Source: Escherichia phage C6 | Strand: one strand, 5' to 3' | Sequence record: MW679410.1 | Length of the DNA: 64,000 bases | Part shown: positions 1 through 64,000 of the stretch, in pieces | Layout: every line of letters begins with the position of its first letter | Numbering within the stretch: the first letter of the stretch is position 1 | Position numbers and translations under genes: made by a program | Notes under the pieces: model-generated | The model's database searches: none | What the model saw: the letters and a program-made list of their open reading frames with translations, nothing else | What the model was told of the DNA's origin: nothing

Positions 1-158
1 TAATGGGCTTCAAAACTCGTTACGGTATCGGTATCAACCCGTTTGCTGACCCGTCTGCACAGGCTCCTACCAAACGTATTCAGAGCGGTATGCCTGACAT
101 CGTTAACAGCCTTGGTCTGAATGGTTACTTCCGTCGCGTATATGTTAAAGGTATCTAA
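1..158 (+). CDS. 23: major capsid protein gp23, C-terminal fragment (5' end outside window)
   Basis: In-frame translation ...GFKTRYGIGINPFADPSAQAPTKRIQSGMPDIVNSLGLNGYFRRVYVKGI* resembles the gp23 C-terminus; lies directly upstream of gene 24 as in T4. Confidence 0.8.
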   Translation, partial: MGFKTRYGIGINPFADPSAQAPTKRIQSGMPDIVNSLGLNGYFRRVYVKGI

Positions 159-174
159 GATATAACCTTATTAT

Positions 175-200
175 GGGAGACTTCGGTCTCCCATTCTTGT
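175..200 (+). terminator. intrinsic terminator hairpin gggagaCTTCGgtctccc followed by T-rich tract
   Basis: Perfect 7-bp stem with UUCG loop immediately after gene 23 stop. Confidence 0.6.
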
Positions 201-207
201 TTCTGTA

Positions 208-474
208 CTATGCAATCTTAACTCGACGATTGATGATATCACGGAAGTCAATACGATTTTCTTGGATTTTCAGCCAGTTACCAGATTTGTCTTTGGTATG
301 GGTAGAGTATTCACCGTTCCACCAGAAGTCAGTTTCATAAGCTAGGGCTTCGTATTTCTTAACCAATGCATTAACTGCATTACCGTTAGGATTGGTACCA
401 AATTTTTCTACCAGAGCTTTGATGTCTTTGTCAAGGTTAGAAAGTGTAGTACGGATAAAGTTTAATTTGTTCAT
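208..474 (-). CDS. hypothetical protein, antisense to the capsid gene block
   Basis: Track ORF 208..489; likely start at internal ATG (MNKLNF...) preceded by GAGGAG; own early-type promoter upstream. Confidence 0.5.
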   Translation of the reverse strand: MNKLNFIRTTLSNLDKDIKALVEKFGTNPNGNAVNALVKKYEALAYETDFWWNGEYSTHTKDKSGNWLKIQENRIDFRDIINRRVKIA

Positions 475-494
475 TTTTAATCTCCTCATGTTTT

Positions 495-533
495 GATAGG
501 TCTATAGTAACACGACGCTTTTTGTGTGTAAAC
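495..533 (-). promoter_or_regulatory. early-type promoter (GTTTAC -35, TAnTAT -10, AGACCTATCAA box)
   Basis: Minus-strand reading GTTTAC-N18-TACTAT-AGACCTATC upstream of ORF 208..474; member of a motif family recurring in this window. Confidence 0.5.
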
Positions 534-539
534 CACTTT

Positions 540-547
540 TATAAATA
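540..547 (+). promoter_or_regulatory. late promoter TATAAATA for gene 24
   Basis: Exact T4 late-promoter octamer about 30 nt upstream of gene 24 ATG. Confidence 0.6.
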
Positions 548-576
548 AAATTATATTCTCAATAAGGAAAATAGCA

Positions 577-1857
577 ATGGCTAAAATTAACGACCTTTTA
601 AAAGAGTCGACCACTACTTCGAGTTCTTCGATTGGTCGTCCAAATTTAGTAGCTTTAACCAGAGCTACGACCAAACTGATTTATACCGACCTTGTAGCTC
701 AGCAGCGTACTAACCAACCTTTGGCTGCTCTATATGGTATCAAATATCTTACAGAAAAAAACGAATTATCTTTCCAGACAGGTGCTACTTATTCTGGTGC
801 AGTATCCGCTAAAGACCGTGCCTCTATCCCAGTTTTCACTGCAGGTGCTGTTTACGCTAAAGATGATTTGTTCCAATTTGAAAACGTAGTTTATAAAGCT
901 TTGGTAGCAACACCATTTGCAGGTGCTACTGGCGATGAATACGAACAACTTCAAGAAGCTATTGTTAAGTTGACTATTCGTATTATGTCCGAAGCCGCAC
1001 TGACTGAGCGTTTTGAAGGCCTCCAGGATGTAGATGTTTCTGAAGCCAAATTCGTCGTTAATAAATGGAACGCTCCAGTTAAATCCCGTAAGTTGAAGAG
1101 TACTGTTACTGTAGAACTGGCTCAAGACCTCGAAGCAAATGGTTTCGATGCCCCTAATTTCTTGGAAGACCTCCTGGCTACTGAAATGGCTGATGAAATC
1201 AACAAAGATATTCTTCAGTCCCTGGTTACGGTTTCCAAGCGTTATAAAGTTGAAGGTTTGTGTGATGACGGCTTAATTGACCTGAGTTATGCTAACTCAC
1301 CGGAAGCTTCTCGCAAGCTTTATGAAATAGTTTGTGAAATGGTTTCTCATATCCAGCGCGCAACCTCTTATACGGCAACTTATGTAGTAGCGAGTACTCG
1401 CGTAGCCGCTGTTCTGGCTGGTTCTGGCTGGTTAAGACATACCCCACAGAACGACAAATATCTTTCTGCAAATGCATACGGATTCCTGGAAAATGGTTTG
1501 CCTGTGTATTGTGATACCAACACGCCAATTGATTATGTTACTGTAGGTGTTAAAGAGGAATTTGGTGGGAAAGAAGCAGTAGGTTCTTTGTTCTATGCGC
1601 CGTATACAGAAGGCCTTGATTTGGCTGACCCTGAACATGTGGGTACATTTAAAGTGGTCGTTGACCCTGAAAGCCTGCAACCATCTATTGCATTAATGGT
1701 TCGTTATGCACTGGCTGCTAACCCTTATACGGTTACTTCCGATGATAAACAAGCCCGTATTATTGATGCGACTAATATGGATTTGATGGCGGGACGTTCT
1801 GATATGTCCGTATTGCTTGGTGTGAAACTTCCTAAAGTTTTGACTGAATTAAACTAA
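577..1857 (+). CDS. 24: capsid vertex protein gp24
   Basis: 426 aa; N-terminus MAKINDLLKESTTT..IGRPNLVALTRATTKLIY and C-terminal half closely match T4 gp24. Confidence 0.95.
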   Translation: MAKINDLLKESTTTSSSSIGRPNLVALTRATTKLIYTDLVAQQRTNQPLAALYGIKYLTEKNELSFQTGATYSGAVSAKDRASIPVFTAGAVYAKDDLFQFENVVYKALVATPFAGATGDEYEQLQEAIVKLTIRIMSEAALTERFEGLQDVDVSEAKFVVNKWNAPVKSRKLKSTVTVELAQDLEANGFDAPNFLEDLLATEMADEINKDILQSLVTVSKRYKVEGLCDDGLIDLSYANSPEASRKLYEIVCEMVSHIQRATSYTATYVVASTRVAAVLAGSGWLRHTPQNDKYLSANAYGFLENGLPVYCDTNTPIDYVTVGVKEEFGGKEAVGSLFYAPYTEGLDLADPEHVGTFKVVVDPESLQPSIALMVRYALAANPYTVTSDDKQARIIDATNMDLMAGRSDMSVLLGVKLPKVLTELN

Positions 1858-1860
1858 CAA

Positions 1861-1887
1861 AAAAGGGACCTTACGGTCCCTTTGTCG
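1861..1887. terminator. bidirectional hairpin gggaccTTACggtccc between convergent genes 24 and rnlB
   Basis: Perfect inverted repeat flanked by A-run and T-run. Confidence 0.6.
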
Positions 1888-1889
1888 TC

Positions 1890-2894
1890 TTACGACACTA
1901 ATTCAATCCATACTGCTCGTAGGGTATCTTTTACACACTCAACGAGCTGCTTTTTAACTTCAACAGGATTTTCTGCATCGGTTAATTCTAATTCTTCACG
2001 GGCGGCTTCTTCTAAGATATCTTGGACTGTCAAGCCCATTACCTTTCCGAAATCCTTTTTAGATACTTCGCCAATCTTACTGATGACATTATTAATGCGG
2101 TTAACAGTCACATAATCGGTGAATTGCCACATCAAATCCATATCGTCTTGGGATAAAACTACCACAGTCTTGATAGGCTTATCGGACTTTTTCTTCTCGC
2201 TGAATTTAGAGTTCTTACATTTAATCGCTACGCGATTTCCGTTTGGAAGCCAGGTAGGAATATCAGGTTTAAGTACAAAGCCTTCGGCTGTAAATACTTT
2301 ACCTTCTACCTTAGGAATAAAGTCTGTCGAGTTTGCAATAGTTAGGCCAGCGTTATCCACTGCAAAATTATAATCAGGAATAACTGAATCAAAGTCGTTA
2401 GGTAATTTAATAAGGTCTTCAAAGCTACCGGTGGCCAGACATGGAGCTACCTTAAACTTATGGATAATACAGAAGGCTTCCATCAATGTATCGGTTAGAA
2501 CAGATTCTGAACCATCTTCCTTAGTAACTCGGATATCGAACACATAAAAGTCTTTATCGCCGTAGTCCACATTCTTCTGGATACCTGTCCCAGCGAATTC
2601 GCCATAAATCTGGTACGACTGATAATTAATCGATTCAATTAGATGTTGAACAGATTTAATAGAATCAGCATAGTTCTTAAGTACAATTTCATAACCATAG
2701 AAATCTTCAGCAGGGAGGATAGGGCCAGTGCGCTTGGCGCATGTGACTGCGTCACGTTCTATGATTAAACTAAAGTTGGTTCCATGAATCTTCTCACGTG
2801 CCACCCATTCACCACTGGTCAAACCATTAGTACGGAGTTTTTCGATAAACTTACTGTTGTAGTGGTTTTCGAGACTGCTATATTTCTTGAACAT
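1890..2894 (-). CDS. rnlB: RNA ligase 2
   Basis: 334 aa; [20 protein letters not shown]...[10 protein letters not shown] (ligase KxHG-type motif), near-identical to T4 Rnl2. Confidence 0.95.
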
Positions 2895-3008
2895 AAATCA
2901 CCATAATAAATATAATTAAATAGAAGAGCTAGTAGTCTTCTGTCACCAAGCCAAATGGTTTAACGGAAGGACCTAGACCCATTATAACACACCTAAATTT
3001 AAAGCATA

Positions 3009-3218
3009 TTACTTTGAACTAGAACGCGCTTTGCGCCGAACCTTGTTGTTCAATCTTTTACGATAAACAACCTTTTCTTTCGCTTTAAATTTGGCCTTGG
3101 CTTGTTCTACATCAACCCATGCTTTGGCCATGTCCTTAGCGGTCCCGCCCATTTTTTTAGCAATTTCTATAAAATTCAACCCAGATTCGTGTAAAAAATG
3201 TACTTTAACCTTATCCAT
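3009..3218 (-). CDS. small basic protein with putative helix-turn-helix
   Basis: 69 aa; GLNFIEIAKKMGGTAKDMAKAWV resembles an HTH, lysine/arginine-rich tail; occupies the 24.2/24.3 position. Confidence 0.5.
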   Translation of the reverse strand: MDKVKVHFLHESGLNFIEIAKKMGGTAKDMAKAWVDVEQAKAKFKAKEKVVYRKRLNNKVRRKARSSSK

Positions 3219-3295
3219 AACAATTCTCTCGTTGAGTTGGTAAAACCCATCTTAACATAGAATTTTTAACTTGTAAACAGGAATTTTGTACTTTA

Positions 3296-3318
3296 ACGCA
3301 AAATGGGCCTTGCGGCCC
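3296..3318 (-). terminator. terminator hairpin gggccTTGCggccc after hoc
   Basis: GC-rich stem-loop immediately 3' of hoc on the minus strand. Confidence 0.5.
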
Positions 3319-3322
3319 TTAA

Positions 3323-4171
3323 TTAATAAACGTAATCGTATATAATACCAGCTTCTAAAGCGGTGCGATGAATAATTCGACCATTACGAGATTCTTGTAC
3401 ATCAACCTCCGGATAGTCGGTAATCATTTTTTGAAGTGTGTATCGGTGCAAATAATACGGGCTATCCGGGTCATCTGTTTTCCAGTCTTGCCCAGCAATA
3501 GTCATTTTCTGAATTTCATCCATAACCCACCAACCACACCAGATATAAGCCGAATTGCGTACTGGCAATGGATGCACATAAGGTAATTCACCGTCAGGAA
3601 CAGGTGCTACTTTAGCTGTGACTGTTACATTACCAGTTTTCGTAACAGTCGTCGGGTTATAATCAGTCGCCGAAACCACAACAGAAACTTCAATAACCTG
3701 TGAACCTTCAGCGCCTGTATCGATTGCTAGAGTATCCGTGGTGCCAGCAACAGGAGAACCGTCTTTCTTCCAAGAATAGGCAAAAGTAGCTCCACTCGGT
3801 GCGCCGACGACATCCGCTTTAAAAGAGGCCGGGGTGTCTTCCGGAACATTAATTGATTCTGGGGTTAATGTCACAGAAACATCAGACATAGTTTTATTCT
3901 GGATAGTTAAAGTTGTTTCGGCTTCAGCAGTTTCCGGTTCGCCTTCCGTTGGTGTAGTTGTTGCAACAACTTTAATAGTCTTACTGCCTGCTGGACCAGC
4001 TGCGACATAATCCATTGCTGCAGTCACAGAAGATTGAGGAACGCCATCAACGGTCCAGACAAATGATTCGGTACCTTCAGCTGCAGCACCGGAACCGGTC
4101 GCAGTGAAATTGGTTGTTGCTCCAATAACGGCCGTAGCCGCCAAAGGAGCAATAGTTACGGTATAAGCCAT
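3323..4171 (-). CDS. hoc: Hoc outer capsid decoration protein (short form)
   Basis: 282 aa; Ig-like repeat region plus conserved C-terminal capsid-binding region (...IWCGWWVMDEIQKMTIAGQDW...) as in T4 Hoc. Confidence 0.85.
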   Translation of the reverse strand: MAYTVTIAPLAATAVIGATTNFTATGSGAAAEGTESFVWTVDGVPQSSVTAAMDYVAAGPAGSKTIKVVATTTPTEGEPETAEAETTLTIQNKTMSDVSVTLTPESINVPEDTPASFKADVVGAPSGATFAYSWKKDGSPVAGTTDTLAIDTGAEGSQVIEVSVVVSATDYNPTTVTKTGNVTVTAKVAPVPDGELPYVHPLPVRNSAYIWCGWWVMDEIQKMTIAGQDWKTDDPDSPYYLHRYTLQKMITDYPEVDVQESRNGRIIHRTALEAGIIYDYVY

Positions 4172-4180
4172 AATAAACCC

Positions 4181-4852
4181 TTATTTTAAAGTGACAAAAG
4201 ATGAGTTACGAGTTTCTCGTACTAGAACAGACCCATTACGATTGATGTAATAAATCAAGCTGAATAGTGTTTGGTGTGCGGTAGGATGTTGGAAACTGGT
4301 CGGGCGTTCTTTCCAATCCGGAGTTTCAGAAATCCATTGATAAATCCACCAAGGAACGGTGCAATAACCTGGGTTCTTACCAATAAGCAAAAGATTAGGA
4401 CTGAAGTTTTCAGGTAAAGAGAATACAGGTTTTTCCAATTCAACAACCTTGGCTACAGCTTCTTTGAATTTCTCTTCGTCAAACGGAACATCCTCTTCAA
4501 TAATCTCTACCTTAGGATGTTCGGCTACCTCAACGACTTCAACAACTGCCTCAGGAGCATCGAACAACAGGGTTGCTTCTTCTTTAGCAGGTTCAGCACC
4601 ATCAACAAATTCGTTAGCACCTGTAAGTTCGTCGGCAGCATCAATCAAATCAGAAATGGACAACCCTTCGGTTTCCGGAAGTGGTTCGTCGGCCAAGGCT
4701 TTAAGACCTTCAGTGATATCGATAATCAAATTATCAAACGAACGGGTTTTCTTAAGTTTTAAACCGAACTGTTCACCGTATTCGATTAACTTAGCTTTAG
4801 CTTCTTTTTTATCTTCGAGTGCACGAAGCTCTTCAATATATTGAGTATCCAT
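4181..4852 (-). CDS. inh: Inh, inhibitor of prohead protease
   Basis: 223 aa; acidic central region and conserved C-terminal region; synteny hoc-inh. Confidence 0.8.
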   Translation of the reverse strand: MDTQYIEELRALEDKKEAKAKLIEYGEQFGLKLKKTRSFDNLIIDITEGLKALADEPLPETEGLSISDLIDAADELTGANEFVDGAEPAKEEATLLFDAPEAVVEVVEVAEHPKVEIIEEDVPFDEEKFKEAVAKVVELEKPVFSLPENFSPNLLLIGKNPGYCTVPWWIYQWISETPDWKERPTSFQHPTAHQTLFSLIYYINRNGSVLVRETRNSSFVTLK

Positions 4853-4871
4853 AATTAGTCTCTTGTTGGTG

Positions 4872-4879
4872 TATAAATA
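4872..4879 (+). promoter_or_regulatory. late promoter TATAAATA for uvsW
   Basis: Exact octamer about 30 nt upstream of uvsW ATG. Confidence 0.6.
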
Positions 4880-4885
4880 TAACTA

Positions 4886-4893
4886 TATTTATA
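4886..4893 (-). promoter_or_regulatory. late promoter TATAAATA (minus strand) for inh
   Basis: Reverse-complement octamer upstream of inh start; back-to-back with the uvsW late promoter. Confidence 0.5.
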
Positions 4894-4907
4894 ACTGAGA
4901 ATTACTT

Positions 4908-6404
4908 ATGCAAATTCAAGTACATTTTGATAATTTTAGTCATGTCCGTATTGAATGCGATGAATCTACATTCTACGAACTCAGAGACTATTTTAGCTTT
5001 GAAGCTGATGGATATAAATTCAACCCTAAATTTCGTTATGGACAATGGGATGGTCGTATTCGTCTTCTGGATTATAACCGTAAACTGCCTTATGGATTGG
5101 TTCCACAGATTAAAAAATTCGCTGAACAATTTGAATACTCTCTGTGGATTGACCCACGTATTCTTGAACAGGAAGATATTTCTCGTGAAGATTTTGACTC
5201 ATGGGTTGCTTCTCAAGAAATTTATTCAGGGTCTACCAAGATTGAGCCTCATTGGTATCAGAATGAAGCCGTATACAACGGCCTGACAAAACGTCGCGCA
5301 ATTCTGAATTTACCTACATCCGCAGGTAAATCATTAATCCAGGCACTCCTGAGTCGATATTACGTTGAGAACTATGAAGGTAAAATCCTTATTCTGGTTC
5401 CTACTACTGCACTCGTTGACCAGATGATTAATGACTTCATTGATTATCGTCTGTTCCCTAAAGCAGCAATGCTTGGTATTCGTTCAGGTACTGCTCGTGA
5501 TTCTGATGCAATGATTTACGTTTCGACTTATCAAACCGCTATCAAGCAACCTAAAGAATGGTTCGCTCAGTTTGGTATGTTTATGAACGACGAATGCCAT
5601 TTGGCCACAGGTAAATCTATTTCTACTATCATCGAAGGCCTAACCAACTGTATGTTTAAATTCGGTTTGTCCGGTTCTTTAAAAGATGGTAAAGCTAATT
5701 TAATGCAATATATGGGTTTGTTTGGTGATGTGTTTAAGCCGGTATCCACTTCACAGTTGATGGAAGAAGGACAGGTTACTGACCTTAAAATCAACAGTAT
5801 TTTCCTTCGATACCCAGACGAATTCACAGTTAAGATGAAAGGTAAAGATTACCAATCAGAAATTAAAGTCATTACTAAGGCTACTCGTCGTAATAAATGG
5901 GTTGCTAATTTAGCTGTTAAACTCGCTAAGAAAGAAGAGAACGTATTCCTGATGTTTAAAAACATCGAACACGGTAAAACTCTTTTTGAAATGGTTAAAG
6001 AGCAACATAAAGAAGTTTATTATGTATCAGGTGAAGTTAATACCGAAACGCGTAATGCTCTGAAAGTAATGGCGGAAAATGGTAAGGGTATTATTGTTGT
6101 GGCAAGTTACGGTGTGTTCTCTACCGGTATTTCCGTTAAGAACCTTCACCACGTTGTATTTGCCCATCCAGTAAAATCTAAAATCATTGTACTCCAGACA
6201 ATTGGTCGTGTACTCCGTAAACATGCTTCTAAATCAACAGCACAAGTATGGGATATCATCGACGACATGGGTGTTAAGCCTAAATCAGCTACGGCTAAAA
6301 AGAAATATGTTCATTTGAACTACGCCCTCAAACACGCTTTAGAACGTATTCAACGTTATGCTGATGAGAAATTTAATTACGTAATGAAACAGGTGGATTT
6401 ATGA
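4908..6404 (+). CDS. uvsW: UvsW DNA/RNA helicase
   Basis: 498 aa; MQIQVHFDNFSHVRIECDESTF..., Walker A LPTSAGKS, helicase motifs, strong match to T4 UvsW. Confidence 0.95.
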   Translation: MQIQVHFDNFSHVRIECDESTFYELRDYFSFEADGYKFNPKFRYGQWDGRIRLLDYNRKLPYGLVPQIKKFAEQFEYSLWIDPRILEQEDISREDFDSWVASQEIYSGSTKIEPHWYQNEAVYNGLTKRRAILNLPTSAGKSLIQALLSRYYVENYEGKILILVPTTALVDQMINDFIDYRLFPKAAMLGIRSGTARDSDAMIYVSTYQTAIKQPKEWFAQFGMFMNDECHLATGKSISTIIEGLTNCMFKFGLSGSLKDGKANLMQYMGLFGDVFKPVSTSQLMEEGQVTDLKINSIFLRYPDEFTVKMKGKDYQSEIKVITKATRRNKWVANLAVKLAKKEENVFLMFKNIEHGKTLFEMVKEQHKEVYYVSGEVNTETRNALKVMAENGKGIIVVASYGVFSTGISVKNLHHVVFAHPVKSKIIVLQTIGRVLRKHASKSTAQVWDIIDDMGVKPKSATAKKKYVHLNYALKHALERIQRYADEKFNYVMKQVDL

Positions 6405-6628
6405 AAACCTTTAAAGAAGTTATTCAAGAAGCATCTATTGAAAGCTTCATGTCTAAAATTAGTTCTTGTCAGACCATGGACGGTCTGGAGGAATTGGAGA
6501 AGTATTACAAAACTCGTAGTAAGGAAGCCGAACTTCGTGATTCGGATGATATTAGCGTGCGCGATGCATTGGCTGGTAAGAGAGCTGAATTGGAGTCGAT
6601 GGACGACGAGGAAGAGGAAGATTTCTAA
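6401..6628 (+). CDS. uvsW.1: UvsW.1 small acidic protein
   Basis: 75 aa, start overlaps uvsW stop (ATGA); acidic C-terminus DDEEEEDF. Confidence 0.8.
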   Translation: MKTFKEVIQEASIESFMSKISSCQTMDGLEELEKYYKTRSKEAELRDSDDISVRDALAGKRAELESMDDEEEEDF

Positions 6629-6688
6629 ACAAAAAGGGCCCAACCTTTCGGAAGGGCCAATAACCATAAAATGGCTATACACACTAGA

Positions 6689-6856
6689 CTAAATTAATAA
6701 TTGGGTTTCGTTCAGCTGTTCTTCAGTGTTTTCCGTAACTGGCAAGCTTTGAACGTAATTATAGCATGGACCCGGATGAACCGGACCTTTTTCTGTTTCA
6801 ACAACCAATGCAGCATCGATTGGAGTTTTACAGACAACGCAAATCTTATCTGACAT
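6689..6856 (-). CDS. uvsY.-2: UvsY.-2-like small cysteine-containing protein
   Basis: Hand-called 55-aa ORF MSDKICVVCKTPIDAALVVETEKGPVHPGPCYNY... with AAGGAGA SD; not in track (<60 aa). Confidence 0.6.
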   Translation of the reverse strand: MSDKICVVCKTPIDAALVVETEKGPVHPGPCYNYVQSLPVTENTEEQLNETQLLI

Positions 6857-6884
6857 GATTGTCTCCTTAGTTTAACTTACATAT

Positions 6885-6983
6885 CTATTTATTACTTGCT
6901 AAAGCGGCATTAATGAATTCTTGGAGAAGTTTCATCTTATCGGCATCTACTTTAATGGGTTTGGTATTTTTAGTACGTCTCAT
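6885..6983 (-). CDS. hypothetical 32-aa ORF overlapping uvsY stop
   Basis: Hand-called MRRTKNTKPIKVDADKMKLLQEFINAALASNK; ATG overlaps uvsY TAA (TAATG). Confidence 0.3.
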   Translation of the reverse strand: MRRTKNTKPIKVDADKMKLLQEFINAALASNK

Positions 6984-7417
6984 TATTTACCTGCCTCAAA
7001 TTGTCTCATCTCATGCATAGTCTTAAGGTTAAAACCACGCGCCTTAATAGCATCAAGTGCCGAACTACAGAAGTCCTGTAATAAAGCCCAATACTGGATT
7101 GATGTATCGATTTTAATTACACTAGAATCTGCAGCCATTACAGTCTTTAATTCAGACTTCTCATATTGGTCCATACAAACCTCATCACCAGGCTCTCCGC
7201 GTCCCGTGTAGAAATCTAATCGCTTCTTAAGTGAGGTCTTTTTCTGGATTTCTAATCTCATTATTTCTTTCTTACAATTCGTATACAGTCTTAGCCATTT
7301 GCTGTGCAGCAAAACGTTGTTCTGTACTTCATACTGTAACCGAGTTCCATCAATCTTTAAATCTTCATCCAAAGCATCTTGAAACGACTCTAATTTATAT
7401 TCAATCTCTTTACTCAT
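6983..7417 (-). CDS. uvsY: UvsY recombination mediator
   Basis: Track ORF 6983..7450; start set at internal ATG (MSKEIEYKL...) giving 144 aa; C-terminal LDFCSSALDAIKARGF...FEAGK matches T4 UvsY. Confidence 0.9.
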   Translation of the reverse strand: MSKEIEYKLESFQDALDEDLKIDGTRLQYEVQNNVLLHSKWLRLYTNCKKEIMRLEIQKKTSLKKRLDFYTGRGEPGDEVCMDQYEKSELKTVMAADSSVIKIDTSIQYWALLQDFCSSALDAIKARGFNLKTMHEMRQFEAGK

Positions 7418-7475
7418 CGCATGTTTCCTGTGTAATAACCATAGGACCATTATACACTATTCATTTGAATAGCAA

Positions 7476-7865
7476 TTAACCACTCTGTGAGAGCTGGATT
7501 CTAATTTGCTCTAATGTATCAGGGTCATCAACGATACTAAACTGAACGGTCACGATAATCGAGTTATCATCGTACACAGGTGTCACACCTACAGCCAGGG
7601 CAGAAATTCTAGGTTCGAAGTTCCGCACAGCGGAAACTATATTACGCTTAATAGTATCCGTGATTAATGGGGTGATATTCTCAAACAATTGGTTACTGAT
7701 GTCGCAACCAAATTCCGGCATAAAAGGGCGTGAACCTTTGCGAGTAGTAATAATGCCTAACAAACTATTTTTTACTGCACGAGCGCCTGTAGCTTTAGCG
7801 ACGTCTCTATTCCAAGACGTCCTCATTTCAGGGTCTAAATCCGAATACATTTTATTGATATTCAT
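7476..7865 (-). CDS. 25: baseplate wedge protein gp25
   Basis: 129 aa; MNINKMYSDLDPEM...LLGIITTRKGSRPF matches T4 gp25. Confidence 0.95.
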   Translation of the reverse strand: MNINKMYSDLDPEMRTSWNRDVAKATGARAVKNSLLGIITTRKGSRPFMPEFGCDISNQLFENITPLITDTIKRNIVSAVRNFEPRISALAVGVTPVYDDNSIIVTVQFSIVDDPDTLEQIRIQLSQSG

Positions 7866-8488
7866 TACATCACCTTAAAGAACTCTTTAAGTCCCTCAAT
7901 AACGTGGACGGTATGTTCACCACATTCACAAGAAATAGGTATGGCCAAAATAGGCTTAGGGGCGACTAGGGCATCATAAACTTCTTTTATATCTTTTTCT
8001 GTTATCACAGAATAAAGGTCATCAAGTTCCGCATCGCTTAAATCGGAAAGAAAAAGCTTTTCGCCTGCAGAAGTTAAAATATAATCGATACACCCTGCGA
8101 CCATCATAGCCCTATTTTTATCTTCAAAGAGTTTAGGGTATCTGAAAACAATTTTAAAGTTGCCAAAGTCTTTAATAACATCAGGCTCTTTACCTAATGT
8201 TGCGCGAGTTAGTGTCATAGGGACAACCTGTGAGCGACCACAACTACAAACCCACTCACGTTCTATATTCACTTCAGCTAATGAATGGGCCCACAGGTTT
8301 ATCACCAGGAGCTCAGATTCTTGCTTGTTTAAATCACGAGCATCTGTGCAATTGGAAATGAGTTCATTGATAAAGGACTCTATTCTGCCTTCTAATTTAG
8401 CTTGGAGCAAGTCCTTATACTCTCTGAGGGTAAATGCTCTGCATTTTATGGTTTTGTTTTTAATTTTTACGTCAAAAGTATAATTCAT
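7865..8488 (-). CDS. 26: baseplate hub protein gp26
   Basis: 207 aa; position and size as T4 gp26; stop overlaps gene 25 start. Confidence 0.85.
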   Translation of the reverse strand: MNYTFDVKIKNKTIKCRAFTLREYKDLLQAKLEGRIESFINELISNCTDARDLNKQESELLVINLWAHSLAEVNIEREWVCSCGRSQVVPMTLTRATLGKEPDVIKDFGNFKIVFRYPKLFEDKNRAMMVAGCIDYILTSAGEKLFLSDLSDAELDDLYSVITEKDIKEVYDALVAPKPILAIPISCECGEHTVHVIEGLKEFFKVM

Positions 8489-8506
8489 TGTCTTCTCCTT
8501 TAAGCT

Positions 8507-8518
8507 TATTTATAAATA
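8507..8518. promoter_or_regulatory. divergent late promoters (TATTTATAAATA) for gene 26 (minus) and gene 51 (plus)
   Basis: Overlapping TATAAATA octamers on both strands in the 26/51 intergenic region. Confidence 0.55.
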
Positions 8519-8538
8519 CATCAATAAGAGGACACCCT

Positions 8539-9291
8539 ATGGCTAATATAGTACGTTGTGAAATGCCTGATGGAGTCCACCGATTTAAACCTTTTACAGT
8601 AGCTGATTATCGTGATTTTATTTTGATTCGAAATGACATGAATAATAAATCACCTGAAGAGCAAAAACAAATTTTAGATGAGTTACTGGAAGAATACTTC
8701 GGTGAATATCCTATGTCATGGCGCCCGTATATGTTCATTGAACTTTACACGTCATCACTCGGCAAGACCAAAATTCCTATCCGATACACTTGCAGTAAGT
8801 GCGAAAAGGATAGACAAGTTTTATTCAATTTGAAACAGGCCAAGTTAGATAATCCCACAATTGAAGTGGCGGGCTTGAAGCTAACATTCAAATTTCCGGA
8901 AATAGAATATCCAGACAAATCTGAATTGATTTTGAACACCCTCCAAACCGTAGAAGATGAAAACGGAAAATATAATTGGACTGACCTTTCTGAAGAAGAC
9001 CAATTAGCCGTAATAGATGCTATAGACTTATCCACTTTAGAGGATATAGTCAAACAAACCAGCCCTATTAATTTCGAACTCAAATATGGATGTTGTAATC
9101 GTAGAACGATTGCGTATACCGATATTTTAGAGGTGTTTAAGCTTATAGTCAATCCGGATGAGATATTTTTATTTTACCAAATAAACCATTTATTGGTAAA
9201 GAACAATTATTCATTAGAAAGCATTATGCAGATGATTCCAATCGAACGCGGTATTGCTTTGTCTTTGGTTGAAAAGGACCTTAAGAAATGA
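8539..9291 (+). CDS. 51: baseplate hub assembly catalyst gp51
   Basis: Track ORF begins at a TTG; true start taken as ATG ([12 protein letters not shown]...) after AAGAGG; about 250 aa as T4 gp51. Confidence 0.9.
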
Positions 9292-10457
9292 GTTCAAAAA
9301 CTATGCAACGTGAAGGCTTTCCTAATATCAGTATACGCCTTTACGAAGATTATGACGCCTGGTTAGAGCATCGTTTTGTTGAACTAGGCGCTACATTTAC
9401 TACTCTAACAATGCGAGATGGACTTTACGGTAGTAATGAAGGGTTGCTCCAGTTTTATGATGCAAAGAACCTTCATACTAAAATGGATGGCGAACAGATT
9501 ATTCAAATTTCTGTTAAGAATGCTAACTCCGAGCGTACCCAATCAAGAATTTATGGAAGTAAACACTTTGCTGTAGGAGTGGATTCGAAGGGCGACAATA
9601 TCATAACAATACAACTCGCCCCAATCCACTTTTTAGAAAATCTTAAATTCGGGCGTATGTTCTTCCCTAGTGTCCAAGAAACATTAACTGAAATGATTGG
9701 TGTTATTTACCAAGACCGTCCACTTCTTGCACCTCCATTGAACGGGATAAACGTTTATGTTCCTAATGTTCCTTGGTGTGATTCAATGGACCGTTATATG
9801 GAATTTGTACGAGAAGTAGGTATGGCCGTTGAATCTGATAAATTTGTATTTGTCTGGGAAGATATAGATGGTATTTCTATCATGGACTACGAATTTATGG
9901 TTAATCAAGAGCCAATTAATTTTGTGGTAGGTGAGCCTCGTTTAATAGGCCAATACGTCCAAGATATGGACACTCCTATCGCATTTGATTTTGAATGGTT
10001 AACTAAAGCCAACCAGCATTCCAGAAAACCATATGAAAACGCTACTGTATACGCACACTCTTTCTTAGACAAAAACGCCACACGAATTACTTTTGGTGAT
10101 GGGCAAAACAGTATATTGGTTTCTCGCTCTGGTGGATATTCTGATTATACCTACCGAAATGGATTTGAAGAAGCCGATAGATTAGTTACTATGGCCCAAT
10201 ACGATGGCTATGCTCATTGTAAGGTATACGGTAACTTTGAACTAACTCCAGGCGATAAGATTAATTTCTATGACCCTAAAAACCAATTCCAATACGATTT
10301 TTATGTAGACGAAGTTATTCATGAAGTGAGTAACAATACATCAATTACAAACCTTTATATGTTTACTAATGGTAAGCCTATTAAGATTGAAGAACCACCG
10401 AAGGTTAAAAATGAACTTAAAACTGATACTCCCGATCAAGAAAATAACGCTGGGTGA
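9288..10457 (+). CDS. 27: baseplate hub protein gp27
   Basis: 389 aa; strong similarity to T4 gp27; start overlaps gene 51 stop. Confidence 0.95.
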
Positions 10458-10938
10458 CAAAGAGATTTCTATTCCTAAATTGGGCCTTAAACACCAGAAA
10501 TTGGTTAAAGATGAAAAGGACCCTTACAAGGCTCTTCACATATTAATGAATTCCATTTATAAAGGTTTATCTGCGGCAGAGACCGATTTTGCAGCTCTTC
10601 ATCTTTTAGAATTTAATGGAAGATTAAAAAGTAAAGTAACCAAAGACGGATTTACTTATAACTTAAATGACCTTTATATCTGCCAGCGACTTGAATTCCA
10701 ATTCCAAGGTAAAACATTTAAATTTAAATCACACGAACCATTTCAAACATTTGGTCCTGTTGATAGTGTATTACAATCTCTTTACCTTGGTGATGATGTA
10801 CCAGATTTTCTGGATATGCCTGCCTTTGTTGCTACATGGGCCGACGATATAACTTCTACCATAGCTATCCCTGGTCCTAATGGTCCTATCAAAGGATTGC
10901 TTAAAATCATGGATATCTTAAATGAAGAACGAATCTAA
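10411..10938 (+). CDS. 28: baseplate hub distal subunit gp28
   Basis: Internal ATG of track ORF 10369..10938 ([11 protein letters not shown]...), about 175 aa; synteny. Confidence 0.85.
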
Positions 10939-12658
10939 TCAGAATAGTTTTCGTCGCAATAAACTGATTGAAGAAATGGCTCCTCAGCGTCGTGCTGAGG
11001 CGCTAGCCCAAACTCAGAACGACGAATTAGGAAATATATCAGATGTTTTATCCGATTCCCAGGCGGCGTCTGAATTGCTCTCTGAAGTGGTTGAGACAAA
11101 GTCCAATCAGATTATTAGTTCTGTAGACCGAGTAGATAAAAGCGTCCAAGACGTTGTCGCTGGAACAGAATTAACAGCCGAAGCTATATCAGAACAAACC
11201 CAACAGTCTAAAGCTCTTTCGGATGCATTAAACGAAAAGATTAATAAGCTTTCTAATATGTTGGAGGCTAAATTTTCTGGTATTTCTATTCCACCGGAAG
11301 GGAGCTCATTAAAGGTTATTGAAGACTCTATTCCTGAAGAACCTAAGGCCGAAACTCCTAAAGTTCCTGCCGTTATTGAAGATATTCTCCCTCCGGAAGA
11401 CAATAAACCTGACGCTGAATTTGTGCCTGAGCCTCCTAAAAATTCAGATGAAGGTAAAGAAGGTGATAAGTCTTCTCTTTCTGATAAAATTGAAGCCCTT
11501 ACTAAAATAACTGAAAAGGGATTTAAAGCTTCTGTAAGTGTCGCTGATAGAATTTCAGGCATGCTTTTTAAGTATACCATTACTGCCGCCGCTGAAGCTG
11601 CTAAACTCGCCGCAGGTTTAGTCCTTTTAATATTTGGTATAGATGCCATTCGTGTATACTTCCAATATTTCATGGACCAATTTGAGTCAGGGTGGAAAGA
11701 ATTTAACGATAAGTTTAAAGAGTGGGGCCCGTTACTTGAAGGGCTAATGACATGGGCCAAGAATGCCGAGGCTATGTTTAGTGAAGGGAACTGGTTAGGC
11801 CTGGCCGAAGCTATTATTCGCGGTATGGTTAATCTTACTAAAAATATGGCACAGCTTTTAATGCTCGGTATTTCTAAGTTGATTTCGGCTATTTTAAGTA
11901 AAATACCTGGTATGGGTGATTTGGCTGAAAACGTAGAGGCTTCCGCTTTAATGTCGTATCAACAAAATACTGGAGCCACTTTAGATGACGAAGACCAAAC
12001 TAAAGTAGCCAAGTACCATGATAGACGTTCTGCTGAGGCTTTAGAAACAGCCGAGAAAATGAATAAGAAGTATAAGGATAAACCCGAGCTTATAAACCAG
12101 GCAGAGAAATACGGTAATCTTACTAAAGAACAAGCCGACCAATTACGCGCAGGTGGAATTGACACAAGCTTCCGTGACCTCCCTGAAGAAGAACGTTTAG
12201 ATTATTTCAAGAAACGTGATAAAGCCCAAGCTGATATTATTCGTTTGACCCAAACTGCCGATAATATAATGAAGCCTGATTCTAAAGATATCGAAAACGC
12301 TAAAGCATATAAAGCTGATATCGAGAAACAATTGGCTGACCCTATTATGGCTAAAGGTGGTGCACCGAAGGACCTTAATATCCAGCAATTACTTGATAAG
12401 ATGAATAAATCTTTAGAGAAATTTAACGAAGCTGAAAAGCCTAAACCTGCTTCTGTAGCTGAATCCCCTGAAAATACCCAGGTTAAAAAGGTTGATGAGC
12501 AAATGAGAGCAAAGGAAAATGCTAAATATAGTCAGCAGGCTCCAACACAAATAAATCAGCAAACGAATATCAAGAAAACGAGTAAGACTAGTTATAATTT
12601 ACCTCCACAGTCCTCTACTCCGGCTCCTGGTATGCGTCAAGCTACTAAAGTTAATTAG
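10922..12658 (+). CDS. 29: baseplate hub / tail-length determinator gp29
   Basis: 578 aa; N-terminus and overall composition as T4 gp29. Confidence 0.9.
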   Translation: MKNESNQNSFRRNKLIEEMAPQRRAEALAQTQNDELGNISDVLSDSQAASELLSEVVETKSNQIISSVDRVDKSVQDVVAGTELTAEAISEQTQQSKALSDALNEKINKLSNMLEAKFSGISIPPEGSSLKVIEDSIPEEPKAETPKVPAVIEDILPPEDNKPDAEFVPEPPKNSDEGKEGDKSSLSDKIEALTKITEKGFKASVSVADRISGMLFKYTITAAAEAAKLAAGLVLLIFGIDAIRVYFQYFMDQFESGWKEFNDKFKEWGPLLEGLMTWAKNAEAMFSEGNWLGLAEAIIRGMVNLTKNMAQLLMLGISKLISAILSKIPGMGDLAENVEASALMSYQQNTGATLDDEDQTKVAKYHDRRSAEALETAEKMNKKYKDKPELINQAEKYGNLTKEQADQLRAGGIDTSFRDLPEEERLDYFKKRDKAQADIIRLTQTADNIMKPDSKDIENAKAYKADIEKQLADPIMAKGGAPKDLNIQQLLDKMNKSLEKFNEAEKPKPASVAESPENTQVKKVDEQMRAKENAKYSQQAPTQINQQTNIKKTSKTSYNLPPQSSTPAPGMRQATKVN

Positions 12659-12666
12659 GATTAATA

Positions 12667-13755
12667 ATGAAAGCAAAAGAACTTGACTTTGATGTAGCCT
12701 CCTTGTTTAAAGGAGGTTCAAAGACCTCCGCCGGGCAGTCTAAAGCTAAACCGGCTCAAACTACGGTAACGGCCCAATACCCGGCAGAAAGGGCCTCTGG
12801 CAATGACACCTCTACAGATATGGTGTTAAGCGATTTATATAAAAACGGCTTACTTTTTACAGCGTATAATTTTAGCTCTCGTGTATCACCTGATTTGCGT
12901 AATGACCGATCAAGTCAAATGACTAAAAAGTTTTCAAAAGCCTCTAGTAAACTTACCGGTAATACCGGAGGATTCAGCGCGGTTAAAAACTTGTTCAGTA
13001 ATAACTCTAAAGGAGTTAAATTTGACAACCAAGCTTTGGCAAATATTTTACTCCCACGTTCTAAATCTGACGTAGATTCGGTATCGCATAAATTTAATGA
13101 TGTCGGTGAATCATTAATTACTAAAGGTGGTGGTACTGCTACAGGTATTTTAAGTAACATTGCAAGTACTGCTGTATTTGGTGCATTGGAATCTGTAACT
13201 AACGGCGTAATGGCTGATTCAGGTGAACAGATATACACCACTGCCCGTAGTATGTACGCCGGCCCAGATAACCGTACTAAGGTATTCACTTGGGAAATGA
13301 CTCCACGAAACGCTCAAGACCTTATCCAGATTATTAAAATATACGAAATCTTTAATTACTATTCTTATGGTGAAACCGGCAACTCAGCCTTCGCTGGTGA
13401 ATTAAAAGAGAAGATTGATACCTGGTATCGTTCTACGTTTAAAAAAGAAGCTATTGACAAGTTTGACGGTAAGCTATTAGGGGAAAGTATTACAAGCTTC
13501 CTTTCTAATGTTATTGTGGTAAGTAACCCGACCATTTGGTATATCCGAAACTTTGGCGATAGCAGTTCATATGATGGTCGTGAAGATATTTTTGGTCCAT
13601 GCCAAATCCAAAGTATACGATTTGATAAAACCCCTGATGGTCATTTTAACGGATTGGCTATTGCTCCTAACTTACCATCTACATTTAGTTTAGAAGTTAC
13701 TTTCCGTGAAATCATTACTTTAAACCGTGGCTCACTTTATACGGAAGGATTCTAA
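12667..13755 (+). CDS. 48: baseplate tail-tube cap gp48
   Basis: 362 aa; synteny and similarity to T4 gp48. Confidence 0.9.
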   Translation: MKAKELDFDVASLFKGGSKTSAGQSKAKPAQTTVTAQYPAERASGNDTSTDMVLSDLYKNGLLFTAYNFSSRVSPDLRNDRSSQMTKKFSKASSKLTGNTGGFSAVKNLFSNNSKGVKFDNQALANILLPRSKSDVDSVSHKFNDVGESLITKGGGTATGILSNIASTAVFGALESVTNGVMADSGEQIYTTARSMYAGPDNRTKVFTWEMTPRNAQDLIQIIKIYEIFNYYSYGETGNSAFAGELKEKIDTWYRSTFKKEAIDKFDGKLLGESITSFLSNVIVVSNPTIWYIRNFGDSSSYDGREDIFGPCQIQSIRFDKTPDGHFNGLAIAPNLPSTFSLEVTFREIITLNRGSLYTEGF

Positions 13756-14708
13756 TGTATACTTTACAAGAATTTCAGAATCAGGCAATTAATATTGACC
13801 TACAAAGGAATAACCTGTTTAGTGTAGTATTTGCTACAGTTCCTTCTTCTAAATCTCAAGCGCTCCTCGACCAGTTCGGTGGAGCTTTATTTAACAATAT
13901 CCCATTGAATACCGATTTGTTTGGTATTACACAAGGAGAGTTGACCCAAGGTGTTACGACATTAGTGACAGCGGGCACTCAGAAGTTGATTCGTAAGTCA
14001 GGTATAAGTAAATATCTGATTGGAGCTATGTCATCCAGGGTTGTGCAGAGCTTACTAGGAGAGTTTGAAGTAGGTACATATCTGATGGATTTTTTCAATA
14101 TGGCTTATCCTACGGCAGGTCTTTTAGTCCACGCCGTTAAAATCCCGGATAATACTTTGAACTATGAAATGGATTTGAACCACAACTCGCCTAATATCAA
14201 AATTACCGGAAGAGAATATTCTCCTCTGGTATTAAGCTTCCGTATGGATTCTGAAGCTGCCAACTACCGTGCTTTTAATGACTGGGTCAATAGTGTTCAA
14301 GACCCAATTACACAATTAAGAGCATTACCTGAGGATGTTGAAGCTGACATTCAAGTCAACCTTCATTCTCGTAATGGATTACCCCATACAGTAGTAATGC
14401 TTAATGGGTGTGTTCCTGTTAGTGTTTCGTCACCGGAATTATCCTACGACGGTGATAACCAAATTGCTTCGTTTGATGTTACATTTGCTTATAGAAGTGT
14501 GCAGACGGGTGCAGTCGGTAAACAGGCGGCTTATGAATGGCTGGAAGATAAAGTCCTTAAAGGAGTGGCGGGCATAAGTGAGAGTAATTCACTGAGTTCT
14601 TCAGTAGCTAAATTAAGCCGACTTTCAGGAGCTTCTAGTGGATTAACAGGATTGGTTAATACATTTGGTGGGCGTGCTATTAATAGTGGAATATCGAGGT
14701 TGCTATAA
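13755..14708 (+). CDS. 54: baseplate tail-tube initiator gp54
   Basis: 317 aa; similarity to T4 gp54; start overlaps gene 48 stop. Confidence 0.9.
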   Translation: MYTLQEFQNQAINIDLQRNNLFSVVFATVPSSKSQALLDQFGGALFNNIPLNTDLFGITQGELTQGVTTLVTAGTQKLIRKSGISKYLIGAMSSRVVQSLLGEFEVGTYLMDFFNMAYPTAGLLVHAVKIPDNTLNYEMDLNHNSPNIKITGREYSPLVLSFRMDSEAANYRAFNDWVNSVQDPITQLRALPEDVEADIQVNLHSRNGLPHTVVMLNGCVPVSVSSPELSYDGDNQIASFDVTFAYRSVQTGAVGKQAAYEWLEDKVLKGVAGISESNSLSSSVAKLSRLSGASSGLTGLVNTFGGRAINSGISRLL

Positions 14709-14710
14709 CA

Positions 14711-14738
14711 AAAAAGGAGAGCGTACGCTCTCCTTTAG
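14711..14738. terminator. bidirectional hairpin ggagagcGTACgctctcc between gene 54 and the minus-strand block
   Basis: Perfect 7-bp stem flanked by A6 and T-run. Confidence 0.6.
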
Positions 14739-14741
14739 GGG

Positions 14742-15032
14742 TTATTTACGGAACGAAATGAAACCTGCTGTGGTCATTAGCGGTTGCTTTTTAACAAACA
14801 CCGTAACTGAAATAGGAGCTTCAGATTCGAGTTGTCCTGTCACTACACCGTTAAAAATGTTTTCGGTTTGTTCTGGATGAGAAAAATTCTCAACAGGTCG
14901 GATATCAAACTGTTTGTCTTCACCGAAAACTCGACGTAATTCATTACCCACTGCACTGTCAAACTCTTCAGAAGCAGGGATAACGTTTTCAACTACCAGT
15001 TCTTGACCATTAAAACGGAATGCAGATTTCAT
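14742..15032 (-). CDS. hypothetical protein downstream of the alt array
   Basis: 96-aa track ORF with GAGGAG SD; occupies the alt.-x position. Confidence 0.5.
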   Translation of the reverse strand: MKSAFRFNGQELVVENVIPASEEFDSAVGNELRRVFGEDKQFDIRPVENFSHPEQTENIFNGVVTGQLESEAPISVTVFVKKQPLMTTAGFISFRK

Positions 15033-15089
15033 AATGTTCTCCTCATGTTTGTGTAAGGTAATAGTACCACATCCTTGTGGTGTTGTAAA

Positions 15090-17213
15090 CTACATTTTGA
15101 ATTTATTTGGCAGAGCAGAGATATCCAAAGATGCAGCAAGGATTTCCATAGCTTCGTTGCTTTCAGAAACGGATTCATTAACCAAGAATTGACTGAATCC
15201 ATGCATCAGGCGAACTTCACCAGTTTCCATCAAATGGTCGCCATCGTAAACAGATTCGCTGAGCTCTGAAGGAGGTGTTACTGTAGCTTCCATAAGATAT
15301 TTGTGAGATACCCTATCATTCATAGCAAAAGCCGCTACTTTATCAACCTTCAACAATAATCCACGCGGAAGGATAATTTCTGCTTCTTCGGCATATTCTG
15401 TAAGGTCACCAGGAGCGATAACTTTAACTGCTTCAGCACCTCGAATAACCATACCAATTTCAGCAATTCTATCCGCAGGACCTTCAGGTGCAATTGGATT
15501 ACCAAACTCGTCTTCTTCCCATTCTACCTCTTCGTCATCGACTTCACCCACATCAGATGAACTACCACTAGCCAATTTAAACAACTCATCAGCGGAGGAT
15601 AAAGAACCTTCACCACCAACAAAAACGGCTTGGTTGTCGAGGGCCATATAATTTTTACCAAATTCACCAAAGATGTTAGGCTTTAATGAGGCTGACACAA
15701 AGTTCTTAAAGTAAAATGTTTTGTTATCGATATTATGACGCAGAATTTTGTATGGCAAATCCTGACCACGATACAAAATAGTACCCTTAGGAAGTTTAAT
15801 ACCCTTAGTAAATGCTGAGTCTAAATCCTTAATCAATTTAATAGCCGTTGTATTGTTTTCGGATTCAGGTTTACCTAAAAGGAACAAGTTCATAGGAGCA
15901 TATTCAGCTGCGCAATATTCAATAATAGCATTGCTTTCGTCTTTGGTTAGGTCCTTAGGTTTAATGAGCTCACCTGAATAAGCATATGCATCACTAATAG
16001 AATCGTTAATTAGTTTATAAACGGCTTCCATAGCGAAAGCAATTCGAGAGGCCTTTTCTGAAGGGGAGCCTTTAAAACGGGTACTCAGGTTATTAACAAT
16101 TTTCTTAATAATATCCAGACTATTGGTTGTATTGATTTGCGAAAGACCGCTTAAAAGTCTATCGACTTCTGTATTAAAAAATGCCATATTATTAGAGTAA
16201 ATTTCAAACCCTTGTTTATCTCTATTAGCATAATTTAGTTTAAATTTACTATCAGTCATTAAAGCGTGCGTGAGAGCAATGGTGTATCTAAAGTTGGCAA
16301 GGTCCTCGCTCTTAGATTTAAACTGAGAAGCCTGGCGCATTTTGGTAATAGCACCTTTTTTAAAGTTCTGACTAATCTGTTCAATACCTTCATTCTCAGG
16401 GCCTTCAGCCGTGTGAACCGGTACAGAAGCTTCAAACTCGTTATAAACCTGCAATTCTTTAGGGGACAAAGTTTCAGGCTCAGCAGTAGAATACTGCGCG
16501 GCTGCTGCCATACGACGCGAAATCTTAGTACGAGTAATGACAGCCTTATCAGTACGTTTTTCTTCAACTTGTGCAATAGATGCCGCTACGGCTTCGACCT
16601 TACTTACGGCCTGGCCGGTTTTCTTAGAAACATACACTTCGCCAACTTTAGACTCAACTTTAGTATAAAGATCGGCATTAATTTCAGGCATACCCTTGAT
16701 ATCTTCAATATTAGCCCCGCGACGTACTAAAAGAACGTAGGTATGTTTTCCGCTGAATTGGAACATGTCGTCAACAACTTTAAACTTACCACCGGTACGG
16801 GCCATAGCCAAACGAGCTAATACGCGCTGAACGGTAGGGCCTTTACCTTTCATTTTCTTAGTAGGGAAACGGAATAAAACCGCGTCCATTTTAAGTTTGT
16901 TTATTTGTTCATATATGGTATCGAAAATGGTGTTCAGTGTACCGAGTGGATCGGTACCCAAACCACCCTTGAGTTCTGCCGGAGCGCCTTTAGCAGATAA
17001 ACTCATTAAGATAACATGGACGTACTTATCGCCCGCCTTAACCATCTTAATAGCGTCGCCTTCAGACGCATAAGATACCATACGTGCTACTAAATTGTCA
17101 TTACCAGGAGCATGTACCGCAAAAATCTGCGGTACGCCTGAGCCAGGTTTAAGATTTGTTACTGGGTAATTTTTTTTATCACTTTTATCAAAAACTTCGT
17201 TTAAATTTTCCAT
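15090..17213 (-). CDS. Alt-like ADP-ribosyltransferase paralog 1 (divergent middle region)
   Basis: 707 aa; N-terminal ~230 aa near-identical to paralogs 2 and 3 and similar to T4 Alt; C-terminal YRGQ / FVSASL / EAEIILPRG motifs; poly-acidic insert. Confidence 0.85.
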   Translation of the reverse strand: MENLNEVFDKSDKKNYPVTNLKPGSGVPQIFAVHAPGNDNLVARMVSYASEGDAIKMVKAGDKYVHVILMSLSAKGAPAELKGGLGTDPLGTLNTIFDTIYEQINKLKMDAVLFRFPTKKMKGKGPTVQRVLARLAMARTGGKFKVVDDMFQFSGKHTYVLLVRRGANIEDIKGMPEINADLYTKVESKVGEVYVSKKTGQAVSKVEAVAASIAQVEEKRTDKAVITRTKISRRMAAAAQYSTAEPETLSPKELQVYNEFEASVPVHTAEGPENEGIEQISQNFKKGAITKMRQASQFKSKSEDLANFRYTIALTHALMTDSKFKLNYANRDKQGFEIYSNNMAFFNTEVDRLLSGLSQINTTNSLDIIKKIVNNLSTRFKGSPSEKASRIAFAMEAVYKLINDSISDAYAYSGELIKPKDLTKDESNAIIEYCAAEYAPMNLFLLGKPESENNTTAIKLIKDLDSAFTKGIKLPKGTILYRGQDLPYKILRHNIDNKTFYFKNFVSASLKPNIFGEFGKNYMALDNQAVFVGGEGSLSSADELFKLASGSSSDVGEVDDEEVEWEEDEFGNPIAPEGPADRIAEIGMVIRGAEAVKVIAPGDLTEYAEEAEIILPRGLLLKVDKVAAFAMNDRVSHKYLMEATVTPPSELSESVYDGDHLMETGEVRLMHGFSQFLVNESVSESNEAMEILAASLDISALPNKFKM

Positions 17214-17216
17214 TAT

Positions 17217-19262
17217 TTACCCTTGGGTGAATTTTTCTGGGATTTCGTCAAAATTAATACATGAAGCCAAAAGAGGCATTATATCCACCTTGGTCGATTT
17301 GACAAATGAATCAAAAGACACAGGGTTGTCGGTCTCTGTTTCTACGCCTTGGTAAACAACCAATTCGCCGGTTTCCATCAATGCATCACCATCATAGATA
17401 ACCGCATTTTCTGCTAGTTGGTCTGTGGTCTGGATATCAGCTTCCAATAATTTGGTGTTGTAGTTTCCTTTATATGAGGCATCTGTAATTTTAGTAATCT
17501 TAACAGTAGTTCCACGTGGAAGAATAACCTCTTGTTCTGTTGGAGAACCTGACAATTCACCGGGCACAATTACGTTAATAGAGTCTGCACCGGAAATTTT
17601 CCAACCGATGTTCATCATTGTATTTTCGGAACTCGTCAGCATACTTGGAAGAACAATTTCATTATCGCCTTGGAAAGATGTCCCAACGCGATAGTCCTGA
17701 TGAACTGCGGCCATTGCGACGTTTGATACCCAGCCGCCAAAGATAATCGGCTTAAGGGACGTTGATACATAGTTCCTGAAATAAAACAATTTTGAGTGTT
17801 TGATTTTATCAAAAGTGTTAACATTTAAATATTGACCACGCCAAAGTGTAATATCAGGTGGCAATTTATGGCCAATTTCAAATGCCGCATCCATATCATT
17901 AATTACTTCAATTACGCGATAACTATCAATAAATTCTGCATCCTCTTCATAATAATTACCCAACAAATAATTATTAACATCGGTATAATATTGGCCGCAA
18001 TAAGAAGAAATAGCCTCACGCTGCTCATACTCAAATCGATTATCGCTATAACTGGCTGTAAAATGCATAACACTTTCTGACGCTTCATTAGCAAAATCGG
18101 TAACAGCAGCACTTATACGTTGAGCATACTCTTGTTCCCAAAGCTCTGCCGCATATTCGGCCGCATCCATATTAGGAGGAGCCTCATTCATTTTTCTTTC
18201 GATAAATGCAGCTTTGCGAAGGTTAAGAACCTCTGCACATGATTCGGCAAAAATCTGCATCTGCTTCATACTGCCGACAGGAGCACGTTTAAGTTCACGA
18301 TGCATACGGTTAAAAATTGGGTCAGAGTCTTCGACTCGAATTTCTTCTTTCCAAACACCGTTTGCTCGCATAGCCATATCTGCCGCGCGCATACGCTCCA
18401 TAGTATTCGTTTCAGAAGGTTGAATAAAAATTTCTAGTTCTTCATAATCGTCGATAAGTTCCGCTGTTGCTGGGGCACTAAATTTTGATGCCTCTGCATC
18501 AATCTCATTCCAACCTTCCGGAACTTCATCTCGAGGAGAATACTGGGCTGCGGCTACAGCACGCCTAGAAATCTTGGTAGTAGTAATAACGGCCTTATCC
18601 GTACGTTTTTCTTCGACTGCCGCTATACTAGCAGATAGTGCTTCTATTTTGGTTACCGATTGGCCTGTTTTCTTGGATACATAAACCTCACCAACTTTAG
18701 ACTCAACCTTAGTGTAAAGGTCTGCATCAATTTCAGGCATACCTTTTATGTCCTCAATATTAGCTTGTTTACGAACCAGTAAAACGTATGTATGTTTGCC
18801 TGTAAATTGATACATATCATCGACAACTTTAAACTTGCCGCCAGTACGAGCCATCGCCAAACGTGCCAATACACGTTGAACAGTAGGACCCTTACCTTTC
18901 ATTTTCTTGGTAGGGAACCGGAAAAGAACTGCATCCATACGAAGAGCTTTAACTTGTTCGTATACAGTATCGAAAATGGTGTTCAGTGTACCAAGTGGGT
19001 CAGAACCTAACCCGCCTTTCAACTCGGCTGGGGTACCCTTAGCAGACAAACTCATCAAAATAACATGAACATATTTGTCGCCCGGCTTAACCATTTTAAT
19101 AGCGTCTCCTTGAGACGCATAAGATACCATACGAGCAACCAGATTATCATTACCTGGTGCTTGGATAGAGAAAATCTGTGGAATACCGGAACCCGGTTTA
19201 AGATTTGTTACTGGATAGTTTTTAGCGGAATCACTATCAAAAACCTCATTTAAATTTTCCAT
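17217..19262 (-). CDS. Alt-like ADP-ribosyltransferase paralog 2
   Basis: 681 aa; conserved N-terminal module; WRGQ / YVSTSL / EQEVILPRG motifs. Confidence 0.85.
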   Translation of the reverse strand: MENLNEVFDSDSAKNYPVTNLKPGSGIPQIFSIQAPGNDNLVARMVSYASQGDAIKMVKPGDKYVHVILMSLSAKGTPAELKGGLGSDPLGTLNTIFDTVYEQVKALRMDAVLFRFPTKKMKGKGPTVQRVLARLAMARTGGKFKVVDDMYQFTGKHTYVLLVRKQANIEDIKGMPEIDADLYTKVESKVGEVYVSKKTGQSVTKIEALSASIAAVEEKRTDKAVITTTKISRRAVAAAQYSPRDEVPEGWNEIDAEASKFSAPATAELIDDYEELEIFIQPSETNTMERMRAADMAMRANGVWKEEIRVEDSDPIFNRMHRELKRAPVGSMKQMQIFAESCAEVLNLRKAAFIERKMNEAPPNMDAAEYAAELWEQEYAQRISAAVTDFANEASESVMHFTASYSDNRFEYEQREAISSYCGQYYTDVNNYLLGNYYEEDAEFIDSYRVIEVINDMDAAFEIGHKLPPDITLWRGQYLNVNTFDKIKHSKLFYFRNYVSTSLKPIIFGGWVSNVAMAAVHQDYRVGTSFQGDNEIVLPSMLTSSENTMMNIGWKISGADSINVIVPGELSGSPTEQEVILPRGTTVKITKITDASYKGNYNTKLLEADIQTTDQLAENAVIYDGDALMETGELVVYQGVETETDNPVSFDSFVKSTKVDIMPLLASCINFDEIPEKFTQG

Positions 19263-19265
19263 TAT

Positions 19266-21350
19266 TTACCCTTGGATGAATTTTTCTGGGATGTCATAGA
19301 GGTCTATGCATGAAGCCAAAAGAGGCAGTACATCAAACCGTGTAGATTTAACAAATGAATCAAAAGATACAGGGCTTTCGGAAGTATCGAAGTCATCTTG
19401 ATATACGACCAACTCGCCGGTTTCCATTAGTACGTCACCATCATATACCACAGATTCTTGAAGCTCATCTGTTGTCATAACTTCAGCTTGGATGAGTTTT
19501 GTATTACTAGATGTTGTTCCATCATTATTAGAAGCATCTGTTATTTTATTAACTTTGACCATTAATCCACGCGGTAGAATAACTTCGGCTTCAGTTGCTA
19601 TTCCGAGATTTCCTGGATATACTACATTAACTTTATGAGCCCCATCAATAGCCCATCCTATTTGAACTTTAACGTAATCAGGATTTTCCTTATACGCCCT
19701 TATTTCATTAGGGTTAATAGTTATTCCTTCTTCATTTTTATCGACTGTCAATTCATTACGAACTTCCGGTTCTAAAAGACCGATACCAGCGTGTGTAACA
19801 CCAAATCGTCCAAAAATGATAGGGGTTAAAGAAGTAGATACAAAATTTCTGAAATAGAACACTTTATTTTTAACTAGTGCTTCGTATATAGGAGCAGTCA
19901 TACTCTGTGCACGATAAACTGTAATGCCTTCTGGTATACGGTCACCATTTTCAAAAGCAGAATCCAAATTATTAACTGCAGATTCGATATCTTTTTCGCT
20001 CATAACCTCATAGTTCTGAGGATTATAACGTCCTAAAAGAAGATTATTTATGTCTGTATATCCTGAACCACAATATTCTCTGATGCCGCGCTTTTGTGAT
20101 GGGGTATATTTAGAGCCCTCACGAGCAATAGTAATATCGACCATAATACCACCACCCACACCAGCAAAACTATATACACGTTTTTTAATGAACTTGGTCT
20201 TGGCGGCTTTCCACTTCGCATCGGTCAATTCATTCCAGAGGTCGTCAGGTTGGCCTTTACGAGTTTTGTTATGCCGGGCCAGCCATTCACCTTTGTATTC
20301 TTCGAAAACGGTATTAATAGCAGAGGCATATTTTTCTAGAGCTTTAACAGATGTCAAAGGTTCGTTTTTGATGGCCGTAAGAATTTTATCTTTAATTTTC
20401 TCTTGGATTTCACCTATACCGTGAAGAGGAAACATTTTATAATCGTAATGCAATTCTTCAGCAGTGCCTTCAGCCACTATATTAGCAACCTTATTTTTAG
20501 CCGCAGGAGAATTGTTATTAGTAACCATTTCCTGAGCCTCAGGGATTAATGGAACTGTTGCTGGTTTATTAAAATCCGCTGCAGTAGCTTCATATTTCTT
20601 AAACAATTCACTTTCATTACGATAAGATTCCAATGATTGGCTTGCTGCAATAGCACGTCGCGAAATCTTAGTCTTGGTTATAACCATTTTATCAGTGCGA
20701 CGTTCTTCAACCTTAGCAATACTGCCGGCAATAGCAGTTTCTTTAGTAACCTGCACACCTTCTTTTTTGGAAATATAAACTTCACCGACATCAGAATCTA
20801 CCTTAGTGTATAATTCGGAATTAATTCCTGGCATACCTTTGATATCTTCGATATCAGCTTGTTTACGAACTACTAAGATGTAAGTATGTTTACCGGTAAA
20901 TTGGTACATAGCCGGAACTACTTTAAAACGTCCACCAGTTTTCTGTGCTACCAAACGTTGGATAATCCGTTGGACAATAGGTCCTTGTCCTTTCATTTTC
21001 TTGGTAGGAAAACGGAACATCACGGCATCCATACGAAGCTTTTTAACTTGGTCATAAACCACATCAAAAATAGTATTAATCGCATCTACGGGAGTAGGGC
21101 CAAGGCCACCCTTAAGTTCGGCCGGAGTACCTTTAGCTGAAAGGCTCATAAGGATAACGTGGGCATATTTATCACCCATTTTAACTTGTTTAATAGCATC
21201 ACCTTCAGAAGCGTAGGATACCATACGCGCGACCAATTGGGATTCAACGTCTCCAATTTTCCAAATCTGGGGTACTTTAAGTTTAGGGTTCAAGTTTACT
21301 GTAGGCAGAGTGCCTTCGGACTCAAACACTTCATTTAATTGTTCGGTCAT
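19266..21350 (-). CDS. alt: Alt ADP-ribosyltransferase (closest to T4 Alt)
   Basis: 694 aa; collinear similarity to T4 Alt over full length, including KYTPSQKRGIREYCGSGYTDINN, FVSTSL and EAEVILPRGLMVKVNKITDAS. Confidence 0.9.
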   Translation of the reverse strand: MTEQLNEVFESEGTLPTVNLNPKLKVPQIWKIGDVESQLVARMVSYASEGDAIKQVKMGDKYAHVILMSLSAKGTPAELKGGLGPTPVDAINTIFDVVYDQVKKLRMDAVMFRFPTKKMKGQGPIVQRIIQRLVAQKTGGRFKVVPAMYQFTGKHTYILVVRKQADIEDIKGMPGINSELYTKVDSDVGEVYISKKEGVQVTKETAIAGSIAKVEERRTDKMVITKTKISRRAIAASQSLESYRNESELFKKYEATAADFNKPATVPLIPEAQEMVTNNNSPAAKNKVANIVAEGTAEELHYDYKMFPLHGIGEIQEKIKDKILTAIKNEPLTSVKALEKYASAINTVFEEYKGEWLARHNKTRKGQPDDLWNELTDAKWKAAKTKFIKKRVYSFAGVGGGIMVDITIAREGSKYTPSQKRGIREYCGSGYTDINNLLLGRYNPQNYEVMSEKDIESAVNNLDSAFENGDRIPEGITVYRAQSMTAPIYEALVKNKVFYFRNFVSTSLTPIIFGRFGVTHAGIGLLEPEVRNELTVDKNEEGITINPNEIRAYKENPDYVKVQIGWAIDGAHKVNVVYPGNLGIATEAEVILPRGLMVKVNKITDASNNDGTTSSNTKLIQAEVMTTDELQESVVYDGDVLMETGELVVYQDDFDTSESPVSFDSFVKSTRFDVLPLLASCIDLYDIPEKFIQG

Positions 21351-21388
21351 AATAATTCCTCTTTAATAACCTTATTTATGCCAGAAAA

Positions 21389-21400
21389 GGCCCGAAGGCC
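21389..21400 (-). terminator. hairpin ggccCGAAggcc (UUCG loop on minus transcript) upstream of alt
   Basis: Palindromic stem followed by T-run on the minus strand. Confidence 0.4.
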
Positions 21401-21583
21401 TTAAAGTGGTAGCAACGTACGGTATACTTCAAATTTAGGACCCTTTTCATAGCGGTCGAAATTATCTTTAAAATCGGCGAACGCGATTTCATTTTCAAAT
21501 TCAAGGACAATTTGGGACACCGCAGTGGAGACATCGCCACCTTCTTTATATCCAATAACCACGGTTTCTAAATAAACTTTCAT
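21401..21583 (-). CDS. hypothetical small protein
   Basis: Track ORF 21401..21625 overlaps the ligase 3' end; internal ATG (MKVYLETVV...) just past the ligase stop gives 60 aa. Confidence 0.4.
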   Translation of the reverse strand: MKVYLETVVIGYKEGGDVSTAVSQIVLEFENEIAFADFKDNFDRYEKGPKFEVYRTLLPL

Positions 21584-21584
21584 A

Positions 21585-23108
21585 TTATAACCCAGTTTGA
21601 GACCAATCACCGAATACATCTTCAAATGTATCAGCTTCTGTTTTATCGAAACGCCAACCTTTAATAATTGGAAGGAAAATACCTACGGTATCAGTACGTC
21701 CTTTAGAATGAACCCAACCATTACATTCACAGTCGGCAATACGGCCAATCAATTTACCTTCACGAGCTTGTTTCATAAGAAGTTCACGGTCTAAATCAGG
21801 ACGGTCTTCCAATGGAATCAATACCTTTTTACCTGATTTATCTTTCTTATGGGTAGTATCTTTAAAGCCTGAACCACAGTCACTTGTAATTCGACGACAA
21901 CGTGATACCAACTCGACACCACCTAGTTTGTTAGGGTCCTTCGAGTGTTCATAATAACCTACCACTTCTAAAGCAATATCAATTACTTCTTTGAACTTGA
22001 TAAGATTCTTAGAACGGCGGTTTTCCCAGTAGGAGTCCATGTTCTTAAGGATAATACCTTCCAGGCCCTGGTCGACATATTTCTTATAAACGACTTTAGC
22101 TTCTTCAAGATTATTAACCCACTGGTTTTCGATAGCTTCAACACGCGTTGTACCATGCAATACGACATTATGAGCAACCATAAGTTCTAAGGCTGTAAAG
22201 CGTACATCATACTTATCGCCTTTAATTTTACCTTCGGAATATACGACATCCAATGGGACATAATCCCACGCCTGTAATACCATACCAGCGGCTTCGGTCG
22301 GAGTAATAGTTCCTTGAAGAGCCTTGTTAGCCAAGCCGTTTGACGTGGAACGATCGGCGACAGTTTGGAATTCCTTAGCCTTACTTAATTCAGGAAGTTC
22401 CTCATCAAACATACTAAACAAATCATTAGATGCTTTAGGTTCTACCTTAGGAGTATGGTAAACTAATTCGCCGTCAATCATAACACCATTAGGATGGCGT
22501 TGTCGAGCTTCTTCGGTCATGGTCATTAATTCAGCAGCCAAAAGATTAAGCCCTTGATATTCGTTACCACCACGAGTAAGGAATGTCACACCATCGTTAC
22601 GAACTTCAGCAAAACAACGAGCGCCATCAGCTTTTAATTGGGCAAACGCAGGCCATTTAATATTTTTCTTAATCAAAGCTTCATCATAAGAACTAGCCAA
22701 CATCTGCGGTTGTTCAGGGATTAAACCTTTCCAAACCTTGTTAGCAATAGAAATTGATGCACCACATTCAAGGTCACGCATCATTACACGACGTAATACC
22801 TCGGCATCTTGTCCCTTAGCATCAGCAATGATTTGAGCCAGTTCTTCAATAGCTGCATTACCCGTAATCTTACGTGTGGCTAATGTGAATTCAGCGAAAT
22901 CAAGAAGGTCTTCAAGAGTAATCATACCAAAGGATTGAGACGTAAATCCAGGTTCCGGCCACTTTTTAATGCCATAGTTCAAACGACGAGTATAAGCCAT
23001 ACGATAAACACGTTTCAGAAGCTCATTGTCCTTTTCACGAGCAATAATAGCTTCTTTAGCTTTAGTAGAATCAATAGCAGCAATTTCGTTTAAAATATCT
23101 AAAATCAT
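21585..23108 (-). CDS. 30: ATP-dependent DNA ligase
   Basis: 507 aa; MILDILNEIAAIDSTKAKEA..., adenylation motif region FAQLKADGARCFAEVR (active-site Lys), strong match to T4 ligase. Confidence 0.95.
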   Translation of the reverse strand: MILDILNEIAAIDSTKAKEAIIAREKDNELLKRVYRMAYTRRLNYGIKKWPEPGFTSQSFGMITLEDLLDFAEFTLATRKITGNAAIEELAQIIADAKGQDAEVLRRVMMRDLECGASISIANKVWKGLIPEQPQMLASSYDEALIKKNIKWPAFAQLKADGARCFAEVRNDGVTFLTRGGNEYQGLNLLAAELMTMTEEARQRHPNGVMIDGELVYHTPKVEPKASNDLFSMFDEELPELSKAKEFQTVADRSTSNGLANKALQGTITPTEAAGMVLQAWDYVPLDVVYSEGKIKGDKYDVRFTALELMVAHNVVLHGTTRVEAIENQWVNNLEEAKVVYKKYVDQGLEGIILKNMDSYWENRRSKNLIKFKEVIDIALEVVGYYEHSKDPNKLGGVELVSRCRRITSDCGSGFKDTTHKKDKSGKKVLIPLEDRPDLDRELLMKQAREGKLIGRIADCECNGWVHSKGRTDTVGIFLPIIKGWRFDKTEADTFEDVFGDWSQTGL

Positions 23109-23401
23109 TTTACCGTCCTTACAGTTTGGGTACTTCTATTATAAGCCACTTCATCTAAAAGCTCATTTAAAGTTTTGTGATACGATATAATACGCTTATC
23201 TTTAATATCATATTCAGTAACATACATAAATCCACGCCGAACACATTGGATAAAGATATCTTCATCTTTGGCTTGGAAATATACAGGGTTCAATCGAAGG
23301 AATTGTCTAACGTTTCCATAATCATGGGATTTAGGGGTCCCATCAGTAATAGTATGAACTACAAACATATTAACCTCGAGCAATCCATTCAACTGCGGCA
23401 T
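23105..23401 (-). CDS. hypothetical protein (30.1 position)
   Basis: 98-aa track ORF, translationally coupled to gene 30. Confidence 0.5.
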   Translation of the reverse strand: MPQLNGLLEVNMFVVHTITDGTPKSHDYGNVRQFLRLNPVYFQAKDEDIFIQCVRRGFMYVTEYDIKDKRIISYHKTLNELLDEVAYNRSTQTVRTVK

Positions 23402-24008
23402 TATTACGAAGGGATTCGATTGCTGCGATATCGTCCCATGAATTAACCTTTACGGCCAAATTAGGTTTAAAGTCGCGTTCACCACGAGCTAACCAATAAA
23501 CTTGGATATCCATGAGAACATTAGATGCTGCATCGCAATGATGAGCCAAATCATCAACATAAAACTTAATACGTTTACCGTACGTATTTTTAGCTCTTAT
23601 GAAGAGGTCTTCTTTTGATTCTGAATGACCGCACATCAGAATCTCCTTGAATGCGCCAGGGAACAAAGCATTCAAATTGAATTGTCTATTCAGCAGGGCA
23701 TCAATTGAGTCGCCTAGCGCAGTCACGGCTACAAAATCGAAGTCTTTTTTGAGCTTGTTGATATGTTTTAGTGCGTCCATGTAAGGAGACAGATAACGAA
23801 TAAAATCTGACTGATTATATTTCTCGATTAAACGAGCGCCCAATTCATTATCACAATTAAACAGCTCGCCTGGAGATAAGAACCGTTCGTCCTGAATCAT
23901 ATTCAAAATATGTTCTAAAGGCAAATTATATTTCTGTGCGAAATAAGGCAAGCCGGACTGCCAACTTAAACATACTCCATCGATATCTGTTAAGATAACT
24001 GGTTTCAT
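23370..24008 (-). CDS. HAD-superfamily hydrolase-like protein (30.2 position)
   Basis: 212 aa; N-terminal VILTDIDGV resembles HAD motif I (DxDG). Confidence 0.6.
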   Translation of the reverse strand: MKPVILTDIDGVCLSWQSGLPYFAQKYNLPLEHILNMIQDERFLSPGELFNCDNELGARLIEKYNQSDFIRYLSPYMDALKHINKLKKDFDFVAVTALGDSIDALLNRQFNLNALFPGAFKEILMCGHSESKEDLFIRAKNTYGKRIKFYVDDLAHHCDAASNVLMDIQVYWLARGERDFKPNLAVKVNSWDDIAAIESLRNNAAVEWIARG

Positions 24009-24463
24009 AATAAATCTCTCAATTTGTTTAGGATGTCGATAAACTCTTTTTCAGTTAGTATTGTATCACATTCTGTAAGGTGGCTTGCCATCGAATGCTT
24101 TAAAACTTTACCTTTTGTGGATTGTAACGCATCGCGGAATCCTTTGTTCTGGAGCGCTGCTTCAAAATACGCACTTTCGTAAAGCTCTTTCCACGCTTCG
24201 GAATATCTTGAAAACGGAGTTCCAAGCCAGAACAACGTGCCACGGTCCTGAGCTCTAGCATAAGCTCGACCAGCTTTTTGCGCGTCTAACCCGGACATCC
24301 CAAATATACGTCTTTGCTGTTCAACATTTTTCACCTTACATCCTTGGAGGAATCCTTCGAGTCCACCAAATTGGATACCATCCATAACGAAAGGCCATTT
24401 AGCAAAGTTACTTAATGCACATGATGGCCATGGGAAGTTGCTTCTAATTTCTAATTCAGACAT
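24005..24463 (-). CDS. NADAR/YbiA-like (DUF1768-type) protein
   Basis: Track ORF 24005..24472; segment LSNFAKWPFVMDGIQF... resembles the E. coli YbiA N-terminal FSNFAAWP...DG motif; probable ATG at 24463 overlapping upstream stop. Confidence 0.5.
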   Translation of the reverse strand: MSELEIRSNFPWPSCALSNFAKWPFVMDGIQFGGLEGFLQGCKVKNVEQQRRIFGMSGLDAQKAGRAYARAQDRGTLFWLGTPFSRYSEAWKELYESAYFEAALQNKGFRDALQSTKGKVLKHSMASHLTECDTILTEKEFIDILNKLRDLL

Positions 24464-24668
24464 CTTTGACACTTATAATTTCAACATCAGCCCAATGACC
24501 ATAACCAGGTAGACGGTCTTTAATAGATAATCCACCGTCAAATTTCAGCATTTTAATTGTTTTAGTATATGGTTCAATATTTCGGGCCCATGGACTCACG
24601 TCTGTCACACGATAAGTAACTTCGACCATTTCTGTGCCCAAAATTTTCTGAATCAGTTTCTTAAACAT
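24456..24668 (-). CDS. hypothetical protein
   Basis: 70-aa track ORF in tightly packed operon. Confidence 0.45.
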   Translation of the reverse strand: MFKKLIQKILGTEMVEVTYRVTDVSPWARNIEPYTKTIKMLKFDGGLSIKDRLPGYGHWADVEIISVKDV

Positions 24669-24669
24669 A

Positions 24670-24864
24670 TTATCCTCGCTTTAAACATTTAATTACAGAC
24701 AGTTCACCACCCATGCGAACATCTTCAGTTCCATCGACCCATAGGACGGTGTAGGCTTCTTTAATAGTAACATTACCTAATTTAAAAGCAGGTAGAACCT
24801 TTGAAATCATTCCAGGAATACCTATACCCTTTAATTGGACCGTTTGCGATAAGAATAGTTGCAT
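24670..24864 (-). CDS. hypothetical protein
   Basis: 64-aa track ORF. Confidence 0.4.
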   Translation of the reverse strand: MQLFLSQTVQLKGIGIPGMISKVLPAFKLGNVTIKEAYTVLWVDGTEDVRMGGELSVIKCLKRG

Positions 24865-25151
24865 TAGAACCTCATCTGAAAGCCGTGTGATTTAACATTA
24901 CCACCATAGATGTCAGACGTATTGACTTCACGTGCAACACTCGGGTCGATATTGATATCACGGTTGAGCTTAGTGATTGCTAGGGTATCACGACCATTAA
25001 CAGTACGGAATTCTACCGGGCATACAACATCAGCGTAAGCCTTAATAGATTCACGAGTAGGTTGTTTGTCGGCAGGAACATCTTTACTTGCTTTAGAGAA
25101 AACAACTTCACAGAAATTTTTACGAGTGTCGAAATAAGTGGTCATAAACAT
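24864..25151 (-). CDS. hypothetical protein
   Basis: Track ORF 24864..25184; likely start at MFMTTYF... after GAGGAAA SD just past a UUCG hairpin. Confidence 0.45.
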   Translation of the reverse strand: MFMTTYFDTRKNFCEVVFSKASKDVPADKQPTRESIKAYADVVCPVEFRTVNGRDTLAITKLNRDINIDPSVAREVNTSDIYGGNVKSHGFQMRF

Positions 25152-25166
25152 AATATTTTCCTCAAA

Positions 25167-25182
25167 GGAGGCCGAAGCCTCC
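25167..25182 (-). terminator. intercistronic UUCG hairpin ggaggcCGAAgcctcc
   Basis: Perfect 6-bp stem; identical copy at 62962..62977; sits just 5' of the next gene's SD. Confidence 0.5.
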
Positions 25183-25192
25183 ATTTTTAAGA

Positions 25193-25558
25193 TTAGATAT
25201 CGAATTCGTTCAGAACTACATCAAAGATTGCTTCCAGGTGTTCAGGTTTAGCTCTGTTGCTCAGGATGTGTCGAATCCAAGTTTTAACCAGAAGCTTACG
25301 ATTAACACCGTTCCAGCAAGGATGGGTACCTAAATCACGTTGACGGAAATCATCATCTAAAGCGATTTTAAAAGTAGAACCTTCCATTGTGATTGAAACC
25401 GTAATACCATTTTCAAAGCGCATATAAACGTAGTTAGGAGTCATGCACTGCTCGATTTCGCACACCGTGCCGTTGTTGTGTTTCCACAGGCAAATAACTT
25501 CAGAAGAACCAGCGATACCGTTAGAAACATATTTACGTTCGAAGTTGATGTAGTTCAT
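25193..25558 (-). CDS. hypothetical protein
   Basis: 121-aa track ORF; 5'UTR belongs to a duplicated promoter/leader cassette. Confidence 0.5.
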   Translation of the reverse strand: MNYINFERKYVSNGIAGSSEVICLWKHNNGTVCEIEQCMTPNYVYMRFENGITVSITMEGSTFKIALDDDFRQRDLGTHPCWNGVNRKLLVKTWIRHILSNRAKPEHLEAIFDVVLNEFDI

Positions 25559-25593
25559 TTTATTCTCCAGTTTGTTTTCGTATTATTTGGTAC

Positions 25594-25630
25594 AGGTCTA
25601 TAATAACACAACCTGTACCAAAGTAAACTG
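25594..25630 (-). promoter_or_regulatory. early-type promoter (GTTTAC-N18-TATTAT)
   Basis: Motif family member upstream of ORF 25193..25558. Confidence 0.5.
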
Positions 25631-25632
25631 TT

Positions 25633-26001
25633 TTATGCAACTTTAATCCAATTATCTAAATTTAATTCACCTTTGGCTTTCATTTTTTCAATCAAATCGT
25701 CAGCAGTAGTGCGACCATTTTGATACCATGTAACATCTTCAGAATAACCAGTTTCTTCATCTTCATAGGTCTTACAACGAATCTTACCGATTATGATGGT
25801 TTTCAGTTCGTAGGTATCACCGGTAAAAAAGTTTGTTACCATAATTTTCCAAGAGAAGTCATCAGAAGGACCTTCCGGAGTCATGCAACCTACAAATTCA
25901 AATTGTTCTTTGTACAAGCGCCATTGCATTTCTTTAGTTTCGATTGCTTTGTAACCGTCGTGGTCTTTACATTTGATATATGAGTTAAGATTGATTTTCA
26001 T
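25633..26001 (-). CDS. hypothetical protein
   Basis: 122-aa track ORF; same 5'UTR cassette as the ORF at 25193..25558. Confidence 0.5.
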   Translation of the reverse strand: MKINLNSYIKCKDHDGYKAIETKEMQWRLYKEQFEFVGCMTPEGPSDDFSWKIMVTNFFTGDTYELKTIIIGKIRCKTYEDEETGYSEDVTWYQNGRTTADDLIEKMKAKGELNLDNWIKVA

Positions 26002-26039
26002 TTTATTCTCCAGTTTGTTTTCGTATTATTTGGTACATG

Positions 26040-26072
26040 TCTATAGTATCATGCCTACTAGAGATGTACATA
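26040..26072 (-). promoter_or_regulatory. early-type promoter variant (ATGTAC -35, TACTAT -10)
   Basis: Second copy of the duplicated cassette, with a degenerate -35. Confidence 0.4.
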
Positions 26073-26097
26073 CTTTTTTGCAAATAAAACGAAAAAA

Positions 26098-26113
26098 GGA
26101 ACCCGAAGGTTCC
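26098..26113 (-). terminator. hairpin ggaaccCGAAggttcc with flanking T-run
   Basis: Perfect stem, UUCG loop on minus transcript, followed by TTTTTT; same element recurs at 58214..58229. Confidence 0.55.
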
Positions 26114-26470
26114 TTACTTAATGATGATACGAGGATTAAGCTCTGCCGTGTAGTAATTTACAGCCTTAGTAACTATAGCTTCACCTTTAGGATTTGCCAG
26201 AACCCATTCACGGGCTCGTTTGTGAGCTTCTAATTCAGTCAATAATCCGGACCTTTGACACCCTCTGTCTTGGGTACCTGCTTCTGTTAAAAAAGCAACT
26301 AGGTAGATCGCGTTTTCATAAGGCGTGGCGGGCGGTACGTATACAGGCGGGCTTGGCGGGTTATATGCCGCGGGATGATGTGCCGGAATTCCATCATACG
26401 GCCCTGTACCTGGCACCGCGTAAGAGGCGCCGCGAGGAGAAGTAAATGTATGATTATATCTATCGTTCAT
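26114..26470 (-). CDS. hypothetical proline-rich protein
   Basis: 118 aa; N-terminal proline-rich tract (GIPAHHPAAYNPPSPPVYVPPATPY) then a globular C-terminal part. Confidence 0.5.
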   Translation of the reverse strand: MNDRYNHTFTSPRGASYAVPGTGPYDGIPAHHPAAYNPPSPPVYVPPATPYENAIYLVAFLTEAGTQDRGCQRSGLLTELEAHKRAREWVLANPKGEAIVTKAVNYYTAELNPRIIIK

Positions 26471-26488
26471 AATATTTCCTACAAAAAT

Positions 26489-26506
26489 GGGACTCCGAAG
26501 AGTCCC
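26489..26506 (-). terminator. hairpin gggactCCGAAGagtccc
   Basis: Perfect stem followed by T-run on minus strand. Confidence 0.5.
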
Positions 26507-26511
26507 ATAAC

Positions 26512-26673
26512 TTATGCCTGAGGCTTACCAAAGCAAGCAGCATCTGCACGCAATACCGCACGAGCACGAGCTTGAAGCTTATCAACTACCTGATCGATAC
26601 GCTTGTTGGACGCACGCTTGTAACCAGCGCGTTTAGAGGTACCGTCAACTACTTTAACTTCTTTCTTAGCCAT
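26512..26673 (-). CDS. hypothetical 53-aa basic protein
   Basis: Hand-called MAKKEVKVVDGTSKRAGYKRASNKRIDQVVDKLQARARAVLRADAACFGKPQA; not in track (<60 aa). Confidence 0.45.
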   Translation of the reverse strand: MAKKEVKVVDGTSKRAGYKRASNKRIDQVVDKLQARARAVLRADAACFGKPQA

Positions 26674-26828
26674 TTTAAATCTCTTAAATTAGAATGCAGG
26701 ACTTATTGGCGTTGCCTGCGCAAGCCCTCAAGGGGAACATAGGTTTCGGATATTTAACGACAGGATAACCATAAACCTCGTCATCATACCAACCACGGCT
26801 TAGACAGATAACCTTTTTCTGACGCGTG

Positions 26829-26857
26829 ATAGTACAAAATACATTCAAGAGGTACAC
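26829..26857 (-). promoter_or_regulatory. early-type promoter (GTGTAC-N17-TACTAT) inside a 260-nt ORF-free region
   Basis: Correct spacing; would give about a 145-nt leader ahead of ORF 26512..26673. Confidence 0.4.
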
Positions 26858-26940
26858 CGTAAAATTGTCGGGGCGGTACTTCTAAAACATACCGATTCGT
26901 AAATCGATAATCAGACAATTCGACGGCTCCTCGATTTAAC

Positions 26941-27189
26941 TTACTTCAGGGTAATAATAAAATGACGTACTGCTTTACGAGCTGCTGAAGCCAAAGGCTT
27001 AGCAAATTTCAGTTCATCTTTAGCTTCCAGTTCAGCAGCCAGAGTAGCCTGAGCCGGATTCAGATGTTTGAAATAACGCAGGATTTCCAGTGCTTCGGCT
27101 TCAACATCAATAGATGCGCCGTAGTTTTCGTGACCGTTGTTCCAAGCGTTGCGTTGCAGTTCAAGAGCGTGATTCAGTTGTTTGTTCAT
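26941..27189 (-). CDS. rIII: rIII lysis-inhibition accessory protein
   Basis: 82 aa; MNKQLNHALELQRNAWNN...AKPLASAARKAVRHFIITLK matches T4 rIII. Confidence 0.9.
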   Translation of the reverse strand: MNKQLNHALELQRNAWNNGHENYGASIDVEAEALEILRYFKHLNPAQATLAAELEAKDELKFAKPLASAARKAVRHFIITLK

Positions 27190-27327
27190 TTTAGTTTCTC
27201 AATTCGAGATAAAGATTGGCGAGCACGTTCGTCTCAGTATTTCCAGCTGAGTTGTATCTCGCCGTATGGAAGAGGCTAACCCCATACACCAACCGAAGTT
27301 CTGTATGACATCAACCTCTTCGTAATT

Positions 27328-27651
27328 TTATTTATACAAGCAAGGAATTGCTTTGTAATGACAGGTAACGAATTTTTGTTTAATTTCTTTGGGCTGTTTA
27401 ATACCCAATGCAACCAACGGATGAGGCACGTTAGCAATCTTACCAACAGGAAGTGGAGTCAAATCGCCTACTTCACAAAAATCTTCAGGGACATCAGGTC
27501 CTACAGAATAAATTTCACAAAGTTCAGGGATTTCACCTTGATGGAGTTTGCCAATAACGATACCAGATGCAGTAGTTTCTTCATCACCAGCTTGTTTTGG
27601 TTCGGAAACGAGAATAACATATTCTCCGACCGCTTTAATAGGAAGTTCCAT
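27328..27651 (-). CDS. 31: gp31 co-chaperonin (GroES homolog)
   Basis: 107 aa; ...[11 protein letters not shown]...[23 protein letters not shown] matches T4 gp31. Confidence 0.95.
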
Positions 27652-27709
27652 ATTTAATCCATATTGTTTTGTTGATAGATTAATAATAACACGCTATTCT
27701 TAAAGCATA

Positions 27710-28006
27710 TTACAGGACAAGCAGAGTTTCGGTCTGAAGGCCATTAACAGAAATCAGCTTATCGAAACGGAATGAACGCCATTGTTGAAGGTCGACATCA
27801 AAAACATATAGAGAATTACGTGGGCCTTGTTTACCTGTTTCAGATTTGAAGTCTTCCTTTTTAGGAAGAAGGTCTAAGTCACGGGTACATTTAAGACGAC
27901 GAATAGTACCATTAATCTTTTCAAACACCACTTCGTGAATGCCTACGGACAGGATGGTTTTTACTTTTTCACAAATGCGAATTGTTTCTTGTTCAGTTAA
28001 AATCAT
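27710..28006 (-). CDS. hypothetical protein (31.1 position)
   Basis: 98-aa track ORF. Confidence 0.5.
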   Translation of the reverse strand: MILTEQETIRICEKVKTILSVGIHEVVFEKINGTIRRLKCTRDLDLLPKKEDFKSETGKQGPRNSLYVFDVDLQQWRSFRFDKLISVNGLQTETLLVL

Positions 28007-28008
28007 AA

Positions 28009-28242
28009 TTATTCCAGAATAGTTTTGATAGTGGTTGCATTACGCTCTTTTAGAGCTCTTAATAGGCTATAGCAATTTTCAAGAATAGGTACTGTTTTGT
28101 AGTTCATGTTGGCATAAACCCACTCAGATTTATAGTACGATTTCCATCGAGAGAAAAAGTACTTTTTGTATTCTACTGAATAGGCTACTAAGCTTTCACC
28201 TTTTGAGTTCAGGCCTGAAAACTTAACTAGACGAAATTTCAT
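28009..28242 (-). CDS. hypothetical protein (31.2 position)
   Basis: 77-aa track ORF. Confidence 0.45.
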   Translation of the reverse strand: MKFRLVKFSGLNSKGESLVAYSVEYKKYFFSRWKSYYKSEWVYANMNYKTVPILENCYSLLRALKERNATTIKTILE

Positions 28243-28787
28243 TATTCACCACAATAGTTTTGAATTGATTCCCAGTTCAGAGAACGGAGACCTGTACGGT
28301 TATACTGGATAACTTCTATGCCTGATTCACGGAGGATATCGTCCCAACCTTCAGGATTTCGGTCATAGAGCTCAGCATAAACCAATGTTTTAATTCCAGA
28401 CTGTGCAATAGACTTAGCACAATCGGCGCACGGAGATAACGTCACGTACATCGTAGCGCCATCAATAGAACTTCCGGTACGAGCTGCAAACAAAATAGCA
28501 TTCAGTTCAGCATGGATTTCATTTTTAGATGACCATGCAGCGTGAGCCATACGGTGTTCTTTAAGAAGAACGGATTTATGCGACATTCGCGTCGGGTCAT
28601 ACACAACACGAGTCCAGTCCTGTTCCACAGCGTGGTCACAACAGTTAACACCGCCGGATGGTGAACCATTATAGCCTGTAGAGATAATGCGACCATTCTT
28701 TTCGATAACCGCACCCACTTTCCATGAACAACATTTTGATTCTTGAGAAATCAGATATGCAATCTGAAGGTATGTGCTTGCTTTCAT
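28242..28787 (-). CDS. cd: dCMP deaminase
   Basis: 181 aa; zinc-binding deaminase motifs (HAELNA, SPCADCA) as in T4 Cd. Confidence 0.95.
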   Translation of the reverse strand: MKASTYLQIAYLISQESKCCSWKVGAVIEKNGRIISTGYNGSPSGGVNCCDHAVEQDWTRVVYDPTRMSHKSVLLKEHRMAHAAWSSKNEIHAELNAILFAARTGSSIDGATMYVTLSPCADCAKSIAQSGIKTLVYAELYDRNPEGWDDILRESGIEVIQYNRTGLRSLNWESIQNYCGE

Positions 28788-29125
28788 TACATCACCACTA
28801 GATAAGCTGTATTATTGGTTTCGACACGATATAAATCAGTACGAAGTTTAGTGATAGATTTCACACGTGAGGTTAATATACCATAACCGTCCGGGAAGCG
28901 TTTTTGTTTATCGAAAAATACCGCCGCCGGAATTCGATCACCAATTTCAACCGGAAGAACAGTAGCCAGCACAGCATCATATGTTGAAGTATGGATGCTT
29001 TGGAAATCTTCACTCAGTTTAAAAAGGTCTTTGATGTACTGAGTAGCCTTTTCAGAGAGACCTCGATGGTCTCCGTCTTCGTCAGATTGTAAGGTGGCAT
29101 TAACTGCTAGTTTTAAATTAAGCAT
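28787..29125 (-). CDS. hypothetical protein (cd.1 position)
   Basis: Track ORF 28787..29167; internal ATG (MLNLKLAVNAT...) overlaps upstream stop. Confidence 0.45.
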   Translation of the reverse strand: MLNLKLAVNATLQSDEDGDHRGLSEKATQYIKDLFKLSEDFQSIHTSTYDAVLATVLPVEIGDRIPAAVFFDKQKRFPDGYGILTSRVKSITKLRTDLYRVETNNTAYLVVM

Positions 29126-29354
29126 CAATATACACCCGCTGCGCTTCGACCAGACCATCAGAACCAAGTTTCAACTGGGTAATCTGGCCGCCATTTTTAG
29201 GATTAACGATAACCAATACCGCACGTGGTGATTCCTGAATTACTCGCAGAGTTGCATCAGGAAAACGTACAGAAACCTTATTAATCAGGGCCTGAGCAAA
29301 TTCTTTAACTTTAACTTGGAACTGCTCTACAGTAATAGGTTGTTCGCTCAGCAT
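29118..29354 (-). CDS. hypothetical protein
   Basis: 78-aa track ORF. Confidence 0.45.
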   Translation of the reverse strand: MLSEQPITVEQFQVKVKEFAQALINKVSVRFPDATLRVIQESPRAVLVIVNPKNGGQITQLKLGSDGLVEAQRVYIDA

Positions 29355-29908
29355 CAGATTGTCTCCAACTTAAGTTGTTTGGTAGTGGTAGCTTGGGTAA
29401 CGTCGCCTTTAACAATATAACACACTTGTTGGAACGAACTGGTCAAAAGCTCTTCAGCCTGACGATCGGCTTGTTCCTTTGTGTTATGGCGAGAATGAAC
29501 TTCAATCTTACCATTTTTAACAATAAGCACTTTCCAATCGGCTGTAGCTTTTACTGGCTTAGGTTCGTCATTTTCAGGAATACTTACCGATACCGTCGGA
29601 CGTGCCACTTCAATGAAGTATTCGAATTCATGAGCAAATGCACCTGTTGAATTAAAGAGAACACCATCTTTAACATCAGGATTACCGGTAATTTTGCCCA
29701 TATCAGAAAACATCATTTCATCGTATATACGAATTCGGCTTACACGCGGCTTCCCATTATGGTAAATAATTTCAACTTCAAACGGATTCATACCTACATA
29801 CTTGGCAAAAGCCATATTAGTCATGTAAGCACCGTTACCAGTGAATTCATTTTTATAATGGTCACTTATAAACTTGTAAAACTTACGCTCTTCAAAGAAC
29901 TTACTCAT
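29354..29908 (-). CDS. hypothetical protein
   Basis: 184-aa track ORF. Confidence 0.5.
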   Translation of the reverse strand: MSKFFEERKFYKFISDHYKNEFTGNGAYMTNMAFAKYVGMNPFEVEIIYHNGKPRVSRIRIYDEMMFSDMGKITGNPDVKDGVLFNSTGAFAHEFEYFIEVARPTVSVSIPENDEPKPVKATADWKVLIVKNGKIEVHSRHNTKEQADRQAEELLTSSFQQVCYIVKGDVTQATTTKQLKLETI

Positions 29909-29976
29909 TTCGATTTCCTCATTTGTTTCGGTAAGGTCATCATATCACCGTCCTTGGTGAAAGTAAACACCTTTTT

Positions 29977-30255
29977 TTAAATTGCTTCGACAACTACCGT
30001 TTGTTTCTGGAAGTCCATTTTGCATGAAATAGCCAAAATGTGGTTATCAATTTTAAATGGGACAATTGCAAATGCTGCACCAGGCGTGAGTTGAACAGTG
30101 ATTGCATCAACCGCATCCGGGAACATGATTTCCAGAATAGCAGACAAACGACCGTGCACCTTTAGTTCAGTCGACACGTCGACGGGTTCGTATAGGTAAT
30201 CAGATACAATCTGACTAAAAATGGTTTTAACAATTTCAGAATAAGTAGGGAACAT
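29977..30255 (-). CDS. hypothetical protein
   Basis: 92-aa track ORF. Confidence 0.45.
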   Translation of the reverse strand: MFPTYSEIVKTIFSQIVSDYLYEPVDVSTELKVHGRLSAILEIMFPDAVDAITVQLTPGAAFAIVPFKIDNHILAISCKMDFQKQTVVVEAI

Positions 30256-30262
30256 AATTACC

Positions 30263-30478
30263 TCAGTGTACTGTATGGACCTTCACGTTAACAATAAACC
30301 GGTCAACGACTTCAGTCAGAGGAACGAACTCAACATAGTACTCGCCTTTGTAACGTTCATTGAGGTCATTACGAAGGGCCGCTAGTGAGTTAATGAGGGT
30401 AGGAGACATATTCTGACCTACCAGTTTCTGAAGCTCTTTATAAGCTTCTTCTTCAACTTCGTGGTGTTTGTTATACAT
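30263..30478 (-). CDS. hypothetical protein
   Basis: Track ORF 30263..30583; internal ATG (MYNKHHEVEEE...) overlaps upstream stop. Confidence 0.4.
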   Translation of the reverse strand: MYNKHHEVEEEAYKELQKLVGQNMSPTLINSLAALRNDLNERYKGEYYVEFVPLTEVVDRFIVNVKVHTVH

Positions 30479-30667
30479 AATGTTCTTCCAAGAAGGCAAG
30501 GAGTTCAGGAGCGGATTTAAAAATACCACCATCGACCTTGTCTTCATCTTTATAGTCCATAACATCCAGGCCAATACGTCCATCGGTTAAAGGCCATACG
30601 CTGAAAAAGTATTCGTAACGTTTTTCAATTTCTTCGATTGTGCGAAAAATCTTTTCAATATTATTCA

Positions 30668-30668
<1 letters not shown>
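30471..30668 (-). CDS. hypothetical protein
   Basis: Track ORF 30471..30698; internal ATG (MNNIEKIF...) overlaps pseT stop (TAATG). Confidence 0.4.
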
Positions 30669-31868
<1,200 letters not shown>

Positions 31869-31872
<4 letters not shown>

Positions 31873-32351
31873 ACACCGAGTTCCTTATAAAGTTCTTCAC
31901 GGCAAGTTTTAAGGGTTTTACCTGATTCGTAAGCAACACTTTCAGGAACATCGCCAAGGGTTACAGCGGATTGCATTTGGCCATGGCGTTTAGCCGCGTA
32001 TTCAAAACTTTTCACTAGCTCACGAATACGTTCTTTTTCATTGTACTCTTCAATGAATTCAGGGTATTCCCAAACCGGACGCATCATACGATACCACTGT
32101 TGGATGGTAATATAATTACTTCCATCCAAATTAATAATCTGCGAAGGCTCAATAGACCCTGGAGCATAAAAAGTTACCTGTCTTACTACATCAATACCGT
32201 CCACAATAGCCCAAGCAAAATTGAAAGTTGCCTTCTTTTCAATTGGTGTACTTGCACAGGACCCTAATTTTAAGAGCTTTTGTAATGCGGGAGATTTAAT
32301 ACTTGAAATGTATTCAGGCTTAGCCACAAAACTGTTATCACGTAAAGTCAT
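31869..32351 (-). CDS. hypothetical protein
   Basis: Track ORF 31869..32387; probable start at MTLRDNSF... after GGAAA SD. Confidence 0.45.
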
Positions 32352-32518
32352 AATAATTTCCTCAAATTTTATAATCCGTAGGAGCATTATACTCTGCTCC
32401 CAAGAGTTTGTAAACTACTTTCCAAAAAGACCATGCATACACATGCTGAACACAATCCCAAAACAAAAGAATGCAGCGCCAAATCTAACGGCATCCCAAC
32501 CGCAAACACATGTCTCAA

Positions 32519-32809
32519 TCATTTGCACTTCTCCTCTTTTAGTCCAGAACGATAATAACATAACATAGATTTCTGGTCTTGTACATATCTTTTTACGTCA
32601 TTCAACCAAATACGATGTTCTTGGGAATCTTCAAATGGCATTCCAACCCAAGCTTTACCATCGATTACCTTAACCTGCCATTTAACATTATGTTCGGCAA
32701 TAGGTTGTGGCCATGAAGGATGCAGTTGTTGCTTAGGCACTACAGGGATGTCCTGGGTGCATCCAACTAACAAGCCAATAGATAACACTACCACAGATAA
32801 TTTAATCAT
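32519..32809 (-). CDS. pseT.2: outer-membrane spanin (lipoprotein, Rz1-like)
   Basis: 96 aa; signal peptide with lipobox LLVGC; follows the i-spanin gene as in T4 pseT.3/pseT.2. Confidence 0.7.
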   Translation of the reverse strand: MIKLSVVVLSIGLLVGCTQDIPVVPKQQLHPSWPQPIAEHNVKWQVKVIDGKAWVGMPFEDSQEHRIWLNDVKRYVQDQKSMLCYYRSGLKEEKCK

Positions 32810-33159
32810 TCTGTAATGCTCCTGAAGTCTTCTGTAAAGGAATCGAAGGACTTGTTGATTTGTTTTTCGACCAGTCCTGGCTTACTTGCCACCACGTGCG
32901 CCTTCTTCGAATCTTTACGGAGCTTTTCATTTTCTACCTTAATTTTATCCATTCGGGCATTCATTTCAGTAGTACGGAATTCAATATCCGAGTATTGACC
33001 ACGAAGGTCCTCTACAGCTTCAGCGTTCTGTTTGGCTGTTTGCTGGGTAGTTTTCAGTTCTTCAGTAAGGGTATCAATACGACTTGATTGATACGAAATA
33101 AAACCGTAAGCACCTACTGCAATGGCTCCAGCTAAAAGGTAAATACTTAATTTAGACAT
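32806..33159 (-). CDS. pseT.3: inner-membrane spanin (Rz-like)
   Basis: 117 aa; N-terminal TM helix then coiled-coil-like charged region. Confidence 0.7.
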   Translation of the reverse strand: MSKLSIYLLAGAIAVGAYGFISYQSSRIDTLTEELKTTQQTAKQNAEAVEDLRGQYSDIEFRTTEMNARMDKIKVENEKLRKDSKKAHVVASKPGLVEKQINKSFDSFTEDFRSITE

Positions 33160-33647
33160 TTGGTAATAATCTCGATGATGTCATCACGTGACAGGGAATT
33201 AATAAGAACCGTTTTAGGATTTTCGCACTGAATTTTGTACGTTTCGAACATAAAACACAATTCTTCAGCGGTATGGTAAGGACTTGAAATGCCGAGGCGA
33301 TTAAACTTGTCGCTTAATGGGTCGCAAATCAAATAGAAAGTGATGCCTGAGATTTTAACATTAGGTTGGCTAATATTAATGAACACCTCGGCATCGTACT
33401 TGGAAAGGTTGTTTTGGAGAAACTCAACCATAGAGTTAACAGCTTCTGGCATGGCTTCACGCTTTTCTTCTGCATAACGGGTAGAGTATTCTTTTTGCTT
33501 GATTTTCTTTTTAGCATTTTTAGCTAAAGTAACACGAAGATCGGTCAGGTAACCTACTGCACGAGAACCTTTAAAAACTTGGATACCGTCAGTAGAGTCA
33601 CCAAAAGCCTTAACAACCATTTCGTTAGTAATCATTTGCATATTCAT
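33147..33647 (-). CDS. Alc-like protein (host transcription unfolding/termination factor), assigned by position and size
   Basis: 166 aa, lies immediately before rnlA in transcription order like T4 alc; sequence identity not verified. Confidence 0.4.
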   Translation of the reverse strand: MNMQMITNEMVVKAFGDSTDGIQVFKGSRAVGYLTDLRVTLAKNAKKKIKQKEYSTRYAEEKREAMPEAVNSMVEFLQNNLSKYDAEVFINISQPNVKISGITFYLICDPLSDKFNRLGISSPYHTAEELCFMFETYKIQCENPKTVLINSLSRDDIIEIITKCLN

Positions 33648-33673
33648 TTTGTTTTTCTCCTCATTAGTTGGTA

Positions 33674-33708
33674 AGTCTATACTAACACATCATGAGGAGA
33701 TGTAAACT
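33674..33708 (-). promoter_or_regulatory. early-type promoter (GTTTAC-N17-TAGTAT) overlapping rnlA 3' end
   Basis: Motif family member upstream of ORF 33147..33647. Confidence 0.5.
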
Positions 33709-34855
33709 ACTCTACCACAATTTCTTTCAAATATTTTTCAGGGATTTGGGCTTTATGGTTTTTCAAGAACACCGAGTTAATCTGGTCTACAACCGTATCA
33801 TAATTAATACCGCCTACGTACGCCTGCATAAGAATAGAGAACAGCCCTGGGAAGTCCTTAAGGATTAACTGACCCGTAACGGCATAGTCTTTACGGTCGC
33901 GGCCCTTGAGTTGGGAATATGCTGCTTCCAACAAAGCCAATGATTGTTCTAGGTAATCTAGATGGATACGTTCAAAGGCATCGATTTTCTCGATAGCAAA
34001 GGAATCCGTACTGAACAGACCACGGAGGTCATCGGTTCCACCGGCCACTACAACTTCAAACAAACGTTCGTTATTGTTAATGGAATCTTTGGTATGGTGC
34101 AGTGCACTGTACCAGGCAGTTTTGAGTTTAAAGAACGTACCATCTTTCAGTACAAAGATGAAACCTTCAATACCCTCTTGTTTACGGATGTTTTCTACGA
34201 AATCACCTTCAGTGAGGTCATAGCTTTCAACCAAATGCTTACGCAGCGCGCCATCTTTAAACAGTTCAGCATATGGAATATATTCACCTGTTTCATTATT
34301 ACGAACGTTCAACAGGATGAGGTTTGTTTCTTGGTACGCCAGCACGATACGGTTGGTAGGTGCAACATATTCAAGGTTGCAGGTATACCCAGCTTTGGTG
34401 ATTTCTTCTAGACGTGCGGCAAAAGCCTCGTTCTCAGGGAGACGAAGGAAACGTAAAGAATCATACACCATTGATGAATGGATAGAGCCTTTAGATTTAA
34501 CAGAAAGATACTGACGGTCCATGAATGTAGAAATCAGAGAACCATCTTCCTTAGCCATTACGAGGTCGATATTTTCTGGCGACAAATCCAGACCGATAGT
34601 CATAGGGTTTTCGTCGAGGTTAAAGAACTTTTGCATAGGACGAGCAGCAATACGTACTGGACCATTCTCGTCCATTTCAAACATAATGCCTCGACACTCT
34701 AGTGCGCCGTCTTCCAACCAATCACTGTACGATGCATAGTTATAACTAAAGATGCGATAGTTGACTCCTAGCGCACTCTGAAAGTCTTTAAAGAAGAACT
34801 TAGATTTAGTCGAGTTTTTAACCAAGGCCATCAAGTTATCATATAATTCAATCAT
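33707..34855 (-). CDS. rnlA: RNA ligase 1
   Basis: 382 aa; YRIFSYNYASYSDW...LECRGIMFEMD... matches T4 Rnl1. Confidence 0.95.
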   Translation of the reverse strand: MIELYDNLMALVKNSTKSKFFFKDFQSALGVNYRIFSYNYASYSDWLEDGALECRGIMFEMDENGPVRIAARPMQKFFNLDENPMTIGLDLSPENIDLVMAKEDGSLISTFMDRQYLSVKSKGSIHSSMVYDSLRFLRLPENEAFAARLEEITKAGYTCNLEYVAPTNRIVLAYQETNLILLNVRNNETGEYIPYAELFKDGALRKHLVESYDLTEGDFVENIRKQEGIEGFIFVLKDGTFFKLKTAWYSALHHTKDSINNNERLFEVVVAGGTDDLRGLFSTDSFAIEKIDAFERIHLDYLEQSLALLEAAYSQLKGRDRKDYAVTGQLILKDFPGLFSILMQAYVGGINYDTVVDQINSVFLKNHKAQIPEKYLKEIVVE

Positions 34856-35265
34856 TGCTTTATCCTATGTTGGGTATTCCAAGGTGGATTAAATTTCTTT
34901 ATGAACATTGGCTCTTCAAGAGACATGGTCTCAACTGACATAGTTCCAAGTTCGTTAGTCATCGACAGATTAAAGCACTGCCGTGCATAGAACTCTACCT
35001 TTTTACCTGCCATTAATGCTTCATGAATCAGAATGGACTTGGTCGAATCCGACGTTTGGTCCTTACGATTAATAGCGGTTCGGTAGTAGTTGATGCGCTT
35101 ACGAAGATTTTTAGTCTTCCCGATGTAGACTAGTATATCATCAACCGCTATAGCATATATGACATTTTGTTTATTTGGTACTGTGAGCGGAGCAATGCTG
35201 GCGTCATCTTGGAGTTCTAGGGTGACGTACTTGATAAAGCTAAATTCGTCTGCGATTTCTTTCAT
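34852..35265 (-). CDS. denA: endonuclease II (GIY-YIG)
   Basis: 137 aa; MKEIADEFSFIKY..VIYAIAVDDILVYIGKTKNLRKRINYY near-identical to T4 EndoII. Confidence 0.95.
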   Translation of the reverse strand: MKEIADEFSFIKYVTLELQDDASIAPLTVPNKQNVIYAIAVDDILVYIGKTKNLRKRINYYRTAINRKDQTSDSTKSILIHEALMAGKKVEFYARQCFNLSMTNELGTMSVETMSLEEPMFIKKFNPPWNTQHRIKQ

Positions 35266-35291
35266 AGCAATAAGGGGCCGAAGCCCCGTCC

Positions 35292-36470
35292 TTAAAAATA
35301 TTTCTTGTATGATGCCATTACTTTATCATCAACATCATTATCAATTTGTGCTACAAGGTAAGAACTGATTTCCACTTCCTGAGGAGCAGCCTGTACAGCA
35401 TCAGAGTTCAGGTATTCGCGAATCCAAGGATACGGATGGCGGGTAGGAGCATCAGTAATAGGACATGGTAAGCCGCATTGTTTCATACGAGAAACTGTCA
35501 AGTAATCGACAAAAGCACCCATGTTCTGAGTATTTAATCCAGGGCAAGTGCCGTCTTTGAACAGGTGAGCGGCCCATTCTTTTTCTTGACGGTTAACTTC
35601 CATGAAAATATCAACTGCTTCTTGTTCACACTCTTGAGCAATTTTAACCCATTCGTCGCCATCAGTGCCAAGTTGGAGTTGACGAATAATGTACTGGGTA
35701 CCTTTAAGGTGAAGCTGTTCATCACGTGCAATGAACTTCATAATCTTGGCATTACCTTCCATGATTTCCATGTTCTTATGGAAGTTAAAGGTACATGCGA
35801 AAGATACATAAAAACGAATAGCTTCCAATGCGTTGATTACGTGGAGACAAAGATAAAGAGAACGCATCAGTTCACGTTTCCAATACATCTCATGCTCTAT
35901 GGCATCTTCAATATCATCTTCGTCTGCGTTAATTTCTTTTTGGTACTCAATATCAGCTTTAGCATTCTGCCAATATCTAGTTTTCTTTAAAACATCGTCA
36001 TAATAACGACCAATGGATTCGGCCCGTTTCATGATGGCGTCATCTAACAGAATTTCATCAAATACCTTAGACGGATCTGTATAGAGGTTACGCATGATAT
36101 GGGTATATGAACGAGAGTGAATAGTTTCACTAAAGGTCCATGTGGCAACCCATGTATCGAGGCTAGGGTCTGAAATCAAGGCCTGAAGCGCTGCAGAAGG
36201 AGCACGTCCCTGGATACTATCCAGAAGTGATTGATACTTCAGGTTATTGGTAAAAATATTTTGCTGGAATTGTGGAAGCTTATTAAACTGGGCAGCGTCC
36301 ATCATCAAGTTGACTTCTTCTGGACGCCAGAAAAAACTCAACTGCTTTTCACAAAGCTCTTCGAATACTTTATGACGTTGGATATCATAACGAGCAATAC
36401 CCAATCCTGAACCAAAGAACATCGGCTCGACTAAAACATCAACTGGGGTAGTATTAAAAACTGTAGACAT
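35292..36470 (-). CDS. nrdB: ribonucleotide reductase beta subunit (uninterrupted)
   Basis: Track ORF to 36500; start at MSTVFNTTPVD... as in T4 NrdB; single continuous ORF. Confidence 0.95.
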   Translation of the reverse strand: MSTVFNTTPVDVLVEPMFFGSGLGIARYDIQRHKVFEELCEKQLSFFWRPEEVNLMMDAAQFNKLPQFQQNIFTNNLKYQSLLDSIQGRAPSAALQALISDPSLDTWVATWTFSETIHSRSYTHIMRNLYTDPSKVFDEILLDDAIMKRAESIGRYYDDVLKKTRYWQNAKADIEYQKEINADEDDIEDAIEHEMYWKRELMRSLYLCLHVINALEAIRFYVSFACTFNFHKNMEIMEGNAKIMKFIARDEQLHLKGTQYIIRQLQLGTDGDEWVKIAQECEQEAVDIFMEVNRQEKEWAAHLFKDGTCPGLNTQNMGAFVDYLTVSRMKQCGLPCPITDAPTRHPYPWIREYLNSDAVQAAPQEVEISSYLVAQIDNDVDDKVMASYKKYF

Positions 36471-36523
36471 GTTATTCTCATTTGTTAGTGACTCATCCAT
36501 GAGTCAATTATAATCAGATTTTA

Positions 36524-38779
36524 TTAAAGCTTACAAGCTGCACAATCGTCGGCTTTAGGAGTTTCGATTTCGTAGTCATCAGTACCAGAGCCATCTCGGG
36601 TATTATGATAGTAAAGGTTCTTACCACCGTAGTACCAGAAATATAGCAGGTCATCAAGCATTACAGACATCGGAACTTTTCCTTTTGGAAAAATCTGCGG
36701 GTCGTAATATGTGTTTGCTGATGCAGATTGACAAACCCATTTCAACATAATCACCACCTGCGTAAGATAAGGTTTATTACCTTTCTTAGCAAGTGTCCAA
36801 GCGTAATCATAGAGCCCTTGGTTATGTTCTACATTAGGAACTACCTGACGGAAGTTACCTTCTTTAGATTCTTTAATACTTACCGGGCCACGCGGAGGTT
36901 CGATACCGTTTGTAGAGTTGGAAACCTGGCTGCTTGATTCGCACGGCATAAGTGCTGATAATGTGCTATTACGGATGCCATGTTTAGCCAAGTCTTCCCG
37001 CAACGACGTCCAGTCACAAACATAGTTAGGGGCTGCGATTTGGTCAATCTTTTTATTGTACCAGTCGATAGGTAATTCGCCTCGAGACCATTTAGTGTCT
37101 GAATAATACTCGCAAGGTCCTTTTTCTTCGGCCAACTTGATTGATGCTCGGATAAGTCCATATTGTAATCTCTCAAACAGTTCGTGAGTTAAATCGTTAG
37201 CGTCTTCATAAGAAGCAAAGTTTGAAGCCAACCAAGCGGCGTAGTTCGTAACACCTACACCCAGGTTACGACGTTTCTTAGCCTTCAGAGCTTCAGGAAC
37301 AGGATAATCTTGGTAGTCCAACAGGTTATCAAGTGCACGTACCTGGACTTCAGCAAGTTCGTTGATTTTGTCTTGGTCCTGCCAATCGAAGTTATCCAGC
37401 ACAAATGCAGACAATGTACACAAGCCAATTTCAGCGTCCGGACTATTCACATCAGTAGTCGGGATAGCAATTTCACAACACAAGTTACTCTGACGAATAG
37501 GAGCTTTCTCACGAATAAATGGTGTGAAGTTGTTAGTGTTATCAACGAATTGAGGATAAATTCGTGCAGTGCCTGAACGTTCAGTCATGAACAATTCAAA
37601 AAGGTCACGTGCTTTAATACGTTTCTTACGAATACTAGGGTCTTTTTCTGCAGCTTCATACAATTCACGGAAACGGTCTTGGTCTTCGAAATAAGAATGG
37701 TAAAGCTCACCACCCATTTCATGAGGACTAAACAGAGTAATGTAATCATTTTTGCCGAAACGTTCCATCATCAGGTCGTTCAACTGGATTCCGTAGTCCA
37801 TATGACGAATACGGTTCTCATCGACACCCTTGTTGTTTTTCAGAACGAGCAGATTTTCAACTTCCAAATGCCAAATAGGATAATAAGCAGTAGCAGCGCC
37901 GCCACGGATTCCACCTTGTGAACATGATTTAACAGCAGTCTGGAAATGTTTCCAGAATGGAATAACACCGGTATGTTTGACTTCACCCATGCCAATACGA
38001 GAACCTTCAGCACGAATCATACCAACGTTGATACCAATACCTGCACGTTTAGAAATGTATTCAATTATTGAGTTAGCAGTTTTGTTAATAGATTTCAGTG
38101 AGTCGCCTGCTTCAATAACCACACAAGAACTAAATTGGCGAGTTGGTGTACGGGCTCCGGCCATAATAGGAGTAGGCAACGAAACCTGACGAGTACTTAC
38201 GGCATCATAAAAACGAATAATATGTGCTAAACGATTACCCGGCTCTTCTTGGTGTAAGGCCATACCAATACACATGATAGCGAACTGAGGAGTTTCATAG
38301 ATTTTACCGGTTGTTTTATCTTTAACCAGATATTTCTCTTTCAGCTGCATTGCGCCAGCATATGTCAATTCGAAATCGCGTTCATGCTTGATATGAGATT
38401 CTAAGAAAGTAATTTCTTCTGCAGAATATCGAGACAGCAATTCAGGGTCATATTTACCTTCGTTAACACAATAGGAAATATGGTCGATAAAACTACGCGG
38501 TTCAAACTGGCCGTAAACTTCTTTACGCAGTGCAAACATCAATTGCTTTGCAGCAACATATTGGTAATCAGGCTCTTCAACCGAAATAAGGTTGGCTGCT
38601 ACCTTAACAGTCAGATTCTGAATATCTTTGGTAGTCATACCATCGCGAAGATGAGATTTGATTTCTTCGTATAATTCATAGGGGTCGATTTGGGTTCCTT
38701 CACAGCCCCAAGTCAGAACTTTAATAATTTTTTGTGCGTCAAAATCTTGGGATACACCACTACTTTTTTGTACTTGCAT
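36524..38779 (-). CDS. nrdA: ribonucleotide reductase alpha subunit
   Basis: 751 aa; class Ia RNR large subunit. Confidence 0.95.
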   Translation of the reverse strand: MQVQKSSGVSQDFDAQKIIKVLTWGCEGTQIDPYELYEEIKSHLRDGMTTKDIQNLTVKVAANLISVEEPDYQYVAAKQLMFALRKEVYGQFEPRSFIDHISYCVNEGKYDPELLSRYSAEEITFLESHIKHERDFELTYAGAMQLKEKYLVKDKTTGKIYETPQFAIMCIGMALHQEEPGNRLAHIIRFYDAVSTRQVSLPTPIMAGARTPTRQFSSCVVIEAGDSLKSINKTANSIIEYISKRAGIGINVGMIRAEGSRIGMGEVKHTGVIPFWKHFQTAVKSCSQGGIRGGAATAYYPIWHLEVENLLVLKNNKGVDENRIRHMDYGIQLNDLMMERFGKNDYITLFSPHEMGGELYHSYFEDQDRFRELYEAAEKDPSIRKKRIKARDLFELFMTERSGTARIYPQFVDNTNNFTPFIREKAPIRQSNLCCEIAIPTTDVNSPDAEIGLCTLSAFVLDNFDWQDQDKINELAEVQVRALDNLLDYQDYPVPEALKAKKRRNLGVGVTNYAAWLASNFASYEDANDLTHELFERLQYGLIRASIKLAEEKGPCEYYSDTKWSRGELPIDWYNKKIDQIAAPNYVCDWTSLREDLAKHGIRNSTLSALMPCESSSQVSNSTNGIEPPRGPVSIKESKEGNFRQVVPNVEHNQGLYDYAWTLAKKGNKPYLTQVVIMLKWVCQSASANTYYDPQIFPKGKVPMSVMLDDLLYFWYYGGKNLYYHNTRDGSGTDDYEIETPKADDCAACKL

Positions 38780-38907
38780 AATTTCCTCAATATGTTAGGT
38801 TCTATAATTATTCTATCATAGAACCTGTTAAGCATGGACTGATATTTATAGAATGAAATTCAGTCCGACCATAATAACCAAAAACAGAGTACAGATTATT
38901 TGAATTT

Positions 38908-40684
<1,777 letters not shown>

Positions 40685-40694
40685 TATATTTTCC

Positions 40695-40934
40695 TCACGC
40701 TTTCTTAGCGATTTTCCAGTCAGCTTTAAATTGGTCCACATCAGAGTGGTGAACCCAGAAACCGGATGAGCTACCATCTTCATAAAGAGGGCACCCATCA
40801 CAATCGTCTTTCCAACCCATTTCACACAAAGCTTGTTCAGCTTTTTCCAGAGCTTCTGGATTTTTACCTTGGATTGTGAAGTACCATTTACCTTTAACTT
40901 CAGAATCGTTGATTGATTCACGTTGTAATTTCAT
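40695..40934 (-). CDS. hypothetical protein
   Basis: Track ORF begins at non-ATG; ATG (MKLQRES...) after AAGGAG; early promoter upstream. Confidence 0.5.
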   Translation of the reverse strand: MKLQRESINDSEVKGKWYFTIQGKNPEALEKAEQALCEMGWKDDCDGCPLYEDGSSSGFWVHHSDVDQFKADWKIAKKA

Positions 40935-40954
40935 TTTATTCTCCTTAGTTGACA

Positions 40955-40990
40955 AGGCTATAGTATCACTACCATAGCCTGGTGTAAACT
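40955..40990 (-). promoter_or_regulatory. early-type promoter (GTTTAC-N18-TACTAT)
   Basis: Motif family member upstream of ORF 40695..40934. Confidence 0.5.
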
Positions 40991-41217
40991 TATTTTTGAA
41001 TTAAGCCCATATAAAATTTAGCGTCTTCCGGGTGCATACCGTCACAATACTCGTCAGCCATAAAGCGGGTAAGGTCTTCAAGAGGACCTTGGACTTCAAT
41101 TTGCATACTGCAGAATTGCGTATCTTTAATATGGGTCATAACTAAAGAAGGATAACGATTACGGATAACTTCGTAAGTGTATTCAAAATCAACGATATCA
41201 ATATTAACCTTAGCCAT
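40990..41217 (-). CDS. hypothetical protein
   Basis: Track ORF 40990..41235; start MAKVNIDIV... after GAGGAAA. Confidence 0.5.
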
Positions 41218-41240
41218 TTTATTTTCCTCACTCATTAGTT

Positions 41241-41279
41241 GATAGGTCTATAGTATCATGTTTAAAGCAGATGTAAACA
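41241..41279 (-). promoter_or_regulatory. early-type promoter (GTTTAC-N17-TACTAT-AGACCTATCAAC)
   Basis: Canonical member of the motif family. Confidence 0.55.
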
Positions 41280-41280
41280 C

Positions 41281-41541
41281 TTATTTTTGAATTTTATCGA
41301 GCCATTTACCAAGTTTAATCATTTCTTTGGTAGCTTTTTCCATACTTCTGAATTTAACCAGTAAAGGTTGGGCATCAACACCCATAACTAAAGTGGTTAC
41401 AAGGCTATGTTCACCTACAAGCCATAAGGAATACGTTTGGATATCGAGGCCATAATTTCTGTCTTTATGAACTCGTACACCCATCACTTCAAATTTCTCA
41501 CTGGCTTTTTCTACTGCATCCAGGAAATCATCTTTAGTCAT
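41281..41541 (-). CDS. hypothetical protein
   Basis: Track ORF 41281..41604; start MTKDDFLDAV... Confidence 0.45.
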   Translation of the reverse strand: MTKDDFLDAVEKASEKFEVMGVRVHKDRNYGLDIQTYSLWLVGEHSLVTTLVMGVDAQPLLVKFRSMEKATKEMIKLGKWLDKIQK

Positions 41542-41542
41542 A

Positions 41543-41926
41543 TTAGGCCTTAAAAGTTTTTTGCAAAAGTTCAATGATTTGGTCAACGTTCTGTTCGGTG
41601 ACAATGCAATGGATTTGAGTTACGCCCGCCTTAGTAATGGGTTCGTCAACTTCATCTTGTTCGGCATATTCACGGAAGCAATAGAACTCGTCTTCATGCA
41701 ACTCAAAATAATTTGGCCCTAACCCAACTTCATTATAAATCTCGCCGTTAGCGCATTCGATTTTAGTCACAAATTTGTCGCCATCTATAGTCAACATATC
41801 CTTTACTTCAAACCAACCACCGTTGTCTTGGATAAGGTCGACCATATCGTTATTATTGATAGGGGTGATATTAATAAAAGCTTTGATACACTCAGGGCGA
41901 AGTTCGTATTTTTTACCGATTTCCAT
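41543..41926 (-). CDS. hypothetical protein
   Basis: 127-aa track ORF; early promoter upstream. Confidence 0.5.
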   Translation of the reverse strand: MEIGKKYELRPECIKAFINITPINNNDMVDLIQDNGGWFEVKDMLTIDGDKFVTKIECANGEIYNEVGLGPNYFELHEDEFYCFREYAEQDEVDEPITKAGVTQIHCIVTEQNVDQIIELLQKTFKA

Positions 41927-41944
41927 TTTTATTTCCTCATGTAG

Positions 41945-41984
41945 TTGATAAGTCTATAGTATCATGTTTAAAGGCATTGTAAAC
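41945..41984 (-). promoter_or_regulatory. early-type promoter
   Basis: Motif family member GTTTAC...TACTATAGACTTATCAAC. Confidence 0.5.
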
Positions 41985-42001
41985 CATTAAATGCCAAAAA
42001 G

Positions 42002-42022
42002 GGAAGACCGAAGTCTTCCCAT
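42002..42022 (-). terminator. terminator hairpin gggaagaCCGAAGtcttccc after gene 32
   Basis: Perfect 7-bp stem, T-run on minus strand. Confidence 0.6.
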
Positions 42023-42036
42023 TATAAATCAATAAC

Positions 42037-42942
42037 TTATAGACCAGCTAACAGGTCGTCCAGACCATCGTCATCAGAAGGACTTACTGACGGCTCAGGA
42101 GTAGTGGAACGAGTTGGTGTAGACGGTTTGGAATCATATGCATCAAGGTCTGCACTGAATGCGTCCAGGTCATCACCAATCTTATCAGCGGCTGCAGATG
42201 CGACAGCGGCAGCACCACCAAGAGCAGCTGTACCAACAACTTTCTTAAACTTGGCTTCGTTAGTTTCGAATGATTTGAAATCGAGCAGTTTAGAAAGGTC
42301 ATGCATTTCTTCCATCAATTTAGCTTGGTAAGCTTCATCATTGATGTTAGGAATTTCAGACTGACCCATGAATTTGGAATCGTCGTAGTTCTTGAAGTCG
42401 CCAACTTTCTTAGATTTCAGTACGAAGTTCGCACCATCAAACGGACATGTTACGTCAACCGGCACTTCACCAATATCAGTATCAACTTCAACCATCTGGT
42501 TGATTTTATCCATAATTTTCTGACCGAAACGGAATTTAAACACTTTACCTTCGTTAGCAGGCACTGCACTATCCTTAATAACAAGGATGTTAGCCCAGAA
42601 GGAAGTTTTACGTTTCATCAGTTTGTATTCGGCGTTATTCGTATTAAAGGTGTCATTCTGGTTCATGTATTTACATACAGGGCATGAATCGAAATCACCG
42701 TGAGTAGACGTACAGTTCTCAATATACCATTGACCATTTTTCTTAAAGCCGTGGTTAACGAGCTTAATGAATGGAGATGGATTTTCTTCGTTTTTCGAAG
42801 GTAGGAAACGAATTACCGCAGTACCGACACCATTGTCATCTTTCAATTTCCATTCAGCTTTATCATCGGAAGAGAAAGAAGAACCACCTTTCATTGCAGA
42901 CAGTTGAGCAGCCAGTTGGGAAGGGTCTTTACGTTTAAACAT
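42037..42942 (-). CDS. 32: single-stranded DNA-binding protein gp32
   Basis: 301 aa; ...[33 protein letters not shown]... and acidic C-terminal tail as T4 gp32. Confidence 0.95.
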
Positions 42943-43031
42943 ATTATTTACCTTAGCAGATTTAGCAGTTGTATTTTATTAACAGTTTTTAACAGATTGA
43001 GTTAGTATATTAACACAGTTTATTTGGAGCA
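42943..43031 (-). promoter_or_regulatory. gene 32 5' leader (candidate translational operator)
   Basis: AU-rich leader with repeated CTGTTAA/CTGCTAA-type elements upstream of the gene 32 ATG. Confidence 0.4.
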
Positions 43032-43685
43032 TTAAAACTTACAAGATTTGATAGTTTCAATAAACAATTTACGAGCTTCTAAATTATCAATTATAAGAAT
43101 TTTCTTATAAGCATTTAATTTAGTCGAATACTTGGACCACACTAAATCGTTGGTCTGTTCATCATGTTTATTTATTATATCCATAAATGAATCAAGCAAA
43201 ATAAATGTTTCGAATGAAATAACATTCGATTGAAGGAGCTTAAAAATATAGCTCGAGTTAACTTTTTTATTATAATCAAAAATTTCAGAAAGCGCTTGAA
43301 CTTCCACTTTCTTACTAAAATAATAAATGTTTTTGATATCATCCTCAAAAACTTGTTTTATTCTTTTAAGTCTACCGATATATTCTCGGTAAAAGACTAA
43401 GGCGTCAGCATCACTGATGTCGCCAATCCATGCATCTTGGTTAGCTACCAAGTTACTCATGAAAATAAGAGCAAGCTCTTTCAAAGTGTATTTATCACTC
43501 AATTTCTCAAAGAAATATTTGTCACGTCGTTTTTGGTAAGCCGTATCGGAGATTCGCATGACCCAGTTATATTTTATAACGTCGTATTTGGCATTGAAGT
43601 GATGTTTGAGCATTAAGTATAGTGAATATACGCTCTTACCATTCACCATACGGTTATTGTTTGGTGGCATGCGAATCTTAATCAT
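43032..43685 (-). CDS. 59: helicase loader gp59
   Basis: 217 aa; near-collinear identity to T4 gp59 (MIKIRMP...KYDVIKYNW...). Confidence 0.95.
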   Translation of the reverse strand: MIKIRMPPNNNRMVNGKSVYSLYLMLKHHFNAKYDVIKYNWVMRISDTAYQKRRDKYFFEKLSDKYTLKELALIFMSNLVANQDAWIGDISDADALVFYREYIGRLKRIKQVFEDDIKNIYYFSKKVEVQALSEIFDYNKKVNSSYIFKLLQSNVISFETFILLDSFMDIINKHDEQTNDLVWSKYSTKLNAYKKILIIDNLEARKLFIETIKSCKF

Positions 43686-43984
43686 AACAAGAAATCCAGG
43701 GTATTAGTCTTTTGCGTTCGGGCCATTGAAGGTCGAAGCAAGTTATCATCAATAGCTTCGTTCATAATTTTATCAATAATTCCTGCAGGCAAATAACGAG
43801 CAAAGTTACCTTCAGGGATGCTGTTCTCTTCTAACCATGCGGTAGCCGCTTCGAGGTAACTACAACCTTCAGCTTCAACAAAGGCCTCAATATCAAGGCC
43901 ATTCTGTTGTTTGTTTACCAATACATGGACAGGTTCGGAAGCGGTATTAACCGCTCCATCAAAATCATTCAAAGATTGTGTCAT
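43682..43984 (-). CDS. 33: late transcription accessory protein gp33
   Basis: 100 aa; position between dsbA and 59. Confidence 0.8.
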   Translation of the reverse strand: MTQSLNDFDGAVNTASEPVHVLVNKQQNGLDIEAFVEAEGCSYLEAATAWLEENSIPEGNFARYLPAGIIDKIMNEAIDDNLLRPSMARTQKTNTLDFLL

Positions 43985-44234
43985 ACAGTTCTACCACTTC
44001 AGTTTTTTCGTCTTCGAAACGTTCACGAGTGCCTTTATGGTACAGGGAGAACAATTGGTTAAACATTTTACCGTCTACACCAAGTTCAGTCTTAGCACGG
44101 TCTTTGATATCTTTAATTTCGTCACCATAAGCTTCCATTTTTAATTTAGTATCGGAAGCCGACTTAATCAGTTGTGCCAATGTGTTGCCATGTTCTTCTT
44201 GATTGAATTCAACTTTCACTTTTTCTTTAGCCAT
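43965..44234 (-). CDS. dsbA: dsDNA-binding protein DsbA
   Basis: Track ORF 43965..44243; start MAKEKVKVEF...; about 89 aa. Confidence 0.8.
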   Translation of the reverse strand: MAKEKVKVEFNQEEHGNTLAQLIKSASDTKLKMEAYGDEIKDIKDRAKTELGVDGKMFNQLFSLYHKGTRERFEDEKTEVVELYDTIFE

Positions 44235-44244
44235 TATATTCACC

Positions 44245-45192
44245 TTAATAAAAATCAGCTACTGTAGCGGTTAGTTTAGACAAACCGGATTTAACGAAAT
44301 AAGGATAAACTTTAGATTTCGAAGGTTTGTTATACGTATTATATCTTTCAGTAATTAAAGCAACAATATCATCTGGAATAAAGTCCATATCAATTAAGAT
44401 TTGGTTTTCACAGAAACGTTCATATTGTTCTTCAGTAAGAAGTGTTTTAATTATATCATGGTCATAATAATTAAGAGCAATTGCTTCAAGTTCCTTGGCA
44501 CGAGTGCTAGGAGTACGTTCGCCTTCAACCATTGTCAACCAGTAATCACCGCGAACTTTAATACTCGCGACGTTATCTTTACGGTCGCCTTTAACTACTT
44601 TAGTTACACAATCCAGTAATGAGTCACCAGATTTCGTTTTGACGAATTTTTTCTGCATTGGAGACCATTGTTTTACCCCAGGGAATTTATGGAGTTGAGT
44701 AAAGTCACCGTCCGAAGAACCAATCATTACCGGATGGCCTAAAGCCGTAAGGATTCGGGTTAAAACCGCAATATGGTCATCAGCTTCGATTGTATCGATA
44801 TTCATAACAATATAAGGCATGTTTTGTTCCAGTTCATCAACAATAATATGCATTGCTGTGAATAAACCTTCCCAATCAAATGGTGATTCGTCACGTGCCT
44901 TAGCACGGTTTTTCTTATAATAAGAAGAATAACGACGACGCCAATAGCCGGATTTGGAGTTATCAACACAAATAATCAATTGGTTGTAACCTTGTTTTTT
45001 AAAGTCTTTAATATTTTTCTTAATTGAATTCAACACGAGGTGTCGAAGCATTGCTGTGGTTACTTTAGGAAATCCAGCATTTTCACCAAATTCTTGGAAT
45101 GCTGCAGCCATAATGATTTGGCTAAAGTCTAACAACAAGAATCCATCTTTTTGACGTTCTTCTTCAGGAAGTAAAAAATCTAAATCGTTCAT
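44245..45192 (-). CDS. rnh: RNase H (5'-3' exonuclease)
   Basis: Track ORF to 45225; probable start MNDLDFLL... after GAGG; FEN-family motifs match T4 RNase H. Confidence 0.9.
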   Translation of the reverse strand: MNDLDFLLPEEERQKDGFLLLDFSQIIMAAAFQEFGENAGFPKVTTAMLRHLVLNSIKKNIKDFKKQGYNQLIICVDNSKSGYWRRRYSSYYKKNRAKARDESPFDWEGLFTAMHIIVDELEQNMPYIVMNIDTIEADDHIAVLTRILTALGHPVMIGSSDGDFTQLHKFPGVKQWSPMQKKFVKTKSGDSLLDCVTKVVKGDRKDNVASIKVRGDYWLTMVEGERTPSTRAKELEAIALNYYDHDIIKTLLTEEQYERFCENQILIDMDFIPDDIVALITERYNTYNKPSKSKVYPYFVKSGLSKLTATVADFY

Positions 45193-45259
45193 ATGAACCT
45201 CTGTCCAATTAGTGTAGAGGTTCATTATATCATGACCCTAGAAGAAGTAAACACTTTGC

Positions 45260-45267
45260 TATAAATA
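45260..45267 (+). promoter_or_regulatory. late promoter TATAAATA for gene 34
   Basis: Exact octamer about 33 nt upstream of gene 34 ATG. Confidence 0.6.
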
Positions 45268-45299
45268 GTTCTATACCCTGAAAACGAAAAGGAAATAAA

Positions 45300-48200
45300 A
45301 TGGCTGATATTTTAAAACCTGCATTCCGTGCTACATCCGGACTCGATGCTGCGGGCGAGAAAGTTATCAATGTTGCCAAAGCCGATTACAATGTATTAGA
45401 TGATGGCGTCAACGTTGAATTCTTTATAGATGAGAACACCATCCAGGCGTACGACGAGACGCGCGGATATAAGAATGGGTTTGCAGTAATCCATGACCAA
45501 CGTATCTGGGTTGCTCAACGTGATATCAATGCTCCTGCAGGAACTTTTACTCCCGGCTATTGGACTGCTACCCGTACTGACCCTAAATGGATTACCGTAG
45601 CGTCTCCTACACGCCAGCTGGCTTCCGGTGAATATATTGCGGTGGATTCCGCTGCTAGCTTTACTACATTTACCCTGCCTCCTAACCCTACAGATGGTGA
45701 TACCGTTGTAATTAAAGATATCGGCGGACGAGTGGGTTATAACGAAATCAAGGTCCAATCTAGTTCTGCTCCTGGCGGTGGTAACCAGAAAATTGTTCGT
45801 TTTGGTAATCAGTTCTCTGAAACCCTGATAACTAAGCCTTTTTCTTATAACATGCTTATCTTTGCTAACCGTCTTTGGCATTTCTGGGAAGCAGGTAATG
45901 AAGAACGTGGTATTCGTGTAGAACCGAACATGGCCCAGTTCCAATCACAAGCAGGTGATAACGTTCTCCGTCGTTATACTTCAGGTGCAGTAATTAAGTT
46001 TACTCTTCCTAAGTATGCGAACCAAGGTGATATGATTAAAACCGTTGATATCGATGGTTTAGGAAGTAAGTTCAACTTAATCGTTGAAACGTTTGATGCT
46101 TCATCTGCATTAGGTAAGCCTGGACAGCATAGCATGGAATTCCGTACCTCCGGTGATGGATTCTTTGTTTATAACTCTACCGAAAAATTATGGTATGTTT
46201 GGGACGGTGACCGTCAAACTCGTTTACGTGTAATTCGTGATGATGTTGAGCTCTTGGCTAATGAAAGTGTTATTGTTTTTGGCCCTAATAATACAACGCC
46301 GCAGACGATTAATATCACATTACCCACAAGCGTAGCCCAGGGTGATGTCGTTAAGATTGCTCTGAACTATCTCCGTAAAGCTCAGACGGTAAATATTAAG
46401 GCTTCTGTAGGAGATAAAATAGCTTCTTCGGTTCAATTGCTCCAGTTCCCTAAACGTTCTGAATATCCGCCAGATACTGAATGGGTATTGAATGATGTAT
46501 TGACCTTCAATGGTAACTTAAGTTATACTCCGGTTATTGAACTGAGTTATATCGAAGACCCCACTACAGGTGCTAAATATTGGGTTGTTGCTCAGAACGT
46601 TCCTACTGTAGAACGCGTGGATTCTAAGGATGATTTAACCCGTGCTCGTCTAGGTGTTATTGCTCTGGCGTCACAGACCCAAGCAAACGTCGACCACGAA
46701 AATAATCCTGAAAAAGAACTGGCTATCACACCGCAGACTTTAGCTAATCGTGTAGCTACTGAATCACGTCGTGGTATTGCTCGTATTGCTACAACCGCTC
46801 AGGTAAACCAGAATACCGAATTTGCATTCCAGGACGATTTGATTATTTCTCCTAAGAAATTAAACGAACGTACTGCTACCGAAACTCGTCGTGGTGTCGC
46901 TGAAATTGCTACGCAACAGGAAACTGATGCTGGTGTTGATGATACAACCATTATCACTCCTAAGAAGCTACAGACGCGCCAGGGAACTGAAATCCTGTCC
47001 GGTATAGTAAAATACGTATCCACCACAGGAACCACTCCTGCGACTTCTAGAGCAACTGTAGGTACTAACGTTTATAATAAGAACACAACTACTTTAGTTA
47101 TTTCTCCTAAAGCTTTGGACCAATATAAAGCTAACTATGAGAACCAAGGCGCTGTATATCTTGCTACGCAAGCCGAAGTTAATGCGGGTGCTACTAACCC
47201 TGGTTTTAGTAACTCAGTTGTTACACCTGAAACATTAGGTGCTCGTCGTGCTACTGATACCAATCATGGTTTAATTGAAATTGCTACGCAAGCAGAGACT
47301 GATACTGGAACTGATTATACTCGTGCGGTAACGCCTAAGACGTTAAATGACAGGAATGCTACTCAAACACTTACCGGTATTGCTCGTATTGGTACTCAAG
47401 TAGAATTTGATGCAGGTGTATTAGATAATGTTATTTCAACTCCGTTGAAAGTTAAAACAAGATTTAATGATACTGCTAGAACTTCTGTCTCAGCAGCCAG
47501 CGGTTTGGTTGAATCAGGAACCTTATGGAACCATTATACACTAGATATCCGTGAAGCAAGTAATACTCAACGTGGTACGGCTCGTTTGGCTACCCAAACT
47601 GAAGTTAATACTGGTACCGATGACAAAACAATCATCACTCCACTTAAGCTTCAAGCTAAAAAGGCTACCGAAAACGCTGAAGGTATTATCCAACTCGCTA
47701 CTCAGGCCGAAGTTATTGATGGTACGGTAAGTAATAAAGCGTTTAGTCCAAAGCATTACAAATATATCGTTCAACAGGAAAAATCCTGGGAAGCTACTTC
47801 TGCTCGTAGAGGATATGTTAAATTAACCACAGGTACAGCCACTTGGGAAGGTGATGATACTAATGGTTCTGTTGCTAACCTGGCTAAATTTGAAGATTCC
47901 GGCTTTGCTATTTCCCCTCTTCAAATGAATACAGCATTAACTCACTATCTTCCGATTAAAGGTAAGGCTTTTGACTCTGATAAATTGGACAACCTGGATA
48001 GCTCTCAGTTCGTCAGGAGAGATATTGACCAAATAGTTGAAGGAACATTAACCCTTCGTAAAAACATCAGAGTAGATGGCCAGTTGGCTACAGGCGGTAC
48101 CGGTGAATTTGGTGGTTCTTTAGCTGCTAATAGCACATTTACCCTCCGTAATACAGGAACGGCTACGCGTATAGTATTTGAAAAGGGTCCTCAAACGGGA

Positions 48201-49199
48201 ACTAACCCTGCCCAATCTATGAGTATTCGCGTATGGGGTAACCAATTTGGCGGTGGGTCCGACCAAACCCGTTCTACGGTATTTGAAGTTGGCGATGAAA
48301 CATCTAACCACTTCTATAGCCAGCGTAACAATTTAGGTAACATTACCATGAGTATTAATGGTACTGTCCAACCTATTAATGTTAACGCTTCGGGTACATT
48401 GAACGCTTCCGGTGTTGCTACCTTTGGACGTTCTGTAACAGCCCAAGGTGAATTTATATCTTATAGTTCAAACGCATTTAGAGCAATAAGTGGTAATTAC
48501 GGGTTCTTTATTCGTAATGATAACTCTAATGTTTATTTCATGTTGACTAATTCAGGCGACCAGACTGGCGGCTTTAACGGATTAAGACCATTAGCTATTA
48601 ATAATACATCCGGCCAGGTTACAATTGGCGAAGGGCTTGTTATTGCTAAAGGAGCCACTATTAACTCAGGCGGTTTAACGGTTAATTCAAGAATTCGTTC
48701 ACAAGGTGCTAAACCGGCAGACCTTTATTCTAGAAAACCTGATGCGGATAACACTGGCTTTTGGTCTGTTGACGTTAATGATTCAGCCACATATACCCAG
48801 TTCCCGGGTTATTTTAAAATGGTTGAAAAAATTAACGAAGTAACCGGACTGCCGTATTTGGTTCGTGGTGAAGAAGTTAAATCGCCTGGTACGTTAACTC
48901 AGTTCGGTAATACTCTGAATTCGCTTTACCAAGATTGGATTACCTATCCAAATACTGCAGACGGAAGCACTACTCGTTGGACTCGTACTTGGCAGCAAAA
49001 TAAAAATGCTTGGTCTGGATTTGTTCAGGTATTTGATGGTGGTAACCCACCACAACCATCTGATATCGGTGCATTGCCTTCAGACAACGCTTCAATGAGT
49101 AACTTGACCATTCGTGATTGGTTACGTATTGGTAACGTTCGTATAATTCCGGACCCGGTAACTCGTTCTGTTAAATTCGAATGGATTGATACACCATAA
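45300..49199 (+). CDS. 34: long tail fibre proximal subunit gp34
   Basis: 1299 aa; extensive collinear identity with T4 gp34. Confidence 0.95.
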   Translation: MADILKPAFRATSGLDAAGEKVINVAKADYNVLDDGVNVEFFIDENTIQAYDETRGYKNGFAVIHDQRIWVAQRDINAPAGTFTPGYWTATRTDPKWITVASPTRQLASGEYIAVDSAASFTTFTLPPNPTDGDTVVIKDIGGRVGYNEIKVQSSSAPGGGNQKIVRFGNQFSETLITKPFSYNMLIFANRLWHFWEAGNEERGIRVEPNMAQFQSQAGDNVLRRYTSGAVIKFTLPKYANQGDMIKTVDIDGLGSKFNLIVETFDASSALGKPGQHSMEFRTSGDGFFVYNSTEKLWYVWDGDRQTRLRVIRDDVELLANESVIVFGPNNTTPQTINITLPTSVAQGDVVKIALNYLRKAQTVNIKASVGDKIASSVQLLQFPKRSEYPPDTEWVLNDVLTFNGNLSYTPVIELSYIEDPTTGAKYWVVAQNVPTVERVDSKDDLTRARLGVIALASQTQANVDHENNPEKELAITPQTLANRVATESRRGIARIATTAQVNQNTEFAFQDDLIISPKKLNERTATETRRGVAEIATQQETDAGVDDTTIITPKKLQTRQGTEILSGIVKYVSTTGTTPATSRATVGTNVYNKNTTTLVISPKALDQYKANYENQGAVYLATQAEVNAGATNPGFSNSVVTPETLGARRATDTNHGLIEIATQAETDTGTDYTRAVTPKTLNDRNATQTLTGIARIGTQVEFDAGVLDNVISTPLKVKTRFNDTARTSVSAASGLVESGTLWNHYTLDIREASNTQRGTARLATQTEVNTGTDDKTIITPLKLQAKKATENAEGIIQLATQAEVIDGTVSNKAFSPKHYKYIVQQEKSWEATSARRGYVKLTTGTATWEGDDTNGSVANLAKFEDSGFAISPLQMNTALTHYLPIKGKAFDSDKLDNLDSSQFVRRDIDQIVEGTLTLRKNIRVDGQLATGGTGEFGGSLAANSTFTLRNTGTATRIVFEKGPQTGTNPAQSMSIRVWGNQFGGGSDQTRSTVFEVGDETSNHFYSQRNNLGNITMSINGTVQPINVNASGTLNASGVATFGRSVTAQGEFISYSSNAFRAISGNYGFFIRNDNSNVYFMLTNSGDQTGGFNGLRPLAINNTSGQVTIGEGLVIAKGATINSGGLTVNSRIRSQGAKPADLYSRKPDADNTGFWSVDVNDSATYTQFPGYFKMVEKINEVTGLPYLVRGEEVKSPGTLTQFGNTLNSLYQDWITYPNTADGSTTRWTRTWQQNKNAWSGFVQVFDGGNPPQPSDIGALPSDNASMSNLTIRDWLRIGNVRIIPDPVTRSVKFEWIDTP

Positions 49200-49207
49200 G
49201 AGGTAAT

Positions 49208-50332
49208 ATGGAAAGATTTATGGCTGAATTTGGACAAGATTATGTTCAAATTCCTGTACTATCTGAAAATAATGCCGTTAGTTATAAACTTAGTATAGCA
49301 GGGAGCTGTACTAAGTCCACTAAAAAGGCTTATATCAAATTTCAAGATGAGGACTTCGGTCCTCAGAATTTCCAATCCGGGTTAAATTTGGTTGAAATAG
49401 ACCCGACAAATAACACAATAGTGACTACAAAATCATACGCACTTACTAAAGACCATGATGTTATTTCCCAAGCGTTTATAACTTATATTTCATCTATACC
49501 CGCTGGTAGAATTGTTTGCTTTATTTCTTCCGGTAAATTAAACGCCTCACAGGTATTAATTGATTGGTTTAGAGCTTCTGGCTCTACAGCGTTTCCGGAT
49601 AAATGGCTTATTGATAAAGTGGATACTTCTTATTCAGCTTTTTATGTTTCAGGAAGAAATGCTATTGTAATGGAACATGTGCTTTATAACGATGGTGTTT
49701 TGGTAGAAGACGTTTCCACCCCATTAGAAGTCGTTTATGACAACTTTAATGATGTAGGAGGAACTGGGTTCCCTGTTAGAGTCATTGAAGATGAAAACAC
49801 TTATTATAGCGGAGCTACTCAAGAAATTAAAAGGTTTCCTACCGAATCCACTATAACTCCTTGTGCCGGTTATAATATGGTTCCTGGAGATTTCTTTTAT
49901 CTCAAATTCCAAATGACCTATGACCAGGCTTTAAAAGATTTAGGGACGACTCAGATGTCCATACGATTTTTTAATGGTCAGGAAATGCTTCAATCCACTG
50001 ATATCAATATTCCTGTAGGAGCGGGCTCTCCGCCAGCAGGCGCATGGATGTCTTTTGAGCGCGTAATAGAAGTTCCGCCGAATGCCAATGGGTTTACATT
50101 ATATTGTAGAAAAACTGTCTCAGGAGGAGTAGGAGGTGTTAGGAATGTTATGTTTGGTGAAATAGCTAGACCTGAAGATACTCCTAAATCCGCTGAAATT
50201 GGTGTTAATGGTATTCGTATGAGCTACGGTACTGAAACCCGTTCAATGGATAATGTTATTGCACAATTGAATGACAAATCATCTGGTAACGCAGGTAAGG
50301 TATTTGTTCAAGAATTTAAAGAAAAATATTAA
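49208..50332 (+). CDS. 35: long tail fibre hinge protein gp35
   Basis: 374 aa; synteny 34-35-36-37. Confidence 0.9.
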   Translation: MERFMAEFGQDYVQIPVLSENNAVSYKLSIAGSCTKSTKKAYIKFQDEDFGPQNFQSGLNLVEIDPTNNTIVTTKSYALTKDHDVISQAFITYISSIPAGRIVCFISSGKLNASQVLIDWFRASGSTAFPDKWLIDKVDTSYSAFYVSGRNAIVMEHVLYNDGVLVEDVSTPLEVVYDNFNDVGGTGFPVRVIEDENTYYSGATQEIKRFPTESTITPCAGYNMVPGDFFYLKFQMTYDQALKDLGTTQMSIRFFNGQEMLQSTDINIPVGAGSPPAGAWMSFERVIEVPPNANGFTLYCRKTVSGGVGGVRNVMFGEIARPEDTPKSAEIGVNGIRMSYGTETRSMDNVIAQLNDKSSGNAGKVFVQEFKEKY

Positions 50333-50356
50333 GGGACCATAAGGTCCCTTTTTTGC
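50333..50356 (+). terminator. hairpin gggaccATAAggtccc plus T6
   Basis: Perfect stem followed by TTTTTT after gene 35. Confidence 0.6.
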
Positions 50357-50364
50357 TATAAATA
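50357..50364 (+). promoter_or_regulatory. late promoter TATAAATA for gene 36
   Basis: Exact octamer upstream of gene 36. Confidence 0.6.
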
Positions 50365-50389
50365 CGTTATCTAATAAAGAGGAATAACT

Positions 50390-51049
50390 ATGGCTGATTT
50401 AAAATTAGGCTCAACTGCTGGAGGTTCCGTTATATGGCACCAAGGTAACTTTCCGTTGACGCCCGTAAGCAATGATTTATTTTACAAAACATATAAAGTA
50501 TATACAGAATTTAATAAGCCTCAAGCCGCTGATAACGACTTTGTTTCTAAAGCCGATGGTGGGAATTATTTAGGTACAGTAAACTTTGATAAAGACTTGC
50601 AATTTAAAGATTCTGATGGATACTGGGTTAAATTAGGTAGAAAAACCAATACATCCCCAATGTCATCCACGTATTCTTTCTCATTTAGAATGAGCAAAGG
50701 TATGGGTCTTGAGACATCGGATGGTACACCATTTGTAATTTTCGACCCGACTACTGTTGTAGGTGCAAACCGACTTACTGTAATGGGTGATATCCTTGGT
50801 CGTCAAATTAAAGACGAATCAGGTCGAGTGTTTTCTCCAGGGAATACTCCGACAAAAGCCCAAGTTGGATTAAGCGATGTAGATAACGCAAAACAGGTCC
50901 AAATAAATAATAGTAACATACAATCTATGGCTGGTGTTCTTTCAGCCCCGAATTTCATATCTAGGAACCCAGGTACATTGAACGAACACGTTCCTCGTAT
51001 GGACCAGGTTGTTCTTAGAGGTACATCTGAAGATTTTGGATATTATTAA
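50390..51049 (+). CDS. 36: long tail fibre distal connector gp36
   Basis: 219 aa; [23 protein letters not shown]... matches T4 gp36. Confidence 0.95.
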
Positions 51050-51057
51050 GAGGCATT

Positions 51058-54000
51058 ATGGCTACTTTAAAATCGATACAATTTAAAAGAAGTAAAACAC
51101 CAGGAGCCAAGCCTACTGCAGCTCAGTTAGATGAAGGCGAACTGGCTATTAACTTGCGTGACCGCACTATTTTTACTAAGTCGGACCAGGGACAGATTAT
51201 TGATTTAGGCTTTGCTAAAGGTGGACAAGTTGATGGCGATGTAACTATTAATGGAACTTTACGCATTAACGGCCCATTAAATAATTTTGGAAACTTTTCT
51301 ACAAGCGGGTCAATTACGGCAGGCACGAGTATTTCGGCTCAAACTTTTAGAGCATTACAAGGCTCGTTTTATTCAAGAGCTTCAAACGATACAACATCGA
51401 ATGCCCATTTATGGTTTGAAAATGCTGATGGCTCTGAACGTGGTGTTATATATGCACGTCCTCAAACTACAAATGCTGGTGAATTACGCATTAGGATTAA
51501 ACAGGGGACAGAAGGCACTGCTAATAGTGAATTCTATTTCCGCTCTATAAATGGTGGTGAATTTCAGGCAAACCGTATTTTAGCATCAGATTCATTAGTA
51601 ACTAAACGAATTGCAGCCGATACAGTTATCCACGGTGGCAAAGCCTTTGGTGTATATGATACAGATTCATTAGTTAATTATGTATACCCAGGCACAGGCG
51701 AAGAAAATGGTGTAAACTATCTTCGTAAAGTTCGAGCTAAGTCTGGCGGCACTATATGGCATGAAATCTGTACGGCCCAAACAGGTCAGGCTGATGAGGT
51801 TTCTTGGTGGACTGGTAGTACTCCAGTATCTAAACAATGCGGTATTCGTAATGACGGGCGAATGATTGTTCGTAATAGTCTTGCGCTTGGCACAATGACT
51901 ACTGATTTTCCGTCAAGTGATTATGGTAATGGAGGTGCTCTAGGATTTGGCGCTTATTTAGCTTTAGGTGATAACGGCACAGGTTTACGTTATCAAAAAA
52001 CCGGTGTTTATGATTTAGTCGGTTCTGGTTTATCTGTGGCCTCTGTTACTCCGGATAGTTTCCGTAGTACTCGTAAAGGTTTATTTGGACGTTCAGAAGA
52101 CCAAGGTGCAACTTGGATTATGCCAGGTACGAATGCTGCCTTTTTATCAGTTCAAACCCAGGCTGATGTGAATAATGCAGGTGACGGTCAGACGCATATT
52201 GGCTATAACTCAGGCGGAAAAATGTCTCACTATTTCCGCGGTAAAGGTCAAACCAATATTAACACCCAAGAAGGCATGGAACTTAACCCAGGTATTCTTA
52301 AACTGGTAACCGGCGGTAATAATGTACAGCTTTATGCTGACGGCACTATTTCTTCTATTCAAAGAATTAAATTTGATAACGGGGTACTTCTTACCGGGGC
52401 TAGAGCTGACGGTATTCAACTTGATGCGCCTACATCATTAGATGGCACTAAAACTATACTGTGGGGCGCTGGTACTCGCGCAGGTCAGAATAAAAACTAT
52501 ATATCTATTAAAGCATGGGGTAATTCATTTAATACAGGTGGCGGTAATAGAGAAACTGTTTGGGAAGTTTCAGATTCACAGGGCTATTATTTTTACGCGC
52601 AAAGAACCAACCCGGCATCAGGTGAAACCGTCGGCCCTGTTAACTTTAAATTTAACGGAACTGTCGAAACAGGCCATATCATAGGCCTTGGTAATATAAG
52701 TGCCTCCGGTACAGGTTCTTTTGGTGGCAATGTTACTATGTCTAACGGTTTGTTTGTCCAAGGTGGTTCTTCTATTACTGGACAAGTAAAAATTGGTGGA
52801 ACAGCAGATGCATTAAGAATTTGGAATGCCGAATACGGTGCTATTTTCCGTCGTTCAGAAAGTAACTTTTATATTCTTCCAACCAATCAAAATGAAGGCG
52901 AAAGTGGAGACATTCACAGCTCTTTGAGACCTGTGAGAATAGGATTAAACGATGGCATGGTTGGGCTAGGAAGAGATTCTTTTATAGTAGATCAAAATAA
53001 TGCTTTAACTACAATAAACAGCAATTCTCGCATTAATGCCAATTTCAGAATGCAATTAGGACAAAATGCTTATATAGATATTGAGGCTTCTGACGGTGTT
53101 CGTCCTGCAGGGTGTGGTTCATTTGCATCCCAGAATGACGCAAACGTAAGAGCTCCGATTTATATGAATATAGAGCGTACTGCTCCTTCTGAATATATTC
53201 CTATTGTCAAACAACGTTACGTACAAGGTGATAGTACTTATTCTATTGGTACCTTAATTTCTCAAGGAGACTTCCGCGTTCATTATCACCAGGGCAATAG
53301 TACTACCGGAACTGATTTGAGTTGGGAATTCCGCCGCACCGGTGACTTCCGCTTACCTGGTAAAATTATTGTAGGCAACACAACTTTAGGAACTGATGGT
53401 AATATCACTGGTGGCTCTGGTAACTTTGCTAACTTAAACAGTACAATTGAATCACTTAAAACTGATATTGTTTCAAGTTATCCTATTGGAGCCCCAATTC
53501 CATGGCCAACGGATACTCCTCCTAATGGTTATGCTTTGATGGAAGGTCAGACCTTTGATAAAGGTGCTTATCCTAAGCTTGCTGTTGCATATCCTTCTGG
53601 TACTATTCCTGATATGCGTGGTCAAACTATCAAGGGTAAACCAAGTGGACGTGCTGTGTTAAGTGCAGAAGCTGATGGTATTAAGTCCCATAACCATGGT
53701 GCATCCGCATCTAATACAGATTTAGGTACTAAAACTACGTCAAGTTTTGATTATGGTACTAAAACCACTTCAAGTTTTGATTATGGTACTAAGACCAGTA
53801 ATACCACTGGTAACCATAACCATACAGTAAGCGGTACTACTAGCGCAGCAGGTAACCACCAGCACTCACAGACCGGTCCAAGGGGTCCTAATAATCAACC
53901 AACAGGAGTATATCCTAATGGAGCTACTGCAATTAGTGGAACCAATGTTCTTTCTTTTGCCACAAGCGACAAAATCGTGCCTGGTATAGGCCAATATATT

Positions 54001-54237
54001 GCAAAGTCGTCAACAGAAGGTAACCATACACACTCTTGGTCTGGAACTACAAGTACCACAGGTAACCATGCCCACACTGTGGGTATTGGTGCCCATAGCC
54101 ATTCGGTCGGTATTGGTGCTCACACTCACACGGTAGCGATTGGTTCACATGGTCATACAATCACTGTAAATAATACAGGTAATACAGAAAACACAGTTAA
54201 AAACATTGCTTTTAACTATATCGTTCGCTTAGCATAA
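51058..54237 (+). CDS. 37: long tail fibre distal subunit gp37 (receptor-binding tip, T4-type)
   Basis: 1059 aa; high identity to T4 gp37 including C-terminal His-box repeats (GNHx[26 protein letters not shown]). Confidence 0.95.
53725..53797 (+). repeat. in-frame tandem 30-bp repeat in gene 37 ([10 protein letters not shown] x2 plus partial)
   Basis: Two near-identical 30-nt units and a partial third, read directly. Confidence 0.7.
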
Positions 54238-54239
54238 GG

Positions 54240-54260
54240 AGAGGGGCTTAGGCCCCTTCT
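54240..54260 (+). terminator. hairpin ggggcTTAGgcccc after gene 37
   Basis: GC-rich stem-loop immediately 3' of gene 37 stop. Confidence 0.5.
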
Positions 54261-54264
54261 GAAT

Positions 54265-54807
54265 ATGAAAATTTATCATTTTTATTTTGACACAAAAGAA
54301 TTTTACAAAGAAGAAAATTATAAACCAGTTAAAGGTCTTGGTCTCCCGGCTCACTCAACTACAAAGGAACCATTGGAACCTAAAGAAGGTTTCGCAGTTG
54401 TATTTGATGAACGTAAGCAAGATTGGATTTATGAAGAAGACCATCGAGGCAAACGTGCATGGACTTTTAATAAAGAAGAAATCTTGATAAATAACATAGG
54501 AAGCCCGGTCGGTATAACTTTCGATAAACCTGGCGAGTTTGATATATGGACCGATGATGGTTGGAAAGAAGATGAAACATATAAACGAGTAATGATTCGC
54601 AATCGAAAAATTGATGGGTTTTATAAAGAATTCCAGGTATTAAGTAATATGGTTGAAGCCTCAGTCGCTGATAAGAAAGAAAAATTCTATCACCAGAATC
54701 TTAAACGTTTCTTTGCTCTTTTAGAAAAACACGAACACCTCGGCGGTGAATTCCCGGAATGGCCTGAAAAAGAACAGAAGCCTTGGTATAAGAGATTTTT
54801 CAAATAA
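54265..54807 (+). CDS. 38: gp38 tail-fibre assembly chaperone (T4-type)
   Basis: 180 aa; MKIYHFYFDTKEFYKEENYKPVKGLGLPAHST... near-identical to T4 gp38. Confidence 0.95.
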   Translation: MKIYHFYFDTKEFYKEENYKPVKGLGLPAHSTTKEPLEPKEGFAVVFDERKQDWIYEEDHRGKRAWTFNKEEILINNIGSPVGITFDKPGEFDIWTDDGWKEDETYKRVMIRNRKIDGFYKEFQVLSNMVEASVADKKEKFYHQNLKRFFALLEKHEHLGGEFPEWPEKEQKPWYKRFFK

Positions 54808-54818
54808 TACTTCCGTAT

Positions 54819-54826
54819 TATAAATA
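54819..54826 (+). promoter_or_regulatory. late promoter TATAAATA for t
   Basis: Exact octamer upstream of the holin gene. Confidence 0.6.
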
Positions 54827-54844
54827 TCTTTAAAGGAGAAAAGT

Positions 54845-55498
54845 ATGGAACCAAAAGTAGGATTTTCATTATCAGACCTACTTTTTGGACTTCTTGATAG
54901 AATTTTTAAAGATACTTCTTCCGGGAAAGTAGTTTTTTCCCGGGTCCTAGTCGTGATATTATTGTTCTTTATGGCACTGGTTTGGTATAAAGGCGAATAT
55001 ATTCTAAACTTTTACAAAGAGACAACTTATGCCTCTTATACTGAAATGATTAGACAAGACCAGGACAATAGATTTAAAATTGCGGCTATCGAGCAGCTCC
55101 GAATAGTGCATTCTTCTTCAGGTGCAGACTTCACAGCAATATATTCTTTTAGGCCGACCAACATGAATTATTTTGTGGATATGGTAGCTTACGAGGGTAA
55201 ATTACCGGAAACGGTAGACGCAAAAAACACGGGAGGGTTTCCAATTGACAAAACGTCAGTAGAATATATGGCGGGAGTTAACGGGAACTATTTTGAATCA
55301 AGTACCGAAACTGTATTCCTTCCTACAAAGAAGAAAACACAATTCACGTATATGTTTTCATGCCCGTTTTTTAATTTGGATAACGTCTACGCCGGCTCGA
55401 TATCGTTGTACTGGTACGATATCAAACCGGATTTAGGATTTCCTAGACTTTCGTCTATGTGCGGTCAAGCCGGAAGGACATTAGGTCGAACACGTTAG
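54845..55498 (+). CDS. t: holin T
   Basis: 217 aa; single N-terminal TM and large periplasmic domain, collinear with T4 T. Confidence 0.95.
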   Translation: MEPKVGFSLSDLLFGLLDRIFKDTSSGKVVFSRVLVVILLFFMALVWYKGEYILNFYKETTYASYTEMIRQDQDNRFKIAAIEQLRIVHSSSGADFTAIYSFRPTNMNYFVDMVAYEGKLPETVDAKNTGGFPIDKTSVEYMAGVNGNYFESSTETVFLPTKKKTQFTYMFSCPFFNLDNVYAGSISLYWYDIKPDLGFPRLSSMCGQAGRTLGRTR

Positions 55499-55770
55499 AA
55501 ATTGGAGGTATACATCATTAAGTAACGGTGTATATCTTCATATCCTTCATTAAATTGCTCAATAAGAGTTTCACGCTCATCTTCAGTTAAAGACTTAAAT
55601 AATTTGTTATAAGACAAACCATTAAGTTCCTTTCCATGTTCATTACGAATACCTAACTCATTCAAAAAGGCAATAAACTCATCACGACGTTGCATGATGT
55701 CTTCACAATCCGTTTTAATCAAAATGGAAACAATAGTGGCAATTTCGGAAACGATTTCAATTTTAGTCAT
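55495..55770 (-). CDS. asiA: anti-sigma70 factor AsiA
   Basis: 91 aa; ...IVSILIK...FIAFLNELGI...EQFNEGYEDIHRYLMMYT matches T4 AsiA. Confidence 0.9.
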   Translation of the reverse strand: MTKIEIVSEIATIVSILIKTDCEDIMQRRDEFIAFLNELGIRNEHGKELNGLSYNKLFKSLTEDERETLIEQFNEGYEDIHRYLMMYTSNF

Positions 55771-55802
55771 AATATTCTCTTCAATTCAGTACGTCATTAT
55801 CT

Positions 55803-55841
55803 GATAGGGCTATACTAACATATCCTTAGGGATTGTAAACA
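55803..55841 (-). promoter_or_regulatory. early-type promoter (GTTTAC-N17-TAGTAT) for asiA
   Basis: Motif family member about 35 nt upstream of asiA. Confidence 0.55.
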
Positions 55842-55951
55842 TGTTCTTCGTTCTTTTTAACATATTCCTGATACATCTCTTCTATTGGTTCCTGGAACTT
55901 AAAATCAGCTCCCAGGAATTCCTCAAAGCACTCCTGCTCACGTGTACGCAT
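55826..55951 (-). CDS. hypothetical 41-aa acidic micro-ORF
   Basis: Hand-called MRTREQECFEEFLGADFKFQEPIEEMYQEYVKKNEEHVYNP; 3' end overlaps the asiA promoter -35. Confidence 0.3.
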   Translation of the reverse strand: MRTREQECFEEFLGADFKFQEPIEEMYQEYVKKNEEHVYNP

Positions 55952-55956
55952 GCCTG

Positions 55957-56082
55957 TTACGGTATTGACTCATAGCCTTTACCCTTATGTTTCTGTTTAC
56001 GTTTAGACTCTTTAAGATTTTTCTTCTTGTCCTTATGGACAGACGCCTTATTGAAATCGTGCTTAGCTACCAGATTGTTCAC
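55957..56082 (-). CDS. hypothetical 41-aa highly basic micro-ORF (GTG start)
   Basis: Hand-called (M)NNLVAKHDFNKASVHKDKKKNLKESKRKQKHKGKGYESIP with AAGGA SD; different frame from the adjacent acidic ORF. Confidence 0.3.
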   Translation of the reverse strand: MNNLVAKHDFNKASVHKDKKKNLKESKRKQKHKGKGYESIP

Positions 56083-56344
56083 GTAATTTCCTTAATTGGT
56101 ATTCAAGAGAGCTGATAATTTCTTTATTAGTTGCAATATACATATCACGTAGGAATGGCTTCAAACCTTCCATATTCCCATGGATTGTCTTAGAACTAAT
56201 ATTCTTTATATATTCGTGGTCTAATGCATCCCAAGCCGGTTGGTTGACATAAGTTCCCCAATTATCTTCCACCATGACATTCAGTCGTTTAATATGGTTA
56301 ATATGGGCTTCGATTGCATCAATCTGGAGTTGTTTAAGATTCAT
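56063..56344 (-). CDS. hypothetical protein (arn position)
   Basis: 93-aa track ORF between asiA and motA; size as T4 Arn (recalled as about 92 aa), identity not verified. Confidence 0.5.
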   Translation of the reverse strand: MNLKQLQIDAIEAHINHIKRLNVMVEDNWGTYVNQPAWDALDHEYIKNISSKTIHGNMEGLKPFLRDMYIATNKEIISSLEYQLRKLREQSGS

Positions 56345-56841
56345 TAGTAAAGGTCCTCAGAGTAAAGTTCTTTTTCACTACCGCCACGTTCAATACAAAC
56401 TTGACCAGCATAAGTCGCAATAATCATTGCTTCTTCACGGGTCCAATAGTTTGAATATTGGTCAATAAATCCTTGGTCATCACCACAGACATGGTCTGTC
56501 ACAAGTTTATCACTTACCTGGTCTAGCACTTCTGCCATATCTTTAGAATAATGACGAGCGCCAGGAATAACCAGAGTCCCACCATCTTTTAACTTAAAGC
56601 GGTTGGCTGCGCACACAATTCGACGTTGATATTTTTCATTATTGTTCCAATGAGCAATCTGCCAACAGATTTCAGGAACCTCTTCTAAAACATCCTCTTC
56701 CGTATATTCGGTGTAGTCGCCATAGGCCTGTAATTTAGCTGCTAGACTTTCGGGCGTCTCACGAGAAAGAGCTTTATCTAATAAAGCCATTCGGTCTTTA
56801 AAGGATAATTCTTTACCTTTTAATGGATTCATTTGAACCAT
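56344..56841 (-). CDS. hypothetical protein
   Basis: 165-aa track ORF. Confidence 0.5.
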
Positions 56842-57158
56842 CCTTTAACACGCTGCCATAAAGTTTTCTGTTGAGCTTTATTAACACCAATTGAACGAAT
56901 AACCGGCTGTGATTCCTGGTATTCTTTATAGTCGGCTTTATAGACTTCATAAGCCGCTGGAACAAAGGTGCTGATTGCTGCCATAAAGTTCTTACGAATT
57001 CCCATAGAAGCTTCAGAACCACCACGGATGATTAAGTATTTACCTGCTTTAATCTTAACAATAGTGCCGAGATAAGCACCGTGGTACCAAATGTCCCAAC
57101 CTTCTTGAGTAGGTTCTGCACAACGACGAAGTTCATTAACAATATTCAGCTTGTTCAT
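56829..57158 (-). CDS. hypothetical protein (motA.1 position)
   Basis: 109-aa track ORF. Confidence 0.5.
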
Positions 57159-57168
57159 AATAATTTCC

Positions 57169-57801
57169 TCAGATTGCGTTGGTTACGGTTTTGATAACTT
57201 CAGATGATACGTTTTGGAAGTCGATATAAGTATTCTTACCACCGGTCTTAATCTTAACATCAAGATTCAAGGAAGTAAACACTTGTTTTTCTTTATCAGT
57301 CATATTATAACCGAAGATACGCATCATGCCATCACGGCGGACTTCAATTTGACGAATACCATTGGTACGTTTGGCGAATCGAACTTCAAGGTTGCTACGG
57401 TTTTCAGCAATTTCACGAATCTCGATACGGTCTTCTAATAAAGCTTTAACTTCATCAGCCAGTGTTACCATTTCAGGAGTAACACCACGTGAACTGCGTG
57501 TTTTACGTTTTTCCAACATCTCTGGGGCATTTTCAGAAGCGAACAGGTCGGCAGCTTTTTGAACTAAGTCCATTGCTTCACCTGTAGCCACTAAACCGTC
57601 GCCAGATTTTTCGATGAATCCTTTCTTAATCAATACACCGATGTTAGAGTTAACTACCGCAGCACTAAATTGCTCACTCAGGGCTTCACGGACTTCGCCT
57701 GAAGTGATGAAGTTATGCTTGATGATATGTACTAAGATCGAAGCAGTTTTTTCATTCAGGGCGTCTTCAGAAGCTTTGATGATATAAGTAATTTTAGACA
57801 T
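57169..57801 (-). CDS. motA: middle-transcription activator MotA
   Basis: 210 aa; MSKITYIIKAS...NSNIGVLIKKGFIEKSGDGL... matches T4 MotA. Confidence 0.95.
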   Translation of the reverse strand: MSKITYIIKASEDALNEKTASILVHIIKHNFITSGEVREALSEQFSAAVVNSNIGVLIKKGFIEKSGDGLVATGEAMDLVQKAADLFASENAPEMLEKRKTRSSRGVTPEMVTLADEVKALLEDRIEIREIAENRSNLEVRFAKRTNGIRQIEVRRDGMMRIFGYNMTDKEKQVFTSLNLDVKIKTGGKNTYIDFQNVSSEVIKTVTNAI

Positions 57802-57826
57802 TTTAATCTCCGATAACCATTTATTT

Positions 57827-57865
57827 GATAGGTCTATAATAACACGTTTAAAGCAGAAGTAAACT
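57827..57865 (-). promoter_or_regulatory. early-type promoter for motA
   Basis: GTTTAC-N17-TATTAT-AGACCTATCAA upstream of motA. Confidence 0.55.
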
Positions 57866-57905
57866 TTATTTTGAGCTCTTTTTCAAGAGCTCTGGTAAAA
57901 ATTAC

Positions 57906-58121
57906 TTAGATTGATAGGTCTTTAATCTCGGCGATTAAAGCAGCTTTTCCTTCACGAAGTTTTTCCAGTTCACGACCATTAGAACCGCGAACCACTAAGG
58001 AATTTATCTCCACTTCTAACCAATTCAGTTTTTCAACTAGTTCTTTACGTTTAGCATTCATGCCAGGTTTAACTTTACCGAAACGGGTTGTAGCGTTTTG
58101 GGTATTTTTCATCTTGTTCAT
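57906..58121 (-). CDS. hypothetical protein
   Basis: Track ORF begins at GTG; ATG (MNKMKNTQ...) after GGAGA. Confidence 0.45.
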   Translation of the reverse strand: MNKMKNTQNATTRFGKVKPGMNAKRKELVEKLNWLEVEINSLVVRGSNGRELEKLREGKAALIAEIKDLSI

Positions 58122-58150
58122 TTTGTATCTCCATTTCACTCTATTGTTTT

Positions 58151-58189
58151 GATAGGTCTATAGTATCATGTTTAAAGCAGAAGTAAACA
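58151..58189 (-). promoter_or_regulatory. early-type promoter
   Basis: Same 40-nt core as the promoter at 41241..41279. Confidence 0.55.
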
Positions 58190-58207
58190 CTTTTTTTCAC
58201 TAAACCC

Positions 58208-58240
58208 AAAAAAGGAACCCGAAGGTTCCTTACTTTTTAA
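58208..58240. terminator. bidirectional hairpin A6-ggaaccCGAAggttcc-T-run
   Basis: Same hairpin as at 26098..26113. Confidence 0.55.
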
Positions 58241-58334
58241 AGTGGGCCGCTATTAAACCTATAGCTAAGCCTGTCGCCAGGCCTAGAATAACAGCAAAGA
58301 TACAGAGTAACAAGAACTCGACTCCAAGGCTCAT
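58230..58334 (-). CDS. 34-aa hydrophobic peptide, translationally coupled to gene 52
   Basis: Hand-called MSLGVEFLLLCIFAVILGLATGLAIGLIAAHFKK; ATG overlaps gene 52 TGA (ATGA), GGAGG SD. Confidence 0.45.
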   Translation of the reverse strand: MSLGVEFLLLCIFAVILGLATGLAIGLIAAHFKK

Positions 58335-59710
58335 AGAGCCTCCAAATCTTTAACATACTCAGTTACCACATCAGTGGTTTTCCAGTATTGGTGCTCTTCT
58401 TTCTTAGCCTTGGCTTCGAGGGCCAGTTTCTTGGCTTCATCGGATGTGATATGGAAAATGTTCATTGCAACCAGTTTATCGGCATATTCGCCGTAGACTT
58501 TATTACCAGCCAATTCTTCGGTTAAAACCTTACGAGTCTTACCTTGGATAACCACTACGCCATCAATAACATCTTTGATGAATGTAGCTTTAGCCAATGC
58601 CAGTTTAAAAGCTTCTTCAGTTTCGATGATTTTACCATCAATACGTTTTTGTACAAAGGTCTTACGGACCTCAACGAAATCGCGAATCAGTTCAACTGCA
58701 TCTTCGTAAACCTTAAGTTTACCTTTTTCATTAATGACGGTCAGGTTTTGTGAACGACGTTCGATTAACCCGAAGTCCTTCATGAGTTTTTCGTGTTTCT
58801 TATCTTCATCAGTAGGCAATTCGTATTCTTTACGAATCTTAACCTTGAAGCCGAAACCGTTCTCGTCACAGTCATCATCATATGTGATATACCCTTTGTC
58901 TTCCAGAGGGTCTAATACCTTAGCCACATACGTTTCACGGTCATATTTGTATGGGATTTCCGTGATATGCATTTGGGTTCGGGATGTGAACTTATACGTT
59001 CCACGAATCTCATAACTACCGGGTTCAATTTCAACAACTTCACCACGGAATTCAGGATAAGCCACTTTAGGTTTGGTTACTCGTTTTTCCTGAAGAACTT
59101 GCAATACAGCTTTCTTAACAGAATCAAAACTATGAGGAAGAATATTAGTTGCATAACCAGTTGCAATACCGGAAACGCCATTAAGAAGAACAGTAGGAAT
59201 AATAGGCAGATAAAAAGCCGGTGGCTTATGTTCGACATCCGCATGAACCGGAGCATATTCTGTGTCCTTATAAACTTTGGCAAAGTTACTTCCAATACGT
59301 GCAAAGATATAACGAGAGGCTGCAGCTTTTTGAACCAATCGAGAACCGAAGTTACCCTGACCGTCTAACAATGGATAGTTGTTGTTCCATGTGTTAGCCA
59401 TCAAAGCCCCTGCTTCCTGGGCAGAACCTTCACCATGGTGATATCCAAGGTCGGCTACGCCACCAGCAATAGAAGCTAGTTTGTGGAATTTTTCTTTATT
59501 ACCACGAGCCATATCAAGACAACGAGCAACTACAAAACGTTGTACAGGTTTAAAGCCATCAATCATATTCGGAATGGCTCGGTTTTCGACAGTATACATT
59601 GCATAAGCCAATGCTTCGTTGTCGATAATACTTTTTAAGTCACGACGAGTGAAAGAATCATCGTAAACATCTAAAGCCTGTTTAAAAAGGGTATCAATTA
59701 CATCAGCCAT
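58331..59710 (-). CDS. 52: DNA topoisomerase II medium subunit gp52
   Basis: 459 aa; GyrA-like N-terminal domain (...MYTVENRAIPNMIDGFKPVQRF...). Confidence 0.95.
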   Translation of the reverse strand: MADVIDTLFKQALDVYDDSFTRRDLKSIIDNEALAYAMYTVENRAIPNMIDGFKPVQRFVVARCLDMARGNKEKFHKLASIAGGVADLGYHHGEGSAQEAGALMANTWNNNYPLLDGQGNFGSRLVQKAAASRYIFARIGSNFAKVYKDTEYAPVHADVEHKPPAFYLPIIPTVLLNGVSGIATGYATNILPHSFDSVKKAVLQVLQEKRVTKPKVAYPEFRGEVVEIEPGSYEIRGTYKFTSRTQMHITEIPYKYDRETYVAKVLDPLEDKGYITYDDDCDENGFGFKVKIRKEYELPTDEDKKHEKLMKDFGLIERRSQNLTVINEKGKLKVYEDAVELIRDFVEVRKTFVQKRIDGKIIETEEAFKLALAKATFIKDVIDGVVVIQGKTRKVLTEELAGNKVYGEYADKLVAMNIFHITSDEAKKLALEAKAKKEEHQYWKTTDVVTEYVKDLEAL

Positions 59711-59714
59711 AATT

Positions 59715-59855
59715 TTACCATACTAGTGAATGAATAGCCATAATAACATCGGAAATAAAAAGCACAACTTGGATAAGTCCGAACATTACTCCATAATACA
59801 GTGCTACTAATAAAGCAGCAAGGGCTACAGAGTAGCCTAAGATTTTCTTAATCAT
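59715..59855 (-). CDS. 46-aa predicted membrane peptide
   Basis: Hand-called MIKKILGYSVALAALLVALYYGVMFGLIQVVLFISDVIMAIHSLVW; start overlaps upstream ORF. Confidence 0.35.
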   Translation of the reverse strand: MIKKILGYSVALAALLVALYYGVMFGLIQVVLFISDVIMAIHSLVW

Positions 59856-60009
59856 TTTTAATCATCTTAAGTAAACCGACAGAAGTAGAAAGAATCCAGC
59901 CAATAAACAGAAAACTTAAGAATACCGGACCAGGGGTCCACACGCCTAAAAAGAAGCAAACTGAACAGACAATAGCCATAATAAGTTCAATAAAAACTAG
60001 AATAACCAT
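59848..60009 (-). CDS. 53-aa predicted membrane peptide
   Basis: Hand-called MVILVFIELIMAIVCSVCFFLGVWTPGPVFLSFLFIGWILSTSVGLLKMIKND; GAGGAAA SD. Confidence 0.4.
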   Translation of the reverse strand: MVILVFIELIMAIVCSVCFFLGVWTPGPVFLSFLFIGWILSTSVGLLKMIKND

Positions 60010-60019
60010 ATTTTCCTCA

Positions 60020-60097
60020 TTAGCGTCCGAAGACGCCTTTGGTTTTAAGATTGTTACGATAGAACTGCATCACATGTTCATTATGGAAATTACTCAT
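60020..60097 (-). CDS. stp: Stp peptide
   Basis: Hand-called 25-aa [25 protein letters not shown], matching the remembered T4 Stp peptide sequence. Confidence 0.75.
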
Positions 60098-60263
60098 ACA
60101 CACCACACATTTTGCATAAACGTTCAAAACAAATAAATCCACCACCTACACACATAACGACAGCCACATTATCATTAAGAGGTAGACCTAAAGCCATAAA
60201 GGCTCCGGTCACTGTGAATAGTGCTAAAACTAATAGGTAACCCATTACAAATAGAGCTTTCAT
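60090..60263 (-). CDS. 57-aa predicted membrane protein (ac position)
   Basis: Hand-called [32 protein letters not shown]...; ATG overlaps ndd stop (TAATG). Confidence 0.4.
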
Positions 60264-60712
60264 TAGTAAGCCTGCAGAATGAATTTAAAGTTATCAGCCA
60301 ACATGCGGTTCATTTCTTCCAGTGTCTGGAGGTCGGAACTATGATTGCGAGTGAAAGCCATTGCAATTTGGCCCTTACCAAAACCAGTAGTCAGAGGTTT
60401 CATCTTAGAAGCCGGCACATAAAGAACTTCGTACACAACACCATTCACTGCCATAGTGCGAGCTGATTGAGAACGTTTCTTACGAATGTTAGCCACGATA
60501 CCATCAAGACCTTGAGCCGAACGTTGATTACCGACATAAAAACGAGCAGCTACGACACGAGAATCAGCTCCACCTTTAACAAAGAAGTAGAAGCCTGGTT
60601 GAGCAGAGATTTCTTTAGAAGGTTTACCATTTTGGTATTCACCATTCTTAACATAAGCAACAGTAGTAGCACCAGCAGACAGAACGTTACGGCGAGTCAT
60701 ATAAGTATTCAT
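60263..60712 (-). CDS. ndd: nucleoid disruption protein Ndd
   Basis: 149 aa; ...[10 protein letters not shown]...[22 protein letters not shown]...[18 protein letters not shown] matches T4 Ndd. Confidence 0.95.
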
Positions 60713-60789
60713 ATCAATTTCCTCAGTAGATTAATGTTTTGTTATCCAGTCAACGAGAACCATTATAACATGATTCTCGAGGTTGTAAA

Positions 60790-61134
60790 CTATTTTTGTA
60801 GCTGTTCCAAAATAAATCCGCTCGTATAAAAGGAAGCATTATAAACCTTGTTCAGTGGGTCCAAAGCGCGTCCGTAAGTATCACGTAGTTCTTTGATAAC
60901 GTTTTCATAACTCACGTAGTAAGCACTATGATAACCAGGGTCCATGCTCATACGGAATTTGATGAATCGATAAAAACCTGTATCCGGGTCTTGAACGAAA
61001 ACGAAATCAGCACTCGTCATAATTTTTGAATCTACGCCAGGAATCATACTTTGATTGAATGCCACCGATGCATCCTGAAGGCTGAGTTGTTTAAAGAACA
61101 TTACCTTAGCATTACCAAAAAAGATTTTAGACAT
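60790..61134 (-). CDS. hypothetical protein (ndd.x position)
   Basis: Track ORF 60790..61158; probable start MSKIFFGN... Confidence 0.45.
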   Translation of the reverse strand: MSKIFFGNAKVMFFKQLSLQDASVAFNQSMIPGVDSKIMTSADFVFVQDPDTGFYRFIKFRMSMDPGYHSAYYVSYENVIKELRDTYGRALDPLNKVYNASFYTSGFILEQLQK

Positions 61135-61144
61135 GATAATTTCC

Positions 61145-61357
61145 TTATTCAGCGTCAACAGAAATAGCCATCAGTTCATCAACAGTAAGACACTGTACAC
61201 TAGGTCCTACACAAAAACGCTTAGTTGAATCATAAAGGTCTGTAGCATTAACAGGTTGTAATTCGGTCCCAACTTGTAAAGGAGAAATACGAATCAGTTG
61301 TTGACCATTATGTAATACAAAGCTCTCACCAACTGCAACATCTTTAAAAAGTTTCAT
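61145..61357 (-). CDS. hypothetical protein
   Basis: Track ORF 61145..61399; probable start MKLFKDVAV... after GAGGAAA. Confidence 0.4.
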   Translation of the reverse strand: MKLFKDVAVGESFVLHNGQQLIRISPLQVGTELQPVNATDLYDSTKRFCVGPSVQCLTVDELMAISVDAE

Positions 61358-61367
61358 AATATTTTCC

Positions 61368-61478
61368 TCAGAAGTTAAAGAATACACGTACATGGTCAAT
61401 CATAAAAACGATTGGGAAAATGCTCAATACCATTAACAACACAAACATGTTCCAAATTGCTTTAAGTAAGTTTTTCAT
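61368..61478 (-). CDS. 36-aa predicted membrane peptide
   Basis: Hand-called MKNLLKAIWNMFVLLMVLSIFPIVFMIDHVRVFFNF; GGAG SD; early promoter upstream. Confidence 0.3.
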   Translation of the reverse strand: MKNLLKAIWNMFVLLMVLSIFPIVFMIDHVRVFFNF

Positions 61479-61495
61479 AATCATCTCCATTAGTT

Positions 61496-61534
61496 GATAG
61501 GTCTATAATATCATGATTAATGGAGATGTATACT
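61496..61534 (-). promoter_or_regulatory. early-type promoter variant (GTATAC -35)
   Basis: Motif family member with TATTAT -10 and AGACCTATCAAC box. Confidence 0.45.
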
Positions 61535-61623
61535 GATTTATGCCAATTTCCACAACAATAAACTAAAACATACGCAAATCACTGGGATACAGGCCAACCA
61601 AATAAGGCACCACATTTTGCTAC

Positions 61624-61890
61624 TCAAAACACCACCTCTTTTATCTCAATCAATCCCCTGTACAATGCAGTGCGGAGGTCATAAAGAATATCTATGCCAT
61701 CAACATTATCTAGTTTACCGTCGATAAGTTTTTGTAAATCTTCCTTTGATGCGATTAAGGGACGGAGAAATTTACATTCAGAAAGAGATAACTCTGTAGT
61801 AACATCATCACCTTCACCTGACGCGTCATACATAGCGGCAACAACCATACCTGTAACTTTGTGTTTAGCGTAATATAATTTGATATCCAT
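61624..61890 (-). CDS. hypothetical protein
   Basis: Track ORF 61624..61950; start MDIKLYYAKH... after GAGGAG. Confidence 0.45.
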   Translation of the reverse strand: MDIKLYYAKHKVTGMVVAAMYDASGEGDDVTTELSLSECKFLRPLIASKEDLQKLIDGKLDNVDGIDILYDLRTALYRGLIEIKEVVF

Positions 61891-61911
61891 TTTGTTCTCC
61901 TCATTAGTTGA

Positions 61912-61950
61912 TAGGAAGATAGTAACGCCATCCATGGTATATGTAAACAC
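61912..61950 (-). promoter_or_regulatory. early-type promoter (GTTTAC-N18-TACTAT)
   Basis: Motif family member upstream of ORF 61624..61890. Confidence 0.45.
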
Positions 61951-61960
61951 TTGTTTTAAA

Positions 61961-62518
61961 TTATAAGGCGAGATACCAGCCGTTGTAATTGCTCTTACGG
62001 ACTAGCTTTTTGATGGCTTCTCTGTCACCAGAGAACTTAGGAGTGAACAGGACATCGCCTGCCTCATTTACTGAAGTGTCGAATATGATTATACAGTCTG
62101 CAACTTTATGATTCAAGAGCGGACCCAGGTTAATCCCTGTTCCATAAGGGAAGTCACCAGAGTATCCTGTAGTACAGGAAATCCACTTAGAATCTGATTG
62201 ATGGGTCTTGACCTCTACACGTAGTCCACAATACATGGGATGAGCTAAAACATCCCATGCATAGGTATAAGGGTCGTCATGGTCTTCCAGACCACTGTTA
62301 ACGTATCCTTTCAACCAATCAGCAACCATGTACTCGGCATACGTTGCAATGACACACCGAGTCAATACTTCTTTCTTATCTTGGGACGGGTCTTGGCTTA
62401 AGGAATACAATACGGTATCCTTAATCTTGACCTTCATTTCACCTGTTAAATCAGATGTCTTCAGGGTAAATGTCGGCATCGCTGCCAATCGGAGTAGTCC
62501 CGGGTTCGTCTTCACCAT
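61961..62518 (-). CDS. denB: endonuclease IV (DenB)-like protein
   Basis: Track ORF 61961..62542; internal ATG after GAGG gives 185 aa (size of T4 DenB as recalled); position between ndd and rIIB. Confidence 0.6.
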   Translation of the reverse strand: MVKTNPGLLRLAAMPTFTLKTSDLTGEMKVKIKDTVLYSLSQDPSQDKKEVLTRCVIATYAEYMVADWLKGYVNSGLEDHDDPYTYAWDVLAHPMYCGLRVEVKTHQSDSKWISCTTGYSGDFPYGTGINLGPLLNHKVADCIIIFDTSVNEAGDVLFTPKFSGDREAIKKLVRKSNYNGWYLAL

Positions 62519-62759
62519 AAATGCCTCGAATATGAAGTTCACCGTAATAAATTCGGTCGTCGGGTTCTAAAGTATCAGAATCAATTAAAGGAAATTCACC
62601 TTCGACCACCTCATCGCATTCTAAAAAAGCGTAATGAACATCACCAGGATGTTTAACGAGCTTAGCACAATAAACAGTACCTGCTTTATGGAACCCACGC
62701 AAATTAGAAATCTTGATATCACGTTCACCGACATTCAGGTAATTAATCATTTTACTCAC
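62451..62759 (-). CDS. hypothetical protein
   Basis: 102-aa track ORF overlapping denB 5' end. Confidence 0.45.
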   Translation of the reverse strand: MSKMINYLNVGERDIKISNLRGFHKAGTVYCAKLVKHPGDVHYAFLECDEVVEGEFPLIDSDTLEPDDRIYYGELHIRGIYGEDEPGTTPIGSDADIYPEDI

Positions 62760-62949
62760 CGAAATAAGAAATACGAACCTCTAAACAATGAGCGTATGCA
62801 CCCATCGCGTCTAGTTGGGCAATCAGTAACCCTTGTTGACGGATATCAAGAGTTTCAAAAACACCGCCTTTAATAAACTCTTCGAGAGCATTAATTTTAA
62901 GAACTAACTGGTCGTATTCTTCAATTACACGTGCTTGGTAACCTAACAT
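62752..62949 (-). CDS. hypothetical protein
   Basis: 65-aa track ORF; GAGGAAA SD directly after a UUCG hairpin. Confidence 0.45.
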   Translation of the reverse strand: MLGYQARVIEEYDQLVLKINALEEFIKGGVFETLDIRQQGLLIAQLDAMGAYAHCLEVRISYFGE

Positions 62950-62961
62950 AATTTCCTCTTA

Positions 62962-62977
62962 GGAGGCCGAAGCCTCC
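62962..62977 (-). terminator. intercistronic UUCG hairpin ggaggcCGAAgcctcc (second identical copy)
   Basis: Identical to 25167..25182; lies between the rIIB stop and the next SD. Confidence 0.5.
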
Positions 62978-62986
62978 ATTTAGTTT

Positions 62987-64000
62987 TTAACGTAAATCTG
63001 ATTTAAACTGATCGGTAACGTCTTCCAGAACTTCATAATAACATACGCGCATTTTAGCATCACCATAATCAACAGGAATACTAACAACATCACGTGGGTT
63101 AACTTTACATGAAACTACACGGTTGTTTGAATTACCGAATGCACCGATATAGCTACGAGAGCAAACGTGCAGACCACTTGAACAAGTTACTTCATCATCG
63201 TCATTTACACGAGAACGTGGCATTTTAACCGGTTTGCCCGGTGAGTTATCAAACGTACCGGTACGGCAGTCGGTGTAATCAGAGTTAACTACCTTCCACG
63301 TAATAAAGTGACCATCTTCGGTGATTTTGATATCGTTTGCAACCAGGAAGTCGAACAAACGTTGTACAGCTTTTTCACTTGGGTTTTCTAACAGGTTTTC
63401 AAGGAAAGGCAGGTAGAATTCGAAGTCTTCACCATTTTCCATTGAAGCAATAATACGATTGATAAGGCCTGAACGAAGTTCGATACCTTGATACATCAAG
63501 CGTCCACCTTCAATACGAACGTTGCCTTTAACAAATGCCTTAACAGCTTCTTTAATGGAAATCAGTTTAATCGCATCGTCAAAACGGGATTCTTTAAGAG
63601 CCTGTACGATGGCATCAAAATGTTTATTCTTATTGGTAGTGTTCCATACTGTACGGCCTTCGGTGATGGATACGAATTTAGAACTAGCATTCCAAATAAT
63701 TTCAGGACGAGAACCACCGATAGTAATATCAACAGGAACTACACGAGGCTCGTTAGGAACCGTTACTTTGATATTTCCGGTAATAACCACTTCTGTCGGG
63801 GCATTAAGAGGTACAGTAGGTGCTTTTTTAAGAGATTCGGCTAATTCTTTAGCCACTTGAGAACGTTTAGCTTCTTCAGCATTTTTCAGGACTTTACGAA
63901 TGGTATCAACCGAAACACTATACCAGTCAGCTAGTTCTTGCTGGGTATAATTACCGGATTTATAGAGGGAAACTACTTTCTCTTGTTCAGATTTAGCCAG
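62987..64000 (-). CDS. rIIB: rIIB protein, partial (5' end beyond window)
   Basis: Reading frame stays open to the window edge; ...YKSGNYTQQELADWYSVSVDTIRKVLKNAEEAKR... and C-terminal region match T4 rIIB. Confidence 0.9.
   Translation of the reverse strand: MAKSEQEKVVSLYKSGNYTQQELADWYSVSVDTIRKVLKNAEEAKRSQVAKELAESLKKAPTVPLNAPTEVVITGNIKVTVPNEPRVVPVDITIGGSRPEIIWNASSKFVSITEGRTVWNTTNKNKHFDAIVQALKESRFDDAIKLISIKEAVKAFVKGNVRIEGGRLMYQGIELRSGLINRIIASMENGEDFEFYLPFLENLLENPSEKAVQRLFDFLVANDIKITEDGHFITWKVVNSDYTDCRTGTFDNSPGKPVKMPRSRVNDDDEVTCSSGLHVCSRSYIGAFGNSNNRVVSCKVNPRDVVSIPVDYGDAKMRVCYYEVLEDVTDQFKSDLR

What the first reader, a model, noticed from the sequence alone, without database searches (positions are those of the whole stretch)
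25556..26046. Duplicated 47-nt promoter/5'UTR cassette in front of two unrelated ORFs
The sequence cattttattctccagtttgttttcgtattatttggtaca(g/t)gtctata occurs at about 25556-25602 and 25999-26045 with one mismatch. Each copy contains the start codon, the SD (GGAGAATAAA) and the -10 region for a different hypothetical gene (25193..25558 and 25633..26001). This is a portable expression cassette and points to modular gene shuffling by recombination between promoter-proximal sequences.
Basis: seen in the sequence. Interest (0 to 1): 0.5.

Follow-up and report, generated by a model that had tools for sequence, protein, structure and literature searches.

The report
Twin promoter-leader cassettes flanking phage gene 30.8
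Two near-identical 49-base promoter and leader cassettes bracket a small gene in a T4-like phage, and related phages show that recombination between them has deleted or swapped that gene; this is a clear example of a mechanism already described for T4-type phages.

Summary
The repeat is real. Positions 25554-25602 and 25997-26045 match at 48 of 49 bases, and no match is expected by chance. The window comes from a T4-like coliphage of the Dhakavirus group, and the genes here lie on the minus strand. Each copy carries the last 3 nt of the -10, the start region, a leader of about 40 nt, the Shine-Dalgarno sequence and the ATG of a T4-type early transcription unit. One copy serves gene 30.7 (25193-25558) and the other gene 30.8 (25633-26001). 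The shared block GGAGAAUAAAA equals the published optimal RegB/S1 cleavage site, and the T4 30.7 transcript is a known RegB target. The 30.7 copy also carries a 12-bp stem-loop that encloses its -10. This fits the published definition of a PeSL (promoter-early stem-loop). Among Dhakaviruses with 96-99% identical flanks, the 30.8 ORF between the copies occurs as two alleles that are only 62% identical, with breakpoints at the cassette edges. At least ten phages lack 30.8 and carry a hybrid cassette, with three different crossover points. The exact duplicate is confined to Dhakaviruses, two copies per genome. This is a new member of a known kind, of modest interest.

The parts
25554..25602 (-). 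Repeat copy 1: transcription start region, leader, SD, ATG and first 2 nt of codon 2 of gene 30.7
   Evidence: 48/49 identical to copy 2
25997..26045 (-). Repeat copy 2: the same elements in front of gene 30.8
25600..25628 (-). Early promoter of 30.7: -35 GTTTAC (25623-25628), 17-nt spacer, TGn, -10 TATTAT (25600-25605)
   Evidence: Exact match to the T4/PST PeSL promoter consensus TTTACW-N17-TAYWAT (consensus from PMC4122927). Conserved in T4, Mosigvirus, Dhakavirus and Jiaodavirus. The TuIa GenBank record annotates a -35, a -10 and an RBS upstream of 30.7
25586..25622 (-). Stem-loop enclosing the -10: arms TTTGGTACAGGT (25611-25622) and ACCTGTACCAAA (25586-25597), with a 13-nt loop that holds the -10
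   Evidence: -21 kcal/mol in an 85-nt context, z = -3.87, 0 of 200 shuffles fold as well. Klebsiella phages keep the hairpin with different arm sequences
25558..25568 (-). GGAGAAUAAAA: Shine-Dalgarno sequence and predicted RegB/S1 cleavage site of the 30.7 mRNA
   Evidence: Identical to the T4 optimal 11-nt RegB/S1 site (PMC1702504). The T4 30.7 transcript is a known RegB target (PMC9409239). Unpaired in the predicted fold
25193..25558 (-). Gene 30.7 homologue (121 aa, Pfam PF06919)
25633..26001 (-). Gene 30.8 homologue, allele A (122 aa, Pfam PF06019); the module bracketed by the two copies
   Evidence: Replaced by allele B (109 aa) in JS98-type Dhakaviruses and absent in at least 10 phages
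26043..26071 (-). Early promoter of 30.8: -35 ATGTAC (26066-26071), 17-nt spacer, TGn, -10 TACTAT (26043-26048)
   Evidence: The orthologous -35 is GTTTAC in Mosigvirus and GTGTAC in other Dhakaviruses
26001..26011 (-). GGAGAAUAAAA: Shine-Dalgarno sequence and predicted RegB/S1 site of the 30.8 mRNA
26072..26115 (-). Upstream part of the 30.8 PeSL: intrinsic terminator hairpin AAGGAACC-TTCG-GGTTCCTT (26096-26115), its T-run, and the AT-rich tract before the -35
   Evidence: An 87% twin lies at 58191-58235, directly upstream of another early promoter
26114..26470 (-). ORF118: a variable SD-ORF-terminator module inserted in the AT-rich zone between the 30.9 terminator and the 30.8 promoter
   Evidence: Absent from IME341, IME08 and JS98; present in phage 212, TH54, TH57 and SP18

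Best explanation
The two copies are the downstream halves of two neighbouring PeSL-type regulatory cassettes of a T4-like (Dhakavirus) phage. Each cassette is read on the minus strand. It consists of an AT-rich tract, a sigma-70 T4 early promoter (-35, TGn, -10), an unstructured A-rich leader of about 40 nt, the block GGAGAAUAAAA, and the ATG.

The GGAGAAUAAAA block serves as the Shine-Dalgarno sequence and is also the optimal target of the phage RegB endoribonuclease with ribosomal protein S1. Both genes would therefore be switched on immediately after infection and switched off together by RegB cleavage.

The 30.7 cassette additionally carries a 12-bp stem-loop that encloses its -10. In transcripts reading through from 30.8, this would form a hairpin that attenuates transcription or protects the RNA end.

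The promoter start region and the RegB/SD block are similar for functional reasons in all T4-like phages. The near-perfect identity across the whole leader, however, is specific to Dhakaviruses and is best explained by gene conversion between the two adjacent cassettes.

Because the cassettes are direct repeats 443 bp apart, they also act as substrates for the phage's homologous recombination system. Exchange between them deletes 30.8. Exchange at each cassette between co-infecting phages swaps the ORF in between.

Shown here: the anatomy, the conservation, the allele swap and the deletion junctions. Inferred: promoter activity and RegB cleavage in this particular phage, the role of the hairpin, and gene conversion as the cause of the identity.
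For: Repeat.

Genome identity and gene names.

Promoter: TTTACW-N17-TAYWAT gives 7 matches against 0.46 expected, all on the coding strand. The cassette family is shown.

PeSL definition: the stem-loop is most commonly placed between the -35 and -10 or overlapping the -10, and the cassette ends with the SD and start codon (PMC2839356, PMC4122927).

Hairpin: z = -3.87. Klebsiella phages keep it with different arm sequences.

RegB: the consensus GGAGAAUAAAA, T4 30.7 as a known RegB substrate, and regB annotated in the Dhakavirus type phage JS98.

Lineage-specific identity: the two leaders within one genome are 88-98% identical in Dhakavirus, 84% in Mosigvirus, 82% in the VR20 type and 68-70% in T4.

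Allele swap: window versus L008 gives 30.9 99%, 30.8 ORF 62%, 30.7 cassette 96% and 30.7 ORF 96%. The breakpoints fall after ATGAAAA and at the -35 of the 30.7 promoter. In GenBank, 33 Dhakavirus records carry allele B and 10 carry allele A, all between the same cassettes.

Deletions: at least 10 phages have 30.9, then a hybrid cassette, then 30.7. The crossover lies in the SD-ATG block (TuIa, AV109, PTE-Eco05, G2285), at TGTACCA (AV116, AV118, SQ17) or at the -10 (JM10).

JM10 carries a Dhakavirus-like patch that starts at the -10 of the cassette.
Against: No experiment on this phage exists. Promoter use, start sites, RegB cleavage and any hairpin function are inferred from sequence and from T4 literature.

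The -35 of the window's 30.8 promoter (ATGTAC) deviates from the consensus.

No Dhakavirus genome in the collections has lost 30.8, and neither recombinant junction built from the exact Dhakavirus cassette was found in IMG/VR. The deletions are documented in Mosigvirus-type genomes, whose cassettes are less similar.

The allele swap needs only that each cassette be conserved between phages, not that the two cassettes resemble each other.

The three junction classes could partly derive from one deletion followed by later exchanges within the cassette.

Gene conversion is inferred from the identity pattern and was not tested with a formal method.
Confidence: 0.82

Rival explanations
1. The similarity is purely functional convergence. 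All strong T4 early promoters and ribosome-binding sites look alike, so the repeat reflects shared constraints with no history of recombination.
For: Many cassettes in the window share GTTTAC...GATACTATAGACCTATCAA...GAGGAAA...ATG at 65-80% identity. GGAGAATAAAATGAA also occurs exactly at 40930-40944 and equals the RegB/S1 optimum.
Against: The central ~25 nt of the leader (TGTACCAAATAATACGAAAACAAACT) follows no family consensus. It differs between the 30.7 and 30.8 leaders in T4, Mosigvirus and the VR20 type, yet is identical within Dhakavirus genomes. The hybrid cassettes in the 30.8-less genomes are direct recombination products.
Confidence: 0.07
2. The repeat is a relic of an ancient tandem duplication of one gene together with its promoter, so that 30.7 and 30.8 are diverged paralogues.
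For: The two proteins have nearly equal length (121 and 122 aa) and share a CMTP motif at the same position (BLASTP E = 0.034).
Against: They belong to different Pfam families. Profile-profile comparison gives probability 0.05%. A relic should be most diverged in non-coding DNA, yet the leader is 98% identical while the proteins are unalignable. The identity is also lineage-specific.
Confidence: 0.03
3. The identical leader is maintained by selection because a specific trans-acting factor, beyond RegB/S1, binds it to co-regulate translation or stability of the two mRNAs. Recombination would be a by-product.
For: The 30.7 copy is invariant in nearly all Dhakavirus genomes sampled, VR5 being the exception. 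The leader is unstructured and A-rich, which is typical of S1-binding translational enhancers.
Against: No such factor is known for these genes. Other genera manage with different leaders. The 30.8 copy is polymorphic at two sites within Dhakavirus. There is no Rfam match.
Confidence: 0.1
4. The cassette is an actively targeted recombination site. The stem-loop would be recognised by a phage nuclease or recombinase, so exchange is site-specific rather than homology-driven.
For: Arbiol et al. speculated that PeSL stem-loops may be protein targets. Hairpins enclosing the -10 are over-represented among this window's early promoters: 5 of 19 pattern matches (about 17 judged plausible promoters) against 7.5% of background windows.
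Against: The crossovers in the 30.8-less genomes are spread over three positions across ~50 nt, including the SD-ATG block far from the stem. That is the signature of homology-driven exchange.
Confidence: 0.05

Closest known systems
PeSL (promoter-early stem-loop) cassettes of T4-type phages (Arbiol, Comeau, Kutateladze, Adamia, Krisch 2010, PMC2839356; Comeau, Arbiol, Krisch 2014, PMC4122927)
   Same: Same composite anatomy: an upstream stop codon in an AT-rich tract, a sigma-70-like early promoter, a stem-loop (here overlapping the -10, one of the two commonest placements), then the SD and start codon. The elements are repeated in intergenic regions of hyperplastic regions. They flank ORFs that are inserted, deleted or replaced between close relatives. 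The promoter consensus TTTACW-N17-TAYWAT described for T4/PST is met.
   Different: PeSLs were described for RB49/phi1, T4/PST and KVP40/nt-1. This is a Dhakavirus pair at the 30.7/30.8 locus. The two copies are unusually alike (48/49) through the transcribed leader, whereas recombination in RB49 was proposed mainly in the AT-rich part. Mini-circles and reporter activity were not testable here.
T4 early promoter and RegB-processed leader of gene 30.7 (Truncaite et al. 2006, Virology 344:378, as cited in PMC9409239)
   Same: Orthologous element. T4 has GTTTAC-TTTGGTACAGG...TATTAT...CCTGTACC...GGAGAATAAAAATG upstream of 30.7. Its early transcript is cleaved by RegB at the SD GGAG.
   Different: In T4 the 30.8 leader is different, and the two leaders are only 68% identical over 50 nt, so T4 lacks the long duplicate. 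The 2006 paper itself could not be read here.
RegB/S1 target site GGAGRAYARAA, optimum GGAGAAUAAAA (Durand et al. 2006, PMC1702504)
   Same: Both copies carry the optimum exactly, in a predicted single-stranded context, as the SD of an early gene.
   Different: Cleavage was not demonstrated for this phage or for 30.8 in any phage. regB was seen in JS98, not in this window.
Linker-sequence model of modular phage evolution (Botstein 1980, from memory) and morons (from memory)
   Same: Conserved short intergenic sequences serve as crossover points that exchange self-contained gene modules. ORF118, with its own SD and terminator, resembles a moron.
   Different: Here the linkers are themselves functional expression signals and occur as direct repeats within one genome, so they also permit intragenomic deletion.

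Membership tests
PeSL | Sigma-70-like early promoter (T4/PST consensus TTTACW-N17-TAYWAT) | tested here: met
   Copy 1 matches exactly. Copy 2 has ATGTAC-N17-TACTAT, with one deviation in the -35. Both have a TGn extended -10. Orthologues in other phages have GTTTAC.
PeSL | Stable stem-loop within or next to the promoter (between -35 and -10, overlapping either box, or in the AT-rich region) | tested here: met
   The 30.7 cassette has a 12-bp stem enclosing the -10, z = -3.87. The 30.8 cassette has a terminator hairpin at 26096-26115 in its AT-rich region, plus a weak hairpin spanning the -10 (z = -1.6).
PeSL | AT-rich tract with the upstream stop codon 5' of the -35; SD and start codon at the 3' end | tested here: met
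   Read directly from the sequence.
PeSL | Repeated motif in intergenic regions of hyperplastic regions | tested here: met
   At least 10 related cassettes in the window, all on the coding strand.
PeSL | Association with insertions, deletions or replacements between closely related genomes, with junctions in the element | tested here: met
   Allele swap of 30.8. Deletion of 30.8 with three junction classes. ORF118 indel in the AT-rich zone.
PeSL | Demonstrated promoter and terminator/attenuator activity (reporter fusions) | not testable with these tools
   Only indirect support: the T4 30.7 early transcript is documented.
PeSL | Formation of mini-circles by exchange between flanking elements | not testable with these tools
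   Requires inverse PCR on infected cells. The reciprocal junction was not found in assembled contigs.
RegB/S1 cleavage site | 11-nt sequence GGAGRAYARAA with invariant GGA | tested here: met
   GGAGAAUAAAA at 25558-25568 and 26001-26011, identical to the T4 optimum.
RegB/S1 cleavage site | Single-stranded context in an early, intergenic transcript region | tested here: met
   The GGAG block is unpaired in the MFE and centroid folds of both copies. Early-transcript status is inferred from the promoter type.
RegB/S1 cleavage site | Phage encodes RegB, and cleavage is seen in vivo | tested here: inconclusive
   regB is annotated in the Dhakavirus type phage JS98. It was not looked for in this window and is not expected there from the T4 map position. 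Cleavage is untested.

The most novel reading that the evidence does not exclude
The twin cassettes would be more than passive homology. Together with the stem-loop that encloses the -10, they would form an actively processed recombination module that excises gene 30.8 as a 443-bp mini-circle. The circle would be packaged and re-integrated into the single hybrid cassette of 30.8-less phages of other genera. That would account for the same slot holding allele A, allele B or nothing, and for the Dhakavirus-type patch in the Mosigvirus JM10.
Probability: 0.1. Interest if true: 0.6.

Novelty: new member of a known kind. Interest (0 to 1): 0.3.

Why it matters
The finding gives a clean natural example of how T4-type phages reshuffle accessory genes without damaging neighbouring expression. 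The signals that start transcription and translation, and that time mRNA destruction by RegB, also serve as the crossover points. The locus shows every state in sequenced genomes: gene present in allele A, present in allele B, and absent with three junction types. It would therefore be a convenient system for measuring recombination between PeSLs as a function of homology length. It does not change the current picture, because the mechanism was proposed and partly demonstrated in 2010-2014.

Tried and rejected
- **Chance:** rejected, with 0 matches in 100 shuffles.
- **Assembly artefact:** rejected, because the duplicate is present in 36 or more independent records.
- **Known RNA family:** no Rfam match at E <= 1 in 24500-27500.
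- **Generic sigma-70 scan:** not informative, with 6 sites against 6.2 expected. The T4-specific consensus had to be used instead.
- **Paralogy of 30.7 and 30.8:** BLASTP finds only a CMTP motif, the Pfam families differ, and hhalign on locus-derived alignments gives probability 0.05%. Those alignments are shallow, so very remote homology is not excluded. I ran no further search on this question.
- **Exact recombinant junctions built from the Dhakavirus cassette:** none in IMG/VR, for either the 30.8-deleted junction or the reciprocal one.
- **The cassette in bacterial genomes:** none.
- **Literature:** Miller et al. 2003 (the list of T4 early promoters) is not held. Figure 3A of Durand 2006, which lists the RegB substrates, is not available as text. 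Truncaite 2006 is not held. The T4 omics paper does not mention 30.7 or 30.8 in its main text. A search on gene names returned only noise.
- **Campbell-type re-integration of a mini-circle as the cause of leader identity:** considered and dropped. A single crossover yields reciprocal chimeras, not identical copies, unless the leaders were already alike.

Full report
**1. Observation**

The repeat exists as described. A degenerate 47-mer matches exactly at 25556-25602 and 25999-26045 on the minus strand and nowhere else in the window, even with 3 mismatches allowed. None of 100 dinucleotide-preserving shuffles gave a match. Identity continues 2 nt into both coding sequences, so the copies are 25554-25602 and 25997-26045, at 48/49. 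The one difference is 25595 G versus 26038 T. Weaker similarity (79% over 87 nt) runs on through the -10 and spacer.

**2. Genomic context**

The window is from a T4-like coliphage closest to the Dhakavirus group. IME341, ABTNLsp5 and IME08 are 96% identical over the shared parts, but no record covers the whole 1.8-kb query at more than 82.5%. By the IME08 and T4 annotations, the ORFs are the conserved genes 30.7 (121 aa, Pfam PF06919) and 30.8 (122 aa, PF06019). They lie in the block between DNA ligase (gene 30) and rIII/31/cd. I found no relationship between the two proteins. BLASTP shows only a CMTP motif, and profile-profile comparison gives probability 0.05% on admittedly shallow alignments.

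**3. Anatomy on the coding strand**

- **Copy 1.** Five nucleotides after the 30.8 stop codon comes GTTTAC (25623-25628), then a 17-nt spacer with TGn, TATTAT (25600-25605), a leader of about 40 nt, GGAGAATAAAA (25558-25568) and the ATG.
- **Copy 2.** A terminator hairpin (26096-26115) is followed by its T-run and an A-tract, then ATGTAC (26066-26071), a 17-nt spacer with TGn, TACTAT (26043-26048), the same leader, the same GGAGAATAAAA (26001-26011) and the ATG.

The exact repeat therefore holds the last 3 nt of the -10, the start region, the whole leader, the SD and the start codon. It does not hold the -35 or the spacer.

The T4/PST PeSL promoter consensus TTTACW-N17-TAYWAT (PMC4122927) gives 7 matches in the window against 0.46 expected, all on the coding strand, and copy 1 is one of them. 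A relaxed search shows about 17 such promoters that share GTTTAC...GATACTATAGACCTATCAACTAA...GAGGAAA...ATG at 65-80% identity. The 30.7/30.8 pair is simply the most similar pair in a family.

**4. The SD block**

GGAGAAUAAAA is, letter for letter, the sequence that Durand et al. 2006 derived as the optimal target of the T4 RegB endoribonuclease with ribosomal protein S1 (consensus GGAGRAYARAA; PMC1702504). The T4 30.7 early transcript is an established RegB substrate, cut at the GGAG of its SD (PMC9409239, citing Truncaite et al. 2006). The block is unpaired in the predicted folds. regB is annotated in JS98, the type Dhakavirus.

This explains why GGAGAATAAAATGAA is invariant upstream of 30.7 and 30.8 in nearly every phage examined, and why it recurs at 40930-40944.

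**5. The stem-loop**

In the 30.7 cassette, the promoter spacer (TTTGGTACAGGT, 25611-25622) and the first 12 nt of the repeat's transcribed part (ACCTGTACCAAA, 25586-25597) form a perfect 12-bp inverted repeat with the -10 in the loop. In an 85-nt RNA context the fold energy is -21 kcal/mol, z = -3.87, and 0 of 200 shuffles fold as well.

The stem is conserved in T4, Mosigvirus and the VR20-type phages. Klebsiella Jiaodaviruses keep an even stronger hairpin (-23 to -24 kcal/mol) built from different arms, UUGGGUGGU/ACCACCCAA. Structure is therefore preserved rather than sequence.

Arbiol et al. [quoted passage not shown] The 30.8 copy has only a weak version (z = -1.6) but has a separate terminator upstream.

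Across the window, 5 of the 19 relaxed-pattern matches (about 17 of which I judged plausible early promoters) have a hairpin of -11 kcal/mol or better enclosing the -10, against 7.5% of random windows. Their stem sequences differ. The hairpin lacks a U-run, so its role as an attenuator or RNA end-protector for read-through transcripts is inferred from the PeSL papers and is not shown here.

**6. Why the two leaders are identical**

I extracted the 30.9-30.8-30.7 region from 20 or more relatives. Identity between the two leaders within one genome (last 50 nt) is:

| Group | Identity |
|---|---|
| Dhakaviruses | 88-98% |
| Mosigvirus | 84% |
| VR20-type phages | 82% |
| T4-type phages | 68-70% |

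The central leader string AAATAATACGAAAACAAAC is shared by both Dhakavirus leaders and appears in neither leader of the other groups. The element GACYTGTACC, which is the right arm of the 30.7 stem, occurs in 30.8 cassettes only in Dhakavirus and Mosigvirus.

This pattern indicates exchange of sequence between the two neighbouring cassettes (gene conversion). It argues against both an ancient duplication relic and convergence. The exact cassette occurs only in Dhakavirus genomes, with two copies each, spaced 406 or 443 bp apart, and it is absent from bacterial genomes.

**7. Evidence that the cassettes are recombination points**

(a) *Allele swap.* The 30.8 ORF exists as allele A (122 aa; window, IME341, IME08, Mosigvirus, VR20 type) and allele B (109 aa; T4 and the JS98-type Dhakaviruses). 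The two are about 38% identical in protein and 62% in DNA. Window versus the JS98-type locus L008 gives:

| Segment | DNA identity |
|---|---|
| 30.9 | 99% |
| 30.8 cassette | 91% |
| 30.8 ORF | 62% |
| 30.7 cassette | 96% |
| 30.7 ORF | 96% |

Identity stops right after ATGAAAA of 30.8 and resumes at the TTTAC of the 30.7 promoter. In GenBank, 33 Dhakavirus records have the 563-567-bp spacing (allele B) and 10 have the 600-bp spacing (allele A), between the same cassettes. Four cassette types (Dhakavirus, Mosigvirus, VR20, T4) assort independently of the two ORF alleles.

(b) *Deletion.* I ran BLAST with a synthetic junction that joins the 30.8 promoter and leader to the 30.7 coding sequence. 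It found genomes that match in one contiguous piece. In JM10, AV109, SQ17, PTE-Eco05, AV116, AV118 and G2285, gene 30.9 is followed directly by 30.7. AV114 and AV115 give the same contiguous junction match. The short TuIa record starts just upstream of the hybrid cassette.

All of them keep the 30.9 terminator and the -35 and spacer of the 30.8 promoter, fused to the 30.7 coding sequence. The switch from 30.8-type to 30.7-type sequence lies at three different places:
- within GGAGAATAAAATGAA (TuIa, AV109, PTE-Eco05, G2285);
- at TGTACCA (AV116, AV118, SQ17);
- at the -10 (JM10).

These are the products expected from homologous exchange between the two direct repeats.

(c) *JM10 patch.* JM10 is Mosigvirus-like on both sides. 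It carries a Dhakavirus-like patch of about 150-180 nt that begins at the -10 of the cassette.

(d) *ORF118.* Next door, ORF118 (26114-26470), with its own SD and terminator, is inserted exactly between the T-run of the 30.9 terminator and the A-tract of the 30.8 promoter. It is absent from IME341, IME08 and JS98. Its terminator plus A-tract has an 87% twin at 58191-58235, in front of another early promoter.

**8. Limits**

No Dhakavirus in the collections has lost 30.8, and the exact Dhakavirus recombinant junctions are absent from IMG/VR. The documented deletions are in Mosigvirus-type genomes, whose cassettes are less alike.

The allele swap requires conservation of each cassette between phages, not similarity between the two cassettes. 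The three junction classes may not be three fully independent deletions. What is safe to say is that there are three distinct exchange points within about 50 nt.

Promoter activity, RegB cleavage and hairpin function are inferred for this phage.

**9. Comparison with what is known, and verdict**

The element meets every sequence-testable criterion of a PeSL (Arbiol 2010; Comeau 2014), and its 30.7 half is orthologous to a promoter and RegB site already studied in T4.

The new points are local:
- the near-perfect leader duplication specific to Dhakaviruses;
- the set of natural 30.8 states (allele A, allele B, absent) with mapped junctions;
- the observation that the conserved crossover block is the RegB/S1 optimum.

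I classify it as a new member of a known kind, of modest interest (0.3).

Noticed in passing
window 26114-26470 (-): ORF118 (118 aa, proline-rich N-terminus, PHROG 17531) has full-length homologues in only ~5 phage records (SP18, where it is annotated 'gp30.6A', TH54, TH57, phage 212). Its C-terminal domain (aa 51-107) occurs in ~115 other T4-like phages inside a different ORF. In the metagenomic locus L010, a homologous domain sits downstream of 30.7, which is also the slot of the 204-aa '30.6A' gene of TuIa. The same domain therefore occupies two different slots in this gene block.
   Followed up: partly
window 26075-26119 and 58191-58235 (-): The terminator AAGTAAGGAACCTTCGGGTTCCTTTTTT plus the following A-tract is 87% identical at the two sites. 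Each lies directly upstream of an early promoter, so whole terminator-promoter units are repeated, not only promoters.
   Followed up: partly
window 25153-25186, 60008-60041, 62948-62981 (-): A UUCG-loop hairpin fused to an SD (AAATGGAGGCTTCGGCCTCCTTTGAGGAAAATATTATG) occurs three times at 74-91% identity. The first copy precedes gene 30.6. The genes in the 30.6 slot differ between phages: 288 bp in T4, 477 bp in SQ17 and 615 bp in TuIa.
   Followed up: no
window 32386-32415, 40960-40989, 60762-60790 (-): Three more early promoters carry strong hairpins (-13 to -17 kcal/mol) whose loop contains the -10, each with different stem sequences. At 40960 and 60762 the promoter follows the upstream stop codon immediately, as at 25628. 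This suggests the hairpin is embedded in the promoter when there is no room for a separate terminator.
   Followed up: partly
window 41250-41278, 57836-57864, 58160-58188 (-): Several early promoters contain TGCTTTAAA in the spacer, which resembles a MotA box (TGCTT). They may act as combined early and middle promoters.
   Followed up: no
window 16485-21235: Three tandem units of about 2.05 kb, 65-84% identical, lie just downstream of DNA ligase. By position in the T4 map these are probably tandem alt (ADP-ribosyltransferase) paralogues.
   Followed up: no
L027 (Klebsiella phage TNG87, PV402692.1 47208-47263): The Klebsiella-phage version of the 30.7 leader (TATAGACCTGTACCACCCAAACAGATAA...GGAGAATAAAATG) precedes an unrelated 71-aa ORF at a different locus, near a nucleotidyltransferase gene.
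   Followed up: no
L020 (phage JM10, PP400777.1), locus 2021-2200: A short Dhakavirus-like patch sits inside a genome that is otherwise Mosigvirus. It starts at the -10 of the hybrid cassette and ends within 30.7.
   Followed up: partly
window 53719-53778: A 30-nt tandem duplication (87% identical), GATTTAGGTACTAAAACTACGTCAAGTTTT.
   Followed up: no

What the first reader, a model, noticed from the sequence alone, without database searches (positions are those of the whole stretch)
26674..26940. About 260-nt ORF-free region between rIII and a 53-aa basic ORF, with an internal promoter and long leader
No ORF over about 20 codons exists on either strand in a genome otherwise packed end to end. 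It holds an early-type promoter (GTGTAC-N17-TACTAT, about 26829-26857) that would give a ~145-nt structured leader (GC-rich segments such as GCCCTCAAGGGG) before the small basic ORF at 26512..26673. It could be a regulatory leader or a small RNA.
Basis: partly seen in the sequence, partly recalled or inferred. Interest (0 to 1): 0.45.

Follow-up and report, generated by a model that had tools for sequence, protein, structure and literature searches.

The report
Conserved structured RNA cassette after rIII
The "empty" 267 bases between rIII and gene 30.9 of this T4-type phage encode no protein but a string of conserved folded RNA modules, including a pseudoknot found once in every related phage. 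In T4 and other relatives the same slot also holds a one-copy look-alike of the bacterial ToxI antitoxin RNA.

Summary
The gap (26674-26940, genes on the minus strand) is real and is shared by about 775 T4-type phage records, including T4 itself. It is non-coding: the longest ORFs use GTG or TTG starts, and their frames break between close relatives. Part of it is better conserved than the genes beside it: 95% identity to T4 for the 3' half, against 68-84% for rIII, 30.9 and gene 31.

It is a mosaic of independently folding RNA modules. In this window they are:
- M6, a long four-helix hairpin with a UACG loop
- M5, a nested hairpin
- M1, an H-type pseudoknot with an A-rich linker
- M2 and M2b, two hairpins just before the 30.9 ribosome-binding site

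Compensatory base changes support M6, M5 and both stems of M1. M1 occurs once in each of 31 related loci. The other modules vary in presence and order.

I found no support for it.

No Rfam family matches. In T4 and many relatives, though not in this window, the slot also holds a single ToxI-like repeat, and different phages match different ToxI subtypes.

Best reading, inferred: co-transcribed protein-binding RNA decoys. The main rival is a purely cis-acting leader for 30.9.

The parts
27329..27336 (-). TATAAATA, a T4 late-promoter consensus box upstream of rIII. It is the likely source of transcripts that run through the gap.
   Evidence: the only match near rIII, and none inside the gap. The function is inferred from the known T4 late-promoter consensus.
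26941..27189 (-). rIII (82 aa), the upstream gene.
   Evidence: phrog_1457, E 5.5e-43; annotated as rIII in relatives.
26841..26935 (-). Module M6, a long irregular hairpin of four stacked helices, capped by a UACG tetraloop. The pairs are GAGG 26932-26929 with CCUC 26852-26849; CCGU 26926-26923 with ACGG 26860-26857; UUGUC 26918-26914 with GACAA 26869-26865; and the terminal hairpin 26909-26890.
   Evidence: 98.6% of cells paired across 14 distinct sequences, five pairs with changes on both sides, 0/500 shuffles reach the score, and slid controls are far lower. The window itself carries three of the compensatory changes.
26829..26857 (-). It spans the M6/M5 junction.
   Evidence: Coordinates. 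Not reported by the sigma-70 scan. The juxtaposition is absent from T4, JS98 and L040.
26788..26833 (-). Module M5: an outer stem (CUAUCACG with CGUGGUUG) enclosing an inner hairpin CAGA-AAAAGGUUA-UCUG (26821-26805) and a conserved UAAG internal loop.
   Evidence: the RNAalifold consensus shows an inner pair changing A-U to C-G and an outer pair changing C-G to U-A. In L047, L051 and L067 the same core has a different outer stem or a GG-GAAA-CC inner hairpin.
26738..26787 (-). Module M1, an H-type pseudoknot. Stem 1 is GAC[G]AGG 26782-26776 with CCUGUC 26764-26759. Stem 2 is loop GGUU 26770-26767 with AACC 26745-26742, plus a possible bulged extension UAU/AUG. The A-rich linker GUUAAAUAUCCGA is 26758-26746.
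   Evidence: covariation in both stems, score 0.417 against at most 0.13 for slid controls, 0/500 shuffles; loop-tail complementarity beats 4998 of 5000 permutations; a single significant match in the 64-kb window (71.7 bits, 26737-26796); one copy in each of 31 related loci.
26725..26735 (-). Module M2, a short G+C hairpin CCCC-UUGA-GGG with conserved flanks GUU...CUUG.
   Evidence: present in almost all relatives, sometimes upstream of M1 rather than downstream. Covariation is limited (CCUC-UUA-GAGG in L058), so the stem is only weakly supported.
26696..26719 (-). Module M2b, the hairpin GCAGG-N14-CCUGC with a conserved 14-nt loop CAACGCCAAUAAGU, followed by a U-rich tract.
   Evidence: the stem covaries (ACUGG/CCAGU in STML-198 and L046; GCGGG/CCUGC with G.U in L044) while the loop is kept. 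Other genera have different hairpins (M7, M10, M5) at the same position.
26674..26695 (-). Ribosome-binding region of 30.9: AUUCUAAUUUAAGAGAUUUAAA, with the Shine-Dalgarno-like AAGAG at 26685-26681. UUCU can pair with AGAG.
   Evidence: Read. The analogous (C)UCC-N5-6-GGA(A) pairing is seen in other genera. The pairing is inferred and not tested statistically.
26512..26673 (-). gp30.9, a 53-aa basic protein found only in T4-type phages. Predicted as a disordered basic N-terminus plus one long helix.
   Evidence: phrog_1427; 41 homologues, all phage, no name or Pfam domain; mean pLDDT 70; helix 28-48.
26487..26508 (-). Intrinsic-terminator-like hairpin (9 pairs, UUCG loop, U tract) after 30.9. 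Probably the end of the rIII-gap-30.9 transcription unit.

Best explanation
**Shown.** The gap is the Dhakavirus version of a non-coding 'RNA cassette slot' shared by the enterobacterial T-even-type phages. It is read on the rIII/30.9 sense strand and holds four or five independently folding, conserved RNA modules, in the order M6 long hairpin, M5 nested hairpin, M1 H-type pseudoknot, M2 and M2b hairpins. M1 is the constant element, one copy per phage. The other modules come and go and change order between phages.

**Inferred.** The modules are made as part of the rIII-30.9 transcript. No conserved promoter lies in the gap, a late-promoter box lies upstream of rIII, and the first terminator follows 30.9. 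I think the modules work as autonomous protein-binding RNAs. [quoted passage not shown] The reasons are:
- In T4 and many relatives the same slot holds a single repeat plainly homologous to the ToxI antitoxin, and different phages match different ToxI subtypes.
- M1 has the architecture reported for type III antitoxin units: an H-type pseudoknot whose A-rich linker crosses stem 1.
- The modules act independently of their distance from the 30.9 start codon.

The last hairpin, its U-rich tail and a small hairpin that includes the Shine-Dalgarno sequence probably also set how much 30.9 is translated.
For: **Conservation above the coding neighbours.** M1-M2b is 94.8% identical to T4 and 95.8% to ATK47. 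rIII is 84-91%, 30.9 is 68-69% and gene 31 is 75%. The stretch is found in 775 phage records.

**Not coding.**

**Structure with covariation.** M6, M5, M1 stem 1, M1 stem 2.

**Strand.**
- UNCG loops in M6 read correctly on the sense strand.
- GNRA loops in M4 and in M5 variants were seen by reading.
- G.U outnumbers A.C by 14 to 4 in M6, but the counts are 8 to 8 in M1.

**Modularity and shuffling.** The module maps of 52 distinct gaps show, for example, M3-M6-M1-M2-M2b in T4, M2-M1-M5 in L047 and M9-M1-M3-M4-M2-M7 in L059. The M1-to-AUG distance ranges from about 70 to about 330 nt.

**M1 is single-copy.** One copy in the window, and one copy in each of 31 related loci.

**The slot holds an antitoxin mimic in relatives.**
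- M3 matches the 36-nt ToxI arrays of 66 small plasmids at 320 places.
- One such array lies directly upstream of an annotated ToxN/AbiQ toxin gene.
- M3 variants match the units of divergent ToxN loci, with a 25-nt identical run to P. atrosepticum pPA21A.
- The M3 helix covaries together with ToxI.

**Published description of the family.** ToxI is an H-type pseudoknot with A-minor contacts, and tenpI/cptI have a stem, an A stretch and a second stem (PMC8860590; PMC12283969).

**Precedent.** The intergenic pseudo-ToxI of phage PhiTE (PMC3475682).
Against: **The window itself lacks the ToxI-like module.** Only its 3' tail, GUUAAAUCGAGG, remains.

**No bacterial counterpart was found for any window module.**
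- No BLAST match in 5,426 complete E. coli genomes at E <= 1.
- No BLAST match in 72,556 plasmids at E <= 10.
- A tandem-M1 pattern scan of 185,579 species genomes gave only unrelated repeats.

**Other points against.**
- The modules are single-copy, whereas real antitoxins are tandem arrays.
- In the PhiTE work a single pseudo-ToxI repeat did not neutralise over-expressed ToxN.
- T4, which carries M3, needed extra tifA to overcome E. coli toxIN (PMC9391042).
- H-type pseudoknots with A-rich linkers also occur in riboswitches and translational operators.
- The modules always lie immediately upstream of 30.9, which suits a cis role.
- There are no expression data, and single-sequence folding is not exceptional (z = -0.98 for the window).
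Confidence: 0.42

Rival explanations
1. A purely cis-acting intercistronic leader. The hairpins and the pseudoknot protect the 3' end of the rIII message and the 5' end of the 30.9 message from RNases. They may define processing sites. Through the last hairpin, its U-rich tail and Shine-Dalgarno pairing they set 30.9 translation, possibly with gp30.9 binding its own leader, as gp32 does in T4.
For: - The array always ends 25-35 nt before the 30.9 start with a strong hairpin, a U-rich tract and a short hairpin that includes the Shine-Dalgarno sequence, even when the hairpin itself is not homologous (M2b, M7, M10 or M5).
- gp30.9 is small, very basic and largely one helix, so it is a plausible RNA binder.
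- No terminator separates rIII from 30.9.
- T4 precedent, from my own knowledge: the gene 32 leader with its 5' pseudoknot stabilises the mRNA and serves as a translational operator.
Against: - The order and number of modules vary, and M1 lies 70 to 330 nt from the AUG. A fixed operator or expression platform would not tolerate that.
- L051 keeps M2-M1-M3-M5 although its 30.9 is truncated after about 14 codons.
- More distant phages (L063, L065) have a 30.9-like gene abutting rIII with no leader at all.
- A ToxI-like repeat has no obvious cis role, yet it lives in the same slot and is under structural selection.
Confidence: 0.35
2. An internal early-type promoter (GTGTAC-N17-TACTAT) starts a transcript of about 145 nt that serves as leader for 30.9 or as a small RNA.
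For: - The two hexamers with a 17-nt spacer are present at 26857-26829.
- From my own knowledge, GTGTAC resembles the T4 early -35 element GTTTAC.
Against: - Not reported by the sigma-70 scan, which found no more sites than in shuffled sequence.
- The hexamers belong to two separate modules and are kept for pairing.
- The juxtaposition is missing in T4 and JS98, and the spacer is 11 nt in L040.
- M6, upstream of the proposed start, is at least as strongly constrained as what lies downstream.
Confidence: 0.07
3. M1 is a ligand- or protein-sensing aptamer. It has the same topology as a class I preQ1 riboswitch: P1, L1, P2, then an A-rich L3. It would control the hairpin that follows it. The other modules would be later insertions.
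For: - The stems covary while the unpaired nucleotides GUU, AUC and CGUUAAAU are nearly invariant. That is the pattern typical of aptamers.
- In the shortest gaps (PM2, L050, CE1) M1 is followed directly by one hairpin and the ribosome-binding site.
Against: - No Rfam riboswitch model matches, even at E = 10.
- In many phages 100-250 nt of other modules separate M1 from the last hairpin.
- No ligand logic links it to a 53-aa basic protein of unknown function.
Confidence: 0.08
4. A DNA-level element (replication origin, recombination or homing site), or a small peptide gene.
For: - One record (ATK47) annotates a 10-nt 'ori type 2 repeat' in the gap.
- ORFs with GTG or TTG starts exist.
Against: - UNCG loops and the excess of G.U pairs in M6 are strand-specific RNA features. 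GNRA loops were seen by reading.
- Covariation keeps pairing rather than sequence.
- The frames are broken between relatives.
- The element is single-copy and has no repeats in the window.
Confidence: 0.03

Closest known systems
Pseudo-ToxI of Pectobacterium phage PhiTE (Blower et al. 2012, PMC3475682)
   Same: A lytic phage carries, in an intergenic region, a short non-coding copy of a type III antitoxin RNA. It is transcribed during infection and can mimic the antitoxin. The T-even slot holds a single ToxI-like repeat (M3) in T4, ATK47, L051, L059 and others.
   Different: - The window phage has no ToxI-like module, and its modules have no identified bacterial counterpart.
- The T-even slot carries several unrelated modules rather than 1.5 repeats of one.
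- PhiTE is not a T4-type phage (my own knowledge).
Type III antitoxin RNAs (ToxI, CptI, TenpI)
   Same: M1 is a compact H-type pseudoknot with an A-rich linker and conserved single-stranded flanks. This is the architecture described for ToxI (solved) and for cptI/tenpI (PMC8860590, PMC12283969).
   Different: - M1 is about 50 nt, against 34-45 nt.
- It is single-copy rather than tandem.
- It has no adjacent toxin gene.
- It has no detectable sequence similarity to ToxI or to anything in E. coli genomes or plasmids.
T4 gene 32 mRNA leader with its 5' pseudoknot (translational operator and mRNA stabiliser; my own knowledge)
   Same: A T-even phage places an H-type pseudoknot in a long leader upstream of the gene for a small nucleic-acid-binding protein.
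   Different: - The gene 32 pseudoknot sits at a fixed place, followed by an unstructured A/U-rich run to the ribosome-binding site. Here the distance and the intervening modules vary widely.
- There is no sequence similarity.
- RNA binding by gp30.9 is unproven.
PeSL mobile regulatory cassettes of RB49-type phages (Arbiol et al. 2010, PMC2839356; listed, not read; the features given here are from my own knowledge)
   Same: Short intergenic modules that contain stem-loops and are reshuffled between related T4-type genomes.
   Different: - PeSLs are repeated many times per genome and carry an early promoter.
- The modules here are single-copy and lack a conserved promoter.
Intercistronic RNase III hairpins of phage T7 early mRNA (my own knowledge)
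   Same: M6 is a roughly 95-nt irregular hairpin with internal loops lying between two cistrons.
   Different: No evidence of RNase III cleavage. T4 mRNA processing is mainly by RegB and RNase E. The GGAG in M6 is paired and lacks the A-rich 3' context of strong RegB sites (consensus GGAGRAYARAA, PMC3014915).

Membership tests
Type III antitoxin RNA or phage pseudo-antitoxin | Sequence homology to an antitoxin repeat that lies upstream of a ToxN/CptN/TenpN toxin gene | tested here: not met
   For the window modules there was no match in E. coli genomes or plasmids. The feature is met only by module M3 of related phages, and M3 is absent from the window. TenpN and CptN loci could not be retrieved for comparison.
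Type III antitoxin RNA or phage pseudo-antitoxin | H-type pseudoknot core with an A-rich loop positioned to contact stem 1 | tested here: met
   For M1, both stems are supported by covariation, and the linker GUUAAAUAUCCGA is A-rich. The A-minor contacts themselves cannot be tested here.
Type III antitoxin RNA or phage pseudo-antitoxin | Tandem repetition of the unit | tested here: not met
   One M1 per genome. No direct repeats of any module in the window. No tandem M1-like arrays in bacterial genomes.
Type III antitoxin RNA or phage pseudo-antitoxin | Binds and inhibits an endoribonuclease toxin and is processed at A-rich sites | not testable with these tools
   The M1 linker contains UAAAU, which resembles the ToxN sites AA^AU and GAA^AU. 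That is only suggestive.
   The spacing is 17 nt, but the site fails the 9-of-12 criterion of the scan. By my own count GTGTAC matches TTGACA at 2 of 6 positions and TACTAT matches TATAAT at 4 of 6.
   The hexamers lie in different modules. The juxtaposition is absent in T4 and JS98 and altered in L040.
   No RNA data were available. The T4 omics paper searched does not mention the locus.
Any curated RNA family (Rfam 15), including riboswitches, ribozymes and tRNA-like elements | A covariance-model match | tested here: not met
   Nothing in the gap at E <= 10, nor in the module-rich gap of L060. No tRNA or tmRNA. Caveat: Rfam also fails to hit a genuine ToxI array.
Gene 32-type autoregulatory leader | A pseudoknot at a fixed position, followed by an unstructured run to the ribosome-binding site | tested here: not met
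   A pseudoknot is present, but its distance to the AUG varies from about 70 to about 330 nt, with structured modules in between.
Protein-coding small gene | A reading frame conserved among relatives | tested here: not met
   The frames shift between the window, ATK47 and T4. No family match.
PeSL-type repeated regulatory cassettes | Many copies per genome | tested here: not met
   No second copy of any module in 64 kb.

The most novel reading that the evidence does not exclude
The rIII-30.9 gap of enterobacterial T-even phages is an RNA anti-defence island: a slot in which phages collect single-copy mimics of RNA antitoxins, and possibly of other immune-system RNAs. M3 would track at least four ToxI subtypes. 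The universal pseudoknot M1 would be a mimic of a still unidentified antitoxin (TenpI/CptI-like or new) whose toxin is widespread in Enterobacteriaceae. M4, M5, M6, M9 and M10 would be further decoys.
Probability: 0.3. Interest if true: 0.85.

Novelty: new variant of a known kind. Interest (0 to 1): 0.66.

Why it matters
T4 is among the best-studied viruses. Yet this stretch is unannotated, or wrongly covered by stretched ORF calls, in the records I inspected. The 3' half, which T4 shares, is more conserved than the neighbouring genes and folds into elements with good covariation support, including a pseudoknot family that matches nothing in Rfam.

If the modules are decoys, T-even phages carry a modular RNA-based counter-defence locus. 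That would explain part of their host range against type III toxin-antitoxin systems and would provide ready-made RNA inhibitors of ToxN-type toxins. The ToxI-like module in T4 itself makes this directly testable with existing toxIN strains.

If the modules are cis-acting, this is a new example of multi-domain mRNA control in phage.

In either case the element should be annotated, and it should be considered when this region is deleted or engineered in therapeutic T4-type phages.

Tried and rejected
- **Rfam, tRNA and tmRNA scans.** Nothing found.
- **Single-sequence folding.** Not distinguishable from shuffles for the window (z = -0.98) and modest for T4 (z = -2.1). Structure had to come from comparison.
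- **Repeats elsewhere in the window.** Only chance 11-15-mers. A 22-nt M3-like hit at 60443-60464 overlaps ORFs of 81 and 149 aa.
- **RegB site at GAGGAG.** The context does not fit the GGAGRAYARAA consensus, and the GGAG is paired in M6.
- **RNAalifold on the M2/M2b region.** It proposed a different long-range fold without any compensatory support. I kept the two local hairpins, which covary across genera.
- **An alternative M1 hairpin, GAUGAC with GUUAUC, from single-sequence folding.** Only four invariant pairs are shared by relatives, so I preferred the pseudoknot.
- **Bacterial counterparts of the window modules.** None found by BLAST against E. coli genomes and plasmids, or by a tandem pattern scan of species genomes.
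- **TenpN and CptN loci for comparison.** A profile search and a PDB search returned only ToxN/AbiQ proteins, and no supplementary tables were held.
- **gp30.9 against TifA (gp61.4).** No similarity.
- **gp30.9 structure.** One helix, too simple for a fold search.
- **Literature.** I found no paper that mentions this intergenic region or a ToxI-like sequence in T4-type genomes. The T4 genome review and Guegler & Laub 2021 were not held.

Full report
**Where we are.** The window comes from a Dhakavirus, a T4-type phage about 99% identical to IME341 and MX01 over this stretch. The genes here run on the minus strand in the order cd, 31.2, 31.1, 31, rIII (26941-27189), the gap (26674-26940), gp30.9 (26512-26673), and a terminator-like hairpin at 26508-26487. 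The same gap exists in T4 itself (244 nt, NC_000866 130541-130784). Among relatives it ranges from 120 to 416 nt.

**The observation.**
- The coordinates, the GTGTAC-N17-TACTAT motif and the G+C-rich segment are all present.
- The claim of no ORF above 20 codons holds only for ATG starts on the sense strand. There is a 57-aa GTG ORF and a 44-aa TTG ORF.
- These are not genes. Single-base insertions and deletions shift their frames between the window, ATK47 and T4, and they match no protein family.

**Conservation.**
- The gap sequence is found in 775 phage records from several genera.
- Its 3' half is 95% identical between this phage and T4 or ATK47. rIII is 84-91%, gene 31 is 75% and 30.9 is 68-69%.
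- A non-coding stretch that outlasts its coding neighbours is under strong selection.

**Anatomy.** I compared 52 distinct versions of the gap. It resolves into recurring modules whose presence and order vary.
- T4 has M3-M6-M1-M2-M2b.
- This window has M6-M5-M1-M2-M2b.
- JS98 has M6-M4-M1-M2-M2b.
- L047 has M2-M1-M5.
- L059 has M9-M1-M3-M4-M2-M7.

No module recurs elsewhere in the 64-kb window.

**Structures in the window.**
- *M6 (26935-26841)* is a four-helix hairpin capped by UACG (UGCG in T4). Among 14 distinct sequences 98.6% of cells pair, and five pairs show changes on both sides. Several of those changes are in the window sequence itself. No shuffle or slid control comes close.
- *M5 (26833-26788)* has an outer stem and an inner hairpin, each with a compensatory change. 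In other genera the same core has a different outer stem, or a GAAA-capped inner hairpin.
- *M1 (26787-26738)* is an H-type pseudoknot.
  - Stem 1 shows U-A, A-U and G-C at one position, and C-G, G-C and U-A at the next, with no broken cells.
  - The hairpin loop pairs with the sequence that follows an A-rich linker. Loop and tail change together: GUGAG with CUCAC, CAAGGUU with AAUCUUG, GUUGGUU with AACCAAC.
  - This pairing beats 4998 of 5000 permutations. It scores 0.417 against at most 0.13 for slid controls when both stems are counted.
  - In the window, stem 2 is the weakest version: GGUU with AACC plus a bulged extension.
- *M2 and M2b* are short hairpins. The M2b stem covaries across genera while its 14-nt loop is kept. 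M2 is only weakly supported.
- *Strand.* UNCG loops in M6 read correctly on the rIII-sense RNA. GNRA loops in M4 and M5 variants were seen by reading. G.U outnumbers A.C by 14 to 4 in M6, but the counts are 8 to 8 in M1.

**The promoter.**
- The -35-like hexamer overlaps the 3' strands of two M6 helices. The -10-like hexamer overlaps the 5' end of M5.
- T4 lacks M5, JS98 has M4 there, and L040 has an 11-nt spacer.
- The sigma-70 scan does not list the site.
- A late-promoter box sits upstream of rIII at 27329-27336, and none sits in the gap.
- The first terminator-like site follows 30.9.
- The simplest reading is one transcription unit: rIII, the gap and 30.9.

**What it is not.**
- No Rfam family, tRNA or tmRNA matches.
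- It is not a repeated cassette.
- The GGAG after the rIII stop is paired and lacks the context of strong RegB sites.

**The lead from the neighbours.**
- Module M3 is absent from this window but present in T4, ATK47 and many others. It is a single copy of the type III antitoxin ToxI.
- It matches 66 small plasmids at 320 places.
- In plasmid pNMEC-O75B the match lies in an array of 5.6 copies of the 36-nt unit, directly upstream of a ToxN/AbiQ toxin gene.
- I fetched divergent ToxN loci and found that different phage M3 variants match different ToxI subtypes:
  - ATK47 and L051 share a 25-nt identical run with the P. atrosepticum pPA21A unit.
  - L052 and L061 match an Enterobacter cloacae unit.
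  - L067 matches the Serratia and E. coli unit.
  - L059 and L060 match the classical unit.
- The shared helix covaries across phage and plasmid copies.
- Rfam does not recognise even the genuine array, so the Rfam negatives say nothing about this class.
- I found no paper that mentions a ToxI-like sequence in T4-type genomes.

**Reading the window in that light.**
- M1 has the architecture published for type III antitoxin units: an H-type pseudoknot with A-rich contacts to stem 1.
- The modules behave as autonomous units whatever their distance from the 30.9 start.
- One relative keeps them although its 30.9 is truncated.
- That favours trans-acting, protein-binding RNAs, most plausibly decoys.

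Against this:
- The window modules have no detectable bacterial counterpart.
- They are single-copy.
- Single pseudo-ToxI repeats were weak inhibitors in published over-expression assays.
- T4 is sensitive to E. coli toxIN unless tifA is amplified.
- TenpN and CptN loci, the obvious places to look for an M1 counterpart, could not be retrieved with the tools.

**The main rival** is a purely cis-acting leader. The array always ends with a strong hairpin, a U-rich tract and a small hairpin that includes the Shine-Dalgarno sequence, 25-35 nt before the start codon, even when those hairpins are not homologous. gp30.9 is a tiny basic one-helix protein that could bind RNA. It is unrelated to TifA.

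**Verdict.**
- The feature is real, functional-looking and, as far as I could find, undescribed. I put about 0.9 on it being a selected, structured RNA.
- I put 0.42 on the decoy reading and 0.35 on a purely cis role.

Noticed in passing
L006:2251-2279 (-), which is T4 NC_000866 about 130750-130778; also L005, L036, L043, L051, L052, L059-L061 and L067, between rIII and 30.9: T4 and many relatives carry one copy of a ToxI-like repeat (type III antitoxin) just after the rIII stop codon. In T4 it reads GGAGAUUCACUGCCUUAGUGUGAGCUAAAU. It matches ToxI arrays on 66 plasmids, and in the plasmid I inspected (pNMEC-O75B) the array lies directly upstream of a ToxN/AbiQ toxin gene. I found no report of it.
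   Followed up: yes
L111-L115 (plasmid ToxN loci) compared with L051, L052, L061, L067 and L059: Different phages' ToxI-like repeats match different ToxI subtypes. One example is a 25-nt identical run between ATK47/L051 and P. atrosepticum pPA21A; others match Enterobacter cloacae and Serratia/E. coli units. This looks like an arms-race locus.
   Followed up: partly
L003:about 1811-1945 (-), the JS98 insert; L035, L036, L044, L048, L049, L053 and L055-L061: A roughly 135-nt element (M4: ACGGCAAGUGCAUGCUACC...GCUAACGGUGUGCAACAGAUAAGAG), with GNRA-capped helices that covary by eye, sits in the same gap in 404 phage records from Escherichia, Klebsiella, Enterobacter, Citrobacter and other hosts. 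There is essentially one copy per genome, and 385 of the 404 are at least 90% identical. No Rfam match was found in a gap that contains it, and none in E. coli genomes or plasmids. Its identity is unknown.
   Followed up: partly
L002:about 1950-2020 (-), IME08, right after the rIII stop: IME08 has an extra 64-nt insert that by eye is a second pseudoknot of the M1 class: stem 1 GUGGA with UCCAC, and loop GGCAGGUA pairing with downstream UACCUGCU. Model R1 did not detect it at E <= 1.
   Followed up: no
L051:1750-2000: In one phage the 30.9 reading frame diverges after about 14 codons, yet modules M2-M1-M3-M5 upstream are intact.
   Followed up: no
L004:1015-1233 (T4T); L007:815-1033 (CE1); the UniRef name of P0019: Several records start 30.9 at an upstream ATG, giving 72 aa instead of 58. 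That ORF runs through the M2b hairpin. Some records also name the product '1,4-alpha-glucan branching enzyme'. These look like annotation artefacts.
   Followed up: partly
L091:1428-1627: Rfam 15 gives no ToxI-type match on a genuine 5.6-copy ToxI array. Only weak unrelated hits around its terminator were returned. Rfam-based scans will therefore miss type III antitoxins and their phage mimics.
   Followed up: yes
window 26471-26511: Only 41 nt, almost entirely the terminator hairpin, separate the 30.9 stop codon from the next ORF (26114-26470, 118 aa, phrog_17531). T4 has 110 nt there.
   Followed up: no
L095:150-280 and 5364-5436; L108:about 1764-1829 (-): The pattern scan turned up unrelated tandem units with a G+C hairpin followed by an A run in a Deltaproteobacteria MAG and in a Turicibacter MAG (GAUAUCGCCCGCGUUAAAAAAGCGGGGCGGC in the former). 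They could be repeat-RNA loci of some kind.
   Followed up: no

Follow-up and report, generated by a model that had tools for sequence, protein, structure and literature searches.

T4-type early promoters carrying a conserved box at the predicted transcription start in Escherichia phage C6

Early promoters of the window and their 11-nt box

The stretch analyzed here (hereafter, the window) comprises 64,000 nucleotides of Escherichia phage C6 (MW679410.1) and extends, as judged by collinearity with JS98, approximately from gene 23/24 to the denB/rIIB end. Its segment 40000-44000 matches Dhakavirus, i.e., the JS98/JS10/IME08 group of T4-like coliphages, over the full length at 93-96% identity. 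The index element is localized in the gene 32-frd region, where the genes lie on the minus strand and were named by homology to JS10, JS98, and IME08. It occupies positions 41239-41278 of the minus strand upstream of an frd.3-like ORF and reads GTTTAC-ATCTGCTTTAAACATGA-TACTAT-AGACCTATCAA-CTAATGAG..ATG, that is, a -35 hexamer GTTTAC (41278-41273), a TG-extended -10 hexamer TACTAT (41255-41250), and an exact copy of the 11-nt box AGACCTATCAA (41249-41239), with the predicted +1 at 41243 (all on the minus strand). The -35 hexamer is preceded by the A-rich tract aaaattcaaaaataagt and by the stop codon of the upstream ORF, situated at a distance of 2 nt, while downstream the box is followed by CTAATGAGTGAGGAAAATAAA and then the ATG.

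Promoter positions are numbered by the T4 convention, in which the -10 hexamer occupies -12 to -7, as given in PMC9161530 (citing Miller 2003) and likewise followed in PMC1524935. All +1 positions in the window were predicted from this convention. On this scale the box, AGACCT followed by ATCAA, would span -6 to +5, taking in the discriminator, the start site, and the beginning of the transcript, with the predicted transcription start at the A of ATCAA and T at -1.

The pattern GTTTAC-N17/18-TAnnAT has 17 exact matches in the window, all of them on the minus strand, compared to 0.48 expected; one match, at 57280, falls within the motA coding region. The box itself occurs in six exact copies and three copies with one mismatch. 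These nine matches are again all on the minus strand, compared to 1.36 expected, and none of 100 shuffles reached nine. The family of at least twelve near-identical promoters reported in the preliminary description is thus real, but its near-identity was overstated, as five promoters have the exact box, one has a single mismatch, and six have between two and five. Nor is the box strictly conserved, given these six diverged copies and six other GTTTAC promoters that have no box at all. The elements listed at that stage are genuine, with the exception of the one at 26829, a weak promoter-like match between 30.9-like and rIII-like ORFs from which the box is absent.

Below, promoters are denoted by the start of the -35 hexamer, and all are on the minus strand. 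The exact box is found in promoters 533, 41278, 57864, 58188, and 61533. Promoter 533 (493-533; predicted +1 at 497) has an 18-nt spacer and the leader ATCAAAACATGAGGAGATTAAAA-ATG and is located upstream of an ORF similar to JS98 orf173. In its ortholog in JS98 (approximately 106132-106161; L004 6332-6361), the upstream tract, the -10 hexamer, the box, and the leader are conserved; the 18-nt spacers of the pair, ACACAAAAAGCGTCGTGT and AGCAAGGTTATCACATGT, are wholly unlike, forming a small replacement patch. Promoter 57864 (57825-57864; -10 TATTAT; predicted +1 at 57829) is located upstream of motA, immediately downstream of a terminator-like hairpin AGAGCTCTTGAAAAAGAGCTC, and coincides with the junction of a 280-bp ORF insertion specific to IME08. 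Promoter 58188 (58149-58188; predicted +1 at 58153) is preceded by the terminator GGAACCTTCGGGTTCC-T6 and followed by an ORF similar to JS98 orf253, and promoter 61533 (61494-61533; -35 GTATAC; predicted +1 at 61498) is followed by an ndd.4-like ORF.

A single mismatch is present in the box AGACTTATCAA of promoter 41984 (41945-41984), which is situated after the gene 32 terminator hairpin and upstream of an frd.2-like ORF. Two mismatches were observed in promoters 33707 (33668-33707; AGACTTACCAA; upstream of alc; JS98 c38073) and 55840 (55801-55840; AGCCCTATCAG), and three in promoters 40989 (40949-40989; AGCCTTGTCAA; upstream of frd.1) and 61948 (61908-61948; CTTCCTATCAA), the latter retaining intact the core CTATCAAC considered below. 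The most diverged copies are those of promoter 25628 (25589-25628; AGACCTGTACC, four mismatches), and promoter 26071 (26032-26071; AGACATGTACC, five mismatches), a variant with the -35 hexamer ATGTAC; these two have the same leader.

The promoters that have GTTTAC and lack the box are 60790 (60751-60790; upstream of ndd), 45252 (45213-45252; upstream of rnh), and 32415 (32375-32415), all with the -10 hexamer TATAAT, as well as 29968 (29928-29968; TATGAT), 15090 (15050-15090; TACTAT TACCTTACACA; upstream of alt.-3), and 3278 (3238-3278; TAAGAT). Promoter 32415 has near-identical counterparts in T4, where the cassette precedes motB, and in JS98, at sites that are not orthologous. Since the box is missing from six of the 18 promoters of the window, including every promoter with a TATAAT -10, it is not required for an early promoter.

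One exact copy of the box, at 57911-57921 of the minus strand, has no promoter before it and forms part of the 3'-terminal codons of an ORF (..IKDLSI*); the same is seen in IME08 (L006, near 39183). The sequence before it is CTGCTTTAA, which recurs within the spacer of the neighboring promoters. A decayed promoter cassette may have left this copy behind, or an old recombination joint may have been absorbed into the coding region.

Cassette architecture, leaders, and hairpins

The common architecture comprises an A-rich upstream tract resembling an UP element near -42, the -35 hexamer GTTTAC, a 17/18-bp spacer, often with TG at -15/-14, and a -10 hexamer of the form TAnnAT. All copies are on the early-gene (minus) strand, directly upstream of co-oriented ORFs. 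The preliminary assignment to T4-type early promoters is borne out by these features together with synteny with T4. A Shine-Dalgarno sequence, in most window cassettes containing GGAG, and the ATG follow the box, and as the leaders are only 19-35 nt long, the transcribed half of the box abuts the Shine-Dalgarno sequence. Overall, a cassette consisting of the promoter, a very short 5' leader, and the ribosome-binding site spans about 85 nt.

Two classes of promoters can be distinguished. Copies of the box type have the -10 hexamer TACTAT or TATTAT and TG at -15/-14, and folding of the region from -35 to +8 in promoters 41278, 41984, 58188, 57864, 61533, and 533 yielded no significant structure (z from -0.6 to +1.1). 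The second class has TATAAT or another -10 hexamer and an inverted repeat around it, so that the -10 comes to lie in the loop of a hairpin (25628, 32415, 40989, and 60790; z from -4.1 to -5.9). Thus, in promoter 40989, the spacer segment AGGCTATGGTA pairs with TACTATAGCCT to form a hairpin across the -10 (-16.1 kcal/mol, z = -5.0), and the -10 is likewise spanned by the arms GGTACAGGT/ACCTGTACC in promoter 25628 (-18.1 kcal/mol, z = -5.9), CGAGAATCAT/ATGGTTCTCG in promoter 60790 (z = -4.6), and GGGAGC/GCTCC in promoter 32415 (z = -4.1). The stems vary by compensatory changes, e.g., GGGACC/GGTCCC in T4 and JS98 versus GGGAGC/GCTCC in the window or, in a further pair among copies and genomes, GGTCTAT../..ATAGACC versus AGGCTAT../..ATAGCCT. 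Such hairpins could terminate read-through transcripts or occlude the promoter. Terminator hairpins are situated upstream of promoters 57864, 58188, 41984, 26071, and 3278, and other copies adjoin the stop codon of the upstream gene. A search of the whole window against Rfam produced no matches.

The box in JS98, T4, and other phages

The complete genome of JS98 contains 40 matches to the promoter pattern, 39 of them on the minus strand, compared to approximately 1.6 expected. Their alignment yields the consensus AAAAAnnnGTTTACATnCnnCnnnnnnCATGnTACTATAGnCCTATCAACTAAnnGAGA, in short form ..CATGnTACTATAGnCCTATCAACTAA..GAGA, with AAAAAnnn upstream of the -35 hexamer; the extended -10 is represented by T at -15 in 31 of 39 promoters and by G at -14 in 32 of 39. 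In the early regions of T4, 34 matches were found, all on the minus strand, with the consensus TACTATAnAnCTATCAAnTA..GGAG..ATG, in which the -10 and the following positions read TACTAT A n A n C T A T C A A n T A. In both phages, the information content is elevated approximately from -3 to +8, most clearly from -3 to +3, and is close to zero over most of the spacer.

For position-specific counts we retained 34 JS98 and 30 T4 promoters after removal of intragenic false positives. The box proved to be enriched beyond the window, as AGACCT occupies -6 to -1 in about 13 of the 34 credible JS98 promoters; the corresponding hexamers in T4 are ACAACT (7/30) and TACCCT (3/30). From +1 to +8, the same sequence ATCAACTA is found in 9 of 34 JS98 and 8 of 30 T4 promoters. 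Two parts can be told apart: a core CTATCAAC(TA), with CTATCAAC at -2 to +6, common to JS98 and T4, and lineage-specific positions -6 to -3, which are AGAC in JS98 and ACAA or TACC in T4. The same holds at orthologous loci. Of the 18 promoter loci orthologous between JS98 and T4, which include motA, frd.1, frd.3, ndd.4, rnh, regB, and denV and to which the window copies map, those at nrdC.8, e.8, frd.3, motA, and ndd.4 have AGAC in JS98 and ACAA/TACC in T4, along with the same core. Matches to the promoter pattern in T4 are syntenic with the window copies upstream of motA, frd.1/frd.3, alc, ndd.4, and rnh.

The T4 early promoters are the closest known system. They share with the family described here the GTTTAC -35 hexamer, the 17/18-bp spacer with TG, the TAnnAT -10, the A-rich tract, the orientation, the syntenic positions, and the downstream conservation, with C T before the start and A T C A A C T A from it. 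They differ in that the JS98 type combines a 17-bp spacer, CATGATACTAT, and AGAC at -6 to -3, whereas the dominant T4 subtype has an 18-bp spacer, GTGGTACTAT, and ACAA or TACC at these positions; in addition, the JS98 group has the box more often and in a less variable form. The impression given initially that the box is unusual is not supported, as the same downstream conservation is seen in T4, for whose early promoters "additional regions of consensus" have been described in reviews (PMC2988021). The finding is thus real but ordinary, because T4 itself conserves the same start-site and leader region. Judging by these sequence comparisons, the box is the JS98-lineage version of a T-even early-promoter feature and is not peculiar to Escherichia phage C6.

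One T4 promoter, the one that precedes denV (NC_000866, approximately 65385-65413; L008 15485-15513), has AGACCTATCAACTACAGGAG in identical form. It is of the JS98 type, with a 17-nt spacer and CATGATACTATAGACCTATCAACTACAGGAG, and is nearly identical to the denV promoter of JS98, while almost all other T4 early promoters are unlike it. This suggests either that an ancestral type was retained at denV or that the denV module was laterally exchanged.

A BLAST search with the -10, box, and leader matched 1047 phage records. With this JS98-type query, the number of places per genome was 18-19 in Dhakavirus, approximately 8-10 in some other T-even genera, and 1-3 in T4. An exact-match scan of IMG/VR for the 15-mer TATAGACCTATCAAC yielded more than 120 loci, mostly single matches, as chance predicts for a collection of this size; multiple matches were confined to T4-like genomes of about 170 kb. 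A single copy, ATTTAC-N17-TACTATAGTCCTATCAACTAAATGAG, was found in Acinetobacter phage Berthold (L010 1484-1541), a T4-like phage from another subfamily, where it precedes a small ORF and a gene for an HNH endonuclease; it may be a mobile cassette that was horizontally transferred.

The first 30 kb of RB69 contain seven promoters that are heterogeneous downstream of the -10, e.g., CTTTCT before ATCAACTA, AGGCTT before ATCTTTAA, and AACCCA before TATCAACC. The core is far less uniform here, with no more than a tendency to C/T-T before the start and A-T-C from it, and hence a general requirement of RNA polymerase for the core appears to be weak. This heterogeneity fits the remark that C is preferred at -3 to -1 in the early promoters of RB69, RB49, and 44RR (PMC1524935).

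Middle promoters provide a further comparison. MotA-dependent middle promoters were defined by the sequence (a/t)(a/t)TGCTT(t/c)A located 11-13 bp upstream of the -10. The candidates with a correctly spaced MotA box in the window, JS98, and T4 mostly have neither the box nor the core, the core being present in one or two of them. The core was therefore rejected as a general feature of phage start sites, and the box is not a general start-site requirement. One MotA-type candidate, at 27671-27708 of the window (minus strand), has the structure ATGCTTTA-N12-TATTAT followed by TAATCTATCAAC, and thus carries the early-promoter core. Separately, a perfect MotA-box core, TGCTTTA, is present in the spacers of promoters 41278 (41262-41268), 57864 (57848-57854), and 58188 (58172-58178). 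It was rejected as a MotA box, as it is situated 7 nt upstream of TACTAT/TATTAT rather than 11-13, and it may be due to chance or be a remnant of promoter-class exchange.

Recombination among cassettes and conservation of the box

Orthologous promoters of the window and JS98/IME08 differ at 7.8% of positions in the -35/spacer region and 6.8% in the upstream tract, compared to 2.8% in the -10, 4.5% in the box, and 3.1% in the leader; the underlying counts are small (in the box, 15 differences in 330 positions). Within JS98 and within T4, stretches of 20-58 nt are exactly identical, in register, between dispersed copies. They take in the spacer and the upstream tract, and their ends vary between pairs of copies. 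In the window, the adjacent promoters 25628 and 26071 are identical approximately from the -10 through the ATG, save for two mismatches (25558-25605 and 26001-26048, minus strand; TATAGAC..GTACCAAATAATACGAAAACAAACTGGAGAATAAAATGA), whereas their -35/spacer regions are entirely unlike. Tandem gene duplication does not account for the identical leaders, as the downstream ORFs, of 121 and 122 aa, are unrelated.

The clearest rearrangement involves the region upstream of motA. In IME08, a small ORF of about 66 aa (280 bp) is flanked by two copies of GTGTTATTATAGACCTATCAA, comprising the -10 and the box, whereas the window and JS98 have at this site a single chimeric promoter, with the upstream half matching the first IME08 copy and the leader matching the second (IME08 L006 38801-39081 vs. 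window 57824-57844). This ORF was found in only four phages, IME08, IME341, 04086, and AnYang. It is the only box-bounded indel observed; the junctions of other indels in the same comparison are located at terminator hairpins or at the starts of paralogous genes. Together with the varied ends of the exchange tracts, this indicates that the box serves as a patch of homology rather than a dedicated recombination site. The comparisons support the view that the cassettes are homology patches at which recombination has occurred, which preserves part of the original suggestion of a recombination signal; no evidence of a dedicated site-specific recombination or nuclease site emerged from them.

A similar situation has been described for the PeSL elements of RB49/phi1 (Arbiol et al. 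2010, PMC2839356), cassettes through which shuffling occurs and whose mapped crossovers lie between the -10 and the ATG. Both systems have dispersed conserved early-promoter cassettes flanking small ORFs in gene-dense accessory regions, presence or absence of ORFs bounded by two cassettes (here one clear indel, the 280-bp ORF of IME08), crossovers between the -10 and the ATG, and some copies with a -10 hairpin or with a terminator hairpin just upstream. In contrast to PeSLs, the -35 hexamer in the window is the T4-type GTTTAC, and the box-bearing copies have no stem-loop inside the promoter: the stem-loop is present in promoters 25628, 32415, 40989, and 60790, and no significant one was found in 41278, 533, and 61533. 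The T-even elements were termed analogues, not homologues, of PeSLs by Arbiol et al. (PMC2839356). The family is an already known one, that of the T4 early promoters, with PeSL-like shuffling.

We consider it probable that these elements are sigma-70-dependent early promoters of a T4-like phage, each joined to a very short 5' leader and a ribosome-binding site, in which the box is conserved through the combined action of start-site/leader function and concerted evolution. The excess conservation of the box would be best explained by this combination, given the shared runs of 20-58 nt and the box-bounded ORF of IME08. Firstly, the core C(-2) T(-1) A(+1) T C A A C (T A), present in JS98-type phages, T4, and an Acinetobacter T4-like phage, is probably under functional constraint, as it is common to lineages that are unlike in the spacer, spacer length, and positions -6 to -3 and diverges less than the spacer at orthologous promoters. 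It may fix an A start with a pyrimidine at -1, favor rapid formation of open complexes and escape of the polymerase at these very strong promoters, and supply an unstructured, G-free 5' end right before the Shine-Dalgarno sequence. Secondly, dispersed cassettes would duplicate and exchange sequence via phage homologous recombination, and this exchange would homogenize even positions with no obvious function, as suggested by the lineage-specific positions -6 to -3, the identity of spacers and upstream tracts, and the mosaic patches. Such exchange would also turn the cassettes into breakpoints at which small ORFs are gained or lost. The shares of selection and gene conversion are inseparable on the basis of sequence alone.

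Some strong sigma-70 phage promoters bear a resemblance in their start region, e.g., T7 A1 (AUCGAG from +1) and lambda PL (AUCAGC from +1). The resemblance consists in the pyrimidine at -1 and in a transcript that would begin with A-U-C some 7 nt beyond the -10 hexamer; these promoters differ in being single copies rather than a dispersed family.

A start/5' leader element was among the initial suggestions, and that part stands insofar as both the predicted start and the initial 5-8 nt of the leader fall within the box. A stronger form would place the function at the RNA level, with the 5'-terminal AUCAAC(UA) serving translation initiation, mRNA stability, or processing, e.g., as a context for RegB cleavage at GGAG. 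The short leaders in which the transcribed half of the box directly adjoins a GGAG-containing Shine-Dalgarno sequence agree with such a role, as do the conservation that runs on through CTAA/CTAC-TGAGGAG to the ATG in both JS98 and T4 and the rarity of the box in MotA-type middle promoters. However, the highest information is at -3 to -1, which are not transcribed, and neither an Rfam family nor a stable structure was found for the box-type copies. As the sole explanation we consider an RNA-level role unlikely; as a component, it is compatible with, and plausibly in part contained in, the preferred combination of start-site/leader function and concerted evolution.

Rather less likely still is that the box has no function of its own and owes its identity among copies only to the recent amplification of a single cassette lineage (TGnTACTAT + AGACCTATCAAC + leader), which gene conversion would keep uniform. 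The strict co-occurrence of the box with the TACTAT-type -10 could indeed reflect common descent of one cassette lineage instead of function. Whole cassettes, including spacers, are identical at non-homologous loci, the variants at -6 to -3 are genome-specific at orthologous loci, TATAAT promoters without the box are nevertheless conserved early promoters, and the promoters in the first 30 kb of RB69 are heterogeneous, all of which speaks in its favor. It is difficult to reconcile with it that the core is the same in T4 and JS98 despite unlike spacers, spacer lengths (18 vs. 17), and positions -6 to -3, that it recurs in an Acinetobacter phage of another subfamily, and that the box and leader are less diverged than the spacer at orthologous sites.

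The box might also be an operator for a trans-acting protein, whether one of the host or a phage factor by which early promoters are shut off or modulated. It overlaps +1, an ideal position for a repressor, is specific to early promoters and mostly absent from middle ones, and has lineage-specific positions -6 to -3 that at many loci could reflect co-evolution with a phage factor; the statement that the mechanism of T4 early shut-off is unknown (PMC2988021) was also counted in favor of this possibility. At the same time, no candidate protein was identified, no dyad symmetry of the box is conserved between T4 and JS98, many early promoters have no box, and the homogenized spacers and upstream tracts demonstrate that gene conversion alone explains lineage-specific variants. 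As to host proteins, TATCAACTAATGA is one position off the IHF consensus WATCAANNNNTTR, but this likeness comes from the TGAGG of the Shine-Dalgarno sequence. An operator therefore seems improbable, and the more specific proposal, that the box is the cis-target of T-even early shut-off minutes after infection and that the variants at -6 to -3 result from co-evolution with a phage factor and not from gene conversion, even more so. Finally, a dedicated target of a site-specific recombinase or a nuclease, such as a homing endonuclease, is highly implausible: one indel junction falls exactly in the -10 plus box, and the Acinetobacter copy lies upstream of an HNH endonuclease gene, but this is the only box-bounded indel found, other junctions are elsewhere, and the exchange tracts start and end at varied positions, as predicted for homology-driven exchange.

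The cassettes are of practical use in annotation: they point to early transcription units and to probable 5' ends of mRNAs and flag hotspots of gain and loss of small accessory ORFs. We found no functional dissection of the shared core CTATCAAC (-2 to +6) in the literature searched, and the comparison of lineage-specific and shared positions shows which bases to mutate.

Another ORF of the window, encoding 118 aa (26114-26470) and absent from IME08, is an insertion flanked by two similar terminator hairpins, GGGACTCTTCGGAGTCCC-T5 and GGAACCTTCGGGTTCC-T6; it lacks its own promoter.

What the first reader, a model, noticed from the sequence alone, without database searches (positions are those of the whole stretch)
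55826..56082. Two adjacent 41-codon ORFs in different frames, one highly basic and one acidic, between asiA and the arn-position gene
A GTG-initiated K/R-rich ORF is followed 5 nt later, in another frame, by an ATG-initiated acidic ORF whose 3' end runs into the asiA promoter. They could be two genuine micro-proteins, or one gene split by a frameshift (real or programmed).
Basis: seen in the sequence. Interest (0 to 1): 0.45.

Follow-up and report, generated by a model that had tools for sequence, protein, structure and literature searches.

The report
Two real phage micro-genes, one clipped
The two 41-codon ORFs are two separate, conserved small early genes of T4-like phages; an 11-base deletion seen only in this genome has cut the head off the second, and bacterial relatives of the first (basic) one are built like ribosome-rescue factor genes, which suggests a function that can be tested.

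Summary
On the minus strand, a GTG-started basic ORF (55957-56082) is followed 5 nt later, in another frame, by an ATG-started acidic ORF (55826-55951). They are not one split gene.

**Basic ORF.** It belongs to Pfam DUF7230 / PHROG 1359. It is under clear protein-level selection and occurs in about 1,500 phage genomes. T4 also has it, but the reference record does not annotate it.

**Acidic ORF.** It is the tail of an AsiA.1-like gene that is 52-54 aa long in every relative.

**The deletion.** In relatives the two genes overlap by 11 nt (ATGAGTCATAA). This window lacks 11 bp at that point. I found the resulting junction in no other public sequence. The loss puts the AsiA.1-like start codon out of frame, leaves a 41-aa remnant starting at Met12, and adds Ile-Pro to the basic protein.

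**Possible function of the basic protein.** DUF7230 also has chromosomal bacterial members. Most of them carry a covarying 17-27 bp hairpin or terminator inside the ORF, right after the conserved basic core. That arrangement is the regulatory signature of arfA and brfA. The phage genes lack the hairpin and stop normally. I therefore propose that the basic protein is an unregulated ArfA-like ribosome-rescue factor (about 0.35). Sequence homology to ArfA is not supported.

The parts
55957..56082 (-). Basic micro-gene, 41 aa here and 39 aa in close relatives. Member of Pfam DUF7230 / PHROG 1359. GTG start. Its last two codons (Ile-Pro) and its stop codon were created by the 11-bp deletion.
   Evidence: PF23876, 51.4 bits against a cutoff of 27; phrog_1359, E 1.4e-22; tblastn hits in 1,510 phage records; codon-position variability 0.14/0.15/0.49 over 19 diverse loci.
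56089..56093 (-). Shine-Dalgarno-like AAGGA, 6 nt upstream of the GTG start, inside the 3' end of the arn.2 homologue.
   Evidence: Sequence. Relatives have comparable purine-rich boxes and mostly ATG starts.
55965..55967 (-). Junction of the 11-bp deletion. ATAACTTAGAG (or TAACTTAGAGA) is missing relative to all relatives; placement is ambiguous by 1 nt.
   Evidence: Alignment; blastn against phage 04086. The junction sequence is absent from the GenBank phage collection, IMG/VR and all 15 Dhakavirus loci fetched.
55938..55973 (-). Ancestral AsiA.1-like start codon with its ribosome-binding region. It now opens an out-of-frame 11-codon ORF (MSQYRNRHAYT*) that reads across the Met12 ATG.
   Evidence: compare the intact starts.
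55826..55951 (-). Remnant of the AsiA.1-like gene, corresponding to residues 12-52 of the 52-aa protein of IME08/Bp7. It is 100% identical to those residues and starts at the internal Met12.
   Evidence: (phrog_5245, E 1.3e-24, aligned to profile positions 12-52 of 53).
55812..55839 (-). Promoter-like site (TTTACA, 16 nt, TG-n-TAGTAT) in front of asiA, overlapping the 3' end of the remnant ORF.
   Evidence: consensus match only. The sequence is conserved in relatives.
55495..55770 (-). asiA (anti-sigma-70), the downstream neighbour.
   Evidence: PF09010, E 6e-22; phrog_1166.
56063..56344 (-). arn.2 homologue (Phage_T4_Y16C), the upstream neighbour. Its last 20 nt overlap the start of the basic gene.

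Best explanation
This is the motA-asiA early-gene cluster of a Dhakavirus, a JS98/IME08-like T4-type phage. The two ORFs are two independent, conserved micro-genes. Gene 1, the basic one, encodes a 39-41 aa Lys-rich protein of family DUF7230. Gene 2, the acidic one, is the homologue of T4 asiA.1 and is normally 52-54 aa. In all relatives the stop codon of gene 1 lies inside the first codons of gene 2 (ATGAGTCATAA), the usual T4 translational-coupling layout. In this genome an 11-bp deletion at that overlap does three things. (i) It replaces the C-terminus ...GYES* of gene 1 with ...GYESIP*, a region that varies across the family, so gene 1 is most likely unaffected. (ii) It leaves the original start codon and ribosome-binding site of gene 2 reading an 11-codon out-of-frame peptide. 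(iii) It deletes or frameshifts the conserved MSHNLE N-terminus of gene 2. The 41-codon acidic ORF exists only because this subclade has Met at position 12. If it is translated at all, that would have to be by re-initiation after gene 1 terminates 5 nt upstream, since it has no Shine-Dalgarno sequence of its own. So asiA.1 is most likely inactivated or crippled, which is tolerable because asiA.1 knock-down in T4 has no fitness cost. These steps are shown: gene identities, purifying selection, the deletion and its consequences for the reading frames. These are inferred: the expression level of the remnant, and function. For gene 1, I commit to the following as the most likely mechanism (about 0.35). 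It is a small ribosome-binding factor that works like ArfA or BrfA. Its basic tail would probe the empty mRNA channel of ribosomes stalled on cleaved (non-stop) mRNAs, and its conserved N-terminal motif would recruit a release factor. Unlike its bacterial relatives, the phage would make it from a normal mRNA with a stop codon, free of control by tmRNA.
For: Identity and context: the window is up to 96.9% identical to Dhakavirus genomes. The annotated gene order in IME08, Bp7 and JS10 is arn.2, small ORF(s), asiA.

Gene 1 is real. It matches DUF7230 at 51 bits and phrog_1359. Intact ORFs, mostly with ATG starts, occur in 29 diverse phage loci. Third-position variability is 0.49 against 0.14 and 0.15 at positions 1 and 2. 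It is annotated in RB59 and present in T4 at 161580-161699. An exhaustive HMMER search finds 104 clusters at 50% identity.

Gene 2 is AsiA.1-like. It matches phrog_5245 at E 5e-35. T4 AsiA.1 (phrog_3762) also hits phrog_5245 at E 2.6e-4. BLASTP of the two N-termini gives E 3e-6 with identical MSHNLE. Both sit immediately upstream of asiA. Third-position variability is 0.22 against 0.10 and 0.07.

The two genes are independent. A 93-aa gene separates them in JS10, and arn separates them in T4.

The deletion. It is unique to this genome. Position 12 is Gln in VR5, VR20, VR26 and the L011 locus. Across 40-64 kb all large genes are intact, and this is the only non-3n indel inside a conserved CDS.

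asiA.1 is dispensable: the CRISPRi-ART supplement scores the knock-down 'Not Fit' (PMC11879866).

Rescue-factor reading. DUF7230 has chromosomal bacterial members. They lie next to mnmG-rsmG, between rarA/crcB and serS, next to rtcR, and in one case in a single ORF with an RsmD-type 16S rRNA methyltransferase. In 17-18 of 23 bacterial loci a strong hairpin or a GC stem plus T-run sits inside the ORF directly after the conserved core, with z from -2 to -8. None of the 30 phage loci has one. In 10 Methylococcales genes, 18 of the hairpin's 24 pairs show compensatory changes and 0 of 500 shuffles reach the observed values. The peptide encoded there is not conserved. An in-ORF terminator or RNase III site that yields a non-stop mRNA is the documented shared feature of arfA and brfA (PMC6881298). 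The protein is predicted to be largely unstructured (pLDDT 71), as expected for a tail that folds only on its target.
Against: Whether the 11-bp deletion is a true mutation or an isolated assembly error cannot be settled from sequence. The remnant is 100% identical to the relatives' residues 12-52, so there has been no decay. That fits a very recent event, an artefact, or retained function.

Function of gene 1. Homology to ArfA is not supported: hhalign probability is 0.2-0.5%, Pfam ArfA gives no hit at E<10, and the profile finds nothing in PDB sequences. Only an RK-x-KH stretch is shared. Many non-T4 phage members join the N-terminal motif to acidic tails or zinc ribbons, which does not fit an mRNA-channel probe. 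Some bacterial members (SAR86 type) lack the hairpin. In short bacterial members the stop codon lies inside the hairpin, so production of a non-stop mRNA there would need RNase III cleavage, which was not shown. Gene-neighbourhood links to translation are suggestive but not uniform. No expression data were found for the ORF in T4.
Confidence: 0.85

Rival explanations
1. One gene split by a frameshift, or read as one protein by programmed ribosomal frameshifting between the basic and acidic ORFs.
For: The two ORFs are adjacent and in different frames, and there is a real indel at their junction.
Against: No relative has a fused ORF. With the 11 bp restored, the two genes are still in different frames and each has its own start. 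They belong to different families. Another gene separates them in T4 and JS10. DUF7230 occurs without AsiA.1 in many phages and in bacteria.
Confidence: 0.02
2. The 11-bp deletion is a sequencing or assembly artefact, and the phage really carries the normal overlapping pair (a 39-aa and a 52-aa gene).
For: The junction is found in no other public sequence. The downstream remnant has no further damage.
Against: An 11-bp loss in non-repetitive sequence is not a typical read-error pattern. The rest of the 24 kb examined has intact long genes and no other frame-breaking indel inside a conserved CDS. asiA.1 is dispensable in T4, so a real loss is plausible.
Confidence: 0.15
3. The truncated AsiA.1-like protein (41 aa from Met12) is still made, by termination-reinitiation after the basic gene, and keeps its function. 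On this reading the deletion is a neutral re-wiring rather than a knock-out.
For: The stop codon of gene 1 lies 5 nt before the Met12 ATG. The most conserved central block, CFEEFLGADFKFQEP, is retained. The remnant is undamaged.
Against: There is no Shine-Dalgarno sequence at a working distance. Ribosomes starting at the retained ancestral ATG read through the Met12 ATG in another frame. The MSHNLE N-terminus, the part shared with T4 AsiA.1, is lost. Met12 is Gln in other Dhakaviruses.
Confidence: 0.3
4. The DUF7230 protein is not a ribosome-rescue factor. It is some other small basic early effector, for example a nucleic-acid or RNA-polymerase binder, or an inhibitor or decoy of a host protein recognised through the N-terminal motif.
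For: There is no detectable homology to ArfA, to PDB sequences or to T7 gp1.1. It sits in a cluster of transcription-takeover genes (motA, asiA). The N-terminal motif is combined with acidic or zinc-ribbon tails in other phages.
Against: This reading does not explain why bacterial homologues keep a covarying hairpin or terminator inside the ORF right after the core. It also does not explain why they sit beside mnmG/rsmG, serS and rtcR, or fused to an RsmD-type methyltransferase.
Confidence: 0.5
5. Neither ORF is coding; both are chance ORFs in AT-rich intergenic DNA.
For: ORFs of 41 codons are common by chance (about 248 per 64 kb in shuffles).
Against: Both show a purifying-selection signature and family membership.
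Confidence: 0.01

Closest known systems
Pfam DUF7230 (PF23876) / PHROG 1359, for example RB59_255 and the unannotated T4 ORF at 161580-161699
   Same: The HMM match is well above threshold. The core N-x-VAK-x-DFN-[KR]-x3-H-x-D-[KR]-K ... RKQKHKG is the same, the size is the same (38-44 aa in T4-likes), and so is the place in the motA-asiA early cluster.
   Different: GTG start instead of ATG. Two extra C-terminal residues (Ile-Pro) created by the deletion. No function has been described for the family.
T4 AsiA.1 (T4p256, phrog_3762) and its Dhakavirus/Tequatrovirus counterparts (phrog_5245)
   Same: Position immediately upstream of asiA, acidic 50-54 aa protein, shared N-terminal half (MSHNLE...E.F.EF) in the relatives.
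   Different: The window copy lacks the first 11 codons and its own translation start. The C-terminal halves of the T4 and Dhakavirus proteins are not alignable.
ArfA (PF03889), the RF2-dependent alternative ribosome-rescue factor of E. coli
   Same: A small protein with a Lys/Arg/His-rich tail (RK-x-KH). Bacterial DUF7230 genes, like arfA, run through a hairpin or terminator placed just after the functional core and end in a non-conserved, often hydrophobic tail (PMC6881298 and PMC6299226 for ArfA).
   Different: No statistically supported sequence similarity. KGKGS is not a conserved motif of DUF7230. The phage genes have an ordinary stop codon and no hairpin. RF2 recruitment is untested.
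BrfA of Bacillus subtilis (PMC6881298) and ArfT of Francisella (PMC6299226)
   Same: They set a precedent: unrelated small basic proteins have repeatedly evolved into release-factor-dependent rescue factors. brfA also carries an intrinsic terminator inside its ORF, as do L050, L053, L045 and L069 here.
   Different: No sequence relationship was tested or claimed. The ArfT motif KKGGSTNKK is absent from DUF7230.
T7 gp1.1 (Pfam Phage_1_1)
   Same: A 42-aa, very basic early phage protein of unknown function.
   Different: A separate Pfam family with no profile similarity.

Membership tests
Pfam DUF7230 / PHROG 1359 | Profile HMM match above the curated threshold | tested here: met
   PF23876 at 51.4 bits (cutoff 27), E 1.2e-13; phrog_1359 at E 1.4e-22.
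Pfam DUF7230 / PHROG 1359 | Conserved core N3, V5-A6-K7, F10-N11, H16, D18, K20 and the RKQKHK block | tested here: met
   All invariant and nearly invariant columns of the 38-sequence alignment are present in the window protein.
Pfam DUF7230 / PHROG 1359 | Protein-coding conservation rather than DNA or RNA conservation | tested here: met
   Mean pairwise differences by codon position are 0.14 / 0.15 / 0.49 across 19 loci from Escherichia, Klebsiella, Enterobacter, Serratia, Aeromonas and other phages.
AsiA.1-like (phrog_5245; related to T4 AsiA.1, phrog_3762) | Profile match and position directly upstream of asiA | tested here: met
   The remnant hits phrog_5245 at E 1.3e-24, aligned to profile positions 12-52 of 53. 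Synteny is shown.
AsiA.1-like (phrog_5245; related to T4 AsiA.1, phrog_3762) | Full-length ORF starting MSHNL[EQ], with its own start codon overlapping the upstream gene | tested here: not met
   The 11-bp deletion removes or frameshifts codons 3-11. The ancestral ATG now reads MSQYRNRHAYT*.
ArfA (PF03889) | Sequence or profile similarity to ArfA | tested here: not met
   No Pfam ArfA hit at E<=10 for the window protein or for 10 bacterial members, and none at E<=1 for 100 further members. hhalign probability 0.2-0.5%. No PDB hit.
ArfA (PF03889) | Conserved KGKGS motif in the mRNA-channel tail | tested here: not met
   The window protein ends ...KGKGYES, but this position is variable in the family. 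Only RK-x-KH is conserved.
ArfA / BrfA-type regulation (works-like test) | The ORF runs through an RNase III hairpin or intrinsic terminator placed after the functional core, so that the product comes from a non-stop mRNA | tested here: inconclusive
   The hairpin or terminator is present in 17-18 of 23 bacterial DUF7230 loci, with covariation. It is absent from the window gene and from all 30 phage loci. mRNA 3' ends were not measured.
ArfA / BrfA-type function | [quoted passage not shown] | not testable with these tools
   Needs a biochemical release assay, cryo-EM or genetics.
Programmed ribosomal frameshift gene | A single functional product spanning both frames, and a fused or frameshift-linked arrangement conserved in relatives | tested here: not met
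   The two ORFs are separate genes in all relatives, and a third gene separates them in T4 and JS10.

The most novel reading that the evidence does not exclude
DUF7230 is a previously unrecognised family of release-factor-dependent alternative ribosome-rescue factors. In bacteria (Methylococcales, other Gammaproteobacteria, some Bacteroidota) it would be made, like ArfA and BrfA, from a non-stop mRNA created by a conserved hairpin or terminator inside the ORF, and so be switched on only when trans-translation fails. T4-like phages, including T4 itself where the gene is unannotated, would carry a stripped-down 38-44 aa version with its own stop codon. That version would be an always-on rescue factor expressed early in infection, freeing ribosomes stalled on mRNAs cut by phage or host nucleases (RegB, RnlA/LsoA, ToxN and similar) without tagging the products for degradation.
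Probability: 0.35. Interest if true: 0.8.

Novelty: new member of a known kind. Interest (0 to 1): 0.5.

Why it matters
For this genome the result is an annotation fix. Call two small genes, flag the second as truncated by a private 11-bp deletion, and do not call a frameshifted fusion.

The wider value lies in the basic gene. It is one of the most widely conserved small ORFs of T4-like phages, with tblastn hits in about 1,500 phage records. It is nevertheless missing from the T4 reference annotation and from the T4 gene table used by the one genome-wide screen I checked (CRISPRi-ART). It has no known function.

The link found here gives a specific hypothesis that is cheap to test. Bacterial homologues carry a covarying hairpin or terminator inside the ORF, as arfA and brfA do, and they sit next to translation genes. 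This suggests that phages bring their own ribosome-rescue factor. If true, it would add a viral, deregulated member to the set of alternative rescue systems and a new player in the contest over mRNA cleavage during infection. It would also reveal a rescue factor in bacterial lineages, although I could not check whether those lineages also carry ArfA or ArfB.

Tried and rejected
1. ArfA homology, suggested by 'KGKGY' and 'RK.KH'. The profile found nothing in PDB sequences. hhalign against an ArfA alignment gave probability 0.2-0.5% with three different DUF7230 alignments. No member hit Pfam ArfA. Rejected as homology and kept only as an analogy. The ArfA alignment was shallow (Enterobacteriaceae only), so very remote homology is not excluded.
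2. T7 gp1.1 relationship: it is a separate Pfam family and hhalign found nothing.
3. ArfT: the published motif KKGGSTNKK is absent. Burroughs & Aravind link ArfT to a different family.
4. Structure: AlphaFold2 on a 100-sequence alignment gives a mostly coil peptide with pLDDT 71. A fold search would be meaningless for this, so I did not run one.
5. Gene context of DUF7230 in non-T4 phages (L031, L033) gave no useful clue.
6. NCBIfam has no model for DUF7230, and none for ArfA either.
7. Literature. No paper mentions DUF7230. Searches for asiA.1 and arn.1 were swamped or empty. Searches for T4 ribosome profiling or unannotated ORFs gave nothing relevant. The main texts of the HIDEN-SEQ and CRISPRi-ART papers do not mention these genes; only a CRISPRi-ART supplement does. 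The ToxIN-escape paper concerns asiA itself and was not pursued. No paper on a phage-encoded ArfA-like factor was found.
8. Looking for the same deletion elsewhere turned up nothing: exact-junction searches in GenBank phages and IMG/VR, an exact-protein look-up, and seven contigs encoding an identical Arn.2 protein all show the intact junction or no record.
9. Phage 04086 proved a poor reference for judging assembly quality, because that record itself looks fragmented. I therefore judged the window by the integrity of its own long ORFs.
Full report
**1. What is in the sequence.**
The window is a T4-type phage of the genus Dhakavirus (JS98/IME08/Bp7 group). The 1.1 kb around the finding is up to 96.9% identical to IME08, and 608 phage records match. 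All relevant genes lie on the minus strand. In order of transcription they are:
- motA (57169-57801)
- arn.4-like (56829-57158)
- arn.3-like (56344-56841)
- arn.2-like (56063-56344)
- the basic ORF (55957-56082, GTG start)
- the acidic ORF (55826-55951)
- asiA (55495-55770)

Holin t converges on the plus strand. A promoter-like site (TTTACA, 16 nt, TG-n-TAGTAT) at 55839-55812 overlaps the end of the acidic ORF in front of asiA. ORF length alone is not evidence. Shuffled sequence yields about 248 ORFs of at least 41 codons per 64 kb, and antisense ORFs of 44 and 42 aa cover the same DNA.

**2. Comparison with close relatives: an 11-bp deletion.**
Alignment with IME08, Bp7 and JS10 shows that the window lacks 11 bp (ATAACTTAGAG) which all relatives have. 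With those bases present:
- The basic ORF is 39 aa and ends ...KGKGYES*.
- The acidic ORF is 52 aa and starts MSHNLENTVTGMRTREQ....
- The two overlap in ATGAGTCATAA, so the stop codon of the first gene lies within codons 3-4 of the second.

In the window:
- The basic ORF reads two more codons (Ile-Pro) to a new TAA.
- The original ATG of the second gene (55973) now opens an out-of-frame ORF, MSQYRNRHAYT*.
- The 41-codon acidic ORF starts at what was Met12. In other Dhakaviruses (VR5, VR20, VR26 and the L011 locus) residue 12 is Gln, so the apparent ORF start is an accident of this subclade.

IME08's own annotation of an 80-aa CDS here begins at a non-start codon and is an over-extension of the 52-aa gene.

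**3. Is the deletion shared or real?**
- A 46-nt probe spanning the junction matches nothing among 50,697 GenBank phage records.
- The exact junction is absent from IMG/VR.
- The exact 41-aa basic protein is not on record.
- Seven public contigs that encode an Arn.2 protein identical to the window's all have the intact junction, as do all 15 Dhakavirus loci fetched.

The rest of the window looks well assembled. gp34, gp35, gp36, gp37, gp38, t, asiA, motA, gp52 and others are intact. In a comparison with phage 04086, this is the only indel that is not a multiple of three and lies inside a conserved CDS. The remnant is 100% identical to residues 12-52 of the IME08/Bp7 protein. The event is therefore recent, or an isolated assembly error, and sequence alone cannot decide between these.

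**4. The two ORFs are two different genes.**
- The basic ORF matches Pfam DUF7230 (51 bits, cutoff 27) and PHROG 1359.
- The acidic ORF matches PHROG 5245.
- T4 AsiA.1 (PHROG 3762) also matches PHROG 5245 over residues 1-28. It shares MSHNLE...E.F.EF with the Dhakavirus protein (BLASTP E 3e-6) and occupies the same position directly upstream of asiA.
- In T4/RB59 the order is arn.1, 39-aa ORF, arn, asiA.1, asiA. In JS10 a 93-aa gene separates the two.

So there is no split gene and no programmed frameshift.

**5. Both are under protein-level selection.**
- DUF7230: over 25 ungapped codons in 19 loci from phages of Escherichia, Klebsiella, Enterobacter, Serratia, Aeromonas and others, mean pairwise differences by codon position are 0.14, 0.15 and 0.49. 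Starts are mostly ATG behind purine-rich boxes. The window's clade uses GTG, 6 nt after AAGGA.
- AsiA.1-like gene: the values among seven Dhakavirus loci are 0.10, 0.07 and 0.22.
- tblastn finds the basic protein in 1,510 phage records and the acidic one in 184.
- T4 carries the 39-aa ORF at 161580-161699. It is not annotated in NC_000866.4, nor in the gene table used for the CRISPRi-ART screen.
- The same supplement scores knock-downs of asiA.1, arn, arn.1 and arn.2 as 'Not Fit'. I read this as no detectable fitness cost, which fits a tolerated loss of the asiA.1 homologue.

**6. Likely consequence of the deletion.**
Gene 1 should be unaffected, because its C-terminus is variable across the family. 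Gene 2 has lost its conserved N-terminus and its own initiation region. Met12 has no Shine-Dalgarno sequence at a working distance. Ribosomes that start at the retained ancestral ATG read across it in another frame. The only plausible route to a product is re-initiation after gene 1 terminates 5 nt upstream. I rate retained function at about 0.3.

**7. What might the basic protein do?**
An exhaustive profile search of 1.84 billion representatives finds 104 clusters. The conserved unit is N-x-VAK-x(1-4)-FN-[KR]-x3-H-x-D-[KR]-K. In T4-likes an invariant RKQKHKG tail follows it. Other phages attach acidic tails or zinc ribbons instead. AlphaFold2 predicts a mostly unstructured peptide.

I first suspected ArfA because of the KGKGY and RK-x-KH stretches. 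Homology is not supported by the PDB profile search, Pfam or hhalign. The same is true for T7 gp1.1.

**8. The bacterial relatives.**
Context look-ups showed that some family members are chromosomal bacterial genes. A scan of one genome per species found 22 loci. They include complete genomes of Methylotuvimicrobium buryatense, Methylomicrobium sp. wino1 and Methylobacter tundripaludum, plus Pseudomonadales, SAR86, Bacteroidales and Flavobacterium MAGs. They score 36-72 bits on DUF7230. Databases name the close relatives of the M. buryatense protein only 'DUF7230 family protein' or 'hypothetical protein'.

Their neighbours include:
- mnmG-rsmG, divergent, confirmed by Pfam in L066; four other Methylococcales loci show the same ORF layout upstream
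- rarA-crcB-[gene]-serS
- rtcR
- in one case a single ORF joining the motif to an RsmD-type 16S rRNA methyltransferase

In these bacterial genes the ORF does not stop after the conserved core. It runs into a long hairpin, and in several cases continues for 20-40 non-conserved, often hydrophobic codons. In L050, L053, L045 and L069 the hairpin is a classic GC stem followed by a T-run. In ten Methylococcales genes the hairpin has these properties:

| Measure | Value |
|---|---|
| Base pairs | 24 |
| Pairs with compensatory changes on both sides | 18 |
| Cells forming a standard pair | 93% |
| Shuffles reaching any of the five measures | 0 of 500 |
| Covariation score | 0.72 (slid controls at most 0.17) |

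Across all loci, 17-18 of 23 bacterial genes have such a structure within 90 nt of the core (z from -2 to -8). None of the 30 phage loci does. In the T4-like phage genes, including the window gene (z -0.3 to -0.9), a stop codon follows 18-36 nt after the core; non-T4 members run longer but also lack the hairpin.

**9. Inference and its limits.**
Four things point to DUF7230 being a ribosome-rescue factor family, with the T4-like phage gene as a deregulated 'mature-form' version:
- the in-ORF RNA hairpin or terminator that arfA and brfA also have
- small size
- a basic tail
- translation-related neighbours

This is inference. No homology to ArfA was detected. Some bacterial members lack the hairpin. 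In the short bacterial genes the stop codon lies inside the hairpin, so a non-stop mRNA would need cleavage. The acidic-tailed phage members do not fit a channel-probing tail. I put the rescue-factor reading for the phage protein at about 0.35. No paper describing it was found.

**10. Verdict.**
As a feature of this window it is ordinary: new members of two known families of unknown function, one of them damaged. Its interest comes from the testable functional lead for a very widespread and under-annotated phage micro-protein.

Noticed in passing
L007 2081-2200 (-) = T4 NC_000866.4 161580-161699: T4 itself encodes the 39-aa DUF7230 protein (MNNLVAKHNFNKASVHKDKKKAFKESNRKQKHKGKVYDY), overlapping arn and arn.1. 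The reference record and the CRISPRi-ART gene table do not list it; RB59 does (RB59_255).
   Followed up: yes
L060-L066, L068, L070, L071 (about 4085-4170); also L045, L049-L054, L058, L059, L069: Bacterial DUF7230 genes contain a covarying 17-27 bp hairpin or an intrinsic terminator inside the ORF just after the conserved core, as arfA and brfA do. Phage copies lack it.
   Followed up: yes
L055 3971-4675 (+) (Pseudomonadales MAG, downstream of rarA): A single ORF joins the DUF7230 N-terminal motif (residues 11-35) to an RsmD-type 16S rRNA methyltransferase domain (Cons_hypoth95, residues 54-228). Whether this is a true fusion or an upstream in-frame extension was not resolved.
   Followed up: partly
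window 54265-54807 (+): The window's gp38 is a 180-aa protein beginning MKIYHFYFDTKEFYKEENYKP. From memory this resembles the T4-type tail-fibre assembly gp38. The closest relatives (IME08, Bp7, JS10, L037-L039) carry a 257-267 aa gp38 (Pfam Gp38_N/GP38 on L037-L039). This suggests a swapped distal tail-fibre module.
   Followed up: no
window 55000-57200: tblastn finds no homologue of T4 arn (the DNA-mimic inhibitor of McrBC) or arn.1 anywhere in the 64-kb window. JS10 has an unrelated 93-aa gene at the arn position.
   Followed up: partly
L001 1927-2169 (-) (IME08 YP_003734389): The annotated 80-aa CDS starts at a non-start codon (ATT; translation ISIRLL...). It is an over-extended call of the 52-aa AsiA.1-like gene, and the 39-aa DUF7230 gene that it overlaps is not annotated in IME08 or Bp7.
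   Followed up: yes
L002 3620-4110 (-) (Bp7) and L044 (phage 04086): The Bp7 record splits motA into two CDS. Phage 04086 (177 kb, only 148 features) shows split topoisomerase genes and duplicated joins. Both are probably frameshift or assembly problems in those public records.
   Followed up: no
P0223 (169 aa): A protein with four tandem copies of an FNRDGIHKDTKNEYDPNG-like repeat hits the DUF7230 profile at residues 8-21. It may be a chance match to a repeat family.
   Followed up: no
L051, L052, L054, L049, L045, L069 (C-termini of bacterial DUF7230 proteins): Several full-length bacterial products end in ...LAA, ...KAA, ...IAA, ...AVA or ...MVA, which recalls the C-terminus of the SsrA degradation tag. 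Whether this is a ClpXP degron is pure speculation.
   Followed up: no
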